Of a stretch of DNA of 64,000 bases, positions 1 to 64,000 are shown one piece after another. Where the stretch lies: positions 127,149 to 191,148 of the forward strand of contig CAILLO010000077.1 of assembly GCA_903835065.1 (NCBI GenBank). The letters run 5' to 3'. The position numbers and the translations under genes are program-made. The notes under the pieces are model-generated. The model saw only the letters and a program-made list of their open reading frames with translations. It was not told where the DNA came from and searched no databases. The DNA is from an uncultured Eubacteriales bacterium. GTDB lineage: Bacteria; Bacillota; Clostridia; Saccharofermentanales; UBA5734. Positions within the stretch are counted from its first letter, which is position 1, and each line of letters opens with the position of its first letter.

Positions 1-986
1 ACGAGGGCGATCGCCTCGACGGGGCAGGCCTGCACGCACTTGCCGCAGCCGGTGCAGTTCGACTCCGTCACGACGGGCAGGAAGTTCGTCGTGTTGACCG
101 TGTTCGGCGTGCCGAAGCGGCGGATCGCGAGGATCGCCTCGCAGCAGCAGCCGCAGCAGTTGCAGATGAACGGGAGGTCCTCCTGCTCGTTCTCGCCGAA
201 CTGCACGAGATCGTGGTCGTAGGCCGTCTCGAGCAGCGTCAGCCCTTCGGAGACGGACATCTCGCGGGCGTGCCCGTGGCGGATCAGCGAGTCGGCGACG
301 GTGCCGAAGGTCATGCAGATCTCCATCGGGGCGTCGCAGTTCTTCCCGACGTGCATCATCTTGTGGCGGCAGTAGCAGGTGCCGACGCCGCGGTACGGGG
401 CGGTGCGGATCAGGTGGCTGACGCGCTCGTAGTCGAGGACGGTCAGCTCGTCCGAGCCCGGGAGCGGCGGCGCGGCGGGGTCGGCGCCGGCGCCGGCGCG
501 CGGGGCCGGGCGGACGCCGAGTGCGGACTCGTTGACGAACGCGCGGCCGAGGTGCGTGTCGCCGACGGCGAAAAGCTCGCGGACGAAGTCCTCCTCGACG
601 TTCAGGTATTGGTAGAAGAGTTCGGAGAGGAGCTTCTGGTCGATGTCCCCGCGCGTGCGCATCAGCGAGAACTCGAAGAACCCCGCCATCGGCGGCGGGA
701 ACATGTAGATTTTCCCCTCGGGTTTCTCGATATCGAGCAGCACGGCGCGCGAGCAGAGCTCGTCGAGGGCCGCGGCGGTGTCGACGAGGGACCAATTTAG
801 GATACCGGCCGCCTTCTCCGCGGAGAAGGGCAGGATCGGCATCTTCGAGAGGATCGCGGCCTCTCGCTCGGAGACGAGCACCTTGAGGATCGCGTCCAGC
901 GACGCGGAGGGCGGGGCGCCCTGCGGCATGAGGTTCAGCCGGTCGTTCAGGGCGCGGTAGGACGTCTTGAGCGTTCTGTGGGCCAT
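1..986 (-). CDS. 4Fe-4S dicluster / Cys-rich Fe-S protein (3' end runs off the left edge of the window)
   Basis: Not in the ORF track. Read manually: AGGAGG RBS then ATG at 986, MAHRTLKTSYRALNDRLNLMPQGAPP..., with CYCRH...C...CMTF, ICNCCGCCC and the ferredoxin motif CTGCGKCVQACP. Confidence 0.85.
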   Translation of the reverse strand, partial: MAHRTLKTSYRALNDRLNLMPQGAPPSASLDAILKVLVSEREAAILSKMPILPFSAEKAAGILNWSLVDTAAALDELCSRAVLLDIEKPEGKIYMFPPPMAGFFEFSLMRTRGDIDQKLLSELFYQYLNVEEDFVRELFAVGDTHLGRAFVNESALGVRPAPRAGAGADPAAPPLPGSDELTVLDYERVSHLIRTAPYRGVGTCYCRHKMMHVGKNCDAPMEICMTFGTVADSLIRHGHAREMSVSEGLTLLETAYDHDLVQFGENEQEDLPFICNCCGCCCEAILAIRRFGTPNTVNTTNFLPVVTESNCTGCGKCVQACPVEAIAL

Positions 987-1055
987 CGGGGCATCCTCCT
1001 CGTGCGGTCGGGCGGGCGGTCGGGCGGGCGGACGGGCGGCGGGGTTGAGCCGATT

Positions 1056-1490
1056 CTACGGCAGGGCCTCCGCGATGTTTACGGCGTCGGCGATCGCGCC
1101 GTTGCACACGGCCGGCATCTTCCCGGCGGCCTTCAGGCGGTCGACGGCGCCGGGCGCGCCCGGGTCCTCGCCGAGCAGTTCGCGGCAGAGCAGGGTGCCG
1201 TGCCGCTTGCGGAACTCGGCATGGAAGGCGCGGGCCACGGCGGCTGCGCGGGCCTTGCCGTCGAGGTCGGCCGCATCGTCGAAGCCGCGCGCGACGCCGA
1301 GGCCCATCAGCGCCCCCGTGACCGCGCCGCACACCTCACCGCAACGCATGCCGCCGCCGAAGCAGGCGGAGACGCGCAGGGCGGCCGTCCGGCCGATGCG
1401 GGGCGACCCGTCGACCAGCGCCGTGAAGACGGCCTGGGCGCAGTTGAATCCGGCGGCGTGCGTGTCGAGGGCGAGTTGCTTGCGGTCCAT
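1056..1490 (-). CDS. C_GCAxxG_C_C family putative redox protein
   Basis: GFNCAQAV, FGGGMRCGEVCGAVTGA, LCRELLG and a C-terminal Cys; GGAGG RBS. Confidence 0.85.
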   Translation of the reverse strand: MDRKQLALDTHAAGFNCAQAVFTALVDGSPRIGRTAALRVSACFGGGMRCGEVCGAVTGALMGLGVARGFDDAADLDGKARAAAVARAFHAEFRKRHGTLLCRELLGEDPGAPGAVDRLKAAGKMPAVCNGAIADAVNIAEALP

Positions 1491-1542
1491 GGGGTCCTCC
1501 TTGGGAGCTGCGCCGCATCGCGGCGGCCGGCGGCTTCTGCGG

Positions 1543-2637
1543 TCAGGTCCAGCTGCGGGTGGCCTCGAAGAGGCCGAGTTTCGTGAATCCTTCGGCGCGG
1601 ACCTTCGCCCGGTCGCCCTCTGCGGCCGCGCGGAAAGCGGCGGCGACGGCGGCCCGGTCCTCGTCGGACTTCATGCGGATGAAGTCGACCAGTACGATGC
1701 CCTGCAGGTCTCGCAGGCGCATCTGGCGCGCGGCCTCGCGCGCGGCCTCGAGGTTGGTGCGCAGGGCGAGCGGGTCGCCCGGGCGGTTGCGGACGTCCTT
1801 GCCGCTGTTGACGTCGAGGACGTGCAGCGCCTCGGTGCGGTCGAGCACCAGCGACCCGCCCGAGGGCAGTCGGACCGTGCGCCTGCGCACCGCGTCGTCG
1901 AGCCCCGCGAGGCCGAGGGCCGCTTCGAGGCCGTACCCGCCGACGGGGACGGACAGGGAGAGGAGCGGCAGCGCGTCCGGCAGGATCCGCGCGGCCTCGG
2001 CGTGGACGAGGGCGAGGAGCTCGGAACCGTCGGCGCGGACCGAGGTGACGGCGGGGCCGGCGAGGCCGCACAATGCGCGGTAGAGCGGGGCGCCGTAATC
2101 GCCGAGGTGGCGCGGGGCGGAGCCCGAGGCGGCCTCGGCGGCGAGCGCGGCCCATTCGCCGGCGAGACGCGCGAGGTCGCGGTCGAAGGCGGCGGCGGCG
2201 GCGGCCGGGTCCATGGATTTCAGGCGCGTGCGCCGCTTCGGCTCGGCGTCCGGGCGGAAGACCGCGAAGGGGCCGGGCAGCGCGATGCGCGCGTCGACGC
2301 GGTGGCCCTTGCCGTCCGGCATCCGGCGGTCGAGGAGCACCGGCAGGCGCTGGCCGGCCTTGCAGCCGGGCGGCGCGTCGGAGAGGGGCAGGAAGCCGTC
2401 GTGCTCCTCGCCGATGTCCACGAAGGCGGCGGAGAGGTCCGCCACGACGCGGCGCACGACGCCGAGGACGAGGTCGCCCTCGCGAAGCGGACGGTTCGCG
2501 GCGGCGGCAGGGTCGAGCGGGTCGGGGCCGTCGAGGACTTCGCAGGGGCGGTCGTCCTGCAGCAGGACGATCCGGAGTCGTCCGGCCGCGGTCCGATAGA
2601 CCGCGAGGGTCTCCGGCGGCCGGGCGGGCGCGTTCAT
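1543..2637 (-). CDS. rng: Ribonuclease E/G family protein (short, Rng/CafA-like)
   Basis: S1-like AAFVDIG...GFLP, LPSGGSLVLDRTEALHVLDVNSGK, TNLEAAREAARQMRLRDLQGIVLVDFI; usual position after the TIGR03936-type gene. Confidence 0.8.
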   Translation of the reverse strand: MNAPARPPETLAVYRTAAGRLRIVLLQDDRPCEVLDGPDPLDPAAAANRPLREGDLVLGVVRRVVADLSAAFVDIGEEHDGFLPLSDAPPGCKAGQRLPVLLDRRMPDGKGHRVDARIALPGPFAVFRPDAEPKRRTRLKSMDPAAAAAAFDRDLARLAGEWAALAAEAASGSAPRHLGDYGAPLYRALCGLAGPAVTSVRADGSELLALVHAEAARILPDALPLLSLSVPVGGYGLEAALGLAGLDDAVRRRTVRLPSGGSLVLDRTEALHVLDVNSGKDVRNRPGDPLALRTNLEAAREAARQMRLRDLQGIVLVDFIRMKSDEDRAAVAAAFRAAAEGDRAKVRAEGFTKLGLFEATRSWT

Positions 2638-3365
2638 GCGAGGCGGATCCGGGCGCCGTCCGGCCCGGTCGTGTAGAGGGCGGTGCGCAGGGTCTCCGCG
2701 TCGTCCGCGGCGTCCTGGGGGAGTCCGGCGTGGTCGACGAGCGCCTGCAACAACAGGTCGGGCCGCAGGTTCTCGCGGCTGCCGGCCTTGACGAGGGCCT
2801 CCAGCGCGTCGTCGTCCTTGGCCGCGAGCTCGACGAGCAGCGGGCGCACGTCGACGATCTTCGACCCTTCCTTGCCCTTCTTCGCGACGGGCAACGGGCC
2901 GGCGGCCGGAAGCCGCGCGACGGCCGCGCCGACGCCGGGGCCGCGCAGCACGTAGGACGCCTCGTGGACGGCGGCCATCAGGCTCTCCCCGCCCTCCGGG
3001 GCGATGCGCGCGCCGAGAATCCGGAGCCCTTCGGGCAGCGTCGCGTTCATCTTCCCGACGAACTCCTCGGGCGCGATGTCGGCGTCGAGGGCGAAGTCCG
3101 CGACGTCGTCCCCTGCGTCGATGCCGACGCCGAGCGGCAGCGCGAAGGTCATCACGGGGTGCGGGCTGAAGCCCTGCGTGAATGCGAGCGGCAGGCCCGT
3201 GCGGCGCAGCGTGCGTTCGAAGACGCGCATCAGGTCGAGGTGGGCGAGCCAGGACGTCGCGCCCGTGCGGGAGAAGCGGGCCCGCATCGTGCGGCCCGGC
3301 GTCATGTTCGGACGGTTGGAAGCGTTCTCGGGGCGCCTCGGTCTCGGGTTCGGCCGGTCACTCAA
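2634..3365 (-). CDS. Radical SAM-associated protein (TIGR03936/DUF2344-like)
   Basis: SWLAHLDLMRVFERTLRR...FTQGFSPHPVMTFALPLGVG; directly downstream of the TIGR03960-type radical SAM gene. Confidence 0.85.
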   Translation of the reverse strand: MSDRPNPRPRRPENASNRPNMTPGRTMRARFSRTGATSWLAHLDLMRVFERTLRRTGLPLAFTQGFSPHPVMTFALPLGVGIDAGDDVADFALDADIAPEEFVGKMNATLPEGLRILGARIAPEGGESLMAAVHEASYVLRGPGVGAAVARLPAAGPLPVAKKGKEGSKIVDVRPLLVELAAKDDDALEALVKAGSRENLRPDLLLQALVDHAGLPQDAADDAETLRTALYTTGPDGARIRLA

Positions 3366-5227
3366 AGCAGACGCCTCCTCCGAAGACCGTGGCTCCGCAG
3401 CCCGCGCAGCCCTCCCGGCAGTTCGTCGTCGTTTCTCCGGCTTCCGCGGCGCGGCTCTCCCGTACCAGGAAGTCGCGCTCGACGCCGACGTCGATGTGGT
3501 CCCAGGGCGTCGTTTCGTCGTACGGACGCTTCCGGTTCGCGTAGAAGGCCGGGTCGAGGCCCTGTTCGGCCATGATTCCGAGCCAAGCGTCGAGCCGGAA
3601 ATGGTCGTCCCACGAATCGAACCGGCGGCCGCGCTTCACGCCCTCCTCGAGCACCGCGCCCAGGCGGCGGTCGCCGCGGGCGAGGACGGCCTCGAAGAAG
3701 GACTGGTGCGTGTCGTGCCACTGATAGCGGATGGCCTTGCTGCGGAGGAGGTTCCGGAGGTGCTGCTGCTTGGCGCGCATGCCGTCCATCGATTCCTGCG
3801 GCTCCCACTGGAAGGCCGTGAAGGGCTTGGGGACGAACATGGAGGTGGAGATGTTCAGATCGAGCGGTCGCAGGCGGAGTTCGCGCGGGATCGTTCGCCA
3901 CAGCGCCTCGATCTGGTGCGCGAGCGCGGCGATGCCCTCGACGTCCTCCATCGTCTCGGTCGGGAGGCCGAGCATGAAGTACAGCTTCGCGCCGTTCCAG
4001 CCGCCCTCGAAGGCCAGCTTCATCGAGCGCATCAGGTCGCCTTCCTCGACGCCCTTGTTGACGACGTCGCGCAGGCGCTGCGTGCCGGCCTCGGGTGCGA
4101 ACGTCAGGCCGCTCTTGCGCACCTTGGACGCCTTCTCCATCAGCTCGAGCGAGACGGAGTCGACGCGCAGGGACGGGAGCGACAGGTTGACGCGCTGCCC
4201 GTCGAGATCGTCGACGAGGTGCGCGGTCAGTTCGGCGAGCCCGGTGTAGTCGCTGGTCGACAGGGACAGGAGGCCGACCTCCTCGTAGCCGGTCGCGGCC
4301 GTGGCGGCGAGCGCCTGCTTCCGGAGCGACTCCGGGCTGCGCTCGCGGACGGGGCGGTAGATGTAGCCGGCCTGGCAGAAGCGGCAGCCGCGGATGCAGC
4401 CGCGGAAGAGCTCAAGGAAGACGCGGTCGTGCACGGTCTCGAGGTTCGGGACGAGGTCGTCTTCGGGGTAACCCGCCGCGTCGAGGTCGAGCACGATGCG
4501 CTTCAGGACGCGGGCGGACGCCTCGGGGCGGTTGGGGGCGACGGAGGCGACCGTGCCGTCCTCGTTATAGGAGACTTCATAGAAGGAGGGCACGTAGATG
4601 CCCGGAATCCGGGCGGCCCTGGCGAGGAATTCCGTGCGCGGGCCCTTCCCGGCCTTCTTCCAGGCGCCGTGCAGGTCCAGCAGCTCCCCGAGTACCTCCT
4701 CCCCCTCGCCCATCACGACGAGGTCGAAGAAGTCGGCCATCGGCTCGACGTTGTACGCGCAGGGGCCTCCGGCGATCACGAACGGGTCGTCGTCGGCGCG
4801 GTCCGCCGTGCGGACCGGGATGCCGCCGAGGTCGATCATGTTGAGGACGTTGGGGAACGAGAGTTCGTACTGCAGCGTGAAGCCGACGAAGTCGAACTCG
4901 CGGAGGGGGGTCTTCGATTCGAGCGAGAAGAGCGGGATCCCCTCGCGGCGCATCGCGTCCTCCATGTCGGTCCAGGGGCGCGAAGACGCGCTCGCACCAG
5001 GTGTCGGCGCGCTGGTTGAGGACGTGGTAGAGGATGCGCAGGCCGGGGTGCGACATGCCGATCTCGTAGATATCGGGGAAGCAGAAGGCGAAGCGCTGGA
5101 AGGCCTGCGCCTCGGGCGTGCCGGGGGGCGGGACGCTCTTGGTCACGGCGTTGCGCTCGCCGCCGACGTAGCGCGCCGGTTTCTCGACCTTGCGCAGGAT
5201 CCTGCGCGGGATTTCGATCGTCGTCAT
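3358..5227 (-). CDS. B12-binding radical SAM protein (TIGR03960-like), split by an apparent +1 frameshift at the G4 run 4975-4978
   Basis: N-terminus MTTIEIPRRILRKVEKPARYVGGE...FPDIYEIGMSH...CERVFAP lies in one frame; (W)TDMEDAMR...CIRGCRFC...FAPEAGTQRLR continues in another; deleting one base joins them. Confidence 0.85.
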
Positions 5228-5307
5228 GGGGTCCCTTTCGTCCGGGGCGTTCCTTTGTCCTTGCCCGACGATTATACACGAGGCGGGCGACATGGGGAAA
5301 CGAGGGC

Positions 5308-5342
5308 TTGACTTTCATATTATGAAAGTTCATATTGAACTT
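5308..5342 (+). promoter_or_regulatory. Putative promoter/operator of the DUF2089 gene: TTGACT -35 overlapped by two palindromes
   Basis: ACTTTCATA-T-TATGAAAGT (5311-5329) and AAGTTCA-TAT-TGAACTT (5326-5342) in an AT-rich island. Confidence 0.55.
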
Positions 5343-5393
5343 ATCGAATCATTTTATCGAACCTTCGACCCGTTTTATGAAAGGAGACCCGTC

Positions 5394-5696
5394 TTGTCGA
5401 TCGAAGTCGTCCCGGACTGGATGGCCGGACTGGAGGAAGAGGACGTCGCGTTCGTCCGCAAGTTCCTCCTCGCGTCCGGTTCGCTCAAGGAAGTCGCCTC
5501 CCTCTACGGCGTGACCTACCCGACCGTCCGGCTGCGCCTCGACCGCCTGATCCAGAAGATCCGGATCGGCGAGGAGAACGCCGGCGAACCCTACATTTCC
5601 CTGATCAAGCGGCTCGCGGTCAACGAGAAGCTGGACGTCGACACGGCCAGGGTCCTGATCGCCGAATACAAGAAGGCGAAGGAGAAGAACCCATGA
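5394..5696 (+). CDS. DUF2089 family HTH protein
   Basis: AAAGGAG RBS then TTG at 5394; FVRKFLLASGSLKEVASLYGVTYPTVRLRLDRLI. Confidence 0.8.
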   Translation: MSIEVVPDWMAGLEEEDVAFVRKFLLASGSLKEVASLYGVTYPTVRLRLDRLIQKIRIGEENAGEPYISLIKRLAVNEKLDVDTARVLIAEYKKAKEKNP

Positions 5697-6025
5697 GCCT
5701 GCTGAGCGGTCTGGCCGTCCTGTTCCTGATCGGAATCCCGGTCTTCGTGGCGCTTTGCGTCGGCGAGGTCTTCCTGTCCCTGACGAAGCCCTTCTGGCCG
5801 GGTCTGGTTCTCCCCGCGCTCTCCCTGCTCGTCTCCCTGTCCGGGACCTTCGTGCTTCTGCGCCAGCTCGGAGTCAAGGGCGCGCTGCTCTTCATCGTGC
5901 TGTGCCTGGCCGCCTCCGGCCTGCTGTTCCTGGTCTACGGGATCTGCCGCGCGGTCCGCGGGCGCTCCGCACGGCTGAGCAAGGCCGAGGAGCTGAAGAG
6001 CATGGCGATCCAGGACCTCGACTGA
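5693..6025 (+). CDS. Small hypothetical membrane protein (about 3 TM), translationally coupled to the DUF2089 gene
   Basis: ATGA overlap; hydrophobic stretches; C-terminal ELKSMAIQDLD. Confidence 0.7.
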   Translation: MSLLSGLAVLFLIGIPVFVALCVGEVFLSLTKPFWPGLVLPALSLLVSLSGTFVLLRQLGVKGALLFIVLCLAASGLLFLVYGICRAVRGRSARLSKAEELKSMAIQDLD

Positions 6026-6058
6026 GCCGGCGGCGCGTTCGGCGGTCCCTCCCCCACG

Positions 6059-6090
6059 AAGAAGGCGCCCTCCACGGGGCGCCTTCTCTT
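6059..6090. terminator. Bidirectional rho-independent terminator
   Basis: AAGAAGGCGCCC-TCCAC-GGGGCGCCTTCTCTT hairpin between convergent genes. Confidence 0.7.
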
Positions 6091-6126
6091 GTGTCCGGTG
6101 CGGGTGCGTGTGCGGCGGGATGGCCC

Positions 6127-7449
6127 TTAGGAGTACTTCGGGATCCAGCTCCCGTGCGCCTCGAACAGGTCGTCGCACAGCGCGACGATGTCGTCCATCG
6201 ACAGCTCGGCGGACGCGTGCGGGTCGAGCATCGCGGCCATGTACACGAGTTCCTTCTTCCGCTTCGTCGCGGCCTCGAGGGTCATCACCTGCACGTTGAC
6301 GTTCGTGCGGTTGAGCGCGGCGCACTGCTCGGGCAGGTCGCCCACGAAGCAGGGCTGGATGCCGTTGCGGTCGACCAGGCAAGGCACCTCGACGCAGGCG
6401 TTGGAGGGCAGGTTGGTGATCAGCCCGGTGTTGAGGACGTTGCCGTGCACGCGGTAGGGCCGGTCCGTGACCATCGCGGAGATGATGTAGGACGCGAACT
6501 CGTGCGTCTTCATGTGCGCCAGCGCGTGGTCCTCGACGAGTTCGGCCCGCATCTTCTTCCACTCGTCGATCTGGCGGACGCAGCGGCGCGGGTATTCGTC
6601 GAGGGGGATCGCGAACCGGTCGATCAGTTCCGGATATCTCGACTTGATGAAATAGGGCAGGTACTCGGAAGTGTGCTCCGAGGACTCGGTGATGTAGTAG
6701 CCGAAGCGGCGCATCATCTCGTGGCGCACTAGGTCCCAGCGGCCGTCGTACTCCTCCCGGCCCTCGCGGTAGGCGCAAGCGCGGCGCTTGATCTCGGGGT
6801 AGAGGTCGTGGCCCTGCGCGTCCTCGATCTCCAGCAGCCAGGCCTGGTGGTTGATGCCGGCGATCTCCCAGCGGCAGGAGCCGATATGCTCGTCCATGCG
6901 GAAGGTCTTCAGCAGGTCGCGGGCGCAGGTCTGCACGCTGTGGCAGAGGCCGACGGCCTTCACGGGCGTGAAGCGCTGCAGATAGCCGCTCAGCATGGCC
7001 ATCGGGTTCGAGTAGTTGATGAACAGCGCGTCGGGGCAGATTTCCGCGACGTCGCGGGCGAAGTCCTCCAGGACGGGCAGCGTGCGCAGGGTGCGGAAGA
7101 TGCCGCCGATGCCGAGCGTATCGGCGATCGTCTGGCGCAGGCCGTACTTCTTCGGGATCTCGAAGTCGGTGACGGTGCACGGTTCGTAGCCGCCGACCTG
7201 GATCGCGTTGACGACGAAGTCGGCGCCCTGCAGGGCGGCGCGGCGGTCGAGGGTCGCGGAGACCGGCACGGCGCGGCCGGCGTTGCGGGCGATGTTCTCG
7301 ATCATCCGCTTCGAGTCGTCGAGGCGGACGGGGTCGATGTCGTGCAGGGCGATCGAGAGGTCGGGGATCTCGGGCGTGAGGATGCAGTCGCCGAGGACGT
7401 TCTTGGCGAAGATTGTGCTGCCGGCTCCGAGGAACGCGATACGGGCCAT
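6127..7449 (-). CDS. melA: Alpha-galactosidase, glycoside hydrolase family 4
   Basis: MARIAFLGAGST, ADTLGIGGIFR, NYSNPM, GLCHSVQ, AGINHQAW, TESSEH; GGAAGGA RBS. Confidence 0.9.
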   Translation of the reverse strand: MARIAFLGAGSTIFAKNVLGDCILTPEIPDLSIALHDIDPVRLDDSKRMIENIARNAGRAVPVSATLDRRAALQGADFVVNAIQVGGYEPCTVTDFEIPKKYGLRQTIADTLGIGGIFRTLRTLPVLEDFARDVAEICPDALFINYSNPMAMLSGYLQRFTPVKAVGLCHSVQTCARDLLKTFRMDEHIGSCRWEIAGINHQAWLLEIEDAQGHDLYPEIKRRACAYREGREEYDGRWDLVRHEMMRRFGYYITESSEHTSEYLPYFIKSRYPELIDRFAIPLDEYPRRCVRQIDEWKKMRAELVEDHALAHMKTHEFASYIISAMVTDRPYRVHGNVLNTGLITNLPSNACVEVPCLVDRNGIQPCFVGDLPEQCAALNRTNVNVQVMTLEAATKRKKELVYMAAMLDPHASAELSMDDIVALCDDLFEAHGSWIPKYS

Positions 7450-7663
7450 GGGGGGTCCTTCCTTTCCAGCATCGGCCTCTCGGCCGGACGGCGGCCGGAG
7501 TCCCGGCTTCCTACGCTTCGAGGATAGACCCGTCGCGGCGCGCGCGCGACGCCCTGGTGTTGCGGTTTCCATCGTTCATGTTGCATGGTATTCTGTAAAG
7601 GCTTGATTCAGCGTCCGTTTCCTTGCAGATATGATTCGAGCGAAGTCCGGGAGGTGCGCCGGG

Positions 7664-8494
7664 ATGGCCCATGTCGAAAGGATCTACACGTCCGGCCTGC
7701 GCGCGGGCGCCGAACTGTCCGTCCGCCACTGCGGCGAGGAGGACTGCGAGCCGGGGCATTCCTACGGACCCGCCGTCCGCGACCACTTCCTGGTCCACGT
7801 CGTCCTCTCCGGGCGCGGCGCGTTCCGGTCCGGCGGCACGGATGCGCGCCTCGCCCGGGGCGACGGCTTCCTGATCCGCCCCTCCGAGGTGACCTGTTAC
7901 GAGGCCGACCGCGACAACCCCTGGACCTACTGCTGGGTCGGCTTCGACGGCACCCGCGCGGCAGCGCTGCTGGAGCTGGCGGGACTCGCCGAGTCCTCCG
8001 TCTTCCGCCACGACCGCCCCGACGCCCTGCACGGGTGCCTCCGGGACCTGCTCGAAGCCGGACGTGGCGCGGCCTGCGAGGAGGTCGCGACGGTCGGGCA
8101 CCTCTACCGGTTCCTGTCCCAGCTGATCGAGGCGCGCGGAGCCTCCTCCCCCTCTCCGCGGGCCATGTCCGAGGAGTACGCCCTGCGCGCGGTCCGCTAC
8201 ATCGAGGGAGCCTACGGCACGCCGGTCTCGGTCGGGGCCATCGCCGCGCACCTCGGCATCGACCGCACGCACCTGTTCCGGGTCTTCCGCCGTCACCTCG
8301 GCCTGTCGCCGCAGGAGTACCTGCTCGAGTTCCGCATCCGCAAGGCGTGCGAGCTGCTGCGCCATACGGCGCTCGGCGTGGGGGAGGTCGCCTGCTCGGT
8401 CGGGTTCGACCGGCCGGCGCACTTCTCCGCGGTGTTCCGCGCCCGCCGCGGGGTGTCTCCACGGGAGTTCCGCGCGAAGGGGGATGCGGAGTAG
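7664..8494 (+). CDS. AraC family transcriptional regulator (MsmR/MelR-like), divergent from melA
   Basis: CGEEDCEPGHSYGPAVRDHFLVH cupin domain, PWTYCWVGF, C-terminal double HTH ending GVSPREFR. Confidence 0.9.
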   Translation: MAHVERIYTSGLRAGAELSVRHCGEEDCEPGHSYGPAVRDHFLVHVVLSGRGAFRSGGTDARLARGDGFLIRPSEVTCYEADRDNPWTYCWVGFDGTRAAALLELAGLAESSVFRHDRPDALHGCLRDLLEAGRGAACEEVATVGHLYRFLSQLIEARGASSPSPRAMSEEYALRAVRYIEGAYGTPVSVGAIAAHLGIDRTHLFRVFRRHLGLSPQEYLLEFRIRKACELLRHTALGVGEVACSVGFDRPAHFSAVFRARRGVSPREFRAKGDAE

Positions 8495-8498
8495 GAGT

Positions 8499-8840
8499 CT
8501 AGCAGGCGACGATCCGATGGATCGAGAACTCGCGGCCGCCGTGGAGCTCCCATTCCTTCCCGCCGCAATCCGGGCAGGTCCTCCGGTTCGCGACGACGTC
8601 GGCGACGGCTCCGCAGGCGCGGCACCGGCCGTTCGCCGGCGGCACCTCGATCTCGAGGCGCGCGCCTTCGAGCAGGGTTCCGTGGGTGGCGGCCGGAAAG
8701 CACTTCTCCACGTAATGCGGGACGACGGGTGACAGGGCGCCGATCCGCAGCACGACGGCCTCGATCTTCGTCAGGCCCTGTTCGCGGGCGACGTCCTCGA
8801 CGATGCGGACGACCTCGACCACGAGTCCCAGTTCATGCAT
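8499..8840 (-). CDS. hypA: Nickel metallochaperone HypA
   Basis: MHE N-terminus and two CxxC motifs (CRAC, CPDC), GGREF. Confidence 0.9.
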   Translation of the reverse strand: MHELGLVVEVVRIVEDVAREQGLTKIEAVVLRIGALSPVVPHYVEKCFPAATHGTLLEGARLEIEVPPANGRCRACGAVADVVANRRTCPDCGGKEWELHGGREFSIHRIVAC

Positions 8841-11575
8841 GCGACGGCGCCCGGCCCCGCAGCGACTTCCGGATCTTCTTGATGCCGATCCGGACCTTCC
8901 GCCGGAGCACGTGCGGCACGATGGCCTTCTTCATCTCCAGCAGCGAGACGCCTTGGCCGTCGTACCGGCGGACCAGCGAGATCGCGTCGAAGCGGCACTG
9001 CGTCGTGCACTGGCCGCACCCCACGCAAAGGAACTCGTCCACGACGGTCGCGCCGCAGCCGAGGCAGCGCTCCGTCTCCTTGCGGACCTGTTCCTCGGTC
9101 AGGGTGCCGCGGTCGTCGCGGAACGCGCCGTCCGGTGCCTTGTGGGCCGGTCGCTGGCGCGGCGCGCGGTCGTAGCCGTCCAGCAGGAGCGCCGTCCTGT
9201 CGAGCGCCCGGTAGTCGCGGCGGTCGCGTCCGAGCACGAGGCTCTGTCCGGGTTGCACGAAGCGGTGGATCGAGATCGCGGCCTGCTTGCCCGCCGCGAT
9301 CGCGTCGATGGCGAAGCGGGGACCCGTGAGCGCGTCGCCGCCCGCGAACACGTCCGGTTCGGCCGTCTGGTACGTGAACGGGTCGGCCTTCACGGTGCCG
9401 TTCCGTTGGAGTTCGATCCGGGAGCCGGCCGCCAGCTCTCCCCATTCGACCGTCTGGCCGATGGCGAGCAGCACCCGGTCCGCGTCCAGGTCCAGAATCT
9501 CCGCCTCGTCGAACGCGGGGGCGAACCGGTGGTCCGCGTCGAACACGGACGTGCACCGGCGGAACCGGACGCCCTTCACGCGCCCGCCCTCGACGAGGAT
9601 GCGGGCGGGGCCCCAGCGGTGGAACACCCGGATGCCCTCCTGTTCCGCCTCCAGGACCTCCTCCGGCGAAGCGGGCATCTCCTCCGCGCTCTCGAGGCAG
9701 ACCATGACGGCCTCCGTCGCCCCGGTCCGCGCCGCGGTGCGCGCGACGTCGACGGCGACGTTGCCGCCGCCGATGACGACCACCCTGCCCTGCAGCGCGA
9801 CCGATCCGCCCAGGTTCACGCGCCGGACGAAATCGATGCCGGACAGCACGCCTTCCGCGTCCTCTCCGTCCACGCCGAGGCTTCGCCCGCCCTGCGCGCC
9901 GATGGCGAGGTAGGTCGCCACGTATCCGGAGGCACGCAGGTCCGCGAGGGTCACGTCCCGCCCGACCTCGACGCCGGTCCGGAATTCGATGCCCAGCTCC
10001 CGCAGCACGTCGATCTCCGCCTCCATGACGTCCTTCTCGAGACGGAACGAGGGGATCCCGAAGGCCAGCATCCCGCCGGGCTTCGGCAGTTTCTCGAACA
10101 CCGTCACCCGGTATCCGTCCACGGCGAGATAATAGGCGCACGACAGACCGGCCGGGCCGGCGCCGACGACGGCGATCCGCTTCCCGTAGTCGTGCCGCTT
10201 CGCAGGTATGTAACGGGTCGCACGGTTCATGTCCTGCTCGGCGATGAATCTCTTCACATCGTCGATGGCGATCGGTTCGTCGACGTCGCCGCGGGTGCAC
10301 GCGGACTCGCACCGCCGGTTGCAGATGCGGCCGCAGACGGCCGGGAACGGATTCTCGCGCTTGATCGTCTCGAGCGCATCGGCGTAGCGCCCCTGCGCGG
10401 CCAGCTTGAGGTAGCCCTGCACGGCGATGTGGGCAGGGCATTCCGTTTTGCAGGGTGCGGTTCCCGACGCCACGACGTTGCGTCGGTTCGTGCGGTAGTC
10501 CGGGTTCCAGCGGTCCGGCGTCCAGTCGGTGTCACGCGGCGTGTCCTCGCGGACGATGCGCTCCGGCGGAGGTTCGGCCCCGCAGACCTTCTGGCCCAGC
10601 TGCAGCGCGTTGACCGGGCAGTTCTCGACGCACGCCCCGCAGGCGACGCACTTTTCGCGGTCGACCCGGGAGACGTAGTTGGAGCGGACCATGTCGACGT
10701 TGAGGTACATCTCCGCCGTCCGCATCGAGAAGCAGCCGCACCCGCAGCAGTTGCAGATCGCGTGGGTCGTGCCGTTCCCGTCGAGGTTGGGGATCTCGTG
10801 CATCAGGCCGTTCTCCTCGGCCCGGCGGAGGATCGCGTAGACCTCGTCCTTCGTGACCGCGCGGCCGCGGCCGGTCCGGACGTAGTACTCCGCGGCGTGC
10901 CCCATCTGGATGCACATGTCCTCCTTGAGGTGCCCGCAGCCTTCGCCCATGATCTCGCGCGCCGTCCGGCACGAGCAGTTCGACACCGAGAAGGCGTCGT
11001 GCTCCTCGATGTGCTTCGACAGCTCCTCGTACGATGCGCGGCGGCTGGTCCCGTCGATGGCCCGCTCGATGGGGATCACGCGCATCAGGCCGATTCCGAC
11101 CGGCGTCATGCCGACCGTCATCGAGCCCCGCACCCGACCGTACGCCTCGAACGCCTCGGCGATCTGGGGGAACCGCTTCGCGTTGGTCGGGTGGTTGACC
11201 ATCATTTCCATGATGCCCGGCACCCAGGTGTCGTACCAGAAGGTGTCCACCCCGTCGATCTCGTTCACGAAGCAGACGCCCCGCGTCCGCGAGCTCCAGC
11301 AGCAGCCGCCGGCATTCCTCCTCCGGGCGTCCGGTGCGGGCGGCGACGGTCGCGGCGGTCCCCTTCTCCCGGATCGCGAGGGCCATGCAGGCCGCGGCCA
11401 TGTCGTCCGACACGACCGGCTCCAGGATCCGGTACTCCGGCGCGTCGTAGTCGTACGCGTCCTTCGCGCCCGGCTTCTTCCGCCCGATGTGGTTCGCCAG
11501 GGCCAGGACCGCCGGCCTGCCCGCGCAGGTCTCCGCTCCGTCGATCCCGCTCCGTGCCGTCGTCCCGTCCATCAT
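8833..11575 (-). CDS. Large Fe-S / FAD pyridine nucleotide-disulfide oxidoreductase (GltD-like core), apparent +1 frameshift at the C4 run 11279-11282
   Basis: N-terminus ...LLLELADAG joins VCFVNEIDGVD if one base is removed; CSCR, ICNCCGCGC, CVACGACVENCP, APCKTECPAH, CGRICNRRCESAC, GAGPAG, GGGNVA, FAGGD, CVGCGQCTTQC. Confidence 0.85.
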
Positions 11576-11582
11576 TCGCTCC

Positions 11583-12254
11583 TCACCCTTCCCGGAAGGC
11601 GCGGACTTCCCGCCGCAGCCAGCCGATCCATTCGTCCAGACCCTCGCCCGTGCGGGCGCTGACGGCCATCACCGCGGCGCAGGGATTCAGCCGGCGCACC
11701 CGCTCGCGCACCGCTTCCATGTCGAAGTCGAAATACGGCAGGACGTCGGTCTTCCCGATCAGCACGGCGTCGCAGACGCTGAACATCAACGGGTACTTGA
11801 GCGGCTTGTCGTCCCCCTCGGGCACCGAAAGGATCATCGCGTTGCGGGCGGCGCCCGTGTCGAATTCGGCGGGGCAGACCAGGTTCCCCACGTTCTCGAG
11901 GATCGCGAGGTCGAGTCCGTCCAGCCCTAGGCCGTCCAGCCCCTGGCGGGTCATCCCGGCATCCAGGTGGCACATGCCGCCCGTGTGCAGCTGGACCACC
12001 CGCACGCCCGTCTCCCGGACCGCCCGGGCATCCACGTCCGAATCGATGTCGGCCTCGAGGACGCCGATCGCGAACTCGTCCTTCAGGCGTTCGATCGTGG
12101 CCTTCAGCAGGGTCGTCTTGCCCGCGCCGGGCGACGACATCAGGTTGAGGAGGAACACGCCCCTCTCCTTCAATTCCCCGCGCAGCCGGTCCGCCTCGCG
12201 ACCGTTGTCCTCGTACACGCTCCGCTGGATCTCGAGAATCCGGAATCCGTCCAT
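11583..12254 (-). CDS. hypB: Nickel incorporation GTPase HypB
   Basis: SSPGAGKTTL, CHLDA, ENVGNLVCPAEFDTG, EGDDKPLKYP. Confidence 0.92.
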   Translation of the reverse strand: MDGFRILEIQRSVYEDNGREADRLRGELKERGVFLLNLMSSPGAGKTTLLKATIERLKDEFAIGVLEADIDSDVDARAVRETGVRVVQLHTGGMCHLDAGMTRQGLDGLGLDGLDLAILENVGNLVCPAEFDTGAARNAMILSVPEGDDKPLKYPLMFSVCDAVLIGKTDVLPYFDFDMEAVRERVRRLNPCAAVMAVSARTGEGLDEWIGWLRREVRAFREG

Positions 12255-12266
12255 CCGGGCCGCCTC

Positions 12267-13250
12267 CTATTCCGCCAGCTGGCGGATCTTCCGGCTCGCC
12301 GGAAGGTCGGCGTAGAGCTCCGACAGATACGGATTGCGGCGGGTCCTGCGGATCCGGAGGACCATGTAGGCCGCCACGGCGACGTTGGCCGCCAGCGCGA
12401 GGAAGGAGACGACGAAGTACACCGTGGGGTCGTACGTCGAGTCGACGCGGAACCGTCCGGCATCCTGGAACATCGGGAAGGTCTGCGCGAACATGCACCA
12501 GAGGGCCAGCGTCTGCGCCCGGTGCTGCAGCCAGGCGCCCTTGCCGACCGTGAACGCGCACAGGGTGGGCGCGATCAGCAGCGCGACGCCGCAGTACCAG
12601 GAGTGGTTCGGCAGGCAGTTGTAGGTGTAGGCGAAGTTCCACAGGTCGTACGCGATGATCCAGAACCAGAGCATGTCCGGCCAGAGCATGTCGCGGCTGC
12701 CGTCCTTCTTCGTGGCCTTGCGGACGCAGATGCCGAACCAGCCCGTGATCGTGACGATGTTCAGGATGCCGGCGGCTGCGTTCATGAAGTTCCACGGTCC
12801 GCCCATCAGCAGGACGGCGGAATCGGCGGACTTGTCCATCCCGGCGATCGCGTACTGGACCCCGACCTCGATGTCGCGGGCGCAGGCCTCGAGGATGTTG
12901 ACCGCGAGGATCAGCGGCGGGAAGCAGAGGGCGATCCGGCTGTCCGAGAGGCGCCAGAACGTGCCGTCCCGCCTCGTGCCGTGCAGGTGCCGGATGAGCC
13001 AGAATCCGATACAGCCGGCCGTGGAGGAGTAGACCTTGGCCAGGTGGAACCAGTCGGTATACGTGCGGTCCGAAAGGACCGTGAACCAGAGAGCCGACAG
13101 CACGACCGGAAGCACGACGAACAAGGCGAATCCCACCCACTTGAAGCGCCGCGCGACCTCGTTGAAGGCGAACAGCGCCGACAGGACGCAGAGCCAGACC
13201 AGCAACGACGAGACGACGGTCGCACCTTCGGCGAAATTGAACGTGAACAT
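12267..13250 (-). CDS. DUF5692 family polytopic membrane protein
   Basis: WFHLAKVYS, GGPWNFMN, DMLWPDMLWFWIIAYDLWNFAYTYNC, WLQHRAQTLA; multiple TM segments. Confidence 0.75.
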   Translation of the reverse strand: MFTFNFAEGATVVSSLLVWLCVLSALFAFNEVARRFKWVGFALFVVLPVVLSALWFTVLSDRTYTDWFHLAKVYSSTAGCIGFWLIRHLHGTRRDGTFWRLSDSRIALCFPPLILAVNILEACARDIEVGVQYAIAGMDKSADSAVLLMGGPWNFMNAAAGILNIVTITGWFGICVRKATKKDGSRDMLWPDMLWFWIIAYDLWNFAYTYNCLPNHSWYCGVALLIAPTLCAFTVGKGAWLQHRAQTLALWCMFAQTFPMFQDAGRFRVDSTYDPTVYFVVSFLALAANVAVAAYMVLRIRRTRRNPYLSELYADLPASRKIRQLAE

Positions 13251-13306
13251 CTTTCCCCCTCCAGTTCCTGCGGTCTCCGGCCCACCACCGGATTCGCGGT
13301 CGAATG

Positions 13307-13471
13307 TGGTCCTACCAGTTCGATTCGAGCTCCGGTTCGATTCTAGTCCCGGGTCTTGTGCGTGTCAATGAAATCACTTCGAATGCTTAATAAAGGCGCT
13401 TTTAAGCATGTCGTCTTGCGAGATTCCATCGTCCAGTGGTAGAATCCCTATCGTGGTATCTGGTTGAACCA
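13307..13471. promoter_or_regulatory. Two FadR/GntR-type operator boxes (TGGT-N3-ACCA) in the divergent intergenic region
   Basis: TGGTCCTACCA at 13307-13317 and TGGTTGAACCA at 13461-13471, next to a FadR-subfamily gene. Confidence 0.65.
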
Positions 13472-13496
13472 ATAACAGTTCCCATGGAGGTGCCTC

Positions 13497-14201
13497 ATGG
13501 AATTCTCCCGGCTCAGCGCCCCGACCCTGAAGGAACTCTTCGTCAAGCAGCTCGAATCCATGATCCTCTCGGGCCGGCTGCCGGTGGGCACCCGTCTTCC
13601 GCCCGAGCGGGACCTGGCGGACTCCATGCAGGTCAGCCGCGCCGTCGTCAATTCGGGCGTCGTCGAACTGGCGCGCAAGGGCTTCCTCACGATCAGGCCC
13701 CGCAGCGGCACGTTCGTCGCGGACTACCGCCGCTTCGGGACAATGGAGACCTTCATCTCCATCGTGTCGTACAACGGTGGCATGCTGGGGCGCGACGAGA
13801 TCCGGTCCGTCCTCGAGCTGCGGCGCGCGCTCGACACGCTGGCGATCGAGCTCTGCGCCACTCGGATCACGGACGAGGAGATCGGGCGCCTCCGCACCGC
13901 CGTCGATGCGGTCGGCCGGGCGAAGGACGCGGAGGAGGCCGTGGATCAAGCCTTCTCGTTCCAGCACCAGCTCGCCCTCTACTCCGGGAACACGCTGATC
14001 CCGGTGATCTTCAGTTCCTTCAAGTCGTTGACCCGGACGCTCTGGCTGCGCTTCTGCGCCCTCTACGGCATCGCGGCGCTGCACGGGAACACCGGCCGCC
14101 TCTGCGCGTTCCTGGAGGACCGGGATTTCGCAGGCGCGGTCCGCTGCCTCGACGAGACGCTGCGGGACAGCATCGAAGGCGAACGACAGATCTACTACTG
14201 A
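13497..14201 (+). CDS. GntR family (FadR subfamily) transcriptional regulator
   Basis: ILSGRLPVGTRLPPERDLADSMQVSRAVV wHTH and an FCD-like C-terminus; GGAGG RBS. Confidence 0.9.
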   Translation: MEFSRLSAPTLKELFVKQLESMILSGRLPVGTRLPPERDLADSMQVSRAVVNSGVVELARKGFLTIRPRSGTFVADYRRFGTMETFISIVSYNGGMLGRDEIRSVLELRRALDTLAIELCATRITDEEIGRLRTAVDAVGRAKDAEEAVDQAFSFQHQLALYSGNTLIPVIFSSFKSLTRTLWLRFCALYGIAALHGNTGRLCAFLEDRDFAGAVRCLDETLRDSIEGERQIYY

Positions 14202-14329
14202 CGGAAGGTGCGCCGGGGGCGCCGTAAGCTTCAACGGACCGTATCGCGCCGTTCTCGACGCTCCCCCGCTGTCTGCTCCCGCAGCCAGCGTCCGCGTTGA
14301 ACGCGCTGTAGGAACTGGTGCGCCAGGGC

Positions 14330-14358
14330 TTTACAGAACATATGTTCGGGTTTATAAT
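14330..14358 (+). promoter_or_regulatory. Sigma-A promoter with a LexA (SOS/Cheo) box in the spacer
   Basis: TTTACA (14330-14335), 17-nt spacer, TATAAT (14353-14358); GAAC-ATAT-GTTC at 14336-14347 upstream of dinB. Confidence 0.88.
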
Positions 14359-14450
14359 GAGGACGTAGAGCCAGTGGATTCAACGAGAGAAGGCCGCGTC
14401 CCGCAGTCCCCCTGCGAGCGAGCGGCTTTCCGCATCGAGGAGGGGCTTTC

Positions 14451-15764
14451 ATGGCGACCGATGCGTCTTCGCTCGACCTGTTCCAGAGGACCGGCGCCCC
14501 GTCCGGCCCGCCGGCCTCCGACCGCGCGATCCTGCACTGCGACCTGAACAACTTCTACGCCTCGGTCGAGTGCCTCTACCGGCCCGAGCTCCGCGACAAG
14601 CCCGTCGTGGTCTGCGGGAACCCCGAGAAGCGGCACGGGATCGTGCTGGCCAAGAACATGCTGGCCAAGCGCTGCGGGATCAAGACCGGCGAGGCGATCT
14701 GGCAGGCCCAGTCCAAGTGCCCCACGCTGGTGCTCGTGAAGCCCGACTTCACGAAGTACCTCGAGTTCTCCCGCCTCGCCCGCTCCGTCTACGAGGACTA
14801 CACGGACAAGATCGAGCCCTACGGGATCGACGAGTGCTGGCTGGACGTCTCCGGCAGCGTCCGCCTGCTCGGCGGCGCGGAGTCCCTCGCGGACCGGATC
14901 CGCGAGCGGATCCGGTCCGAGCTCGGCGTGACCGTCTCCGTGGGCGTCTCCTGGAACAAGGTCTTCGCCAAGCTCGGCAGCGACCTGAAGAAGCCGGACG
15001 CCACGACCGCGATCACCCGCGAGAACTTCCACGAGAAGGTCTGGCCCCTGCCCGTCGAGGAGCTCCTGTTCGTCGGGCGCAGCACCTCCGCGAAACTCCA
15101 CGGCATCGGGATCGACACGATCGGCCGCCTGGCGCGCCTCGAGCCCGCCTTCCTGCGCGGCTTCCTGGGCAAATGGGGCGAGTACCTCTGGTACTTCGCG
15201 AACGGATACGACGCGGCCCCCGTCGAGCGCGCCGGCGTCGAGGTGCCCGTCAAGGGCGTCGGGAACAGCATGACGACCCCGCGCGATATCCTGACCGAAG
15301 AAGACGCCCGGATCGTCTTCCAGGTCCTCGCCGAGAGCGTCGCCGAGCGCCTGCGCGACCACGGCATGCGCGGCCGCACGGTCCAGATCTACGTGCGCGA
15401 CACGGGGCTGTTCTCGATCGACCGCCAGCTGCAGCTCCCCTCCCCGACCTTCCTCTCCACGGAGATCTGCGCGGCGTCGATGCGCCTCCTGCTGGAGAGC
15501 TGGACGCCGGGCAAGTCCCTCCGTTCCCTCGGCGTCCGGGTGACCGGCCTCACGCTTCCCGGCCTGCCGCTCCAGCTCTCCTTCCTGGAGCAGGAGGCCG
15601 CCCGCAGCCGCCTCGAGAATCTCGAAGGCACGATCGACGACCTGCGTCGCCGCTTCGGGCACTACTCCGTCCAGCGCGCCCTGCTGCTCAAGGACCGCGG
15701 ACTCAATGCCAACCCGATCGAGGAGAACATCATCTACCCATGCGCAAGGTATTCCTCCACGTGA
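14451..15764 (+). CDS. dinB: Y-family DNA polymerase IV
   Basis: ILHCDLNNFYASVE, YGIDECWLD, AKLGSDLKKPD, QLSF clamp-binding motif. Confidence 0.92.
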   Translation: MATDASSLDLFQRTGAPSGPPASDRAILHCDLNNFYASVECLYRPELRDKPVVVCGNPEKRHGIVLAKNMLAKRCGIKTGEAIWQAQSKCPTLVLVKPDFTKYLEFSRLARSVYEDYTDKIEPYGIDECWLDVSGSVRLLGGAESLADRIRERIRSELGVTVSVGVSWNKVFAKLGSDLKKPDATTAITRENFHEKVWPLPVEELLFVGRSTSAKLHGIGIDTIGRLARLEPAFLRGFLGKWGEYLWYFANGYDAAPVERAGVEVPVKGVGNSMTTPRDILTEEDARIVFQVLAESVAERLRDHGMRGRTVQIYVRDTGLFSIDRQLQLPSPTFLSTEICAASMRLLLESWTPGKSLRSLGVRVTGLTLPGLPLQLSFLEQEAARSRLENLEGTIDDLRRRFGHYSVQRALLLKDRGLNANPIEENIIYPCARYSST

Positions 15765-15973
15765 ACTGCGAGTTCGAACCGGACGGCGAGGTCCGCCCGG
15801 TGAACTTCCTCTGGGAGGACGGCCGACGCTACGACGTCGATCGAATCCTCGACCGGCGGCGCACCGTGAGCTTCAAGGTCGGCGGACAGGGCATCTGCTA
15901 CACCTGCCGGGTGCTCGACCGCACGCTCCGGCTGTTCCGCGAGGGCGACCGGTGGTACCTGGAGGCGCCGTAG
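15740..15973 (+). CDS. Small hypothetical protein (77 aa) overlapping the 3' end of dinB
   Basis: MRKVFLHVNCEFEPDGEVRPVNFLWEDGRRYDVDRILD...GGQGICYTC...WYLEAP; protein-like composition and genome-typical codon use. Confidence 0.7.
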   Translation: MRKVFLHVNCEFEPDGEVRPVNFLWEDGRRYDVDRILDRRRTVSFKVGGQGICYTCRVLDRTLRLFREGDRWYLEAP

Positions 15974-16011
15974 GGCGAGGCCCGGCGAGCCTCGGCACGG
16001 TGCACGCACGG

Positions 16012-16037
16012 AAAAGGGCGCCCCCTCGGGGCGCCCT
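16012..16037 (-). terminator. Rho-independent terminator downstream of glgP
   Basis: AGGGCGCCCC-GAG-GGGGCGCCCT-TTTC on the minus strand. Confidence 0.65.
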
Positions 16038-16067
16038 CCGCGTCGTCCGGAAGGGGAAGTCTCCGCG

Positions 16068-18464
16068 TCAGTCAAGGAAGTGCGCGGGCGTCCGCTCGAT
16101 CTCCCAGATCTCCGAGGCGTAGTCGGCGATGGTGCGGTCCGAGCTGAAGCGGCCGGACGCACAGATGTTGCGCCAGCACATGGCGGCCCAGCCCAGGCGG
16201 TCCTTGTAGGCGACCGCGGCCTGGTCGTGGACCTTCCGGTAGTCCTCGAAATCGCCGAGCACGTAGTACACGTCGGCCGGCTGCCAGTTGACGCCGTAGA
16301 GCAGCGACGCCTGGAGTTCGTGGAACATGCCCGTGCCGCCGTCGTCCAGCGTCCCGTCGGTCAGGGCGTCCACGGCGCGCTGAAGGCCCGGGACGTTGTG
16401 GTACTGCCACTTCGGGTCGTACACGGAGCGGATGCCGGGGAAGTGCTCGACGCGGGCGCCGAACACGAAGACGTTCTTCTCCCCGACGGCCTCGACGATC
16501 TCGACGTTCGCGCCGTCGAAGGTGCCGAGGGTCAGGGCGCCGTTCATCATGAACTTCATGTTGCTCGTGCCCGAGGCCTCGGTGCCGGCCGTCGAGATCT
16601 GCTCGGACAGGTCGGCCGCGGGAATGATCCGGGCGGCGGCGCTGACGTTGTAGTCGTGGATGAACAGGACCTTGATGCGGCCGCGCACGTCGGGGTCGCC
16701 ATCGACCAGCCGGGCGATCTCGTTGATGAACTTGATCGTCGCCTTGGCGCGGAAGTATCCGGGCGCGGCCTTGCCGCCGAAGAGGAACGTGCGGGGGACG
16801 AAGTCGGCCTTGGGGTCCGCCTTCAGACGGAAGTAGAGGTCGAGGATGTAGAGCGCGTTGAGCAGCTGGCGCTTGTACTCGTGCATGCGCTTGACCTGGA
16901 TGTCGAAGATCGAGTCGGGGTCGACGACGACGCCCTCGCGGGCGAGGAGGAACTCGGCCAGGCGCTTCTTCTGGACCACCTTGACGGCCAGGAGCTCCTT
17001 GAGGACCTTCTTGTCGGTCGCGTGGACGGCCAGAACGGACAGCCGGTCGAGGTCGCGCACCCACTCGTCGCTGCCGGCGAGGCGGGTCAGCAACGCGGAC
17101 AGCTCGGGGTTGCACACGCGCAGCCAGCGACGGGGGGTCACGCCGTTGGTCTTGTTGTTGAAGCGCTCCGGGAAGACGCCGTACCAATCCTGCAGCGTCT
17201 GCTCCTTGAGAATCCGGGTGTGGATCGCGGCGACGCCGTTGACCGAACGCGAGGCGTAGATCGCGAGCCAGGCCATGCGGATGCGGCCGTCACCGATCGG
17301 GGCCATGCGCGCGATCCGGTCCTGCGGCAGCCCGCGGGCGGTCATGTCGGCGCGGAACCGGGCGTCGACCTGCTCCACCATGGCGTAGACGTCGGGCAGC
17401 AGGACGCAGAAGAGGTTGATGTCCCAGCTTTCGAGCGCCTCGGCCATGATCGTGTGGTTGGTGTAGGCGAAGATCGCGTTGGCCATGCGGAAGGCCTCCG
17501 CGAAATCCAGTCCGCAGTCCTCGGTCATGATCCGCAGGAATTCGGGGATCGCGACGACCGGGTGCGTATCGTTGAGCTGGATGCGGTTGTACTTCTCGAA
17601 GCCCGCCACGGAGCCGTCGTGGGCGTCGCGGTACTTCCGGACGAGGTCGCGCAGGGTCGCGGCGGTGAAGAAGTACTGCTGGCGCAGGCGGAGCAGTTTG
17701 CCTTCGTGCGTCGAGTCGTTCGGGTAGATCACGCGGCCGATGTCGCTGATCCGGTTGCGCTGCAGGATCGCGTCGTCGTAGCGCTGCGCGTTGAAGAGCA
17801 CGAAGTCGAAATCCTGGAGGGGTTCTGGTCTCCACAGGCGCAGCGTGTTGACGTTGCGGGTGCCGTAGCCCGTGATCGGCATGTCGTGGGGGACCGCCCA
17901 GAGCGATACGTCGGGGAACTCGACCAGCACCTTCTCCTCGTCGCGGCGGATCAGCCAGGGGTAGCCCTTCTCAAGCCAGGGGTCTGGGGTCTCCTTCTGG
18001 AAGCCGTCGACGATCGTCTGCTTGAAGAGGCCGTAGCGGTAGAGGATCCCGTACCCGGTCACGGGCAGGTCGCGCGTGGCGGAGGAATCGAGGAAGCAGG
18101 CGGCAAGACGGCCGAGGCCGCCGTTGCCGAGCGCGGCGTCGGTTTCGGCCTCCTCGATCGCGGAGAGGTCCTGACCGAGTTCGGCGAGGGCCGTCTTCGC
18201 CTCGTCGTAGAGGCCGAGGTTCACGAGGTTGTTGACCAGCGCGCGCCCCTCGAGGAATTCGGCGGACAGGTAGTGCGCCTGACGCGTGGTGGCATACGAT
18301 TCCCTCGTCTTCTGCCAGTCCTCCCCGATCCGGGCCATCACGGCGCGGGACAGGGCCATCCAGTATTCGAACGGCGTCGCTTCGGCCGGACCCCGTCCCG
18401 CCTCGGCGGTGAGAAAGAGCCGGATATCCGCGCTGAGCGCCTTGCTACGGTCCATGGACATCAT
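16068..18464 (-). CDS. glgP: Glycogen/maltodextrin phosphorylase
   Basis: LGNGGLGRLAACFLDS, QLNDTHP, KRMHEYKRQ, EASGTSNMK PLP motif; exact start among ATGs at 18455-18464. Confidence 0.95.
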   Translation of the reverse strand: MMSMDRSKALSADIRLFLTAEAGRGPAEATPFEYWMALSRAVMARIGEDWQKTRESYATTRQAHYLSAEFLEGRALVNNLVNLGLYDEAKTALAELGQDLSAIEEAETDAALGNGGLGRLAACFLDSSATRDLPVTGYGILYRYGLFKQTIVDGFQKETPDPWLEKGYPWLIRRDEEKVLVEFPDVSLWAVPHDMPITGYGTRNVNTLRLWRPEPLQDFDFVLFNAQRYDDAILQRNRISDIGRVIYPNDSTHEGKLLRLRQQYFFTAATLRDLVRKYRDAHDGSVAGFEKYNRIQLNDTHPVVAIPEFLRIMTEDCGLDFAEAFRMANAIFAYTNHTIMAEALESWDINLFCVLLPDVYAMVEQVDARFRADMTARGLPQDRIARMAPIGDGRIRMAWLAIYASRSVNGVAAIHTRILKEQTLQDWYGVFPERFNNKTNGVTPRRWLRVCNPELSALLTRLAGSDEWVRDLDRLSVLAVHATDKKVLKELLAVKVVQKKRLAEFLLAREGVVVDPDSIFDIQVKRMHEYKRQLLNALYILDLYFRLKADPKADFVPRTFLFGGKAAPGYFRAKATIKFINEIARLVDGDPDVRGRIKVLFIHDYNVSAAARIIPAADLSEQISTAGTEASGTSNMKFMMNGALTLGTFDGANVEIVEAVGEKNVFVFGARVEHFPGIRSVYDPKWQYHNVPGLQRAVDALTDGTLDDGGTGMFHELQASLLYGVNWQPADVYYVLGDFEDYRKVHDQAAVAYKDRLGWAAMCWRNICASGRFSSDRTIADYASEIWEIERTPAHFLD

Positions 18465-18555
18465 TCCTCCGTCGGCCCTGCCGGACCTCCCGCCGCACGC
18501 GAGCGCCCGACGGTGCAAGGTGCAGGGTAACGCAAACGCTTGCCGGGGTCAATCG

Positions 18556-19743
18556 TCAAACCGACGACTTTTCCGGACGGGCCTCCGGGGTCCGGGGCTC
18601 GACGACCTCGAGACCGTACCGCGCCGCCATGCCCTTGATGTTGTCGACGAGGATGCCGCGGACGTCCTCGGGGCGGTCGAGGACGGCGAACTTGCCGAAC
18701 GAGAGAATGTAGCGGACGAGGTCGTAGAGGCTGCCGAAGGTCGCCTTCATCTTCAGGTGCTGGGAATGCGGCCCGTTGCGGATCCACGCGTGCTCGGAGC
18801 GCTCCCCGTGGTCGGTTTCGCAAGCGTTGTACGCGAACCGGCCGAAGACCTCGAACTCCGCCTCCACCGGCGCCTCGCCGTCGGGTCCCTTGATGCCGGT
18901 GCGGGTCAGGCGCTTGTCGGCGGAGTAGCGCTCCTGGGGCGTGAAGGCGTGGTCATGCAGGACGTCGAGCGACAGGCAGCGCATCGTGGTGATCGTGAAC
19001 GGCTTGAACCGCATCGTCTTCAGGGGGGCGTCCGCACTGTGCGTCTGCACGCCGCCGAGATAGTAGGTACCCTCGCGGTAGAACACGAAGTAGGGTTCGA
19101 CCTGGACGACATCCTTCACGCCCTCGCGGTCGACGTAGTGCATTCGGACAGGGTGGCAGCCGCGGATCGCCTCGGTGAGGCGCTCGACGTAGTGCCGGGT
19201 CATCGTCTCCGGGCGCGGCCGGTGCACGTTGAGGTACAGGATCTCAGGCTCGGCGACGCGGAACACGCGGCCCTCCTCGTCGATCCGGGCTTCCTCGAAC
19301 TCGCGGCCCATATGCTTCTTCCGGGAGGTCTCGCTGGTGGAGAGGATGTCGTCGAGCAGGCCGAGCCAGCGCTCGCGCTCGAGCAGTTCGCCGTGTTCCG
19401 CGACGAAGGCGCGGAGCGTCCGGAGGGAGCGGAAGCCCTCCGGCGTGCGGACGCGGAATCCGGGCCCGGCGACGGTCTCGTCAATCCAGTAGCCGCGCGA
19501 CTCCTCCCACCGGATATCGCTCCCCTGGGCGCGCAGGCTCTTGAGGATCGCGTCGAGGTTGCGGACAGTGACGTCGGCCGCCGCCGCGAGCCGCTCGCGG
19601 TTGAGGCACGGGCCGGTCCCGTCCTGTCCGCGCTCCCGGAGCGCCGCGAGCACCCGGAGACTCTTGGCCATCCGCGTGTCCGGCGCGGTTCCCTCTTCGC
19701 GCTTCCTGGCGGGACGTCCCTTCGGCCGCTTGGCGTTCGTCAT
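18556..19743 (-). CDS. WYL domain transcriptional regulator (wHTH-WYL-WCX)
   Basis: LAAAADVTVRNLDAILKSL...RGYWI wHTH; LTEAIRGCHPVRMHY...VEPYFVFYREGTYYL; YILSFGKFAVLDRPEDVR WCX-like end. Confidence 0.75.
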   Translation of the reverse strand: MTNAKRPKGRPARKREEGTAPDTRMAKSLRVLAALRERGQDGTGPCLNRERLAAAADVTVRNLDAILKSLRAQGSDIRWEESRGYWIDETVAGPGFRVRTPEGFRSLRTLRAFVAEHGELLERERWLGLLDDILSTSETSRKKHMGREFEEARIDEEGRVFRVAEPEILYLNVHRPRPETMTRHYVERLTEAIRGCHPVRMHYVDREGVKDVVQVEPYFVFYREGTYYLGGVQTHSADAPLKTMRFKPFTITTMRCLSLDVLHDHAFTPQERYSADKRLTRTGIKGPDGEAPVEAEFEVFGRFAYNACETDHGERSEHAWIRNGPHSQHLKMKATFGSLYDLVRYILSFGKFAVLDRPEDVRGILVDNIKGMAARYGLEVVEPRTPEARPEKSSV

Positions 19744-19859
19744 CGTCGCATCCCCCTGTCGGTGGCCCACATGAACCGATTCTACACTTTACGGTATAAT
19801 CGAGGCAACTCCGCCGCGCAGGCGGAGAGCCGCCGACGGCCCGAAAGGCAGGTACCCGG

Positions 19860-20699
19860 ATGACCCTGGACGCAGCCCTCGTCTACGCACTGCTCGGACT
19901 CTGCTCCGGAACCCTTTCGTACTTCCTGTTCCTGCGCATGCCCGAGCGCTGGATGCGTGACGTGGAGCCCGAAGGGGAGGTCGTTCCGCTGCCCTCGCCC
20001 CGCCTTCGCTTCTTCCCGCTCGGTCTGGTCTGGATCCTCGTCTGCGCCGGATTGTCGGTCCAGGCACTGGCCACCCACGGGTCCGGCGTCGTCGCCGTGC
20101 TGTGCGCCGTCGCACTGGTCCCGCTGTCGGTCCTGTTCGCCACCGACTGCCTGACCCGGATCCTGCCGGACCAGGGCGTCGTCGCGCTGGCGGTCGTCGG
20201 AGTCGTCCTGTTCGCCCTGGACCTCGTGCCGTCCCTCGCGGGCGCCGTGCCCGGCTCCCTGTCCGCGGGCACGCCCTGGTATCTCGAGGCGGCGAGCCGC
20301 GTCGGCGCCGGCTTGGCCGGCGGTCTGCTGCTGATCGGCGTCGGCTGGATCGGAAGCCGTCTGTTCGCCGGCGGTCGCGAGGCGATGGGGATGGGCGACG
20401 TGAAGCTCCTGGCCGCCGCAGGCCTCGTGTCCGGAATCGTCGGCCTGCTGGCCGTACTGTTGGTCGCCTTCGTGACCGGCGCCGTCTTCGCAGTCCCGGC
20501 CCTGGTCCGCAAGTACGGCCACCGCTCCGAAGAACCGGAGGAGGGGGCGGAAGCCGATGCAACCGCCGATGCCGATGCCGCGCCCGTTCCCGACGGCACC
20601 ATGCCGTTCGGCCCGTTCCTCGTTCTGGGCGTGGTCGCGGTTTTGTTCTTCCAGAACGTCCTCGCAGGGATCGCCTCCTGGTATCTTTCGCTTTTCTAG
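19860..20699 (+). CDS. Prepilin peptidase (A24 family)
   Basis: TDCLTRILPD, AMGMGDVKL, MPFGPFL; multiple TM segments; TATAAT at 19795-19800. Confidence 0.8.
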   Translation: MTLDAALVYALLGLCSGTLSYFLFLRMPERWMRDVEPEGEVVPLPSPRLRFFPLGLVWILVCAGLSVQALATHGSGVVAVLCAVALVPLSVLFATDCLTRILPDQGVVALAVVGVVLFALDLVPSLAGAVPGSLSAGTPWYLEAASRVGAGLAGGLLLIGVGWIGSRLFAGGREAMGMGDVKLLAAAGLVSGIVGLLAVLLVAFVTGAVFAVPALVRKYGHRSEEPEEGAEADATADADAAPVPDGTMPFGPFLVLGVVAVLFFQNVLAGIASWYLSLF

Positions 20700-20760
20700 G
20701 TCCGCCCGACCGGCTCCCGAATTGGGACGGCGCTCGCCCGCCCCGGAAAGGATGTCCCGG

Positions 20761-21810
20761 ATGAAGCACCAGGAGACGCCTTCACGCAGCCGCCCTCCCG
20801 ACACGCCGCGCGAGCCCGCTCTCGAGCGGGCCCTGCCGGGGAATGCTCTCGCCGACCGCCACGTCCGGGTCGCGCCCGGCACGCTGCTGATCGTGAACGC
20901 CGTGCTCGCGACGGTACTGCAGATCGCCTGGACGTTGATGCCGGACGGCGCCTTCGGATTCTCCAAGGCCTCCCTCCAGGGCTTCGCCGTCGCCGCCGCG
21001 CTCATGCAGGGTCTCTGCATCCTGCTGCCCACGCTGGTCGTCGCCGGCGGCTACCGCATCACGCCGCGCACGATCCTCGGCGCAGGGATGCCCCGTCCGG
21101 GCGGCCTCATCCTGGCCGCCGCGGCCGGCATCCCCGCCGCCGTGCTGTTGACCGGCCTCAACAACGTCGTGATCTACGCCTTCGCGAAGTCGGGCTTCCT
21201 CTTCCCCGCCACATCCGCGCCGCGCGTCACGACGTCCGGGCCGGAATCGTGGATCGTCCTTCTGGTCCTCTCCGTGGTCGTCCCCGGCATCGTCGAGGAG
21301 CTCATGTTCCGCGGCCTGATCCAGGGCGCGATGGAGCACTCCGGAGCGCGCGTCTCCGCGATCGTCCTCCCGGCGCTGGCCTTCGCGCTCTTCCACGCCG
21401 ACCCGCTCTTCCTGCTCGCACCGTTCGGCGCCGGGCTGCTGCTCGGCGCCCTCCGCCGATCGACCGGCGGCCTAGCCGCTCCGATCGCCGCGCACGTCTC
21501 CCTGAACCTCACGCTCATCGCGATCCGACCCCTGCTGCCGCAATGGCGCGACGCCGCGTTCTCCAGCGGGTTCGACGCCGAGTCGCTGCTCGGTGTCTCG
21601 CTCCTCGGCGCGATCGTGGCGGCCATCGCGACGGTCCCCGTCTATCTCGCCCTCCGCTCCCCCGCCTTCCACCGGCGGTCGCCCGCCACGCGCGAAGAAG
21701 ACCTCGGGCCGGAGCCGAAAGTCTTCCTCGAGTGGCGTTTCCTGCTGGGTTGCCTGCTGCTGGCGGTCTTCCTCGTCTGGCTCTACTCGTTCTCGCTGGC
21801 GCAGGGCTAG
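20761..21810 (+). CDS. CPBP (CAAX/Abi) intramembrane metalloprotease
   Basis: PGIVEELMFRG, FALFH, PIAAHVSLN. Confidence 0.85.
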   Translation: MKHQETPSRSRPPDTPREPALERALPGNALADRHVRVAPGTLLIVNAVLATVLQIAWTLMPDGAFGFSKASLQGFAVAAALMQGLCILLPTLVVAGGYRITPRTILGAGMPRPGGLILAAAAGIPAAVLLTGLNNVVIYAFAKSGFLFPATSAPRVTTSGPESWIVLLVLSVVVPGIVEELMFRGLIQGAMEHSGARVSAIVLPALAFALFHADPLFLLAPFGAGLLLGALRRSTGGLAAPIAAHVSLNLTLIAIRPLLPQWRDAAFSSGFDAESLLGVSLLGAIVAAIATVPVYLALRSPAFHRRSPATREEDLGPEPKVFLEWRFLLGCLLLAVFLVWLYSFSLAQG

Positions 21811-22601
21811 CCGACGGCCTTCGTCAGGGCGTCGTACACCACCTTGGCGAACAGCATCACGAGGACCAGCGCGAAGACGGGCTTGATCGCTTTCGCACCC
21901 TTCCGGATCGCGATGCCGGACCCGAGCCAGTTGCCGGCGATGCCGCAGGCCCCGGCCGCGAGACCCGGGACCCAGAGGATCTGCCCCGCTGCGAGGAAGA
22001 CCGCGAACGCCGCGTAGTTGGAGCTCAGGTTCACGACTTTCGCATTGCCGCTCGCGGTGCGCAGGCCGAAGCCGAGCACGAGGCTGTGGAGCATCAGGAG
22101 GAAGGTCCCGGCGCCGGGACCGAAGAAGCCGTCGTAGAAGCCGATCGTGAGGCCTATGGCCCCGCAGAGGAACCAGAGCCGGAAGCCGTGGATCTTCGGC
22201 TCCCGACGGTCCTCGGCGTCGTCGCCGTTCTTCCGCGTGAGGACGAGGACGGCGGCGACGGGGATCATCACGAGCAGGGCGGCGCGGAACCCCTCGGACG
22301 GGAGCGCGAGCGCGGCCTTCGACCCGAGGAAGGACCCCGGGAAGGCCAGCGCGGCGCTGGTCGCGGCGGCGGCGAGGTGGACGCGGCCGTGGCGGAAGTA
22401 GCGGATCGTGGACACCGTCGTCCCGAGGGAGGCCGACAGTTTGTTCGTGCCGGCCGCGAGGTGGGGCGGAAGACCGGCCATCAGGTACGCGGGAATCGAC
22501 AGCAGTCCGCCCCCTCCGGCGATCGAGTCGACGAAGCCCGCGAGGAAGATCAGGAAGCAGAGGAGCGCGAGGGTCAGCGGCGGGATCGAGGTCCAGTCCA
22601 T
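21807..22601 (-). CDS. TauE/SafE (TSUP) family transporter
   Basis: AGFVDSIAGGGGL, AAGTNK, GFYDGFFGPGAGTF; AAAGGA RBS. Confidence 0.88.
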   Translation of the reverse strand: MDWTSIPPLTLALLCFLIFLAGFVDSIAGGGGLLSIPAYLMAGLPPHLAAGTNKLSASLGTTVSTIRYFRHGRVHLAAAATSAALAFPGSFLGSKAALALPSEGFRAALLVMIPVAAVLVLTRKNGDDAEDRREPKIHGFRLWFLCGAIGLTIGFYDGFFGPGAGTFLLMLHSLVLGFGLRTASGNAKVVNLSSNYAAFAVFLAAGQILWVPGLAAGACGIAGNWLGSGIAIRKGAKAIKPVFALVLVMLFAKVVYDALTKAVG

Positions 22602-22715
22602 CGATTCAGTTCCTTTCCGGAAAGTCTTCTCCATGGTAGCAGAGGAAGGCCCCGTCTGCTACAATCGGGGGCGGATTCCGGCGCGCGGTCCGCGGGCCGG
22701 TCAGAGGAGGTTCCC

Positions 22716-23018
22716 ATGCTGAAGCACATCGTGATGTGGACGTTTCCCGAGCTGGCCGATGGCCATACCCGCGCCGAGAACATGGAGCGGGTCCGCGCCG
22801 CGTTGATGGCCCTGCCGGCCGTGATTCCCGAAATCCGACTCTTCGAGGTGCATGCGGACGTCGGAATCGACGCCAGCGCGTCGACGATGTGCCTGATTTC
22901 GGAATTCGAGGACGCGGACGCCCTGCAGCGCTACGCCGTCCACCCCGACCACCGGGCCGCATCGGCGCTGATCGCCCGGGTCCGGTCGGACCGGGCCGTG
23001 ATCGACTACAGGGTCTGA
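22716..23018 (+). CDS. Dabb family stress-responsive A/B barrel protein
   Basis: GAGGAGG RBS; MLKHIVMW...SEFEDADALQRYAVHPDH...AVIDY. Confidence 0.88.
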   Translation: MLKHIVMWTFPELADGHTRAENMERVRAALMALPAVIPEIRLFEVHADVGIDASASTMCLISEFEDADALQRYAVHPDHRAASALIARVRSDRAVIDYRV

Positions 23019-24265
23019 TCCCCGCCGGAGCTTGCCGGAGTCGCCGCTCGGCGCGGCAGCCGCGTCAGGAACGAGTCCGCGTCCGCCGGAACCGGCAGCG
23101 GCAATCGGACTTCCGACAAGGGGTGCAGGGCCGTCTGCAGCAGCAGCCCCTCCGCGTCCGTCAATCCCTCGACCATGAACTCCAGCGGTCCGCCCTTCGG
23201 CCGCAGCAGCGACAGGCGTTCTCCTCGCCCGAACCGGTTGCGCACGACGACCCGCGCGAATCCGCTCGACGGGTCGGTGCCGACGACGTTGCCGACGACG
23301 TCCGCCTCCCGCAGATAGTCGGCATCGGTGGCGTGCACCTGCGCGTCGTCCATCGGCGCGCCGTAGTAGAACCCGGTCGAGAAGGGCCGGTGGCTCGTGC
23401 GTTCCAGCAGTTCCATCCAGTCGTCCGGCGTCCCCGCGCCGGGCTTCCCTTCCAGGGCGTCGAGGGCCATCCGGTAGGCCTTCGTCGTGACGGCGGCGTA
23501 GAACGCGCTCTTCGCGCGTCCCTCGATCTTGAGGCTCGTGACGCCCGCCCGGCGCATCTCCTCGAGGTGCGCGACCATGCAGAGGTCGCGCGAATTCAGG
23601 ATGTAGGTCCCCTGGCCGTCCTGCTCCACGGGGAAGGACTCGCCGGGCCGCTTCTCCTCGACCAGCGCGTACTTCCAGCGGCAGGGCTGCGCGCATCGGC
23701 CCCGGTTCGCGTCGCGTCCCGCCATGGCCGCCGACAGGAGGCAGCGCCCGGAATGGGCGATGCACATCGAGCCGTGGACGAAGGTCTCGAGCTCGAGGTC
23801 GTCGGGGATGTCGGCGCGGATCTCCGCGATTTCGGCGAGCGTCAGCTCGCGGGCGAGGACGATCCGCTTCGCGCCTTGCGCGTGCCAGAATCGGCAGGCA
23901 CGGGCGTTCACGACGCTGGCCTGCGTGCTGACATGCAGCGCGACGCCGGGTGCCTCTTCGCGGGCGAGGGTGAAGACGCCCGGATCGGAGACGATGCATG
24001 CATCGACGCCGCACGCCGCGGCGTCCCGCACGAAGCTCCGGAGTTCCTGGAAGTCGGAAGGGTGCGCGAGGATGTTCAGGGCCAGGAACACCTTCACCCC
24101 GCGTGCGTGGGCGAAGGCTGCGCCTTCGGCCAGGTCCTCCGGGGTGAAGTTCGCGCTCGAGGCGCGTAATCCGTATCGGGTTCCCGCCAGGTAGACGGCG
24201 TCCGCGCCATAGGCCACGGCGGCCCTCAGCCTGTCGGGGGAGCCGGCCGGTGAGAGCAGCTCCAT
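23006..24265 (-). CDS. U32 family peptidase (tRNA hydroxylation YrrO/TrhP-like)
   Basis: MELLSPAG, GADAVY, HVSTQ, FVHGSMCIAHSGRCLLS, RGRCAQPCRW, SLKIEGR; GGAGG RBS. Confidence 0.9.
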   Translation of the reverse strand: MELLSPAGSPDRLRAAVAYGADAVYLAGTRYGLRASSANFTPEDLAEGAAFAHARGVKVFLALNILAHPSDFQELRSFVRDAAACGVDACIVSDPGVFTLAREEAPGVALHVSTQASVVNARACRFWHAQGAKRIVLARELTLAEIAEIRADIPDDLELETFVHGSMCIAHSGRCLLSAAMAGRDANRGRCAQPCRWKYALVEEKRPGESFPVEQDGQGTYILNSRDLCMVAHLEEMRRAGVTSLKIEGRAKSAFYAAVTTKAYRMALDALEGKPGAGTPDDWMELLERTSHRPFSTGFYYGAPMDDAQVHATDADYLREADVVGNVVGTDPSSGFARVVVRNRFGRGERLSLLRPKGGPLEFMVEGLTDAEGLLLQTALHPLSEVRLPLPVPADADSFLTRLPRRAATPASSGGDQTL

Positions 24266-24275
24266 GGGAAGCCTC

Positions 24276-25388
24276 CTACTGGCCGTAGTACTTGGAATTC
24301 TTGATATTGGCGAGGTGCTGCGTGAAGGTCGACGCGAAGGCCGTGTTGCCGTTGCCCATCGCGACGAAGTACAGGTAGGTCGTCTTGTCGGGCCAGAGGG
24401 TGGCGCGGATCGCGTCGGAGCCGGGGTTGCCGATCGGCCCGGGCGGCAGGCCCTTGTTCTGGTAGGTGTTGTAGGGGCTCTGGAACTTGATGTCGGCGTC
24501 GGTCGCGATATAGCGCCGCGCGAGCCCCTGCTCCTCACGAAGGTAGTTCAGGCTGGCACAGGACTGCAGGAAGTTCATCGTCGGGTCCTTGGACTTGAGG
24601 CGGTTCCAGAAGACGCTCGCCACGGTGCCCATGTCGGTCAGCTTCGCGGTCTCGTTCTGGACGATCGAGGCCAGCGTGATCACCTGGTCCATCGAGAGGC
24701 CGAGGACCTGCGCGCGGGCGTAGAACTCCGGCAGGTACTTGTTCTCGGCGTTGTTCAGGAACGTGCGGAGGATCGTCTCCTCGTCGGCGTTCATGTCGAA
24801 TTCGTAGGTGTCGGGGAACAGGTACCCCTGCAGGGTCCAATCGCGGCCAGCGGTGACCGGAATCGCCCGGACGAAGTCGTAGTCGAGGAACAGCGAAGGG
24901 TTCTTGACCATCGCGTCGAGTTTCTTCTCGTCGAAGTACACGCCCGCGGCGGTCAGCTTCGCCTTGATCTGCTTGTACGTGATGCCCTCGGGGAAGGTCA
25001 CGGTCACCGACTTCGGCTTCTGCGAGAGCATGTACATGATTTCGTCGTAGGTCATCGAGGCGGTGACGAAGTGCGTCCCCGCCTGGTACTGCCCGTCGAA
25101 GCCGTTGACCTTCGAGAGAAGCGTGAACAGGAACGGGTTCGCGATCACCTTCTGGTCGGAAAGCAGCGCCGCGATCGCCTTCGTGGTCGCAGCGCGAGGA
25201 ATGACCACCATCTTGGCGCCCGCGGTATCGGGACCGATCGTCGTGCCGCTCGTGGAGAACGCCTCGAATCGGGCGTTCTGGGCGATCACGTAGGAGTATC
25301 CGAAATAGACGCCGATGCCAGCGACGACGAGGGCCAGGACGAGGAAGACGACCACGGACAGGAACTTGAGGGCTCTGCGGGAGAACAT
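24276..25388 (-). CDS. mltG: Endolytic transglycosylase MltG
   Basis: N-terminal TM, TFPEG, GYLFPDTY, LASIVQNE, SPYNTY..GLPPGPIGNPG, YLYFVA. Confidence 0.9.
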   Translation of the reverse strand: MFSRRALKFLSVVVFLVLALVVAGIGVYFGYSYVIAQNARFEAFSTSGTTIGPDTAGAKMVVIPRAATTKAIAALLSDQKVIANPFLFTLLSKVNGFDGQYQAGTHFVTASMTYDEIMYMLSQKPKSVTVTFPEGITYKQIKAKLTAAGVYFDEKKLDAMVKNPSLFLDYDFVRAIPVTAGRDWTLQGYLFPDTYEFDMNADEETILRTFLNNAENKYLPEFYARAQVLGLSMDQVITLASIVQNETAKLTDMGTVASVFWNRLKSKDPTMNFLQSCASLNYLREEQGLARRYIATDADIKFQSPYNTYQNKGLPPGPIGNPGSDAIRATLWPDKTTYLYFVAMGNGNTAFASTFTQHLANIKNSKYYGQ

Positions 25389-25393
25389 CGGAG

Positions 25394-27244
<1,851 letters not shown>

Positions 27245-27247
27245 GTG

Positions 27248-28576
27248 CTACTTGTTCTCCCTTTCTCTTTCCCGCAGGATGAAGCGGATCGGCGTTCCTT
27301 CGAAGCCGAAGCATTTGCGGAACTGGTTCTCCAGGTACCGTTCGTACGAGAAGTGCATGAGCTCCTTCTCGTTGAGGAAGAAGACGAATTCGGGCGGGCG
27401 GACGCCGACCTGGGTCGCGTAGTAGATCCGCAGGCGCTTGCCCTTGTCGTTGGGCGGCGGGGACATCGCCATCGCCTCGGCCAGCAGGTCGTTGAGCATG
27501 CCGGTCGACAGGCGCAGGCAGGCCTGGGCGTAGACGTGGTTGATCAGCTCGAACAACTTGGGCACGCGCTGGCCGGTCTTCGCCGAGATGAACAGGACTG
27601 GCGCGTACTGCAGGAAGACGAGGCCTTCGCGGATCGACTTCTCGTACAGCTCGAGCGTACCCGTCTCCTTGTCGACGAGGTCCCACTTGTTGACGACGAT
27701 GATGCAGGCCTTGCCGCTGTTGTGCGCGTAGCCCGCGACCTTGGTGTCCTGCTCGGTCACGCCGTCCTGCGCATCGATCAGCACGACGCAGACGTCGGCC
27801 TTCTCGATGGCGGCGAGGGCGCGGATCATGCTGTAGCGCTCGATGTCGTCGTCGATGCGGCTCTTCTTGCGCAGACCGGCGGTGTCGACGAGCACGTACT
27901 TCCCGTGTTCGTTGACGAGCGGCGAGTCGATCGCGTCGCGGGTCGTGCCCGGGACGTCGGAGACGATCGTGCGCTCCTCGCCGAGCATGCGGTTGACGAG
28001 CGAGGACTTGCCGGCGTTGGGCTTGCCGATCACGGCGACGCGGATCTCGTCGTCGTCGTCGTCGTGTTCTCCGGCCGGCGGGAAGTGCTCGTATAGCGCG
28101 TCGAGCAGGTCGCCCGTGCCGAGCCCGTGCACCGACGACACCGGGAAGATCTCGCCGAGCCCGAGGTTGTAGAATTCGTAGGCGTCGGGGGCCATGGGGC
28201 CCGGTCGGTCGGACTTGTTGACGCAGACCACGATCGGCTTGCCGGACTTGCGCAGCAGCGTGCCGACGTCCTGGTCCGCGGCGGTCAGGCCGGCCTGGAC
28301 ATCGACCATGAAGAGGATCACGTCGGCGGTCTCGATCGCGATCTCGGCCTGCGAGCGCATCTGCCGCAGCATCGCATCGTCCGTCTGCGTCTCGATGCCG
28401 CCCGTGTCGATCAGAGCGAACTTCCGTCCGCGCCATTCGGCTTCAGCGTACACGCGGTCGCGCGTCACGCCCGGCGTGTCGTCGACGATCGAGATGCGGC
28501 TTCCGGCGAGGTAGTTGAACAGCGTCGACTTGCCCACGTTGGGGCGCCCGACGACGGCGACGATCGGCTTACCCAT
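27248..28576 (-). CDS. der: Ribosome biogenesis GTPase Der
   Basis: Two G domains ([12 protein letters not shown] and [16 protein letters not shown]), FGFEGTPI. Confidence 0.97.
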
Positions 28577-29969
28577 GTCGTATCCCCTCCCTGGCATCCC
28601 GGGTCAGCGCATCCAGCGCCTCCAGCAGCCCCGATCCGGTCGGCGGGGCCACGGCGATCCTGCATCCCAGGGTCGCTTCGGCCTCCTGAAGCGTCACACC
28701 GTCGAGGAAGACCTCCTCGTCGGCCTTGAGCATGCAGGCGGGAATCAGCAGGTGCGGCGCCTCCCCGGCGCCTTCCTTCAGGCCCGCGTCCGCGAGCGGG
28801 GCGCGCAGGGTGGCGACGAGGTCGGCTCCCGTCACGAGGCCCGCGACGGTCACGGTCTCGCCGAAGAAGCGGTTGGCGACCGGGTGCACGCGGAACTCCA
28901 CCCCGTAGGCCGGCCCGGCGCGGCGGCCCGCCTCCTCGAGGAAGGGGGCGGCGTCGGTCCCCGTCGCGATGTGCACGACGGCGCCGAGCGGCGCGACCGG
29001 CAGGCTCCTGCGGCGGCGGCGGGCGGCGAGCCCCTCGCGGAGCTCGCGGCGGAAGAGGGCGATAAGCCCCACGCCGTTCTCGAGCTGGGGGTAGTCCTCG
29101 TAGTAGCCCTCGCCCGGTATCGGCAGACCGGCGCGCAGGTACAACTCGTCGGCGGCGTGGACGGTCGCGGTGCCGCGGCTCTCCGTGAAGGCCGTCCGCC
29201 AGCGGTCGACGCGCGCGATCGTCTCGCGGGCGGAGTCGCGGTCGTACGGCAGGAGGCCCGGCAGGCCCTTCAGGTCGCGGTAGCGCGTCAGGCCGACCGG
29301 CACGGCGGCGACGCTGCCGAGGGCCGCGCCCAGCGTGTCGAGGTCGCGCATCGTCCGGTCGAAGGCCTCGCCGTCGTTCCAGCCGCGGCACAGGACGATC
29401 TGCGCGTTGACGCGGATGCCGGCGTCGACGAGGCGGCGGAGCTGCTCCATGATCCGGCCGGCGAAGCGGTTGCCCATCATGCGGACGCGCAACTCGGGGT
29501 CGGTCGTGTGCACGGACACGTTGATCGGCGACAGGCGCAGCGCGATCAGGCGCTGCATCCCGGCTTCGTCGAGGTTGGTCAGGGTCACGTAGTTGCCGGA
29601 GAGGAAGGACATGCGGAGGTCGTCGTCGCGGAAGTACAGCGTCGGGCGCATGCCGTCGGGGAGCTGGCGGATGAAGCAGAAGACGCAGTCGTTGCGGCAG
29701 CTCCCGCAATCGTCCATCAGCGCGTCGTCGAACGCGAGTCCGAGATCCTCGTCCTCGTCCTTCTCGATCTCGACCTCGAGCTCCTCTCCGTCGGCCTGGC
29801 GCACGAGCACCGTCAGGGCCTCCACGGCCGTGCGCGTGCGGTAGTCGAAGCGGTCGAGGACGGGCTTCCCGTCGATCGACACGAGGACGTCGTCCGGCTG
29901 GATGCCGGATTCTTCGGCGATGCTGCCGGGTGCGACCTGCGCGACGGTCCTGTGGGCATCGGACGACAA
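28569..29969 (-). CDS. PDZ + radical SAM DUF512 protein (TIGR03279-like)
   Basis: PGSIAEE..IQPDD PDZ-like start, CRNDCVFCFI, DDDLRMSFL.GNYVTLTN, YPQLENGVG; upstream of der. Confidence 0.85.
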   Translation of the reverse strand: MSSDAHRTVAQVAPGSIAEESGIQPDDVLVSIDGKPVLDRFDYRTRTAVEALTVLVRQADGEELEVEIEKDEDEDLGLAFDDALMDDCGSCRNDCVFCFIRQLPDGMRPTLYFRDDDLRMSFLSGNYVTLTNLDEAGMQRLIALRLSPINVSVHTTDPELRVRMMGNRFAGRIMEQLRRLVDAGIRVNAQIVLCRGWNDGEAFDRTMRDLDTLGAALGSVAAVPVGLTRYRDLKGLPGLLPYDRDSARETIARVDRWRTAFTESRGTATVHAADELYLRAGLPIPGEGYYEDYPQLENGVGLIALFRRELREGLAARRRRRSLPVAPLGAVVHIATGTDAAPFLEEAGRRAGPAYGVEFRVHPVANRFFGETVTVAGLVTGADLVATLRAPLADAGLKEGAGEAPHLLIPACMLKADEEVFLDGVTLQEAEATLGCRIAVAPPTGSGLLEALDALTRDAREGIRHG

Positions 29970-30075
29970 ACTTCGGTTCTCCTTTCAAACGAAAAGCAGC
30001 GCGTCTTCTTTGCCGAAAACCCGCTGCCTATCGTCTTCTCAAGCGGACGGAACCCCTGGGCCTTCCGGCTTCGGG

Positions 30076-30270
30076 CTACTTGGACTTCTTGTCCTCCGCC
30101 ATCTTGACGATTTCCTTGCCGTCGTAGAAGCCGCAGCTCTTGCAGACCTTGTGCGGCATCTTCAGGGTATGGCACTTCGGGCAATCGACCAGACCGGGGA
30201 CGCTGAGCTTCCACTGCGACCTGCGGAGGCCGGTTCTCGCCTTGGACCATTTGCGTTTCGGATTCGCCAT
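30076..30270 (-). CDS. rpmF: 50S ribosomal protein L32
   Basis: MANPKRKWSKAR...CPKC...HKVCKSCGFY. Confidence 0.95.
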   Translation of the reverse strand: MANPKRKWSKARTGLRRSQWKLSVPGLVDCPKCHTLKMPHKVCKSCGFYDGKEIVKMAEDKKSK

Positions 30271-30313
30271 CTTACGTTCCCTCCATCATGGACCGCACCG
30301 CCCTGTCCGGACG

Positions 30314-30844
30314 CTACAGCAGTTCCCTCAGTCGTCCGAACGGCGACTTCTCCGAGTCGTCCCGTTCGTCGTGCCCGCAGTCCCGTTCGTTCCGGTCCGC
30401 GAAGCACACGGTGCAGAGTCCCCTGCAGTCCTCCCTGCACAGCACGCGGGCCGGCAGCGCCAGGAGCAGGTCGTCCCGGAGCGCCTCCGAGACATCGATC
30501 GACCATCCGTCGAAGCGATATCCCGTTCCGTCGTCCTCTTCCTTTTCCTCCCGACGGCCGACATCCGCGTGGTATCGGCTGCGATAGGTCTCGACGACCG
30601 GCACGGAGAGCGCTCCATGCACCGGACGGAGGCACCGTCCGCAGTCGCTTTCGTAGGAAGCCGCCACGGTCCCCGAGAGGACCAGCAGCCCGTCGCCCGT
30701 GTTGGCGACCTTTCCCGTGAAGGTCACCGGTTCGGAAAACCGGAATCCCGGGAAGGCCAGGGCGATCGAGTCCGGCGTGCCGGAGAGCTCGACCGGAAGG
30801 GATTCTCCGGTGCTTCGTGCGATCGGTTTGATATCGACGAGCAT
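30314..30844 (-). CDS. YceD/DUF177 family protein
   Basis: CGRCL, LCREDCRGLCTVC; directly upstream of rpmF. Confidence 0.9.
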   Translation of the reverse strand: MLVDIKPIARSTGESLPVELSGTPDSIALAFPGFRFSEPVTFTGKVANTGDGLLVLSGTVAASYESDCGRCLRPVHGALSVPVVETYRSRYHADVGRREEKEEDDGTGYRFDGWSIDVSEALRDDLLLALPARVLCREDCRGLCTVCFADRNERDCGHDERDDSEKSPFGRLRELL

Positions 30845-30902
30845 GAGGCCCCTTTCACAGACGCGAATCGTATTATATTCAGAAGCGCCCGTCGTGTCAA
30901 TG

Positions 30903-32102
30903 TCAGCGGGCGGAAACCAGCCTCTCGGTCTCGATCGCGATCGCGAGCTCCTCGTTGGTCGGAATCGTGAAGACGCGCACGGTCGCGCCTTCCGCGGAGA
31001 TGTCGGCCTCCTTGCCCTTGACGCGGTTCTTCTCGGGGTCGACGGCGATGCCCATGAACGCGAGACCTTCCGTCGCGCCCTGGCGGACGTACGGGTTGTT
31101 CTCGCCGATGCCGGCCGTGAACACGACCGCGTCGACGCCGCCCATGGCGGCCGCGTACGCGGCGATCAGCTTGCGGCACTGGTAGGTGAACATCTCGAGG
31201 GCGAGCTTCGCGCGCTCGTTGCCCTGCTCCATCGCCTCGTCGAGGTCGCGGAAGTCGGAGCTGACGCCGGAGACGCCGGCCACGCCGGACTTCTTGTTCA
31301 TCAGGTCGTCGACGCCCTTCATGTCGAGGCCCTCGCGGTCCATGATCATGGTCACGAGCGCCGGGTCGATGTCGCCGCAGCGGGTACCCATGCAGATGCC
31401 GGCGAGCGGGGTCATGCCCATCGACGTGTCGACGGAGCGGCCGCCGTCGATCGCCGCGACCGAGGAGCCGTTGCCGAGGTGGCAGGTGACGATCTTGGTC
31501 TCCCCGATCGGCTTGCCGAGCATCTGCGCCGCGCGCTGCCCGACGAAGCGGTGCGAGGTCCCGTGGAAGCCGTAGCGGCGGATGCCGTGCTTCTCGTACA
31601 GCTCGTACGGAAGGGCGTACATGTACGCGCGCCCGGGCATCGTCTGGTGGAAGGCGGTATCGAACACCGCGACCTGGGGGACGCCGGGGATCGCCTCTTC
31701 GCAGGCTTCGATGCCGGTCATGTTCGGGGGGTTGTGCAGTGGGGCCATCCGGAAGCAGGCGCGGATCGCCTGCTTGACTTCGGCGGTGATGATCGCGGAG
31801 CTCGAGAACTTCTCGCCGCCGTGCACGACCCGGTGCCCGACCGCGTCGATTTCGCCCATGTTGGCGATCACGCCGTGGTCTTCACTGGTCAGGACGGCGA
31901 GGACCTCCTTGATCGCGGTGCGGTGGTCGGGCATGCGCGCGAGGATCTTGACGGCCTCCTCGGCGCGGCGCTGGTGCTTGATCAGGGAGCCTTCGATGCC
32001 GATGCGCTCGGCGCCGCCCTTCGCGAGGACCTGGGCGGTGTGGACGTCCAGCAGCTGGTACTTGATCGAGGAGCTGCCGGCGTTGATGACGAGGACGATC
32101 AT
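30903..32102 (-). CDS. ackA: Acetate kinase
   Basis: [55 protein letters not shown]. Confidence 0.97.
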
Positions 32103-32116
32103 GTCTTGTTCCCTTC

Positions 32117-33142
<1,026 letters not shown>

Positions 33143-33217
33143 TCAGAAACTCAATCATTATAACGAACGGGGGGGGAATCCACAAGAAGAAACGAACCGT
33201 GCCGGGACCTGCGGGCA

Positions 33218-33823
33218 TCAGGGCCTTCGGGCCGGTCTCGGCCGGCGGACGAGATACCAGGCGAACAGGAAGGCGCCGAGGGAGATGAGGAAGTCGCCGG
33301 CGCTGACCATGTAGGGAGAGAGCAGGCGGACGGGCAGCAGGTCGCCGAGGAAGCCGAGCGGTGCGCCGTCCGGCGCGTATACGTAGTTGGGGGACGCGGC
33401 GATGCGGGCGATGGCGGCCGAGAGCCCCGCCGGGTCGTCGCGGAAGCTCCGAGCGAGCAGCGGACCGACCGGCATGCGCCCGCCGTTCGCGAGGATGGAG
33501 GCGGCGTTGAGCAGGCTGCCGACCAGGATGAGCCGCAGGCCCGGTTTCGCGAAGTTGAGCAGCAGGAAGGCGGACAACGTGGCGTACTGCAATGCGGCGA
33601 ACGCGACGAGCGGCAGGGTCTCGTGGGCGACCAGCGCGGCGCTGCCGTCGGCGCCCGGCGAAAGCAGGAGGCGGCCCATGAGGCCGGTCGAGACGAACAG
33701 TTCGCAGGCGATGGACACGAACACCAGCCACAGGTGGCGGAAGCGCTTGTGGAGGATCGAGCGGAAGGAGCCCTTCGCGAACAGCCCGACGACCAGGCCG
33801 AGGACCGCGGCTTCGAGGATCAC
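33218..33823 (-). CDS. DUF5317 family membrane protein
   Basis: GSLLN...[25 protein letters not shown]; about 5 TM; begins 1 nt after the HD-GYP stop. Confidence 0.75.
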
Positions 33824-33824
33824 G

Positions 33825-35180
33825 TCACGAGGCCTCGGCCTTGTGGGCCGGCGTCAGCTCCTGCGGGGCCGGCGCGGCGGCCGGCAGCGGTTCGATCCGG
33901 TGGATGGCCCGCTCGAGGGCGTCGACGACCGTGGGCGAGAACTGGGTGCCCGACAGGCGCCGGATCTCCGAGAGGGCCCGCTCGCGCAACATGGCGGGCC
34001 GGTAGGGCCGGTCGGTCGTCATGGCGTCGTAGGAGTCGGCGGTGCAGATGATCTGCGCCTCGAGAAGCTGGCCGTCCGCGGAGGCCGTGGACGGATAGCC
34101 CGACCCGTCGTAGGCGATGTGGTGGGCGCGGATGATGCGCACCGCGTCGGCGAGGAACTCGATGCCGCCGAGCATGTGCGCGCCGATCTCCGGGTGGCGG
34201 CGGATCTGCTCGCGCTCCTCCTTGTTCAGGGGACCCGGCTTGTTCAGGATGGCCTCGGGGATGCCGATCTTGCCGACATCGTGCAGCAGGGCGGCGTACC
34301 GCAACGTCTCCATGCGCTTCGCCGAGAGGTCGAGCACGGTGGCCATCCCTTCGCACAGTTCCTCGACGCGCTTCGAGTGGCCGACCGTATAGACGTCCTT
34401 CGCCTCGATCGAGGACGAGAGCGCCTTGATCGTGTCGAGGTAGCCCTTCTTGAGGGAGCTGTAGAGGACGAACGTGTATCGGGCGAGCATCAGCGGGCCG
34501 AAGAAGAGCACGACGGCGACCCAGCCGAACTGCTGGTACATCAGCGTGATGATGATCCCGAGCACGCCGATCACGAAGAGGCTGGGGATCGACCAGAGGA
34601 ACTGGCCGAACCACTGCCGGATCGTGTTGCGTCCCGTGAAGAAGGTCAAGTAGAGCGCGACGGTCCCCGTGTTGACCAGGATGTACGCGAGGATGGCCAC
34701 GACCAGCGGCGCGAGGTTGGCGCCGATGAACGCGAAGAGCGCCGCGAAGCCGGCGAACGCGCGGCCGGCGAGGAAGCCGCCGCCGAGGGCCGCATAGGCG
34801 TAGCCGCCGGCGATCATCGACAGGATGTAGCTCGCGGAATTGAAGAGCGTCTTGTGGACCGGGGTATTGAAGATGTGCTCCCGCTTGCCGTGCCCGAAGT
34901 CCGAGACGGCGCCGAGGACGGAGACCAGCGCGACCCAGGCGGCCGGCACGGGGCCGAACATCAGGAGGGCGCAGAGATTCACGGCGAAGGCGACGGTGAT
35001 CGCGCGGTCCTTGGAGATCACGACGGCCTGGGATTCGGCGATGGCGCCCATGGCGGCGAGGAAGAGCAGGGCCTTCCAGTTGGCGAGGACGGCGTCCCGG
35101 GCGAACCACGTGAGGACGCCGAGGGCGACGAGCCCCACGGCGACCGTGATTCCGAGGTAGAGGACCCAGATCCGTCTCAT
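33825..35180 (-). CDS. Membrane-bound HD-GYP domain protein (putative c-di-GMP phosphodiesterase with multi-TM sensor)
   Basis: About 250 aa of hydrophobic N-terminus, then KDVYTVGHSKRV, LLHDVGK, HPEIG, HHIAYDGSGYP, ADSYDAMTTDRPYR. Confidence 0.9.
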   Translation of the reverse strand: MRRIWVLYLGITVAVGLVALGVLTWFARDAVLANWKALLFLAAMGAIAESQAVVISKDRAITVAFAVNLCALLMFGPVPAAWVALVSVLGAVSDFGHGKREHIFNTPVHKTLFNSASYILSMIAGGYAYAALGGGFLAGRAFAGFAALFAFIGANLAPLVVAILAYILVNTGTVALYLTFFTGRNTIRQWFGQFLWSIPSLFVIGVLGIIITLMYQQFGWVAVVLFFGPLMLARYTFVLYSSLKKGYLDTIKALSSSIEAKDVYTVGHSKRVEELCEGMATVLDLSAKRMETLRYAALLHDVGKIGIPEAILNKPGPLNKEEREQIRRHPEIGAHMLGGIEFLADAVRIIRAHHIAYDGSGYPSTASADGQLLEAQIICTADSYDAMTTDRPYRPAMLRERALSEIRRLSGTQFSPTVVDALERAIHRIEPLPAAAPAPQELTPAHKAEAS

Positions 35181-35284
35181 GCTTCCGACGCTTTCTCCGA
35201 CGCGACGTCCGCGCCGGAAGGGCCAGGGGGTTCAGGAGTACGACAGGCCGGCAGGAAATCCTGGTTCGTTGCATTCTGACCCGA

Positions 35285-35362
35285 TCAGATGATCTTCCAG
35301 TTCGCGCCGCTGGCGAGAACGAGGGCGAGAAGAGCCACGAGAACGCCGATGATCTTCTTCAT
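35285..35362 (-). CDS. 25-aa signal-peptide-like precursor MKKIIGVLVALLALVLASGANWKII (absent from the ORF track)
   Basis: AGGAGGT RBS at 35374-35380, ATG 35362, TGA 35285; genome-typical codons; basic n-region, hydrophobic h-region, small-residue ASGA, short polar/aromatic tail. Confidence 0.8.
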   Translation of the reverse strand: MKKIIGVLVALLALVLASGANWKII

Positions 35363-35498
35363 TTGTGCTGACAACCTCCTTGTCGAGGACTCTACCCCTC
35401 CGCTAAGCAGGTAGGTTGTCACGCTCCGCTACGCCGGCCTGTCGTCCAGTCGGTGCGCGTACGCCTTTCCGCGGTGGCGCGCCGCTTCTCCTGCGCTG

Positions 35499-35590
35499 AA
35501 TGTATCACGCGCGGAAGCGCCGCAGAAGCGGTTGCGCGGAAATGTAATCCGCTTCGTCGAGTTGTAATCCTGGGACGGGAACTGTAAAGA
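35499..35590 (-). promoter_or_regulatory. Putative promoter of the peptide gene: extended -10 plus phased direct repeats
   Basis: TG-A-TACATT on the minus strand (35499-35507); TGTAATCC at 35543 and 35563 and TGTAAAGA at 35583 (+ strand, 20-bp period). Confidence 0.5.
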
Positions 35591-35612
35591 TAAAGGGCCC
35601 CGAGGGAGCCCT
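35586..35612 (-). terminator. Rho-independent terminator after the 35617-36312 gene
   Basis: AGGGCTCC-CTC-GGGGCCCT-TTATCTTT on the minus strand. Confidence 0.65.
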
Positions 35613-35616
35613 CCGG

Positions 35617-36312
35617 TCATTCCTGGGCGGCGCGCCCCGCGCGGCCGAGCATGCGGTTCAGGGCGTCGAGCACGGCGCGGACGACGGCGTCCTCTTCGCC
35701 GACGCCGGCGCGGATCGTAGAGGAGCCGAGCAGGACGAGCTCGCGGTCCCCGTCCTGGAAGGCGACCGCGGCGTCGATCGCGTCGAGGCCGGCGATCCGG
35801 TTCTTCTGGATCTCGAGGACCTGCAGCAGCCCGTCGGCGCCGAAGTAGGCGTGGACGGCCTCGAGGCAGGCGGCGGCCGCGGCGGTGCGACGGCCGCGCT
35901 CGGACGCGGGTCCGCGGGCCTGTCCTTCGAGGGACTGGCCGTCGAAGGACAGCGTGACGGTCGTCTCGACGGAAGCGTGGTCGACGCGCACGGAGGTCGC
36001 GGCGAGCAGGAGGCGCGGCGCGGACCGGATGACGGTGGGCGTCGGGGAGGCGACGGCGACGGTCGGCTCCATGTCGCGCTGGATCTGCGCGATGCTGATC
36101 GTCTTGTAGTCGACGGGGACGCCGAAGGCGGCCATCGTGCAGGACTGGATATCGCGGACGAGCTGCTTCGGGGAGCGGGAGGTGTCGGCGAGGACGTGGA
36201 TCTCGACGATCCGGCCCTCGTCGTCGGTGACGACCTTGGAGGCGGAAACGCCGGCGATCGCGGAGATCAGCCGCTCGATGTCGGACGTCAGGACGGTCGC
36301 GTTCTCGGCCAT
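35617..36312 (-). CDS. Conserved-looking hypothetical cytoplasmic protein; C-terminal half resembles a LeuA regulatory (allosteric) domain
   Basis: AAGGAG RBS; IVEIHVLADTSRSPKQLVRDIQS...ISIAQI; TVTLSFDGQSLEGQARG...AAACLEAV; EDAVVRAVLDALNR. Confidence 0.65.
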   Translation of the reverse strand: MAENATVLTSDIERLISAIAGVSASKVVTDDEGRIVEIHVLADTSRSPKQLVRDIQSCTMAAFGVPVDYKTISIAQIQRDMEPTVAVASPTPTVIRSAPRLLLAATSVRVDHASVETTVTLSFDGQSLEGQARGPASERGRRTAAAAACLEAVHAYFGADGLLQVLEIQKNRIAGLDAIDAAVAFQDGDRELVLLGSSTIRAGVGEEDAVVRAVLDALNRMLGRAGRAAQE

Positions 36313-36399
36313 CTCGGAACTCCTTCTCCCTTGCGGGACCCTACGACCCGATTCTACCACAACCCGGTCGCGGCGAGGGCTGCAGGGGCGGGCGCGGGA

Positions 36400-37713
36400 T
36401 CATTCGAGCGCGAGCATCGCCCAAAGGTTGTCCACGGCGAACACGAGCACCCGGCCGGTCGCGTCCTTGCGGAAGACGGCGCCGTCGGCGAGGCTGTTGA
36501 CGTCGGTCGCGAGGTTCCAGTCGATCCGGTCGATCGCGGCCTTGTAATAGACGGCATCCCCGGTCATCCGGGCGATGCGGGCGGCGATCGCATAGGCCGG
36601 CACGCACTCGTCGGTCGAGACGGGCGAACCGGTTGCGAGGTCGTATGCGGCATAGACGGCGCCGGTGTCCATCACCTGCGTCCGCAGCCAGGCGAGGCTG
36701 CGCGGGTCGGCCTGTCCGACTTCGCAGAGGTGCAGGACGACCCGCAGGGACTCCAGCGTGTCGACCCAGGCATGCTCGCCCGTGAACGGAAGGTAGCCTC
36801 CGGACGCGGTGGAATACGCTTCGGCGTAGAGCGGCAGGTCATCTCCGAGGAGGCCGCCCTGCACGACCGCGAGATTCGCGGCGTAAACGGCCTTCCAGCG
36901 GCCGTCGAGGAGGGACAGCTGGCGCATCGCCTCGAAGTCGGCCTGGGACAGGCCGAGCGCCGCCACGGTGTCCAGGGGGCGCGGCGTCGGCGTCGGCAGG
37001 GGAGTCGACGTCGGGCCGGGGGTCGGGGTCAGGAACGTTTCGTCGGTCGGGGACGGGGCGGGCGAAGGCAGCACCGCCGTGCGGTCGGGGGCGAGCAGCC
37101 CCTGCGCGTCGAGCGTCGCGAGCAGCGCGTCGGACGTCGCGCGGCAGGCGGCCAGCAGGCGGGCGTCGTGCCAGTGGGCGTACCCTTCCGCGAGGAGTCG
37201 CGCATAGAGGAGCGAGTCGGCGGGCGAGGAAACTGACTGCGTCCCGGAATCGGACGGGCGGACGAGTCCGTCGCTCTCGACGAAGACCGAGGCGAAGGCT
37301 TTCTGGAGCGAGAGGAAGGACGACCGGCGGTCCTGCTCGAGTTCGTGCTGCAGGCGGAGCAGCTGGTCGGAGGCGGACATCGTGTCGGACGTCTCGAATG
37401 GCAGTGTGCCGTCCTTCGACGCCAGGAGGGCCTCGGACAGCAGGAACCCGTTCTTGCCGAGCAGCGCCTGCGAGGTCTTCCAGGCGTCGGCCGCGAGGGT
37501 GGCGTAGGAGGTCGTCGACAGGCCTCCGGCCGCGGAGGTCCGGCTGCCGGGCAGCGCGGCGTCGAATGCCGGTGCATCGCCGGTCGTCGCGCGGAAGAAT
37601 CCGAAAGCATAGAGGACGGCGGCGGCCAGCAATCCCAGGCCGACGACGGCCACGAGGACGACCGGCAGCAGGCGGACCTTCTTCTTCCTGCGGAACACGT
37701 ACGCGTCGGGCAC
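36400..37713 (-). CDS. Membrane-anchored GH8/YdaJ-like (alpha/alpha) glycoside hydrolase homologue, probably degenerate
   Basis: RRKKK then TM; SASDQLL, SPADSLLYARLLAEGYAHW, TLESLRVVLHLCEVG, YAIAARIA..GD; Pro/Thr-rich insert. Confidence 0.5.
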   Translation of the reverse strand: MPDAYVFRRKKKVRLLPVVLVAVVGLGLLAAAVLYAFGFFRATTGDAPAFDAALPGSRTSAAGGLSTTSYATLAADAWKTSQALLGKNGFLLSEALLASKDGTLPFETSDTMSASDQLLRLQHELEQDRRSSFLSLQKAFASVFVESDGLVRPSDSGTQSVSSPADSLLYARLLAEGYAHWHDARLLAACRATSDALLATLDAQGLLAPDRTAVLPSPAPSPTDETFLTPTPGPTSTPLPTPTPRPLDTVAALGLSQADFEAMRQLSLLDGRWKAVYAANLAVVQGGLLGDDLPLYAEAYSTASGGYLPFTGEHAWVDTLESLRVVLHLCEVGQADPRSLAWLRTQVMDTGAVYAAYDLATGSPVSTDECVPAYAIAARIARMTGDAVYYKAAIDRIDWNLATDVNSLADGAVFRKDATGRVLVFAVDNLWAMLALE

Positions 37714-37793
37714 GGCGAATCCCCCTATTCCGCCCCAGTATAGCATCCCGGAAGGGTGCGGCGGCGCGGCCCCCGGAGTATAATCGGTCCATC

Positions 37794-39140
37794 ATGAAGA
37801 CGGTAGGCATCATCGCCGAGTACAACCCCTTCCACAACGGGCATGCACACCAGCTGGCCGAGGTGCGCCGCGCGTTCGGCGAGGACGCCGCGGTCGTCGT
37901 CGCCATGAGCGGCGACTTCACGCAGCGTGGCGAGCCCGCGATCGCCGACAAGTGGGTGCGCACCGAAACGGCCCTGCGCTGCGGCGTCGACGTCGTCCTC
38001 GAGATCCCCTTCGCCTTCGCCTGCGCGAGCGCCGAACGCTTCGCCTCCGGCGGCGTCGCGCTGCTCGCAGCGACGGGCGTCTGCGGACGCCTCGCCTTCG
38101 GCAGCGAGTCCGGATCGCTCGACGGCCTGCTCCCGCTCGTCGACGTGCTCGTCCGGGAACCGGACGCTTTCCGGACCCTCCTCCGGGGCCGCCTCGACGA
38201 GGGTCTCTCCTTCCCCGCCGCTCGCCAGGCCGCGCTCGCCGCCTACCTCGCCGACGAAGGCCTTCCGGGAGACGCGTCGCTGCTCGGGGGTCCGAACGAC
38301 ATCCTCGCGGTCGAGTACCTGAAGGCCCTCCGCCGCCTGGGCGCCCGCGCTCCCGCCCCTTTCGCCGTCCTCCGCGCCGGCGCGGGCTACCACGACCCCG
38401 ACGTCCCGGACGGCGCAAACGGCGAAGGTCCCGTCGTCGCTTCTGCGAGCTCCCTGCGCGCGGCCTTCCTCCGCCCCTTGTCCGTCGGCGGCGCGGGTAC
38501 GGTCGATCGCGCCGGCCTCGGCGCGGCCTTCGCGGCCGTCCGCCGCGCGATGCCCCCCGCCTCGGCGGGCGCGCTGCTTGAAGCCGCCTCCTCCGGGTCC
38601 GCCCCGGTCGGCCCCGAGTCCCTCGCGCCCCTGCTCGTCACGCTGCTGCGCACGCTGCCGGCCGAGCGGCTCGACCGGATCTCGTCCATGGGCGAGGGCC
38701 TGTCCCGCCGCCTGCAGGACGCCGCCGCCGCGCTCGACCGCGAGCCGCGCGAACCCGGCGCCGGTCTCTATGCGACGCTGCTCGAGAAGGCCGCCACGCG
38801 ACGCTTTCCCTCGACGCGCATCGCACGGGCTCTCGCGGCCCTCGCGGTCGGCCTCTCCGAGGAAGACCTCGCGTCGTTCGACGCGGCCGGCGGTCCGCGC
38901 TACCTGCGTGTGCTCGGCTTCACGAAGAAGGGCCGCTACCTGCTCAAGAAGATGCGGGACAGCGCGACGCTGCCCCTTGTCACCAAGGCCTCCGACTTCC
39001 TCGAGCACGGGAGCGACCCCGTCCTGCAGCGGATGGCCGCGCTGGACCTCGCCGCGGCCGACGTGCGCGCCCTGGCGGTGCCGGACCCCGCCCTCCGACG
39101 GTGCGGCGCGGATTTTGACACGCCGGTGCGGATGCTGTAG
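37794..39140 (+). CDS. tmcAL: tRNA(Met) cytidine acetate ligase (YlbM/TmcAL)
   Basis: [51 protein letters not shown]. Confidence 0.9.
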
Positions 39141-39171
39141 TATTTTCGAAAAACCCGAAGGGAGGCCCGCC

Positions 39172-40395
39172 ATGAACGTCTTCGATGTCCTCGAGTCCCG
39201 CGGATTCATCGCGCAGGTGACCGACCGCGACGCGGTCCGGGAACTGCTCGGAAAGCCAGGTGCCACGTTCTATATCGGCTTCGATCCGACGGCGGACAGC
39301 CTCCACGTCGGGCACTTCCTGCAGCTCGTCGTGATGGCCCACATGCAGCGCGCCGGACACCGCCCGATCGCCCTGCTCGGCACGGGCACCGCGATGGTCG
39401 GCGACCCGTCGGGCAAGACCGACATGCGCAGGATGCTGACGCAGGAGCAGATCCAGCACAACGCGGAATGCTTCCGCTCGCAGATGGCCCGCCTCGTCGA
39501 CTTCACGGACGGACGCGCGCTGATGCCGGACAACGCCGAGTGGCTGCTGAAGCTCAACTACGTCGAGTTCCTGCGGGAGATCGGCTCCTGCTTCTCCGTG
39601 AACCGCATGCTCGCCGCCGAGTGCTTCAAGTCGCGCCTCGAGACCGGCCTGTCCTTCCTCGAGTTCAATTACATGCCGATGCAGAGCTACGACTTCCTGC
39701 ACCTTTTCCGGACCTACGGGTGCCGGCTCCAGCTCGGCGGGGACGACCAGTGGTCGAACATCCTCGGCGGTACGGAGCTGATCCGCAAGAAGGAGGGCGT
39801 CGACGCCTTCGGCCTGACCTTCCGGCTGCTCACGACCAGCGAAGGCAAGAAGATGGGCAAGACCGAGAAGGGCGCCGTCTGGCTCGACCCGGAGAAGACC
39901 TCGCCGTTCGACTTCTACCAGTACTGGCGCAACATCGACGACGCCGACGTCGCGAACTGCCTGCGCCTGCTGACCTTCCTCCCGCTGGAGGAGATCGCCG
40001 AGCTGACGGACCGCAAGGACGAGTCGATCAACCAGGCCAAGAAGGTGCTGGCGCGCGAAGTGACGGCGCTGGTGCACGGCGCGGAGAAGGCCGACGAGGC
40101 CCTCCGGCTGGCCGAGGACCTGTTCGAGAAGGGCGGCCGGAGCGGCTCCATGCCGACGACGACCCTGTCCGAAGCAGACCTGGCGAAGGGCGTCCAGCTG
40201 GTCGACCTGCTGGTCGCGACGGGGCTCGCGCCGTCGAAGGGCGAGGCGCGGCGGCTCGTGCAGCAGGGCGGCGTCTTCGTGAACGAGGCGCCGGCCGGGG
40301 ACGTCGCACGGACCGTCGGGACGGCGGACCTGACGGGGGACGAGATCGTCCTGCGCAAGGGCAAGAAGAGCTGGCACCGCATCGTCGTCGGCTGA
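39172..40395 (+). CDS. tyrS: Tyrosine--tRNA ligase
   Basis: [31 protein letters not shown]4 C-terminus LRKGKK; GGAGG RBS. Confidence 0.97.
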
Positions 40396-40427
40396 GGCGG
40401 ATGGCGCAAGCGTCAGGGCGGACATGC

Positions 40428-40458
40428 AAAAGGGACGGTCGAAGGACCGTCCCTTTTT
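40428..40458. terminator. Bidirectional rho-independent terminator (tyrS / rpsT)
   Basis: AAAAGGGACGGTC-GAAG-GACCGTCCCTTTTT. Confidence 0.88.
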
Positions 40459-40499
40459 CTCGTGTCTGGGAGCTCTGGAGGCGGGTGCCTCGGAAGGAC

Positions 40500-40760
40500 C
40501 TACTTCGCGGCGTTGTTCGCCTTGGCGATGCGGGATTTCCGGCGGGCGGCCGTGTTCTTGTGGAGGTATCCCTTCGCGACGGACTTGTCGAGAACGACCT
40601 GGGCGGTCTTGACGGCTTCGTCCTTCGCGGGGTCGGACGCGGCGACGGCGGCCTTGGCCTTCTTCACCACGGTACGGATCGCGCTCTTCTGCATCTTGTT
40701 GGTCTCGGTCTTCTTTTCGGTGACGCTCACGCGCTTGATGGCGGACTTGATGTTCGGCAT
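40500..40760 (-). CDS. rpsT: 30S ribosomal protein S20
   Basis: MPNIKSAIKRV...HKNTAARRKSRI; GGAGGTG RBS. Confidence 0.96.
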   Translation of the reverse strand: MPNIKSAIKRVSVTEKKTETNKMQKSAIRTVVKKAKAAVAASDPAKDEAVKTAQVVLDKSVAKGYLHKNTAARRKSRIAKANNAAK

Positions 40761-40901
40761 TTCTTCACCTCCTGTCCAGAACTCCATGAATGATACCACG
40801 GGCCTCCGCGTCTGTGCAAGACCGAGATGCAGGCGTTGCAGGACAATCGGCCAGGATGTGGTATAGTGGGGTCGATGAACAAACGAATCAAGGAGGATTC
40901 C

Positions 40902-42992
40902 ATGGCCGACCAGAAACCGGCGCGTCGATTTGGCGCGTCCAATCCCCAACCCCGCAACCAGGGCGCAGAAGGCGCCGAAAGACCCGCGAACGCAGCAGCA
41001 AGAGCGCCCTCGGGGCGCTCCCCGCAGCCCCCCCGCCAGCCCCGCCGCACCGACGGCACCCCCGGAGCGCAGCCGCAGGGCGGCTCCGCCCGCCCCCCCC
41101 AGCGTCCCCAGGGAGCCCGTCCGCCGCAGGGTGGTCGCGCCCCGCAGGCGCCCCGCCCCCCCCGGTCTCCCCAGGCCGGCGCCGGAGCCCCCCGCCCGAC
41201 GCCCCGTCCGCAGGGCGAAGCCCGCAAGCCGGCTCCCCGCCCGAGCGCCACGCGCCCGCAGCCCCGTCCCAGCGCGGTTCCCCGCATCGCGGCGGGACAG
41301 GCGTCCGTCCCCGCCGTCGACGGCGCGGCGCCCCGCCTCAAGGTGATCCCGCTCAGCGGACTGTCCGAGATCGGCAAGAACATGACCGTCTTCGAGTACG
41401 GCAACGACATGATCGTCGTCGACTGCGGACTCGGCTTCCCCGAAGAGGACATGCCCGGCGTCGACCTCGTGATCCCCGACATGTCCTACGTCTTCAAGAA
41501 CCGGCAGAAGGTCCGCGGCGTCTTCCTGACGCACGGCCACGAGGACCACATCGGTGCCCTCCCCTGGCTGATGAAGGAGGTCAAGGCGCCTCTCTACGGC
41601 CTGCCGCTGGCCCTCGCGCTCGCGAAGATCAAGATGGAGGACAAGCAGCTCGCCTCCTCCGTCAAGTTCATGAAGACGCTGCCGGGCGACATCATCCAGG
41701 CCGGCGCCTTCTCCGTGGAGTTCATCCACGCGACGCACAGCATCGCCGACGCCGCCCACCTCGCGATCCACACGCCCGTCGGCACGATCGTGCATTCGGG
41801 CGACTTCAAGATCGACTACACGCCGATCGACGGCGGTCCGCCGGACCTCGGCCGTCTCGCGGCGCTCGGCGCCGAAGGCGTGCTCCTCCTGATGTGCGAG
41901 AGCACGAACGTGGAGAAGCGCGGCTACACGATGTCCGAGAGCAAGGTCGGCGAGACCTTCATCGACCTGTTCCAGAACGCGACGGGCCGCATCATCATCG
42001 CCACCTTCTCGTCGAACGTCCACCGCATGCAGCAGATCTTCACCGCGGCGGAGCGCTACGGCCGCAAGGTCGCGCTGGTGGGCCGCAGCATGCTCAAGGT
42101 GTTCGGCGCGGCGAACGAGCTCGGCTACATCAAGATGCAGCCCGGCACGCTGATCGACATCGAGCGCATCGACGACTACGACCCCGACGAACTCGTGATC
42201 CTGTCGACGGGCAGCCAGGGCGAGCCGATGTCCGCGCTGACCCGAATGGCCTTCTCGGAGCACAAGAAGGTCGAGATCGTCCGCGGCGACACCGTGATCC
42301 TGTCCGCGAGCCCGATCCCCGGCAACGAGAAGGCGATCTACAAGGTCGTCAACGAGCTGTTCCGCCGCGGCGCGGACGTGGTCTACGAGTCGCTCGCCGA
42401 AGTGCATGTCTCCGGGCACGCCTGCCAGGAGGAGCTCAAGCTCATGCACCAACTGGTGAAGCCGAAGTTCTTCCTCCCCGTCCACGGCGAATACCGCCAC
42501 CTGTCGCGCCACGCACAGCTCGCGAACCGCATGGGCACGCCCTGGGAGAACATCTTCCTGCTCGGCAACGGGGATATCCTCGAGCTGTCCGCGGACACGG
42601 CGAAGATCGCCGGCTACGTCAGCGCGACCGACGTCCTGATCGACGGCACGGGCCTCGGCGAAGCCGGCAACCTCGTGCTGCGCGACCGCAAGCTCCTGGC
42701 CGAGGACGGCATGCTGTCCGTCAGCATCGCCCTCTGGGCCGACGACGGGACGCTCGCCGCCGACCCCGACATCCAGGCGCGCGGCTTCCTGTATGAAGCC
42801 GAGGCGGAGCGCGTGATCGAGGAGTCCCGCTCCAAGATCCTCACGTTCCTGCAGCGCGCGGCGGCGGCCAACAAGCCGATCGCCGAGATGATCCGCACGA
42901 ACGCCCTGCGCGACCAGCTGCGCGACTTCCTGCACGAGCGCACCCAGCGCCGACCGGTCGTGCTGGTCAGCCTGATGGAGATCGAACCCTAG
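40902..42992 (+). CDS. rnj: Ribonuclease J with a long Pro/Arg/Gln-rich N-terminal extension
   Basis: AAGGAGG RBS; EIGKNM, THGHEDHIG, SGDFK, GSQGEP, HVSGH, PVHGE. Confidence 0.95.
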   Translation: MADQKPARRFGASNPQPRNQGAEGAERPANAAARAPSGRSPQPPRQPRRTDGTPGAQPQGGSARPPQRPQGARPPQGGRAPQAPRPPRSPQAGAGAPRPTPRPQGEARKPAPRPSATRPQPRPSAVPRIAAGQASVPAVDGAAPRLKVIPLSGLSEIGKNMTVFEYGNDMIVVDCGLGFPEEDMPGVDLVIPDMSYVFKNRQKVRGVFLTHGHEDHIGALPWLMKEVKAPLYGLPLALALAKIKMEDKQLASSVKFMKTLPGDIIQAGAFSVEFIHATHSIADAAHLAIHTPVGTIVHSGDFKIDYTPIDGGPPDLGRLAALGAEGVLLLMCESTNVEKRGYTMSESKVGETFIDLFQNATGRIIIATFSSNVHRMQQIFTAAERYGRKVALVGRSMLKVFGAANELGYIKMQPGTLIDIERIDDYDPDELVILSTGSQGEPMSALTRMAFSEHKKVEIVRGDTVILSASPIPGNEKAIYKVVNELFRRGADVVYESLAEVHVSGHACQEELKLMHQLVKPKFFLPVHGEYRHLSRHAQLANRMGTPWENIFLLGNGDILELSADTAKIAGYVSATDVLIDGTGLGEAGNLVLRDRKLLAEDGMLSVSIALWADDGTLAADPDIQARGFLYEAEAERVIEESRSKILTFLQRAAAANKPIAEMIRTNALRDQLRDFLHERTQRRPVVLVSLMEIEP

Positions 42993-43017
42993 TCCCACGT
43001 TCCCGAACAACGCACGA

Positions 43018-43062
43018 AGGACCCGTCCGCTTCCGTCGATCGGAGCCGGGCGGGTCCTCTTC
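43018..43062 (+). terminator. Probable terminator after rnj
   Basis: AGGACCCGTCCG...CGGGCGGGTCCT-CTT stem. Confidence 0.55.
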
Positions 43063-43167
43063 CGTCCCCCGGGAACCGCCGAGACTTCGCGAACGGCTGT
43101 TTTCCGGGCTTCCAACGGAATCCGGAACGCGCTATGCTTCAGGAAGGAAGACCGGAGGAGGTGTCGG

Positions 43168-43518
43168 ATGGGCCATCAACGCAGAAGTCTGGAATCCTAT
43201 CGCAGGGAGTTCCGGGAGGACTGGCAGCGCGAGGACCTGGGCCGGGAGGAAGAGCGGAAGGTCTGGAAGGACCTGAAGAAAGGCATCCCGTTGCCATCGG
43301 ACGTCTTCGAGGACACCAGCGGCTTCGAGACCCACTATTTTCGCCGGAAAGTCACGGGGGAGCTCACCGAGGACGAACTCGGGGAACTGATGCGGTACCG
43401 GAAGCTCGACTCGCTCCGGGACCTCGCGGCGTCCGCGCGGGTCGTCCGGTGCGTGCTGGTCGCCCTCCTGGTCGTCGCGGCCCTCGCCCTGTTCCTGCTC
43501 CTGGTCCACGCGATCTAG
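43168..43518 (+). CDS. Small hypothetical protein with a C-terminal TM helix
   Basis: GGAGGAGG RBS; charged N-terminus and hydrophobic C-terminus. Confidence 0.65.
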   Translation: MGHQRRSLESYRREFREDWQREDLGREEERKVWKDLKKGIPLPSDVFEDTSGFETHYFRRKVTGELTEDELGELMRYRKLDSLRDLAASARVVRCVLVALLVVAALALFLLLVHAI

Positions 43519-43553
43519 GCGGCGGCCTCCGGGGCCGCGGACCGCGGGCGCAC

Positions 43554-43596
43554 GAAGCCCTCCGCACCCGGTCTTCCGGGCACGGAGGGCTTCTTC
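43554..43596. terminator. Terminator between convergent genes
   Basis: GAAGCCCTCCG...CGGAGGGCTTC-TTC stem. Confidence 0.6.
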
Positions 43597-43620
43597 GTGG
43601 AGCGAGGCGGGCTCGGGGCT

Positions 43621-44262
43621 CTAGCCGCGGGCCTTGATCGCCGCTGCGGCCGCTTCCGCGGCGGAGGCCGCGTCGGGGGCGTACAGGTCGGCGCCGATGC
43701 TCTTGCAGAAGGTCTCGTTGACCGGCGCGCCGCCGACCATGATGACGAACTTGTTCCGGACGCCGGCGGCCACGGCGGCCTCGACGACGGCCTTCATCTC
43801 GTTCATCGTGGTGGTGAGCAGGGCGGAGCAGCAGATGACCTGGACGTTGTTCTCGATCGCGGCGGCGACGAACTTGTCGGCCGGGACGTCGGTGCCGATG
43901 TCGATGACCTCGAGGCCCTTGCCTTCCATCATCATCGCGACCAGGTTCTTGCCGATGTCGTGCAGGTCGCCCTTGACGGTTCCGATGAGGACCTTGCCGC
44001 TGGCCTTGACGCCCTGGGAGGCGAGCAGGGGCTTCAGGATCTCGGTGCCGGCCTTCATGGCGCGCGCGGCGATCAGGACGTCGGGGACGTAGACTTCGTT
44101 GTTCTTGAATTTGCCGCCGATGATGCCCATGCCCGCGAGCAGGCCCTGGTTGAGCACGTCGGACGCGGGCACGCCGGCGTCCAGCGCTTCCTGCACCATG
44201 ACCTTGACGTCCTTGGCCTTGCCCTTCTGCAGCGCTTCCGAGATCAGATCGAGGATTTCCAT
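43621..44262 (-). CDS. Methyltransferase-system corrinoid protein (MtbC/MttC-like)
   Basis: B12 cap domain, GTVKGDLHDIGKN, SALLTTT, MVGGAP. Confidence 0.92.
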   Translation of the reverse strand: MEILDLISEALQKGKAKDVKVMVQEALDAGVPASDVLNQGLLAGMGIIGGKFKNNEVYVPDVLIAARAMKAGTEILKPLLASQGVKASGKVLIGTVKGDLHDIGKNLVAMMMEGKGLEVIDIGTDVPADKFVAAAIENNVQVICCSALLTTTMNEMKAVVEAAVAAGVRNKFVIMVGGAPVNETFCKSIGADLYAPDAASAAEAAAAAIKARG

Positions 44263-44309
44263 GTCTCATTCCTCCCATATCCTGCCCCGGGTCTTCCGAG
44301 GCTGTTCCG

Positions 44310-45662
44310 CTATTTCTCGAGCCGCGCCGAAGACGCCGCCGGCTTGACCTTGCCGCGCGATTCCCGAAACTTGCCCGGGGTCACGCCCGTCATCCGCTTG
44401 AACACCTTGGAGAAGTAGCTCTGGCCCTCGAAACCGGCCAGCGTCGACACGTCGACGAGCTGGATCGAGTCGTTGAGCAGCATCTTCTTGGCGGACTCCA
44501 CGCGGATCCGGTTCACGAAGACGTTGAAGTTGTCCTTCATCTCCTCCTTGAAGACCCGGCTGAAGTAGGCCGGGCTGAGGTACACGTGCGACGCGGCCTC
44601 CTCCAGGGTGATGCGGTTCATGTAGTTCTTGCGGATGTAGTCCACCGCGCGGTAGATCACGTCCGCATGCTTGACTTCCGACAGGTTGAAGACCTGGTCC
44701 GTGAAGCGGGCCATGATGCCGGACAGCCAGTAGGCGAGGTCCTCGACGTTGCGGAAGCTGTTGATGCGGTTGAGGTAGCCGTAGTTGAGGCCGAAGATCT
44801 GCTGCGCGTCTGCGCCGCCCTTGATCGCGGCGCGGGACAGTAGCACGACCAGCTCGAGCACGCGGGCGCGGATGATGTCGAAGCTGCCGCCGCTTGCGAA
44901 GAAGATGTGGCCCAGGATCTCGTTGAGGACGCGTTGCGCGCCGGGCCGGTCGCCGATCTCGATCAGGTCGAGGAGCTCGCGCTCCTTTTCCATCGGATAG
45001 GCCTCCATGCCCTCGGGCTGGCCGATGTCCTTGATCGAGCGGATATGTTCCCAGATTTCGGCCTGCAGTTCGCCGGAGCTCTTTCGGGCGTCGACGTCGG
45101 CATAGGAATCGTCGGACAGCGACTTCGCGACGTGGGCGAGCAGGTCGCACAGGCTGTTCACGCGCTGCGGGGCGATCACGGGGACGCTCTCCATCTGGCG
45201 GCGCAGCGACGGGATGAATTCGTTCGCGATCCCGTTCTTGGCCATGATTTCGTCGATCAGGAACTCGTCGGGGTCGATCATGTGCACGGGCCCGCCGAGC
45301 AGGGCGCCGACCACGACGCCACCGGACAGGACGGGCGAGGCCCAGTGCGTCAGGCCCATCGGGCAGAAATAGACGTACTTGCCGCCGAAGCGCTCGGCCT
45401 GGTAGGAGCCGTAGAGGTGCGAATTGGTGCAGGCGTCGGCCTCGGAGGAGCCTTCGGGGATGCGGGAGCGGAAGATCTCGCCCGCGATCTCGCACACCGT
45501 GTGGCGGCCGTGCTGCCTATCCGCGACGTGCAGGGTCTCCCCCATCGCGCTGACCACCATGCACGGGACGCCGGTCGACCGCTCGTAGTCGTCCGCGGCA
45601 CGGAACAGGCGTTCCATGTCGTAGTTCGGGGCGAGCGTCTGCGGCAGCGAGAAGCGGACCAT
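44310..45662 (-). CDS. PocR-sensor AraC family transcriptional regulator
   Basis: PocR-like Cys pattern (HTVC...ACTNSH...YFCPMGL), C-terminal AraC double HTH (SPAYFSRVFK...GVTPGKFR). Confidence 0.85.
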   Translation of the reverse strand: MVRFSLPQTLAPNYDMERLFRAADDYERSTGVPCMVVSAMGETLHVADRQHGRHTVCEIAGEIFRSRIPEGSSEADACTNSHLYGSYQAERFGGKYVYFCPMGLTHWASPVLSGGVVVGALLGGPVHMIDPDEFLIDEIMAKNGIANEFIPSLRRQMESVPVIAPQRVNSLCDLLAHVAKSLSDDSYADVDARKSSGELQAEIWEHIRSIKDIGQPEGMEAYPMEKERELLDLIEIGDRPGAQRVLNEILGHIFFASGGSFDIIRARVLELVVLLSRAAIKGGADAQQIFGLNYGYLNRINSFRNVEDLAYWLSGIMARFTDQVFNLSEVKHADVIYRAVDYIRKNYMNRITLEEAASHVYLSPAYFSRVFKEEMKDNFNVFVNRIRVESAKKMLLNDSIQLVDVSTLAGFEGQSYFSKVFKRMTGVTPGKFRESRGKVKPAASSARLEK

Positions 45663-45756
45663 CGAGTGCCCTCCGGGAAATCCTTCTTTCTGGATTGTAT
45701 TCTATCCCGGAGGGTCAGGATGCAACGGTCTTGTCTCGATTTGTATTTTCTTGCAC

Positions 45757-48156
45757 TCAGTGGCCGCGATGGACCTCGATGACGTCGCGAATGGACTTGA
45801 CCCGTCCGAACACGCGGTCGAGCTGGTCCTGTCCCTGCACTTCGACGGTCATCGAGATGCTGGCGGTGAAGTCCTTGAGGACCTTCATCGAGGCCGCGAC
45901 GATGGAGACCTTCTCCTCGGCGATGGCGCTGGATATGTCGGCGAGCAGGTGCCGCCGGTCGTTCGCGAGCACGGTCATCTCGACCTTGTACGCCGCACCG
46001 GGGGACTCCCCGGCCCATGTGACCTCGATCAGGCGCGCCGCCTCCTCGGTCTCGCGGGGCGTGCGCGTGGAATCGGAGGGGGATAGCAGCGAGCGGATGT
46101 TGGCGCAGTCGGTCCGATGCACGGCGACGCCCTTGCCGCGGGTGATGAAGCCGACGATCGAGTCGCCGTAGACGGGGCCGCAGCAGCGGGAGAACACGAC
46201 GAGGCAGTTGTCGATGCCCTTCACGACGACGCCGCCGCTCTTGTTCGTCGGGCGGCGCTGCGGGCGCTGGGTGACCATGGCGGCGGCCGCGGCGACGAGG
46301 GCCTCCTCGGTGGCCTTCTGGCCGGCCTGCGCGAGCCCGGCCGGGACGATCTGCGACGGTACGGGCGTGGCGCCGGGCACGTGCACCAGCTGTCCCTGGG
46401 CGTTCAGCCGGTACCCCAGGCGCGTGCGCTCCTCCTCGGGCAGGTAGCGGATGTATTCCTCGCGCAGTCGGGAGATCACCTTGCCGGCCGACAGGCCGCC
46501 GAAGCCGATCGCGGAGTACATGTCGTCGACGGAGGAAAGCGAGTAGCGGCGCAGCACCGGATCGAGCACATCGCCGCGTGCAAGCAGCTGGGACGGCGTG
46601 AGCGAGAGCTTGCGAAGCTCCTTCTCGAAGGCCTCCTTGCCGCGCTCGATGTTCTCCTCGCGCATCTCCTTCTTGAACCACTGGTTGATCTTGCTGCGTG
46701 CCGACGAGCTCTTCACGATCTTCAGCCAATCGCGGCTGGGCCCGTGGACCTTGTCGGAGGTCAGGATCTCGACGATGTCGCCGTTCTGCAGCTCGTACGT
46801 CAACGGCACGATGCGCCCGTTGACCTTGGCGCCGTACATGCGGTTGCCGATGCCGCTGTGGATGTTGTACGCGAGGTCGACCGGCACGGCGCCGGCCGGC
46901 AGCGGCACGACGTCGCCGCGCGGCGTGAACACGAACACCTCGTCGGCGACCAGACCGTTGCGCAGCGACTCCATGAACTCGCCGGCGTCGCGCATCTCCT
47001 TCTGCCACTCGAGAAGCTGGCGCAGCCAGGCGAGCTTCTCGTCGTAGGCCTCGCCCTCCTTCGCGTCCTTGCCGCCCTTGCCCTTCGCAGCGGCGCCCCC
47101 CGCGCCCTGCGCGCCCTCCTTGTACTTCCAGTGCGCCGCGATGCCGTATTCCGCCGTGCGGTGCATGTCCTTCGTGCGGATCTGCACCTCGAAGGGCACG
47201 CCCTTGGGACCGAACACGGTCGTGTGCAGCGACTGGTACTGGTTGGGCTTGGGCATCGCGATGTAGTCCTTGAAGCGGCCGGGCATCGGGCGGTACAGGT
47301 CGTGCACCGCGCCGAGCACGGCGTAGCAGTCCGCGACCGTATCGACGACGACGCGCGTCGCGAAGAGGTCGTAGATCTGGTCCAGGGACTTGGCCTGCGT
47401 CTGCATCTTGCGGTAGATGCTGTAGAAGTGCTTCGGACGGCCGTCGATGTCGCCGTGGATGCCCATCGACTCGATACGCGCGCGGATCTCGGCGATGACC
47501 TGGGCCAGCATCTGCTCGCGCTCGGTGCGTTTCTGCGCGATCGCGCCGACGAGCTCGTAGTAGGCCTCCCGGTCGATGTAGCGGAGGCAGAGGTCCTCGA
47601 GTTCCCACTTCATGCGGTAGATGCCGAGGCGGTGGGCGAGCGGCGCGTAGATGTCGAGGGTCTCGTGCGCCTTCTCCTTCTGCTTCTCCTCGGTCATGTA
47701 CTGGATCGTGCGCATGTTGTGCAGGCGGTCGGCCAGCTTGATCAGGACGACGCGGATGTCGCGGGCCATCGAGAGGAACATCTTGCGGAAGTTCTCGGCC
47801 TGCACCTCCTCCTTCGAGGAGTAGGAGATCTTCTCGAGCTTGGTCACGCCGTCGACGAGTTCCGCGACGGTCTCGCCGAACTGCTCGCGGACGTCGTCGA
47901 GGGTGCGGCCGGTGTCCTCGACGGTGTCGTGCAGCAGCGCGCCGCACAGCGTTTCGGCGTCGACCTCGTAGTCGGTCAGGATCAGGGTGGTCTCGACGGG
48001 GTGGAAGATATACGGCTCGCCGTTGGCGCGGGTCTGCCCCTCGTGCGCGGTCCTTGCGAACTCATAGGCCTTCCAGAGCCGCTCGCCGACGGGCTCGCGG
48101 AGATAGGCCTCCGCCTTGGAGACCACGGTGCCCATGAGTTCCCGGATTTCAGGCAT
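45757..48156 (-). CDS. rel: Bifunctional (p)ppGpp synthetase/hydrolase Rel
   Basis: LLHDTVED, KLADRLHNMRT, GRPKHFYSIY, YQSLHT, EVQIRT, TGS, CC and ACT domains. Confidence 0.96.
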   Translation of the reverse strand: MPEIRELMGTVVSKAEAYLREPVGERLWKAYEFARTAHEGQTRANGEPYIFHPVETTLILTDYEVDAETLCGALLHDTVEDTGRTLDDVREQFGETVAELVDGVTKLEKISYSSKEEVQAENFRKMFLSMARDIRVVLIKLADRLHNMRTIQYMTEEKQKEKAHETLDIYAPLAHRLGIYRMKWELEDLCLRYIDREAYYELVGAIAQKRTEREQMLAQVIAEIRARIESMGIHGDIDGRPKHFYSIYRKMQTQAKSLDQIYDLFATRVVVDTVADCYAVLGAVHDLYRPMPGRFKDYIAMPKPNQYQSLHTTVFGPKGVPFEVQIRTKDMHRTAEYGIAAHWKYKEGAQGAGGAAAKGKGGKDAKEGEAYDEKLAWLRQLLEWQKEMRDAGEFMESLRNGLVADEVFVFTPRGDVVPLPAGAVPVDLAYNIHSGIGNRMYGAKVNGRIVPLTYELQNGDIVEILTSDKVHGPSRDWLKIVKSSSARSKINQWFKKEMREENIERGKEAFEKELRKLSLTPSQLLARGDVLDPVLRRYSLSSVDDMYSAIGFGGLSAGKVISRLREEYIRYLPEEERTRLGYRLNAQGQLVHVPGATPVPSQIVPAGLAQAGQKATEEALVAAAAAMVTQRPQRRPTNKSGGVVVKGIDNCLVVFSRCCGPVYGDSIVGFITRGKGVAVHRTDCANIRSLLSPSDSTRTPRETEEAARLIEVTWAGESPGAAYKVEMTVLANDRRHLLADISSAIAEEKVSIVAASMKVLKDFTASISMTVEVQGQDQLDRVFGRVKSIRDVIEVHRGH

Positions 48157-50212
48157 CCGCTTCCAGAGCCCCTTCTTCCTTGAGCCGGCGATAGGTCGGC
48201 GAGCCTTCGAGCTTCACGCGGTCGGCGGTCGGCAGGAGGCGGATCCTGCGTCGCCCTGTGCCGGCGGCCTCGAGGACGACGAGCGAGGATTCCTCCAGTA
48301 TAGCCAAAACCGTCTCCAGTTCAAATCCGGAGGCCGTGCCGCAGCCGTTCAGGGGCCCGAGGTCGCGGGCGATCGCGGTGGGGTCGTAGATCGTTCCGTC
48401 GGCATTCCGCGGGTCCTTCAGGAGGCGGTAGACGGCGCCGAACAACGACGCGCGGACCATGCGGGGCGCGCCCGGGCGCAGGTCGCGGATCTGGAGCTGG
48501 ACGCTCTTCGCGCCGCGGTACTCGTTGACGTCGAGCTGGAAAAGCACGTCGATGCGGTCGCCGTCGGCGAAGGAGTCGGGTCGGGACGCGTTGCCGAAGG
48601 CGATGCCGTCGGGCGCGGGGCGGCCGTCCGCGGTCCGGAACGAGTAGCGGCGGTGCTTGCCCTCGGTCAGCGGACGCTGCGCGGCGACGCGCAGGTCCTT
48701 CGCGACGAAGAGCGGCCGGGGGTTGCCCTCGCCGAACGGGGCGAGGCGCTGGAGGGACAGGGCACGGTCGAGGGTCAGCGCGGTCGGCGGCAGGACGGCG
48801 TCGGCCTCGACGGCCGGTCCGTCGTCTCCACCCTCGGGCGGCGGGAGGGCGGCCGCGCAGGCCTCGAGCGCGGCGCGGAAGGCGTCGAGGTTTCCGGGTT
48901 CGATCACGACGCCGGCGGCCTTGCGGTGCCCGCCGAACCGGACGGTGAGAGGGGCGGCGGAGGCGATCGCGGACAGCAGGTCGAAGTCGCCGCAGCCGCG
49001 GCCGGAACCGCGGAGCTGGCCGTTCTCGTCGGCGAAGACGATGGCGGAGCGGCCGAAGGCCTCGACGAGGCGCGAGGCGACGATGCCGACCACGCCGGGG
49101 TGCCAGCCGGCGCCCGCGACGACGAGGGGCGCAGAGGGGGGGAGGGCGGTGGTGACGGCCGGGGCGGGGCGTTCGCGCGCCGCGAGGAGCGCGCGCGCCT
49201 GGGCGGACGCCTCGTCGAAGATGCGGCCCTCGACGGCCTGCCGACGCGCGTTCTCACGTTCCAGTTCGGCGGCGAGCGCGGCGGCACGCGCGGGGTCGGT
49301 CGCGAGGAGAAGCTCGACCGCGCGCGTCGCGTCGCCCATCCGCCCCGCGGCATTGAGGCGCGGGGCGAGGCGGAAGGCGACGGAGGCCTCGTCGAGGGCT
49401 TCGGGCGCGGTGGACGAGGCGTCGAGGAGCGCGCGGACGCCGGGGCGAGGCGCGCGGCGCATGCGCTCGAGGCCGAGCGCGACCCAGAGGCGGTTCTCGT
49501 GGAGGACCGGCACGACGTCGGCGACGGTGCCGATTGCGGCGAGGTCGACGCCGTCGAGCCAGAGGTCGCCGAGGGACAGCCGGGCGCACAGCGCCTGCGT
49601 GAGCCGCAGCGCGAGGCCGGCGCCGGACAGGCCGTCGAACGGATAGGTCGCGTCGGGGCGCTTGGGATCGACGACGGCGTCCGCGGTCGGCAGTTCGGCT
49701 TTGCAGACGTGGTGGTCCGTGACGACGACGGCGACACCCTCAGCCTTCATCGCCGCGATCTCCTCGAGCGCGGACACGCCGCAATCGACGGTCACGACGA
49801 GGCGAGCGCCGGTTTCGCGGACGACTTCGGTGCTGCGCTCGGATAGACCGTAGCCCTCGCCGAGCCGGTCAGGAATATGGTACGCGCAGTCGGCTCCGAT
49901 GCCGCGCAGGAAGGAGACGAGCAACGCGGTGGCGGTCACGCCGTCGGCATCGTAGTCGCCGTGCACGAGAATCCGCTCGCGGGCGCGCAGAGCCTTCTCG
50001 ACGGTCGCGACGGCGGCCTCCATCCCGTCGATGCACAGCGGGTCGGGCACGCGGTCGAGGCGGGGCGAAAGGAACGCCTCCCGCTCCTCACCGTCCTCCG
50101 GCAGGCGCTGCGAAAGCAGGAAGGCGACCAGGTCGGCGTCGTCGGGGAGCGGCGCGACGGTTTCGTACGGCCGTCCGGCGACGGTCCAGCGGCGCGGGTT
50201 CGGTCCGTTCAT
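48149..50212 (-). CDS. recJ: Single-stranded-DNA exonuclease RecJ
   Basis: GDYDADG, TVDCG, TDHH, GTVADVV, PRLNAAGR, FGGH, PFGEGNPRP. Confidence 0.95.
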   Translation of the reverse strand: MNGPNPRRWTVAGRPYETVAPLPDDADLVAFLLSQRLPEDGEEREAFLSPRLDRVPDPLCIDGMEAAVATVEKALRARERILVHGDYDADGVTATALLVSFLRGIGADCAYHIPDRLGEGYGLSERSTEVVRETGARLVVTVDCGVSALEEIAAMKAEGVAVVVTDHHVCKAELPTADAVVDPKRPDATYPFDGLSGAGLALRLTQALCARLSLGDLWLDGVDLAAIGTVADVVPVLHENRLWVALGLERMRRAPRPGVRALLDASSTAPEALDEASVAFRLAPRLNAAGRMGDATRAVELLLATDPARAAALAAELERENARRQAVEGRIFDEASAQARALLAARERPAPAVTTALPPSAPLVVAGAGWHPGVVGIVASRLVEAFGRSAIVFADENGQLRGSGRGCGDFDLLSAIASAAPLTVRFGGHRKAAGVVIEPGNLDAFRAALEACAAALPPPEGGDDGPAVEADAVLPPTALTLDRALSLQRLAPFGEGNPRPLFVAKDLRVAAQRPLTEGKHRRYSFRTADGRPAPDGIAFGNASRPDSFADGDRIDVLFQLDVNEYRGAKSVQLQIRDLRPGAPRMVRASLFGAVYRLLKDPRNADGTIYDPTAIARDLGPLNGCGTASGFELETVLAILEESSLVVLEAAGTGRRRIRLLPTADRVKLEGSPTYRRLKEEGALEADA

Positions 50213-50237
50213 CGCGCGGCGTCCTCCCTCTGATGTG

Positions 50238-50270
50238 CAAGAGCCCGGACCCTTTGACAGGTCCGGGCTC
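50238..50270 (-). terminator. Probable terminator after the rpsU-yqeY pair
   Basis: GAGCCCGGAC...GTCCGGGCTC stem followed by TTG on the minus strand. Confidence 0.55.
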
Positions 50271-50294
50271 CAGGTTGCAGGTCCGGGATTCGGG

Positions 50295-50741
50295 TCAGCC
50301 CTCCAGCACTTTCCTGACGATCGTGTTGACGAGCCTGCCGTCGGCCTTGCCCTTGACGCGGGGCATGATCAGCGGCATCACCTTGCCCATGTCGCGGGCC
50401 GACGAGGCACCGGACGCGGCCACGGCCTCGCGGACGATCTGCTCGATTTCCGCTTCGGTCAGGGCCTTGGGCAGGTAGGTCTCGAGAATCGCCATCTCCT
50501 CGCGGATGCGGGACATCACGTCCTCGCGGCCGCTCGAGGCGATTTCGGCCAGGGTCTCGGAGCGCTTGCGGTACTCCTTCGCCAGGACGTCGATCACGCC
50601 GTCCTCGTCGAGCGTCTTCTGGGAGTCCTTCTCGACCTGCAGGACTGCGGCGCGGGAAATCTGGAGGACTTCCTTCCGGACGAGCTCCTTGTCGCGCATC
50701 GCGGTCTTCATGTCTTCGAACAGGCGTTCCTTGAGGGTCAT
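50295..50741 (-). CDS. yqeY: GatB/YqeY domain protein
   Basis: MTLKERLFEDMKTAMR...YLPKAL...DMGKVM...GKADGRLVN; follows rpsU. Confidence 0.9.
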   Translation of the reverse strand: MTLKERLFEDMKTAMRDKELVRKEVLQISRAAVLQVEKDSQKTLDEDGVIDVLAKEYRKRSETLAEIASSGREDVMSRIREEMAILETYLPKALTEAEIEQIVREAVAASGASSARDMGKVMPLIMPRVKGKADGRLVNTIVRKVLEG

Positions 50742-50775
50742 GGGCCATCCCTTCGGGGCACGGGCGCAGCAGGTT

Positions 50776-50949
50776 CTAGTGCTTCCTCTTGCGCGCGGCT
50801 TCGGACTTCTTCTTGCGGCGGACGCTCGGCTTCTCGTAGTGCTCGCGCTTGCGGACTTCCGCGAGGACGCCGGACTTGGCGCACTGCCGCTTGAAACGAC
50901 GCAGGGCGCTGTCAAGGGTTTCGTTCTCCTTCACTCTGACTTCGGACAT
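50776..50949 (-). CDS. rpsU: 30S ribosomal protein S21 (below the ORF-track length cutoff)
   Basis: Manual translation [57 protein letters not shown]. Confidence 0.96.
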
Positions 50950-51079
50950 TGTTTTTCACCCCCCTTGACTGTGGAATGCATCCGGACCGGCGCGTTTCGC
51001 AAAGTGGGCCGGGCAAGACTCGAAGGGATTATACCGTCTTTGCGGAGCCGACGCAACCGGAGGGGTGCCTGGAAGGGGA

Positions 51080-51135
51080 TTGACACACCGTGCCGACGGA
51101 TGTAGTCTGAAATCGAACCGCCTACAGATGTCGTC
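51080..51135 (+). promoter_or_regulatory. Sigma-A promoter with two BlaI/CopY-type operators
   Basis: TTGACA (51080-51085), 17 nt, TAGTCT (51103-51108); GCCGACGGATGTAGTC (51092-51107) and GCCTACAGATGTCGTC (51120-51135) approximate the TACA-N2-TGTA dyad. Confidence 0.72.
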
Positions 51136-51171
51136 TCCCGTTCGCATGCAAACGACAGGAGGATCCGACCG

Positions 51172-51564
51172 ATGGACGACCGCCGCATCACGGACGCCGA
51201 ATGGCCGATCATGCGCCATCTCTGGGAACACCCTGAATCCACTCTCGGCGAGATCCTCGAGGGGACGACGGCCGAAAGGAACTGGCAGCGCACCACCGCG
51301 CAGACGCTGCTCAAGCGCCTCGTGGACAAGGGCTTCGTCGCCGTGGACGACGCCGCCTCCGCTTTCCGCTATTCGGCTGCAATGTCCGAGGCCGACTGCG
51401 TCCGAACCGAGATGCGTTCCTTCCTCAGGAAGGTCTACGACGGCTCGGCCAGCATGCTGGTCGCCGGGTTCCTGAAGGACAACGACCTGTCGGATGTCGA
51501 GATCGCCGAACTCCGCCGCATCCTGGATGGAAAACGGGGTGAGCGCCATGCCGACCGCGACTGA
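51172..51564 (+). CDS. BlaI/MecI/CopY family repressor
   Basis: ITDAEWPIMRHLW, WQRTTAQTLLKRLVDKG, YDGSASMLVAGF; AGGAGG RBS. Confidence 0.92.
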   Translation: MDDRRITDAEWPIMRHLWEHPESTLGEILEGTTAERNWQRTTAQTLLKRLVDKGFVAVDDAASAFRYSAAMSEADCVRTEMRSFLRKVYDGSASMLVAGFLKDNDLSDVEIAELRRILDGKRGERHADRD

Positions 51565-53770
51565 GATCCTCTTCTACACCCTCACGTGTTCGCTTGTCGC
51601 CCTGGCGGTCCTCCTGCTCAAGTCCCTGTTCCGCCACCGCCTCGGAGCCCGGGTGCATCTCCTCCTCTGGGGACTGCTCTTCCTGCGCCTGGTCGTGCCG
51701 GTACTCCCTTCTTCTCCTTTCAGCGTGTTCAACCTCGCCGCACCCGTCCAGTCGAGCATCCAGGGCATCGCGGACGACATCCTCTCGAAGCCTGTCGTCG
51801 TCCTGGCTGCAATCCCACCGACAAGGACGCCGCCCTCATCGACGCAAGCCGCCGCGACGAGTCCGACCTCGTCCGTCGTTCCTGGCGGCGTCGGCTCGAC
51901 GGATCCGAACGGTAGCGGATCAAGCTCCTACACACCGACCGGGATGACCCTCGATGCGCTCCTCCTCTGGATCTGGGCGGCCGGGGTCCTCGCCGTTCTC
52001 CTCTGGTTCATCTTCGTGTACGTCCGCCTCCGCTCCCAGCTGCGGCATGCGACCGGTCTCGCGGATGACCGGCTGGCCGCCCTGCTCGAGGAGGCAACGG
52101 GCCTCGTCGGCATCCGTCGTCGCCGCATCCGCATCGTGGAACTCGCATCCGCCCGCACGCCCTGCATCTCCGGCGTCCTGCGCCCGGTCCTCGTCCTCCC
52201 TGCCGGCGCATCGCGACTGCCCGAGGAGATCCTGCGGCAGGTCCTGGTCCACGAACTCGTCCACCTGAAGCGAGGCGATATCTGGTCCGGGTGGCTCACG
52301 CTCGCCTTTTCGGCGGTCCATTGGTTCAACCCGTTCCTCTGGTACGTCTTCCGAGCCGTCCGCCAGGACCTCGAGATCGCCTGCGACGAAAGGGTCCTCG
52401 CCCTGCTCGGCGAGGAGCGGCGCATCGAGTATGGCCTGACGCTGCTCGCCTTCGCCGCGCCGCGAGCCGGCTGGATTCCGGGTTCGACCGCCATGGCCTC
52501 CGGCTCGGGCGACCTGTCCCGTCGTATCCGCTTCCTGGCCTTCTTCCGCAAGCCCACCCGGTTGCTGGTCGTCGTCGCGGCGGTCCTGGTCCTCGCGGTC
52601 GGCGTCCTCTTCTTGACGGACGCACTGCCGAAAGGCGTGGATACTGCGAAAGCAAAGCTTTCCAAGCAGGACGTCGTGTCGCTGCTGGAGAAGGGCGGAG
52701 TCGCGCTCGATGTCCTGGTCCCGCCGACCGGGGCATCCACGATCGAAATCGGGGGACTCGTCGGAGATTTCTTCACAGTCCGGGGTCTCGAACAATCCAC
52801 GGTCCATCTCTTCGTCTGCGAGTCGCCAGCGCAGCGAGACCAGGTAGCCCAAGCCTGGAATGACTTCGCTACACTTGCGGATTTCGTCTATCGCATGGAG
52901 GTCTTCAAGGGCAAGAACATCCTCGTGATCTTCGGTACGAACGACGATTCGAAGCCCTGGTATGAACTCGTCGCGAAGGCATTGGCAACGGCCGGCATCT
53001 CGTCCCCGAACTACCCCGCCATGACCGACCCGACGTTGACCCGTTTCACGGCGTGGGATGTCGAGAGCCTGTTCTCGCAGGGTCCGATGCCCATCTCCGC
53101 TCTGCCGGAGAGCACGAGCGGCGCCCAGTCGTTCGCTGGAGTCCAGGGCCGTCTGTTCGGGTTCAAGGACCATCCCGACGCCCTGGTCCAGGTCTTCGTC
53201 GGCGACTCCCCTGTCCAACGCGATGCGGTCGTCCAGGCCTGGCAAGACTTCGAGCCGATCGGGTCGTATATCGTCCCGCGCGTCGCCTTCGAAGGCAAGA
53301 ACGTCTTCCTCGTGATATCGGACTTGAGTGCGGATCCGGAATCGTCGACCTGGTTCGGCACGCTCGACGCCGTCCTATCACCCGCCGGAATCGTCAGAAT
53401 CATTCCCTTGCTCACGCAGGAAGATATCGAAGTCACGTTCCGGGACATCGGCGAGACCCTCGGGCCGCTGGCCCTTCCAACGCCTCCGGTCAATGGCGGG
53501 GTCGCCGCATCGACCTACTCCATTCAGGGCAGTCCAGACTCCTATGTCGAACTGTATGTCTGTGACTCCGCGGAACAACGCGTGGAAGTGCGGGAGGACT
53601 TCTTCACGGCGCCATCGGATTTCATTCTGTCGAGCGCATACCAGGAAGTCTACGAGGGCGACAACGTCCTGGTCGTCCTGCGCCTGCAGGATGCGACCTC
53701 GTCCTTGTACCCGAAGGCCGCTGTGGCGCTGAAGACTATCGGCATCGCGAGGATCTATCCGAAGTCCTGA
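51548..53770 (+). CDS. BlaR1/MecR1-type M56 metallopeptidase sensor with three tandem extracellular repeats
   Basis: LWGLLFLRLVVP, HELVHLKRGD, HWFNP, EIACDE; C-terminus has three repeats of about 115 aa and is not a recognisable penicillin-binding domain. Confidence 0.88.
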   Translation: MPTATEILFYTLTCSLVALAVLLLKSLFRHRLGARVHLLLWGLLFLRLVVPVLPSSPFSVFNLAAPVQSSIQGIADDILSKPVVVLAAIPPTRTPPSSTQAAATSPTSSVVPGGVGSTDPNGSGSSSYTPTGMTLDALLLWIWAAGVLAVLLWFIFVYVRLRSQLRHATGLADDRLAALLEEATGLVGIRRRRIRIVELASARTPCISGVLRPVLVLPAGASRLPEEILRQVLVHELVHLKRGDIWSGWLTLAFSAVHWFNPFLWYVFRAVRQDLEIACDERVLALLGEERRIEYGLTLLAFAAPRAGWIPGSTAMASGSGDLSRRIRFLAFFRKPTRLLVVVAAVLVLAVGVLFLTDALPKGVDTAKAKLSKQDVVSLLEKGGVALDVLVPPTGASTIEIGGLVGDFFTVRGLEQSTVHLFVCESPAQRDQVAQAWNDFATLADFVYRMEVFKGKNILVIFGTNDDSKPWYELVAKALATAGISSPNYPAMTDPTLTRFTAWDVESLFSQGPMPISALPESTSGAQSFAGVQGRLFGFKDHPDALVQVFVGDSPVQRDAVVQAWQDFEPIGSYIVPRVAFEGKNVFLVISDLSADPESSTWFGTLDAVLSPAGIVRIIPLLTQEDIEVTFRDIGETLGPLALPTPPVNGGVAASTYSIQGSPDSYVELYVCDSAEQRVEVREDFFTAPSDFILSSAYQEVYEGDNVLVVLRLQDATSSLYPKAAVALKTIGIARIYPKS

Positions 53771-53792
53771 ACCGCCATGCTATAATCCGCCC

Positions 53793-54524
53793 ATGAGACT
53801 CGACAAGACCCTGTCCGACTCCGGCTACGGCACGAGGAGCGAAGTGCGCGCCCTCGTCCGGGCGGGGCGCGTCCGCGTGGACGGCGCCGTCGTGCGCGAT
53901 CCGGGCTTCCTGCTGCACGAGGGCGTGGACGGCCGCCTCGCCGTCGATGGCACGGCGACCCGCGTGCGCCGGCACCTGCACCTGATGCTGCACAAGCCTG
54001 AAGGCTTTCTGACGGCGCTCGAGGATGCGCGCCAACCCACGGTCGCCGACCTGATCCCTCCGAACCTGCGCACGCGCGGGCTCGCGCCGGTCGGCCGCCT
54101 CGACCTCGACACGACGGGGCTGCTCCTGCTCACGAACGACGGGACGTTGGGGCACCGCCTCGCGAACCCGAAATGGCACGTCGACAAGGTCTACCACGCC
54201 TGGACCGAGGGCGGCGATCCGTTCGACGCCCGCGACGCCGCCGCCTTCGCGGAGGGGCTGACGCTCGGAGACGGCACGCCGTGCCAGCCCGCGGCGCTCG
54301 AGATCCTCGGTCCCGCCGAGGCGCGTCTCACGCTGCACGAAGGAAAGTACCACCAGGTCAAGCGCATGATGGGGTCGACGGGGCGCACCGTCGTGCGGCT
54401 GCACCGCGAGTCGGTCGGTCCGGTCCGCCTCGACCCGGCGCTCGCGCCCGGCGAATCCCGCGAGCTGACGGACGAAGAAGCGGCCCTGCTGTACAGGGCC
54501 GCCTCGCTGGAAATGCCGGAATAG
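53793..54524 (+). CDS. rsuA: 16S rRNA pseudouridine synthase (RsuA family)
   Basis: MRLDK S4 domain, PVGRLDLDTTGLLLLTNDG, EGKYHQVKRM. Confidence 0.9.
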   Translation: MRLDKTLSDSGYGTRSEVRALVRAGRVRVDGAVVRDPGFLLHEGVDGRLAVDGTATRVRRHLHLMLHKPEGFLTALEDARQPTVADLIPPNLRTRGLAPVGRLDLDTTGLLLLTNDGTLGHRLANPKWHVDKVYHAWTEGGDPFDARDAAAFAEGLTLGDGTPCQPAALEILGPAEARLTLHEGKYHQVKRMMGSTGRTVVRLHRESVGPVRLDPALAPGESRELTDEEAALLYRAASLEMPE

Positions 54525-54568
54525 TCGTCGCGATGGCCCGCTTCGGCGGACCGCGCATCGTCATTTTC

Positions 54569-55495
54569 CTACCCTGCGCTCGTCGGCGCCGCCGTCGTGG
54601 CGGGCGTGGGGGAGGCCGTGGGAATCGGCGTCACGAGGAGCTTCAGGGAGTCCGTGTCCGCAAGGAACGTCCGGATAAAGGTCTGGGAAGCCTCGAGATG
54701 CTTGGTGCGGACGCTGATGGCCATGATGCACTTCGTGCCGTAGATCCCGAGCGCCTGGTCCGTGCCGAGGCCCGTCACGTCGAGGCCGTAGACGTGTGGC
54801 TGGCCGTCCCCGCCGTTGTCCGTCGTGAGCGTGTACTTGACCGGCACGACCTTGTCCATCACCGAAGCGGGAAGGTCCGCCTGGAGCTTCGCATAGAAGT
54901 CGTCGAGCTCGAGGAAAGCGCCCTGCGGGGCGAATCGGTCGGTCTCGACCTCGTCCAGGACCACGATGTCCTCGTCGCCGACCGCGATCAGCACGAACGC
55001 CTTCTGGGTGCTCGCCGCGTCGTCGGTGCCGGTCCCCGCGCGCGTGACATAGGCGCTGTTGGGTTCGAGGTTCTTGACGTCCGGCAGCGCCACCTTGACG
55101 AAGTCCTGCAGGCGCGGGCTTTCGTCCAGGACGATCTCGCCGAGGACGAAAACCTTGAAGTCGGCCGGGACGTTGGTGATGATCGAATAGGCGATGGAGC
55201 CGACGGCCACGACGATCGCGGCGATCGCGAGATACTTCATCCGCCCGTATTCCCACAGGTGCTTCCACTGCTTGACCGTCCTGCCGAGCACCACCTTCGC
55301 GTCGCGGGGGTTCGGCGGCTCCGGTTCGTAGGTGCGCCCGGTCAGGAAGTTGTAGGCTTCGGCGACCTTGGCGAGAGCGGTCGGGTCGTTGGAACTCTTG
55401 TACCGCTTGACGAGAATCATGTAGCGGTGCTCGATCTCCTGCTCGGTCGCCGCCGTACCGAGCCCCAGGACTTCCATCGCTTCGTTGCGTTCCAT
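54569..55495 (-). CDS. Membrane protein with a degenerate N-terminal J-like domain and an extracellular domain
   Basis: AMEVLGL...EQEIEHRY..LVKRY...VAEAYNFL with no HPD; TM at KYLAIAAIVVAVGSIAYSII; GAFLELDD. Confidence 0.6.
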   Translation of the reverse strand: MERNEAMEVLGLGTAATEQEIEHRYMILVKRYKSSNDPTALAKVAEAYNFLTGRTYEPEPPNPRDAKVVLGRTVKQWKHLWEYGRMKYLAIAAIVVAVGSIAYSIITNVPADFKVFVLGEIVLDESPRLQDFVKVALPDVKNLEPNSAYVTRAGTGTDDAASTQKAFVLIAVGDEDIVVLDEVETDRFAPQGAFLELDDFYAKLQADLPASVMDKVVPVKYTLTTDNGGDGQPHVYGLDVTGLGTDQALGIYGTKCIMAISVRTKHLEASQTFIRTFLADTDSLKLLVTPIPTASPTPATTAAPTSAG

Positions 55496-55514
55496 GTCCT
55501 TCTCCTCCGGGGAG

Positions 55515-57080
<1,566 letters not shown>

Positions 57081-57123
57081 GTCGCGTCGTCCTCCATCGG
57101 TTCTTCCGCCGTGTTCCGGTTCA

Positions 57124-57150
57124 AGAAAGGCACCGTCGCGGACGGTGCCT
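57124..57150 (-). terminator. Terminator-like hairpin between greA and lysS
   Basis: AGGCACCGTC-CGC-GACGGTGCCT-TTCTT on the minus strand. Confidence 0.6.
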
Positions 57151-57190
57151 CCTGGATCGAGGGGGTCCGTCCCCTTTTCCGGAGCGACGG

Positions 57191-57682
57191 CTATTCGCCG
57201 CGCTCGGGGCGCGCGATCTTGATCACCTTGTACTTGATCGTGCCGCTCGGGGCGTGGACCTCGACGACCTGGCCCTTCTTCTTGCCGATGATCGCGGCGC
57301 CCACGGGGGAGTCGCTCGAGATCTTGTTCGAGAAGATATCCTCTTCCTTCGCGGAGACGAGCATGTACTCGGCCTCCTCGCCGCTGGACTCCTCGCGGAT
57401 CTTGACCATCGCGCCGATCGTGACCTTCTGGACGCTGATATCCTCGTCGTCGATCACCTTGGCGTGCTTGAGGATCCCCTCGATCTCGGAAATCCGGGCT
57501 TCGTTCTCCGCCTGGGCGGTCTTGGCGTCGTCGTACTCGGAATTCTCGGAGATATCGCCGAAGGAGAGCGCCTGCTTGATCCGGTCGGCGATCTCGTTGC
57601 GGCCTTCGCCCTTGCGGCGGTCGAGCTCGTCCTCGAGCTTTCGGATGCCCTCGTAGGTCATCTCGTAGATCTTGTGGTCCAT
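57191..57682 (-). CDS. greA: Transcription elongation factor GreA
   Basis: GDISENSEYDDAK, ISSDSPVGAAIIG; extended -10 TGGTATAAT at 57732-57740. Confidence 0.95.
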   Translation of the reverse strand: MDHKIYEMTYEGIRKLEDELDRRKGEGRNEIADRIKQALSFGDISENSEYDDAKTAQAENEARISEIEGILKHAKVIDDEDISVQKVTIGAMVKIREESSGEEAEYMLVSAKEEDIFSNKISSDSPVGAAIIGKKKGQVVEVHAPSGTIKYKVIKIARPERGE

Positions 57683-57772
57683 GTCGTTCCGGCTCCTTTC
57701 GGTGCGTGGGTCCGTCGTTTTCGGAATTTAGATTATACCACAGCGGCGGGCCTGCGAGGCGCGTCGGACGCC

Positions 57773-59281
57773 CTACGAGCGCCGTTCGCTGTCCTTGAGG
57801 ATCACGTCGTGCGCGCCGCCCTCGACGATGCTCGTCGAGGAGACGACGACCAGGCGCGCCCGCTCACGGAATTCGGCGAGGTCGCCCGCGCCGCAACTGG
57901 TCAGGGTGGCACGCACCTTGGCCATCGTGGCGTCCAGGTTGTCCTTGAGCTTGCCGGCGTACGACACGTAGGAGTCGACGCCTTCCTCGAAGGCCATCTT
58001 GCCGCCCTCGCCGCCGTCGTCGTAGCGCTGCCAGTTGCGCGCGCGGTTGGAGCCCTCGCCCCAGTACTCCTTGACGTACGAGCCGTTCACGAGCAGCTTC
58101 CTCGTCGGACTCTCGTCGAAGCGGGCGAAATAGCGGCCGAGCATCATGAAATCCGCGCCCATGGCGAGTGCGAGGGTCATGTGGTAGTCGTGGACGATGC
58201 CGCCGTCGGAGCAGATCGGCACATAGATCCCGGTCTTCTGGAAATGGGCGTCGCGGGCGGCGGCCACTTCGAGGACGGCGGAGGCCTGGCCGCGGCCGAT
58301 GCCCTTCTGCTCGCGCGTGATGCAGATCGAGCCGCCGCCGATGCCGACCTTGACGAAGTCGGCGCCCGCGTCGACGAGGTACTGGAAGCCCTCGGCGTCG
58401 ACGACGTTGCCGGCGCCGATCTTCACGGTGTCGCCGTAGCGGGAGCGGATCCACGACAGGGTCTCCCGCTGCCACTCGCTGAACCCGTCGGAGGAGTCGA
58501 TGCAGAGGACGTCGGCGCCTGCGCCGATCAGGGCGGGCACGCGCTCGGTGTAGTCGCGGGTGTTGATGCCGGCGCCGGTGATCAGGCGCTTGTCGGCGTC
58601 GAGCAGTTCTTCGGGGTTCTCCTTGTGCTCGTCGTAGTCCTTGCGGAAGACCATCCCGACGAGGTGGCGGTCCTGGGTGATGATCGGGAGCTGGTTGATC
58701 TTGTGGTCCCAGATCAGGTCGTTGGCCTCGGACAGGCCGATGCCCTCGTAGGCGAAGACCAGGTGGTCGAACGACGTCATGAAGGTGCGGACCTTCGTGT
58801 CCGTCGGCGTGCGGCTGGCGCGGTAGTCGCGGCTGGTCACGATGCCGAGCAGGATGCCGCCCGGCGTGCCGTCGTCGGTGATTGCGATCGTGGAGTGCCC
58901 GGTGCGCTGCTTGAGGGCGACGACGTCGGCCAGCGTGTGCTCCGGCGTGAGGTTCGAGTCGCTCGACACGAAGCCCGCCTTGTAGCGTTTGACGCGGGAG
59001 ACCATACCGGCCTGGCGGTCGATCGGCTGCGAAGCGTACAGGAAGGAGATGCCGCCCGAGCGGGCGAGGGCGATGGCCATCCCGTCGTCGGAGACGGACT
59101 GCATGATCGCGGAGGCGACGGGGAGGTTGATCGTCAGCGGGGACTCCTCGCGGCCCTTGCGGTACTTCGCGACCGCGGCGCGCAGGTCGACGCGGTCGGG
59201 GGAACTGGTCTTCGGAGTCAGGTTCGGCAACAGCAGGTATTCGCTGAAGGTGCGCGAAGTGCCGTCGAGGATCGTCGCCAT
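57773..59281 (-). CDS. guaB: IMP dehydrogenase
   Basis: SAIMQSV, CBS pair, [33 protein letters not shown]. Confidence 0.93.
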
Positions 59282-59283
59282 GT

Positions 59284-60918
59284 TCAATCCACCTGCCTTC
59301 TCCGGTCGGAACCGGGGCTGCGCGTGCGCTCGGACGCCGCGCGGACGAAGTCGAGGAACAGCGGGTGCGGGCGGAACGGCCGCGAGCGGAACTCGGGGTG
59401 GTAGATCGTGCCGACGTACCAGGGGTGCCCGGCGAGTTCGACGGCGTCGACGAGGCCGTCGAAGCCGGAGGGGCCGGAGACGATCAGGCCGCAGGCCTCG
59501 AGACGGTCGCGGCAGGCTTCCGCGAGCTCCCAGCGGTGATGGTGGCGCTCGCCGACTTCAGTCGCACCGTAGGCGGCGGCCAGGCGCGTGCCGGGCAAGA
59601 CGCGGGTCGTCCAGGCGCCTCGGCGCATCGGTTTTTCGCCCTCGGGGCGGGCCGGCGCGTCGGGCAGCACGAACACGGGCGTGCACGCCGCCTCGGATTC
59701 GGTCGAATGGGCGTCCGGCAGACCGGCGAGTCCGCGGGCGATTTCGACGACCGCCATCTGCATGCCGAGTCCGATGCCGAAGAACGGCACCTGCTTTTCG
59801 CGGGCGTAGCGGGCGGCGGAGATCATGCCCTCCATCCCGCGAGGGCCGAAGCCGCCGGGGACGAGGATTCCGTCGACATCGTCGAGCAGACTCGCGGCCG
59901 GCAACCGTTCGAGGTCCTCGGCGGCGACGCGCACGAGCTCGACCTTGAGCCCGAGGCGCACGCCGGCGTGCTCGAAGGCCTCCGTGACGCTCAGATAGGC
60001 GTCGTACAGGTTCGTGTACTTCCCGACCAGCGCGACGCGGACGGTGCGGACCGCGGCGCGGCGGCGTTCGGAGTAGGTCTGCCAGGCCTCGAGGTCCGGC
60101 TCGACGATCTGGGCGATGCCCAGCCGATTGCACAGCGCGCGGCCCAGACCTTCCGCCTCGAGCGCCATCGGGACGTCGTAGAGGGAGTCCTGGTCGAGGT
60201 TCTGGAAGACGCACTCGGCCTCGACGTTGCAGTAGAGGGCGAGTTTGGCCTTGACGGACGCGTCGATCGGCGCCTCGGTGCGGCAGACCAGGATGTCGGG
60301 CTGGATGCCGAGCGACAGCAGGGTGTGCACGCTGTGCTGGGTCGGCTTGGTCTTGATCTCCCCGGCCATCCGAAGGTAGGGGATCAGGCTGACGTGGACG
60401 AACGCCACGTTCTCCCGGCCGAGCTCGAAACTCACCTGCCGGATCGCCTCCAGGTAGGAGAGGCTCTCCATGTCGCCGACCGTGCCGCCGACCTCGGTGA
60501 TCACGATGTCGCATTCGCCCTCGTCCGCCGTGCGGAAGACGAACTCGCGGATCTCGTTGACGACGTGCGGGACGACCTGGACGGTCGTGCCCATGAACCC
60601 GCCGCGGCGCTCCTTCTTGATCAGGGACCAGTAGATGCGGCCGGCGGAGATGCTGTTTCGGTGGTCGAGGTCGACGCCCGTGAATCGCTCGTAGTGGCCG
60701 ATGTCGATGTCGGTCTCGGCACCGTCCTCGGTCACGAAGATCTCGCCATGAGAGACGGGGCTCATCAGCCCCGAGTCGACGTTGATATAGGGGTCGAGCT
60801 TCTGGTTCAGGACGCGCAGCCCGCGCGCCTTGAGCAGGGCTCCGATCGAAGCCGCCGTGACGCCCTTCCCGACTCCGGAAACGACTCCACCCGTGACGAA
60901 GATGAACTTCGGCGACAT
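59284..60918 (-). CDS. pyrG: CTP synthase homologue with Gly in place of the glutaminase catalytic Cys
   Basis: [49 protein letters not shown]; nucleophile elbow reads GIGLGMQ. Confidence 0.88.
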
Positions 60919-61011
60919 GCGAACCTCCCTTGGATGCTTGGTTTTCATAGTATTCTAGGATTCACCGGGATCGATGTCAACCGAGGCGTCGGGTGTCCCG
61001 GTCCCGACGGG

Positions 61012-61554
61012 TCATCCGAAGAGGCGGACGAGGACCGCGACCAGCAGGGGAACGCCGACCAGCAGGACCAGCAGGACCATCCAGAAATTCGTGTCCTTCT
61101 TCTCCCCGGGCCTCGTCTCGTCGGCATACACGGAACTCTCGTCGACGGTCACGAGGCCGTCGTCCTCATCCCCGAGCCCGTCGTCCTCGTCCTCGTCGTC
61201 GGCTTCGTCGTCGGCTTCGTCGTCGGCATCGTCGGCCTCCTCGAAGTCGCCGGTCTCGAGCAGATTCCGCGCGGCCGCCTCGGACAGCGGACGCGCCGCC
61301 AGCAGTTTCGTCGCCGTTTCGAGGTCGGACTCGGCGACGTCGATCTCGATGCCGAACTTGTTCGAACCGAGCACGACGCTCATGTAGGCGCCGACGCCCA
61401 CGTTGCGGCTGCGGGACGGGATCCCGCAGGACTCGAGCATCGACCGGATCACACCGGCCTCGAACTCGTCGCCCGCTGTGGCGAGGAAGACGGGCTTCTC
61501 CAGGTCTTGCTGCTTCGGGAGCCCGAAGGAGCGGCGGTCGTTCTCGTCGGACAT
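61012..61554 (-). CDS. DUF2007-like (putative signal-transducing) protein with an acidic linker and C-terminal TM
   Basis: DEFEAGVIRSMLESCGIP...IEIDVAESDLETATKLL; GGAGG RBS. Confidence 0.65.
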   Translation of the reverse strand: MSDENDRRSFGLPKQQDLEKPVFLATAGDEFEAGVIRSMLESCGIPSRSRNVGVGAYMSVVLGSNKFGIEIDVAESDLETATKLLAARPLSEAAARNLLETGDFEEADDADDEADDEADDEDEDDGLGDEDDGLVTVDESSVYADETRPGEKKDTNFWMVLLVLLVGVPLLVAVLVRLFG

Positions 61555-61556
61555 GG

Positions 61557-62021
61557 TCATGCCTCCGGGGAGCGCGTCGCGCCCCCTGCGTGACGGAACG
61601 TCACGTCGAGCCGCGCGTTCGTGGGTTCGCGGCTGTTCAGTTCCACGGAATAGCCCAGGTGCACTTCTCCGCCGCGGTCGGACAGGCCGGCCCGGACGGC
61701 GTTGGTGTAGATGTCGACGTCGAGGACGCCGTACGGGAGCTCCATGCGCGTCACGTGCCGCCGTCCCTCGACGAAGGTCACCCGCATGTGGGTGGAGCCG
61801 GTGCGAATCAGCGAGACCGTGCCCGGGTCGTCCACGCGGATCGTCGTGGTCGTCCCCTCGAGACCGGTCGCCTCGGATTCCTTGTAGCGGAGGAACCAGG
61901 CGTCGTCCTTGCGGTACAGGATCCCTTCCGTCACGAGTTCCATCGTGTCGGAGGTGGCGGTCCCTTCCCACTGCGAACCACGGATCGTGAGGATCACGGG
62001 CGTACCGTCGTTCATCGGCAT
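61557..62021 (-). CDS. DUF1934 (YwiB-like) beta-barrel protein
   Basis: ELVTEGILY, YKESEATGLEGTTTTI, LIRTG, PYG; follows murI. Confidence 0.8.
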   Translation of the reverse strand: MPMNDGTPVILTIRGSQWEGTATSDTMELVTEGILYRKDDAWFLRYKESEATGLEGTTTTIRVDDPGTVSLIRTGSTHMRVTFVEGRRHVTRMELPYGVLDVDIYTNAVRAGLSDRGGEVHLGYSVELNSREPTNARLDVTFRHAGGATRSPEA

Positions 62022-62857
62022 CAGAACCTCTCGATCTCCACCTTGTGCGCCTCGGCGATCTCCTTGCGCAGGAACGCGCCGCCGAGCTGACGGAATCGCT
62101 CCGCGCTGTCGCTGGTGTAGAAGACATGCCGGGCGGTGTGGCCTTCGACACGCGGGGGCTCGCCGAGACCGGCCAGCGCCAGGCGGGACCGGGTGGCGCG
62201 CGCGACTTCGGTCGCCGAGTCGATCAGCGCGACGGACGGCCCCATCGCCTCGGAGATGACCTTCTTGAGCAGCGGATAGTGCGTGCAGCCGAGCACGAGC
62301 GTGTCGATGCCGGCCTTGCGCAGGGGCGCGAGGTACTCGACGGCGACGCGGCGGGCGATGTCGTTCTCCCACCAGCCCTCTTCGGCGAGGCCGACGAACA
62401 GCGGACAGGCCTGCTGGTGGATCACGACGCCGAGCGGTGTCAGCGTCTCGACGGCGCGCAGGTACACGCCGCTGTCGACCGTCGCCTGGGTGCCGATGAT
62501 GCCGATGCGGCCGTTGCGCGTCGCCTGCGCCGCCGCCATCGCGCCCGGGCCGATCACTTCGAGGACGGGGATGCCGGCCTCCGCGCGGATTTCGTCGAAG
62601 GCATGGGCGCTGGCCGTGTTGCAGGCGATCACGAGCGCCTTGATGCGGTGCTCGAGCAGGAAGCGCATGTCCTGCAGGGCGAACTTGACGATCGTGTCGT
62701 GGGACTTCGTGCCGTAGGGGGCTCGGCCGCTGTCGCCGAAATAGACGGTGTCCTCGTCGGGCAGCTGTCGCTCGATCTCCTGGAGAACGGTGAGGCCGCC
62801 CAGGCCGGAGTCGAAGATACCGATCGGGGCGCGGGACGACGCGTCGTCGGGGGTCAC
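62021..62857 (-). CDS. murI: Glutamate racemase
   Basis: FDSGLGGLTV, PYG, ACNTAS, LGCTHYP. Confidence 0.96.
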   Translation of the reverse strand: MTPDDASSRAPIGIFDSGLGGLTVLQEIERQLPDEDTVYFGDSGRAPYGTKSHDTIVKFALQDMRFLLEHRIKALVIACNTASAHAFDEIRAEAGIPVLEVIGPGAMAAAQATRNGRIGIIGTQATVDSGVYLRAVETLTPLGVVIHQQACPLFVGLAEEGWWENDIARRVAVEYLAPLRKAGIDTLVLGCTHYPLLKKVISEAMGPSVALIDSATEVARATRSRLALAGLGEPPRVEGHTARHVFYTSDSAERFRQLGGAFLRKEIAEAHKVEIERF

Positions 62858-63969
62858 AGGAGCTCCCTCCGGCGCCGGGCCTTCTTATCCTCGACGGCGA
62901 GGCGCACGAGTCGCGTCACCAGCTTGTCGAGCGGGAGGCCGGTCGCCTCCCAGGCCTTCGGGAAGACGCTGATCGCCGTGAAGCCGGGCAGCGTGTTGAT
63001 CTCGTTCAGGAAGACCTTGCCGGTCGTCGGGTCGAGGAAGAAGTCGACGCGGGAGAGGCCGGCGCAGCCCAGGGCCTTGTAGGCCCGGACGGCGAGGCGG
63101 CGGATGCGGGTCGAGACCTCCTCCGGCAGGGGGGCGGGGATCAGGACCTCGGCGTCGTCCGAATGGAAGTACTTCGCCTCGTAGTCGTAGTAGTCGACCC
63201 CGGCGGCGGTCCGGACCTCGCCGAGCACGGCCGCCTTCGGACGTTCGTTGCCGAGCACGGCGCATTCGATCTCGCGGCAGCGGAGGTACTCCTCGACCAC
63301 GACGGTCCGGTCGTACTCGCTGACGTCCTTCAGGGCCTTCGCGAGGGCGGGCAGGTCGTCGGCGCGCATCGTGCCGACGGAAGAGCCGCCGTTCGAGGGC
63401 TTGAGGAAGCAGGGCAGCCCGACCTTGCCGGCGACCCGGAGGGCGGTCCTGTCCGCGTCGCGGTGGATCTCGGCGCGGGTCGCCCAGGTGTAGCGGCACT
63501 GCGGGATACGGGCCTCGTGGAAGAGGCGCTTCGCGAAGAGCTTGTCCATGCATGCGGCCGAGGCGAAGACGCCGCAGCCGACGTAGGGGATGCCCGTCAG
63601 TTCGAGATATCCCTGGAGGGTGCCGTCCTCGCAGTTGATGCCGTGTACGGCCGGGAAGACCGCGTCGACGTCGCAGCCGGCCACGGAGCGCAGGAAATCG
63701 CCGGGACGGACGCCCAGCGGGCCGCCATGCAGCAGCGAGGGATATCCGTACTCGACCAGGCCCTGCTCCCAGGTGCAGTCGCGGATCGATTCATCGGAGC
63801 CCTCGTACCGGACCCAATTCCCGGACTTGGTGATGCCGATCCGGATCGTCTCGAATCCGGCGTCGCGCAGCGCCCTCGTGATGTTGTAGGCGGACCGGCC
63901 CGACACGAGATGTTCCGTCGAGACGCCCCCGAAGAGCACCGCCACCGTCCTGACCGCCATTCCACCCAT
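62854..63969 (-). CDS. ddl: D-alanine--D-alanine ligase
   Basis: FGGVSTEH, HGINCEDG, CMDK, GSSVG, YDYEAKY, RVDFF, NEINTLPGFT..S. Confidence 0.95.
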   Translation of the reverse strand: MGGMAVRTVAVLFGGVSTEHLVSGRSAYNITRALRDAGFETIRIGITKSGNWVRYEGSDESIRDCTWEQGLVEYGYPSLLHGGPLGVRPGDFLRSVAGCDVDAVFPAVHGINCEDGTLQGYLELTGIPYVGCGVFASAACMDKLFAKRLFHEARIPQCRYTWATRAEIHRDADRTALRVAGKVGLPCFLKPSNGGSSVGTMRADDLPALAKALKDVSEYDRTVVVEEYLRCREIECAVLGNERPKAAVLGEVRTAAGVDYYDYEAKYFHSDDAEVLIPAPLPEEVSTRIRRLAVRAYKALGCAGLSRVDFFLDPTTGKVFLNEINTLPGFTAISVFPKAWEATGLPLDKLVTRLVRLAVEDKKARRRRELL

Positions 63970-64000
63970 CCTTCCCGGGCCGTTTCGCGCGGCCCGCCCG

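Follow-up and report, generated by a model that had tools for sequence, protein, structure and literature searches.

In the 64,000-nucleotide stretch of DNA analysed here (the window), we found that a 25-residue open reading frame (sORF) is part of a conserved operon module that occurs phylum-wide and comprises an upstream gene (upg), a structured intercistronic RNA with the sORF in it, an HD-GYP gene with a probable MASE9 sensor domain (MASE9-HD-GYP) and a DUF5317 gene. As judged from its conservation, the sORF is a coding gene, far beyond chance, and the reading that we tentatively favour is that its product acts as an in-membrane partner of the MASE9-HD-GYP and DUF5317 proteins, made through gated, coupled translation. 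The HD-GYP proteins are, to our knowledge, the least understood c-di-GMP enzymes, and we know of no signal for the MASE9 membrane sensor; the peptide may be the missing partner or signal of the membrane HD-GYP in many Clostridia-like bacteria and, as a genetically fixed 25-residue membrane peptide beside MASE9-HD-GYP, offers a synthesisable candidate partner or ligand. New across Clostridia-like bacteria are an unannotated micro-protein family and a structured RNA motif outside Rfam, and functional context is gained for two protein families as yet unassigned to a function, DUF5317 and that of the 231-residue upstream protein. Bench tests are feasible because cultured carriers of the module exist, including Lutispora thermophila DSM 19022.

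Layout and conservation of the module

All genes of the module lie on the minus strand of the window. The first of them, upg (35617–36312), encodes a 231-residue, two-domain protein of unknown function that is identified as a member of the conserved core by sequence comparison and had no match in Pfam, NCBIfam or the PDB. It stands directly upstream of the module in 22 of 23 loci and was overlooked, together with the structured RNA, in the initial annotation. With 3,556 representatives at E ≤ 1e-3, upg belongs to a large family; it is found also without the module, and its role within the module is putative. Between upg and HD-GYP in L. thermophila, no promoter-like or terminator-like site was found.

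The sORF MKKIIGVLVALLALVLASGANWKII (35285–35362), recognised from its reading frame and its conservation, begins with an ATG at 35362 and ends with a stop codon at 35285–35287; the list of open reading frames carries it inside a GTG-extended frame of 45 residues (35285–35422). The ribosome-binding site proposed for it is borne out by an AAGGAGG upstream of the ATG, with 12 nt from the last G to the ATG. An orthologous sORF was present in all 14 related loci with upstream DNA, which span a GC content of 0.35–0.67 and HD-GYP identities of 34–73%, and the frame is unbroken at all module loci examined. Pairwise differences at codon positions 1, 2 and 3 were 0.36, 0.11 and 0.57, respectively, which is the pattern of coding DNA. 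The initial annotation had staked its proposal on similar sORFs at orthologous loci, and since the sORF is present and conserved there, the proposal survived its own refutation test. A profile of the peptide matched the window's own genome once (E 1e-13; second-best E 0.69) and gave exactly one match per genome in 34 of the 301 genomes of the order, all in family f1, while the genomes without a match track contig ends or an absent HD-GYP/DUF5317 orthologue. When six exact peptide sequences were looked up in a collection of ~15 billion proteins, five were absent and one was present, unnamed.

The claimed tie between the sORF and the membrane HD-GYP gene proved tight. A survey of 80 loci that used upg as anchor found an HD-GYP orthologue in 68, and in 68/68 of these the sORF was single-copy and lay between upg and HD-GYP. 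At loci of other families found by the peptide profile, HD-GYP was downstream in 20 of 20, followed by DUF5317 in 19 of 20. Outside the class, the module was present at 11 of 11 true RNA-motif loci, among them one that a contig end cuts short, leaving upg only (L154), and one without upstream DNA (L142). Another locus (L183) is a deletion scar, in which both arms of the enclosing RNA helix and a decayed leader are kept and the sORF, HD-GYP and DUF5317 have gone together.

A structured RNA around the sORF

Sequence comparison places the sORF inside a conserved structured RNA made up of P1, a long-range helix closed around leader and sORF, and two further elements (P2 and P3). The arms of P1 in the window, recognised by complementarity and covariation, are ACGACAGGCCGGCG (5' arm, 35432–35445) and UGCCGGCCUGUCGU (3' arm, 35240–35253), with the sORF stop 31 nt before the 3' arm and the HD-GYP start 59 nt after it. 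The 5' arm is followed by the conserved unpaired motif J1/3, UAGCGGAGCG (35422–35431), defined by column invariance, and, both defined by covariation, the P3 5' arm UGACAACC (35414–35421) and the P2 hairpin (35393–35413), which has 5 bp and carries a second invariant motif, UAGCG, in its loop. The next stretch (35369–35379), read directly from the sequence, holds the Shine-Dalgarno GGAGG (35375–35379) overlapping the P3 3' arm (35369–35376), so that both the 3' end of the sORF Shine-Dalgarno and the spacer before the start are paired within P3.

The two arms of P1 are complementary over 9–19 bp in 14/14 loci and then in 18/18 further loci. RNAalifold recovers P1 with covariation, compensatory change occurs at 9 of its 12 pairs, and its G-U pairs, read by eye, are compatible with the sORF-sense strand only. 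Paired cells amounted to 95.7%, against 30–51% with the partners slid, and 17 of 25 pairs were compensatory. P1 and P2 were recovered in a 30-sequence set; within J1/3, the AGCG and AG columns show no variation among 30 sequences, and a pattern search with the J1/3 motif gave a single match in the window's own genome. In model-guided alignments, P2 had 99.1% of its cells paired with compensatory change at 5/5 pairs, and the P3 helices were 92–96% paired with compensatory change at 8/8 pairs; for P2 and P3 together the values were 97.1% and 13/13 in 69 rows, an alignment that was fitted to the model's structure and includes three probable false rows, one remnant and the weak but true L142 (E 0.9). 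In other families, P3 covaries as one unit, and P1 and P3 both form when the window's own RNA is folded to minimum free energy. No Rfam family reached its gathering score across the window; at E ≤ 5, positions 35100–35700 gave only a noise match to SpR20 (13.8 bits vs a gathering score of 45), and at E ≤ 1 the element had no match in the 18 further loci.

With its compensatory helices, and with the ribosome-binding region paired in one of them, the RNA is in kind, as far as comparative evidence goes, a cis-regulatory structured mRNA leader. The two invariant AGCG motifs, both unpaired, hint at a putative binding site for a small ligand; no alternative, 'ON' fold came to light. An unlikely explanation of the locus is that this leader is its purpose and the peptide secondary, in that P3-gated translation of the sORF would open or remodel P1 and thereby set the translation of HD-GYP and DUF5317. 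Such a device is consistent with the enclosure of the sORF by P1, with the spacer paired by P3, and with a P1 3' arm that begins 2–19 nt past the sORF stop in 17 of 18 loci outside family f1, with the HD-GYP Shine-Dalgarno close behind. In the window's own family, however, the stop-to-arm distance is 27–88 nt, and direct unwinding by the terminating ribosome is therefore not general. Furthermore, the amino acids, the 25-codon length and the helical face of the peptide are kept across the phylum while third positions vary, which disfavours a pure coupling device because it would need none of the three.

The messengers of the type I toxins hok and AapA1 have 5'-3' long-distance pairing, and the design of the sORF RNA, with P1 around the reading frame and a paired ribosome-binding region, recalls them. 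We consider it very improbable that the small, hydrophobic peptide is a toxin of this type, with its mRNA locked through 5'-3' pairing and a sequestered Shine-Dalgarno. The sORF falls outside type I toxin-antitoxin systems in being present as one copy per genome, in fixed synteny and vertically inherited across families, and it is lost together with HD-GYP and DUF5317; moreover, the neighbouring genes had no PADLOC match.

The HD-GYP and DUF5317 proteins

The membrane HD-GYP gene (33825–35180) encodes 451 residues and was assigned from Pfam and its orthologues. Pfam HD_5 matches residues 254–418 (E 1e-32), the HD domain is also matched, and H268, H300-D301, H353-H354, D358, G359 and G361-Y362-P363 do not vary among 31 orthologues, with Ile/Val rather than Glu after the HH pair in the window's family. 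Going by these residues, the metal- and substrate-binding motifs, of the HD...HHExxDGxGYP type, are intact, as in a c-di-GMP phosphodiesterase. About eight membrane segments, counted by eye, precede the catalytic domain. Pfam MASE9 (PF20972) is matched by 17 of the 31 orthologues (best E 1e-12), whereas the window's own protein gave no match at E ≤ 1; its N-terminal ~250 residues are provisionally assigned, via full-length orthology, to a divergent MASE9 sensor. In the part of a preprint on these enzymes that bears on the sensor (10.1101/2021.11.05.467447), ligand binding by MASE9 is placed probably within the membrane.

The last gene (33218–33823) encodes a 201-residue DUF5317 membrane protein that matches PF17248 (E 9e-21; 74.9 bits, cut-off 25), as do 28/28 aligned orthologues. 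It is translationally linked to HD-GYP: it begins, as claimed, 1 nt past the HD-GYP stop in the window, and the two reading frames overlap by ~11 nt in most loci. Paralogues of DUF5317 occur elsewhere with no c-di-GMP gene alongside. Ten residues are invariant (N106, N113, G115, M117, P118, D161, S174, G176, D177 and G183), and, when the alignment is inspected by eye under the positive-inside rule, an Asp/Asn cluster is predicted at the outer interface. The initial annotation had associated the sORF with DUF5317 and cast the latter as a processing protein. The association stands insofar as the two are linked nearly always, but not without exception, since two of the 62 judgeable loci with both sORF and HD-GYP have no linked DUF5317. 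The processing role drew no support from these loci or from homology tests: hhalign gave a probability of 7% against signal peptidase II (A8) and of 0.07% against prepilin peptidase (A24), values from shallow alignments with which a distant fold relation is compatible, and no second Pfam family common to DUF5317 members and no relation to PDB sequences was detected.

Features of the peptide and its possible mode of action

The peptide has a basic N-terminus, 17 hydrophobic or small residues, an invariant Gly-Ala and a five-residue aromatic tail. Small residues occupy positions 10, 13, 17 and 18 in 33/33 aligned peptides and position 6 in 30/33, whereas the intervening positions are small in 0–12%, position 9 excepted (39%). 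The periodicity is maximal at 100–103 degrees, and conservation of the membrane segment is position-specific, with small residues along one helical face. Quorum pheromones usually outpace their own receptors in divergence. Here, the peptide diverges no faster than HD-GYP, with 40–60% identity to the window's peptide where HD-GYP identity is 33–44%; its most variable part is the tail.

These features bear on a possible, though doubtful, role as a precursor, in which signal peptidase I or DUF5317 would cut after Gly-Ala and free the five-residue tail at or outside the membrane, where MASE9 would sense it, coupling peptide signalling directly to c-di-GMP hydrolysis. The claimed signal-peptide character holds in that the first ~21 residues resemble a Gram-positive signal peptide, with n/h/c organisation and ~13–14 hydrophobic residues after the basic N-terminus. 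Cleavage of signal peptides follows a (-3,-1) small-residue rule, and before the invariant Gly-Ala this is satisfied in 33/33 peptides. The tail keeps a length of five residues in all 33 and of 4–10 in more distant peptides, with motifs specific to each family, and the Asp/Asn cluster of DUF5317 is predicted at the site of such a cut. Sub-threshold NCBIfam matches were obtained to Phr_nterm (13/33, best E 9.5e-5; 17.6 bits for the window's peptide, cut-off 25), NprX (6/33) and the PhrK family (3/33); these reflect signal-like composition only, because none reaches its curated cut-off and models of lipoprotein signals match as well. With such scores, and with upg, HD-GYP and DUF5317 as neighbours, the peptide was not placed among Phr/NprX (RRNPP) precursors, nor among Agr-type ones, given that the AgrD model matched 1/33 at E 0.41 and the module genes hold no AgrB or kinase domain. 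Further points against a precursor are the position-wise conservation and helical periodicity of the membrane segment, the slow divergence, the lack of detectable peptidase kinship of DUF5317 and the two loci without it noted above, and a conserved core that contains no exporter, Opp or RRNPP gene.

We therefore return to the in-membrane partner, our tentative preference. The peptide would insert N-in/C-out as a single short membrane helix and stay in the producer's own membrane, where its small-residue face (positions 6, 10, 13 and 17–20) would pack against MASE9, DUF5317 or both. The invariant Gly-Ala and the aromatic tail after it would come to lie at the outer interface, as is also predicted for the DUF5317 Asn/Asp cluster. 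This packing would set or modulate c-di-GMP hydrolysis. The RNA would hold sORF translation low or conditional, the two AGCG motifs being a likely ligand or protein contact, possibly for upg, and the peptide, HD-GYP and DUF5317 would be produced in coupled fashion, like subunits of one complex. Coupled production of the three membrane proteins is suggested by the HD-GYP/DUF5317 overlap and by the position of the P1 3' arm, past the sORF stop but ahead of the ribosome-binding site of HD-GYP. In favour of a partner are the helix-packing signature, slow peptide evolution, the MASE9 matches, gene linkage, RNA covariation and this coupling. Against it, the hydrophobic core (residues 4–16/17) has the length typical of a cleavable signal-peptide h-region and is followed by the (-3,-1)-compliant motif in every aligned peptide, packing alone does not predict the strict invariance of Gly-Ala, the Pfam MASE9 model misses the window's protein, and upg also occurs without the module; further points against it are the longer stop-to-arm distance in the window's own family and the negative result for an 'ON' fold, and the sub-threshold Phr/NprX matches are equally compatible with a cleaved precursor.

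The readings could also be combined, although we regard the following as improbable in its entirety: the 25-mer would be the in-membrane ligand of MASE9, DUF5317 a new outer-leaflet aspartyl peptidase clipping at Gly-Ala, and the five-residue aromatic autoinducer or the leftover helix would switch c-di-GMP hydrolysis directly, without a kinase or RRNPP regulator, while the RNA would either be a riboswitch of a new kind or be targeted by upg as a new RNA-binding regulator.

Comparison with known systems

The locus shares with hok and AapA1 a long-range helix around a small hydrophobic reading frame and a paired ribosome-binding region, and differs from them in that the sORF occurs as one copy in conserved synteny, is inherited vertically and is tied to HD-GYP. 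MgrB and SafA are small membrane-protein regulators of PhoQ, and, like them, a single-helix peptide of <50 residues would act here on a signalling enzyme through its membrane domain. Unlike them, with which it has no sequence relation, the sORF peptide shares an operon with its putative interaction partner and is encoded inside a structured RNA, and the target would be a c-di-GMP phosphodiesterase, not a kinase. The precursors of Phr, NprX and SHP are likewise tiny and combine a basic N-terminus with a signal-like hydrophobic region, to which the sub-threshold Phr_nterm and NprX matches correspond, and the sORF tail equals the Phr pentapeptide in length; in contrast to these, the sORF has no pro-region, its conserved core has no RRNPP receptor or Opp, and its hydrophobic segment is conserved by position.

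In Clostridioides difficile, small membrane-associated proteins encoded behind class I c-di-GMP riboswitches are, in the part of the source that describes them, multi-copy, with four helices of which helix 4 spans residues 40–57 (PMC13724677). On that partial description, the sORF peptide differs in its shorter length of 25 residues, a single copy, a place beside the phosphodiesterase itself and no Rfam riboswitch, and resembles them as a small membrane protein tied to c-di-GMP through an RNA leader in Clostridia. The known systems closest to the module's enzyme, the MASE9-HD-GYP phosphodiesterases, are described by Galperin & Chou (10.1101/2021.11.05.467447), in whose main text DUF5317 occurs 0 times and whose relevant passages on MASE9-HD-GYP leave a small ORF, a DUF5317 partner and an RNA element unmentioned. 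Although too divergent for the Pfam MASE9 model, the window's protein shares with the enzymes treated in those passages, T. maritima TM1467 and S. venezuelae HdgA, a membrane sensor of ~8 segments fused to a catalytically complete HD-GYP domain.

A conserved micro-peptide gene ahead of a membrane HD-GYP gene

Four genes stand in a row on the minus strand of the window, and the initial annotation had described three of them correctly: a short ORF (sORF) with a ribosome-binding site, a multi-transmembrane HD-GYP gene and, 1 nt later, a DUF5317 gene. The row opens with an uncharacterised gene of 231 aa (35617-36312, minus; hereafter upg), followed by the sORF (35285-35362, minus), whose 25 codons encode MKKIIGVLVALLALVLASGANWKII and which has AAGGAGG 12 nt ahead of its ATG. 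The HD-GYP gene (33825-35180, minus; 451 aa) combines a multi-pass N-terminal half with a Pfam HD_5 domain at residues 254-418, and the DUF5317 gene (33218-33823, minus; 201 aa) starts 1 nt past its stop. Upstream of upg lies a 448-aa ORF without Pfam or NCBIfam match (36400-37746, minus).

The initial annotation had staked the sORF on its recurrence at orthologous loci, and recur it does. Of 24 genomes in the same family, 18 pair an HD-GYP orthologue with a DUF5317 one, and every locus with upstream DNA (14/14) holds a 25-28-codon ORF of like form 67-260 nt ahead of the estimated HD-GYP start, over GC contents of 0.35-0.67 and HD-GYP identities of 34-73%. Pairwise sORF differences by codon position (0.36/0.11/0.57) are as expected of hydrophobic coding sequence and not of an RNA with a structural role only. 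A profile of the 14 peptides matched the window's genome once (E 1e-13; runner-up E 0.69) and, across 301 genomes of the order, found matches in 34, at one place apiece; these are 33 of 53 genomes of the window's family and the window's own genome, against 0 of 247 genomes in the three other families. Six of the genomes missed (G007, G010, G014, G017, G020, G022) also lack the HD-GYP/DUF5317 orthologue, and three other misses (G002, G009, G012) coincide with contig ends. Among 401 genomes sampled from the class the profile matched 26, and in the 20 of these loci that were read a full-length HD-GYP orthologue lies directly downstream of the sORF each time, with DUF5317 next in 19. The flanks (the 448-aa gene upstream, pta downstream) are kept only inside the window's family, while the core of upg, sORF, HD-GYP and DUF5317 is retained outside it. 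Two conclusions are firm: the module is one conserved functional unit, and its sORF is translated or, at minimum, under selection as coding sequence.

Survey from the upstream gene and joint loss of the module

As a less biased anchor than the peptide, the upg protein was used to search species-representative genomes, and the best 80 of 428 confirmed loci were considered. HD-GYP is present after upg in 68 of these 80, and the sORF lies between the two in 68/68 (66 by filter; L189 and L230 by eye). DUF5317 comes next in 58 of the 68 by tblastn and in two more by Pfam (L193, L194), six loci being too short to judge; at two others (L191, L192) an EPSP synthase takes its place after HD-GYP, and in one of these two genomes a paralogue of DUF5317 is encoded at another site, flanked by a yerC-like gene and secA. 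In G303 a DUF5317 paralogue overlaps the secA start. The window's genome itself encodes a second DUF5317 (G000:C8:24242-24730; L054:1396-2079, minus), whose gene follows directly on that of a class I aminoacyl-tRNA synthetase; neither a c-di-GMP gene nor a match to the sORF profile lies nearby.

The 12 loci without HD-GYP comprise five that are too short, five labelled Actinomycetota, Acidimicrobiia or Frankiaceae, and L172 and L183, both from relatives of the window, in which upg adjoins pta-ack directly. At L183:4675-4830 both arms of P1, the long-range helix of the RNA described below, are intact around a decayed leader; sORF, HD-GYP and DUF5317 are all absent and pta follows directly. This site is a deletion scar, and the sORF was thus lost jointly with HD-GYP and DUF5317.

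The upg protein belongs to no family known to Pfam, NCBIfam or PDB. Its own family is large (3,556 representatives at E<=1e-3, the best 150 of which are without exception stand-alone proteins, 197-270 aa long), extends to Actinomycetota-labelled MAGs that lack the module, and has an N-terminal domain with invariant H39, K49, Q50, R53, D54, Q56 and S57. A weak PDB match of its C-terminal domain (positions 100-187 of alignment A8) was to MJ1094, a YcaO-family protein, at a non-significant E of 0.58, covering a Gly...Ala...Ala motif that is repeated twice. The Atlas returned unannotated clusters and one structural row, a cluster with 19% Hfq-carrying members, which we regard as a lead only.

A structured RNA encloses the sORF

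The initial annotation found the sORF and overlooked a conserved RNA structure on its sense strand. Reading along the minus strand, the 5' arm of P1 (35432-35445) is followed by the unpaired motif UAGCGGAGCG (35422-35431), the 5' arm of helix P3 (35414-35421) and the hairpin P2 with UAGCG in its loop (35393-35413). After an A-rich linker comes GGAGG (35375-35379), which the 3' arm of P3 (35369-35376) overlaps, and the 3' arm of P1 (35240-35253) lies past the sORF, with the HD-GYP start 59 nt beyond. The RNA measures ~206 nt.

A P1 of 9-19 bp is present in 14/14 loci and in 18/18 further loci, its G-U pairs being compatible, by eye, with the sense strand only. RNAalifold recovered P1, P2 and P3 from 14 sequences; 95.7% of cells were paired vs 30-51% in slid controls, 17 of 25 pairs showed compensatory changes, and the observed values were reached by 0/500 shuffles on four of five measures and by 1/500 on the fifth. 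P1 and P2 were also recovered across 30 sequences from many families; alignment A7 took 12 of the 14 first-set loci (without L025, with a misaligned P1, and L030, with a long repeat spacer) and 18 of the 20 class loci (without L096, cut by the contig start, and L108, overlooked by the filter). The spacer in L030 contains a tandemly repeated unit of ~10 nt (CAGTAATCAA), the copies of which stretch the distance from sORF stop to P1 3' arm to 88 nt. Between families the sequence of P3 is swapped wholesale with its complementarity kept. The fold energy of the window's RNA is ordinary (z -0.95), and it is covariation that makes the case for structure.

Twelve leaders served to build the covariance model R1, which at E<=0.01 detected 64 of the 67 module loci given to it (L153 and L155 missed, L142 scoring E 0.9) and 0 of 5 module-less loci. 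In the R1-guided alignment P2 and P3 are 97.1% paired with 13/13 pairs compensatory, figures that lean towards the model and include three probable false rows, the weak true row L142 and the L183 remnant. A motif pattern of the RNA has a single match in the genome of the window and, in a phylum sample, matches 54 of 401 genomes including chance ones, its reversed control matching many genomes too; among 29 of these loci that were checked, 11 are of true form, all with the module, and 18 are chance matches carrying none of its genes. Rfam holds no family for the element.

Outside the window's family (f1) the upg stop lies just a few nucleotides ahead of P1, and in Lutispora thermophila DSM 19022, a cultured carrier, the best promoter-like site is upstream of upg, with none between upg and HD-GYP; the element is thus intercistronic. 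A consensus scan of 33000-36500 called neither promoter nor terminator. By eye, a GC-rich hairpin and then a U-rich run follow the upg stop directly (35590-35616, minus), and an extended -10-like TGATACAT, kept in the genus, stands ~70 nt ahead of P1.

It is also firm that the sORF is expressed from within an RNA structure in which its ribosome-binding region is paired. As to how this RNA may open, upg, which is conserved, and the AGCG motifs, which are invariant, are leads and not findings. That the sORF serves purely as a cis-acting coupling ORF is improbable in our estimate.

The peptide and its proposed membrane partners

Across 33 aligned peptides Gly19-Ala20 is invariant, and residues are small at positions 10, 13, 17 and 18 in 33/33 and at position 6 in 30/33. 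Intervening positions are bulky and hydrophobic (small in 0-12%, except residue 9 at 39%), with a periodicity peak at 100-103 degrees. The five-residue tail is the most variable region and carries an aromatic, with Trp at 22 or 24. Where HD-GYP identity drops to 33-44%, the peptides still share 40-60% identity with that of the window. The NCBIfam matches were all sub-threshold, to signal-peptide regions of lipoproteins and of Phr/NprX pheromone precursors, and among six peptide sequences looked up exactly in a collection of 15 billion proteins one was present, unnamed, and five were absent. A type I toxin is a highly improbable identity for the peptide.

The catalytic motifs of HD-GYP are all invariant in 31 orthologues, as are N105, P107, N114 and N170 of the membrane half, with E49, S50, H102 and K110 nearly so. 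Pfam recognises the membrane sensor domain MASE9 (PF20972) in 17 of the 31 (best E 1e-12) but not in the protein encoded in the window, and PADLOC returned generic HD-domain noise and nothing else. The preprint that defined MASE9 (10.1101/2021.11.05.467447) gives it eight predicted membrane segments and a ligand probably bound within the membrane, and its main text contains no mention of DUF5317.

In DUF5317, N106, N113-G-G-x-M-P, D161 and S174-x-G-D177 are invariant, a cluster that the positive-inside rule, in a reading by eye, predicts to lie at the outer interface of the membrane. The processing role that had been proposed for this protein found no backing in a search for known peptidases (probability 7% for A8 and 0.07% for A24, no PDB match, no second Pfam family); its profile gave nothing under E 1.8 against PDB, and the Atlas held no usable match. 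Fusions of DUF5317 to output domains were absent from 8000 candidates, which is weak evidence. A prepilin peptidase match (PF01478) is also found within the window (20112-20495, plus). Among 14 control genomes DUF5317 occurs in Thermus thermophilus and Thermotoga maritima, and MASE9 in the same two and two more, two of these four matches (which two is not indicated) lying above cut-off; the shared occurrence suggests that the pairing may reach past this phylum.

Our leading, though tentative, reading is that the peptide forms a single membrane helix and partners MASE9-HD-GYP and/or DUF5317, the three being made in a coupled manner. The alternative, in line with the released and sensed tail proposed in the initial annotation, is that the peptide is cut after Gly-Ala and that its tail acts as the signal, a doubtful reading that we nevertheless hold nearly as likely: the invariance of Gly-Ala and an n/h/c layout like that of a signal peptide speak for cleavage, whereas the conserved helical face, the slow evolution of the peptide and the missing peptidase signal in DUF5317 speak against it.

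Comparison with known systems

We found no literature description of the module (a micro-protein family and an RNA motif in constant association with a c-di-GMP phosphodiesterase), supplements excepted, and none of DUF5317 by name; a term search for HD-GYP in Weinberg 2017 (PMC5737381) gave no occurrence. Novelty could be affected by supplementary material, for instance by Figure S5 that accompanies the MASE9 preprint or by the motif lists that go with RNA-discovery papers. Of the components, MASE9-HD-GYP and DUF5317 are already catalogued families, and both regulators of the small membrane type and leaders with a paired Shine-Dalgarno region are known kinds.
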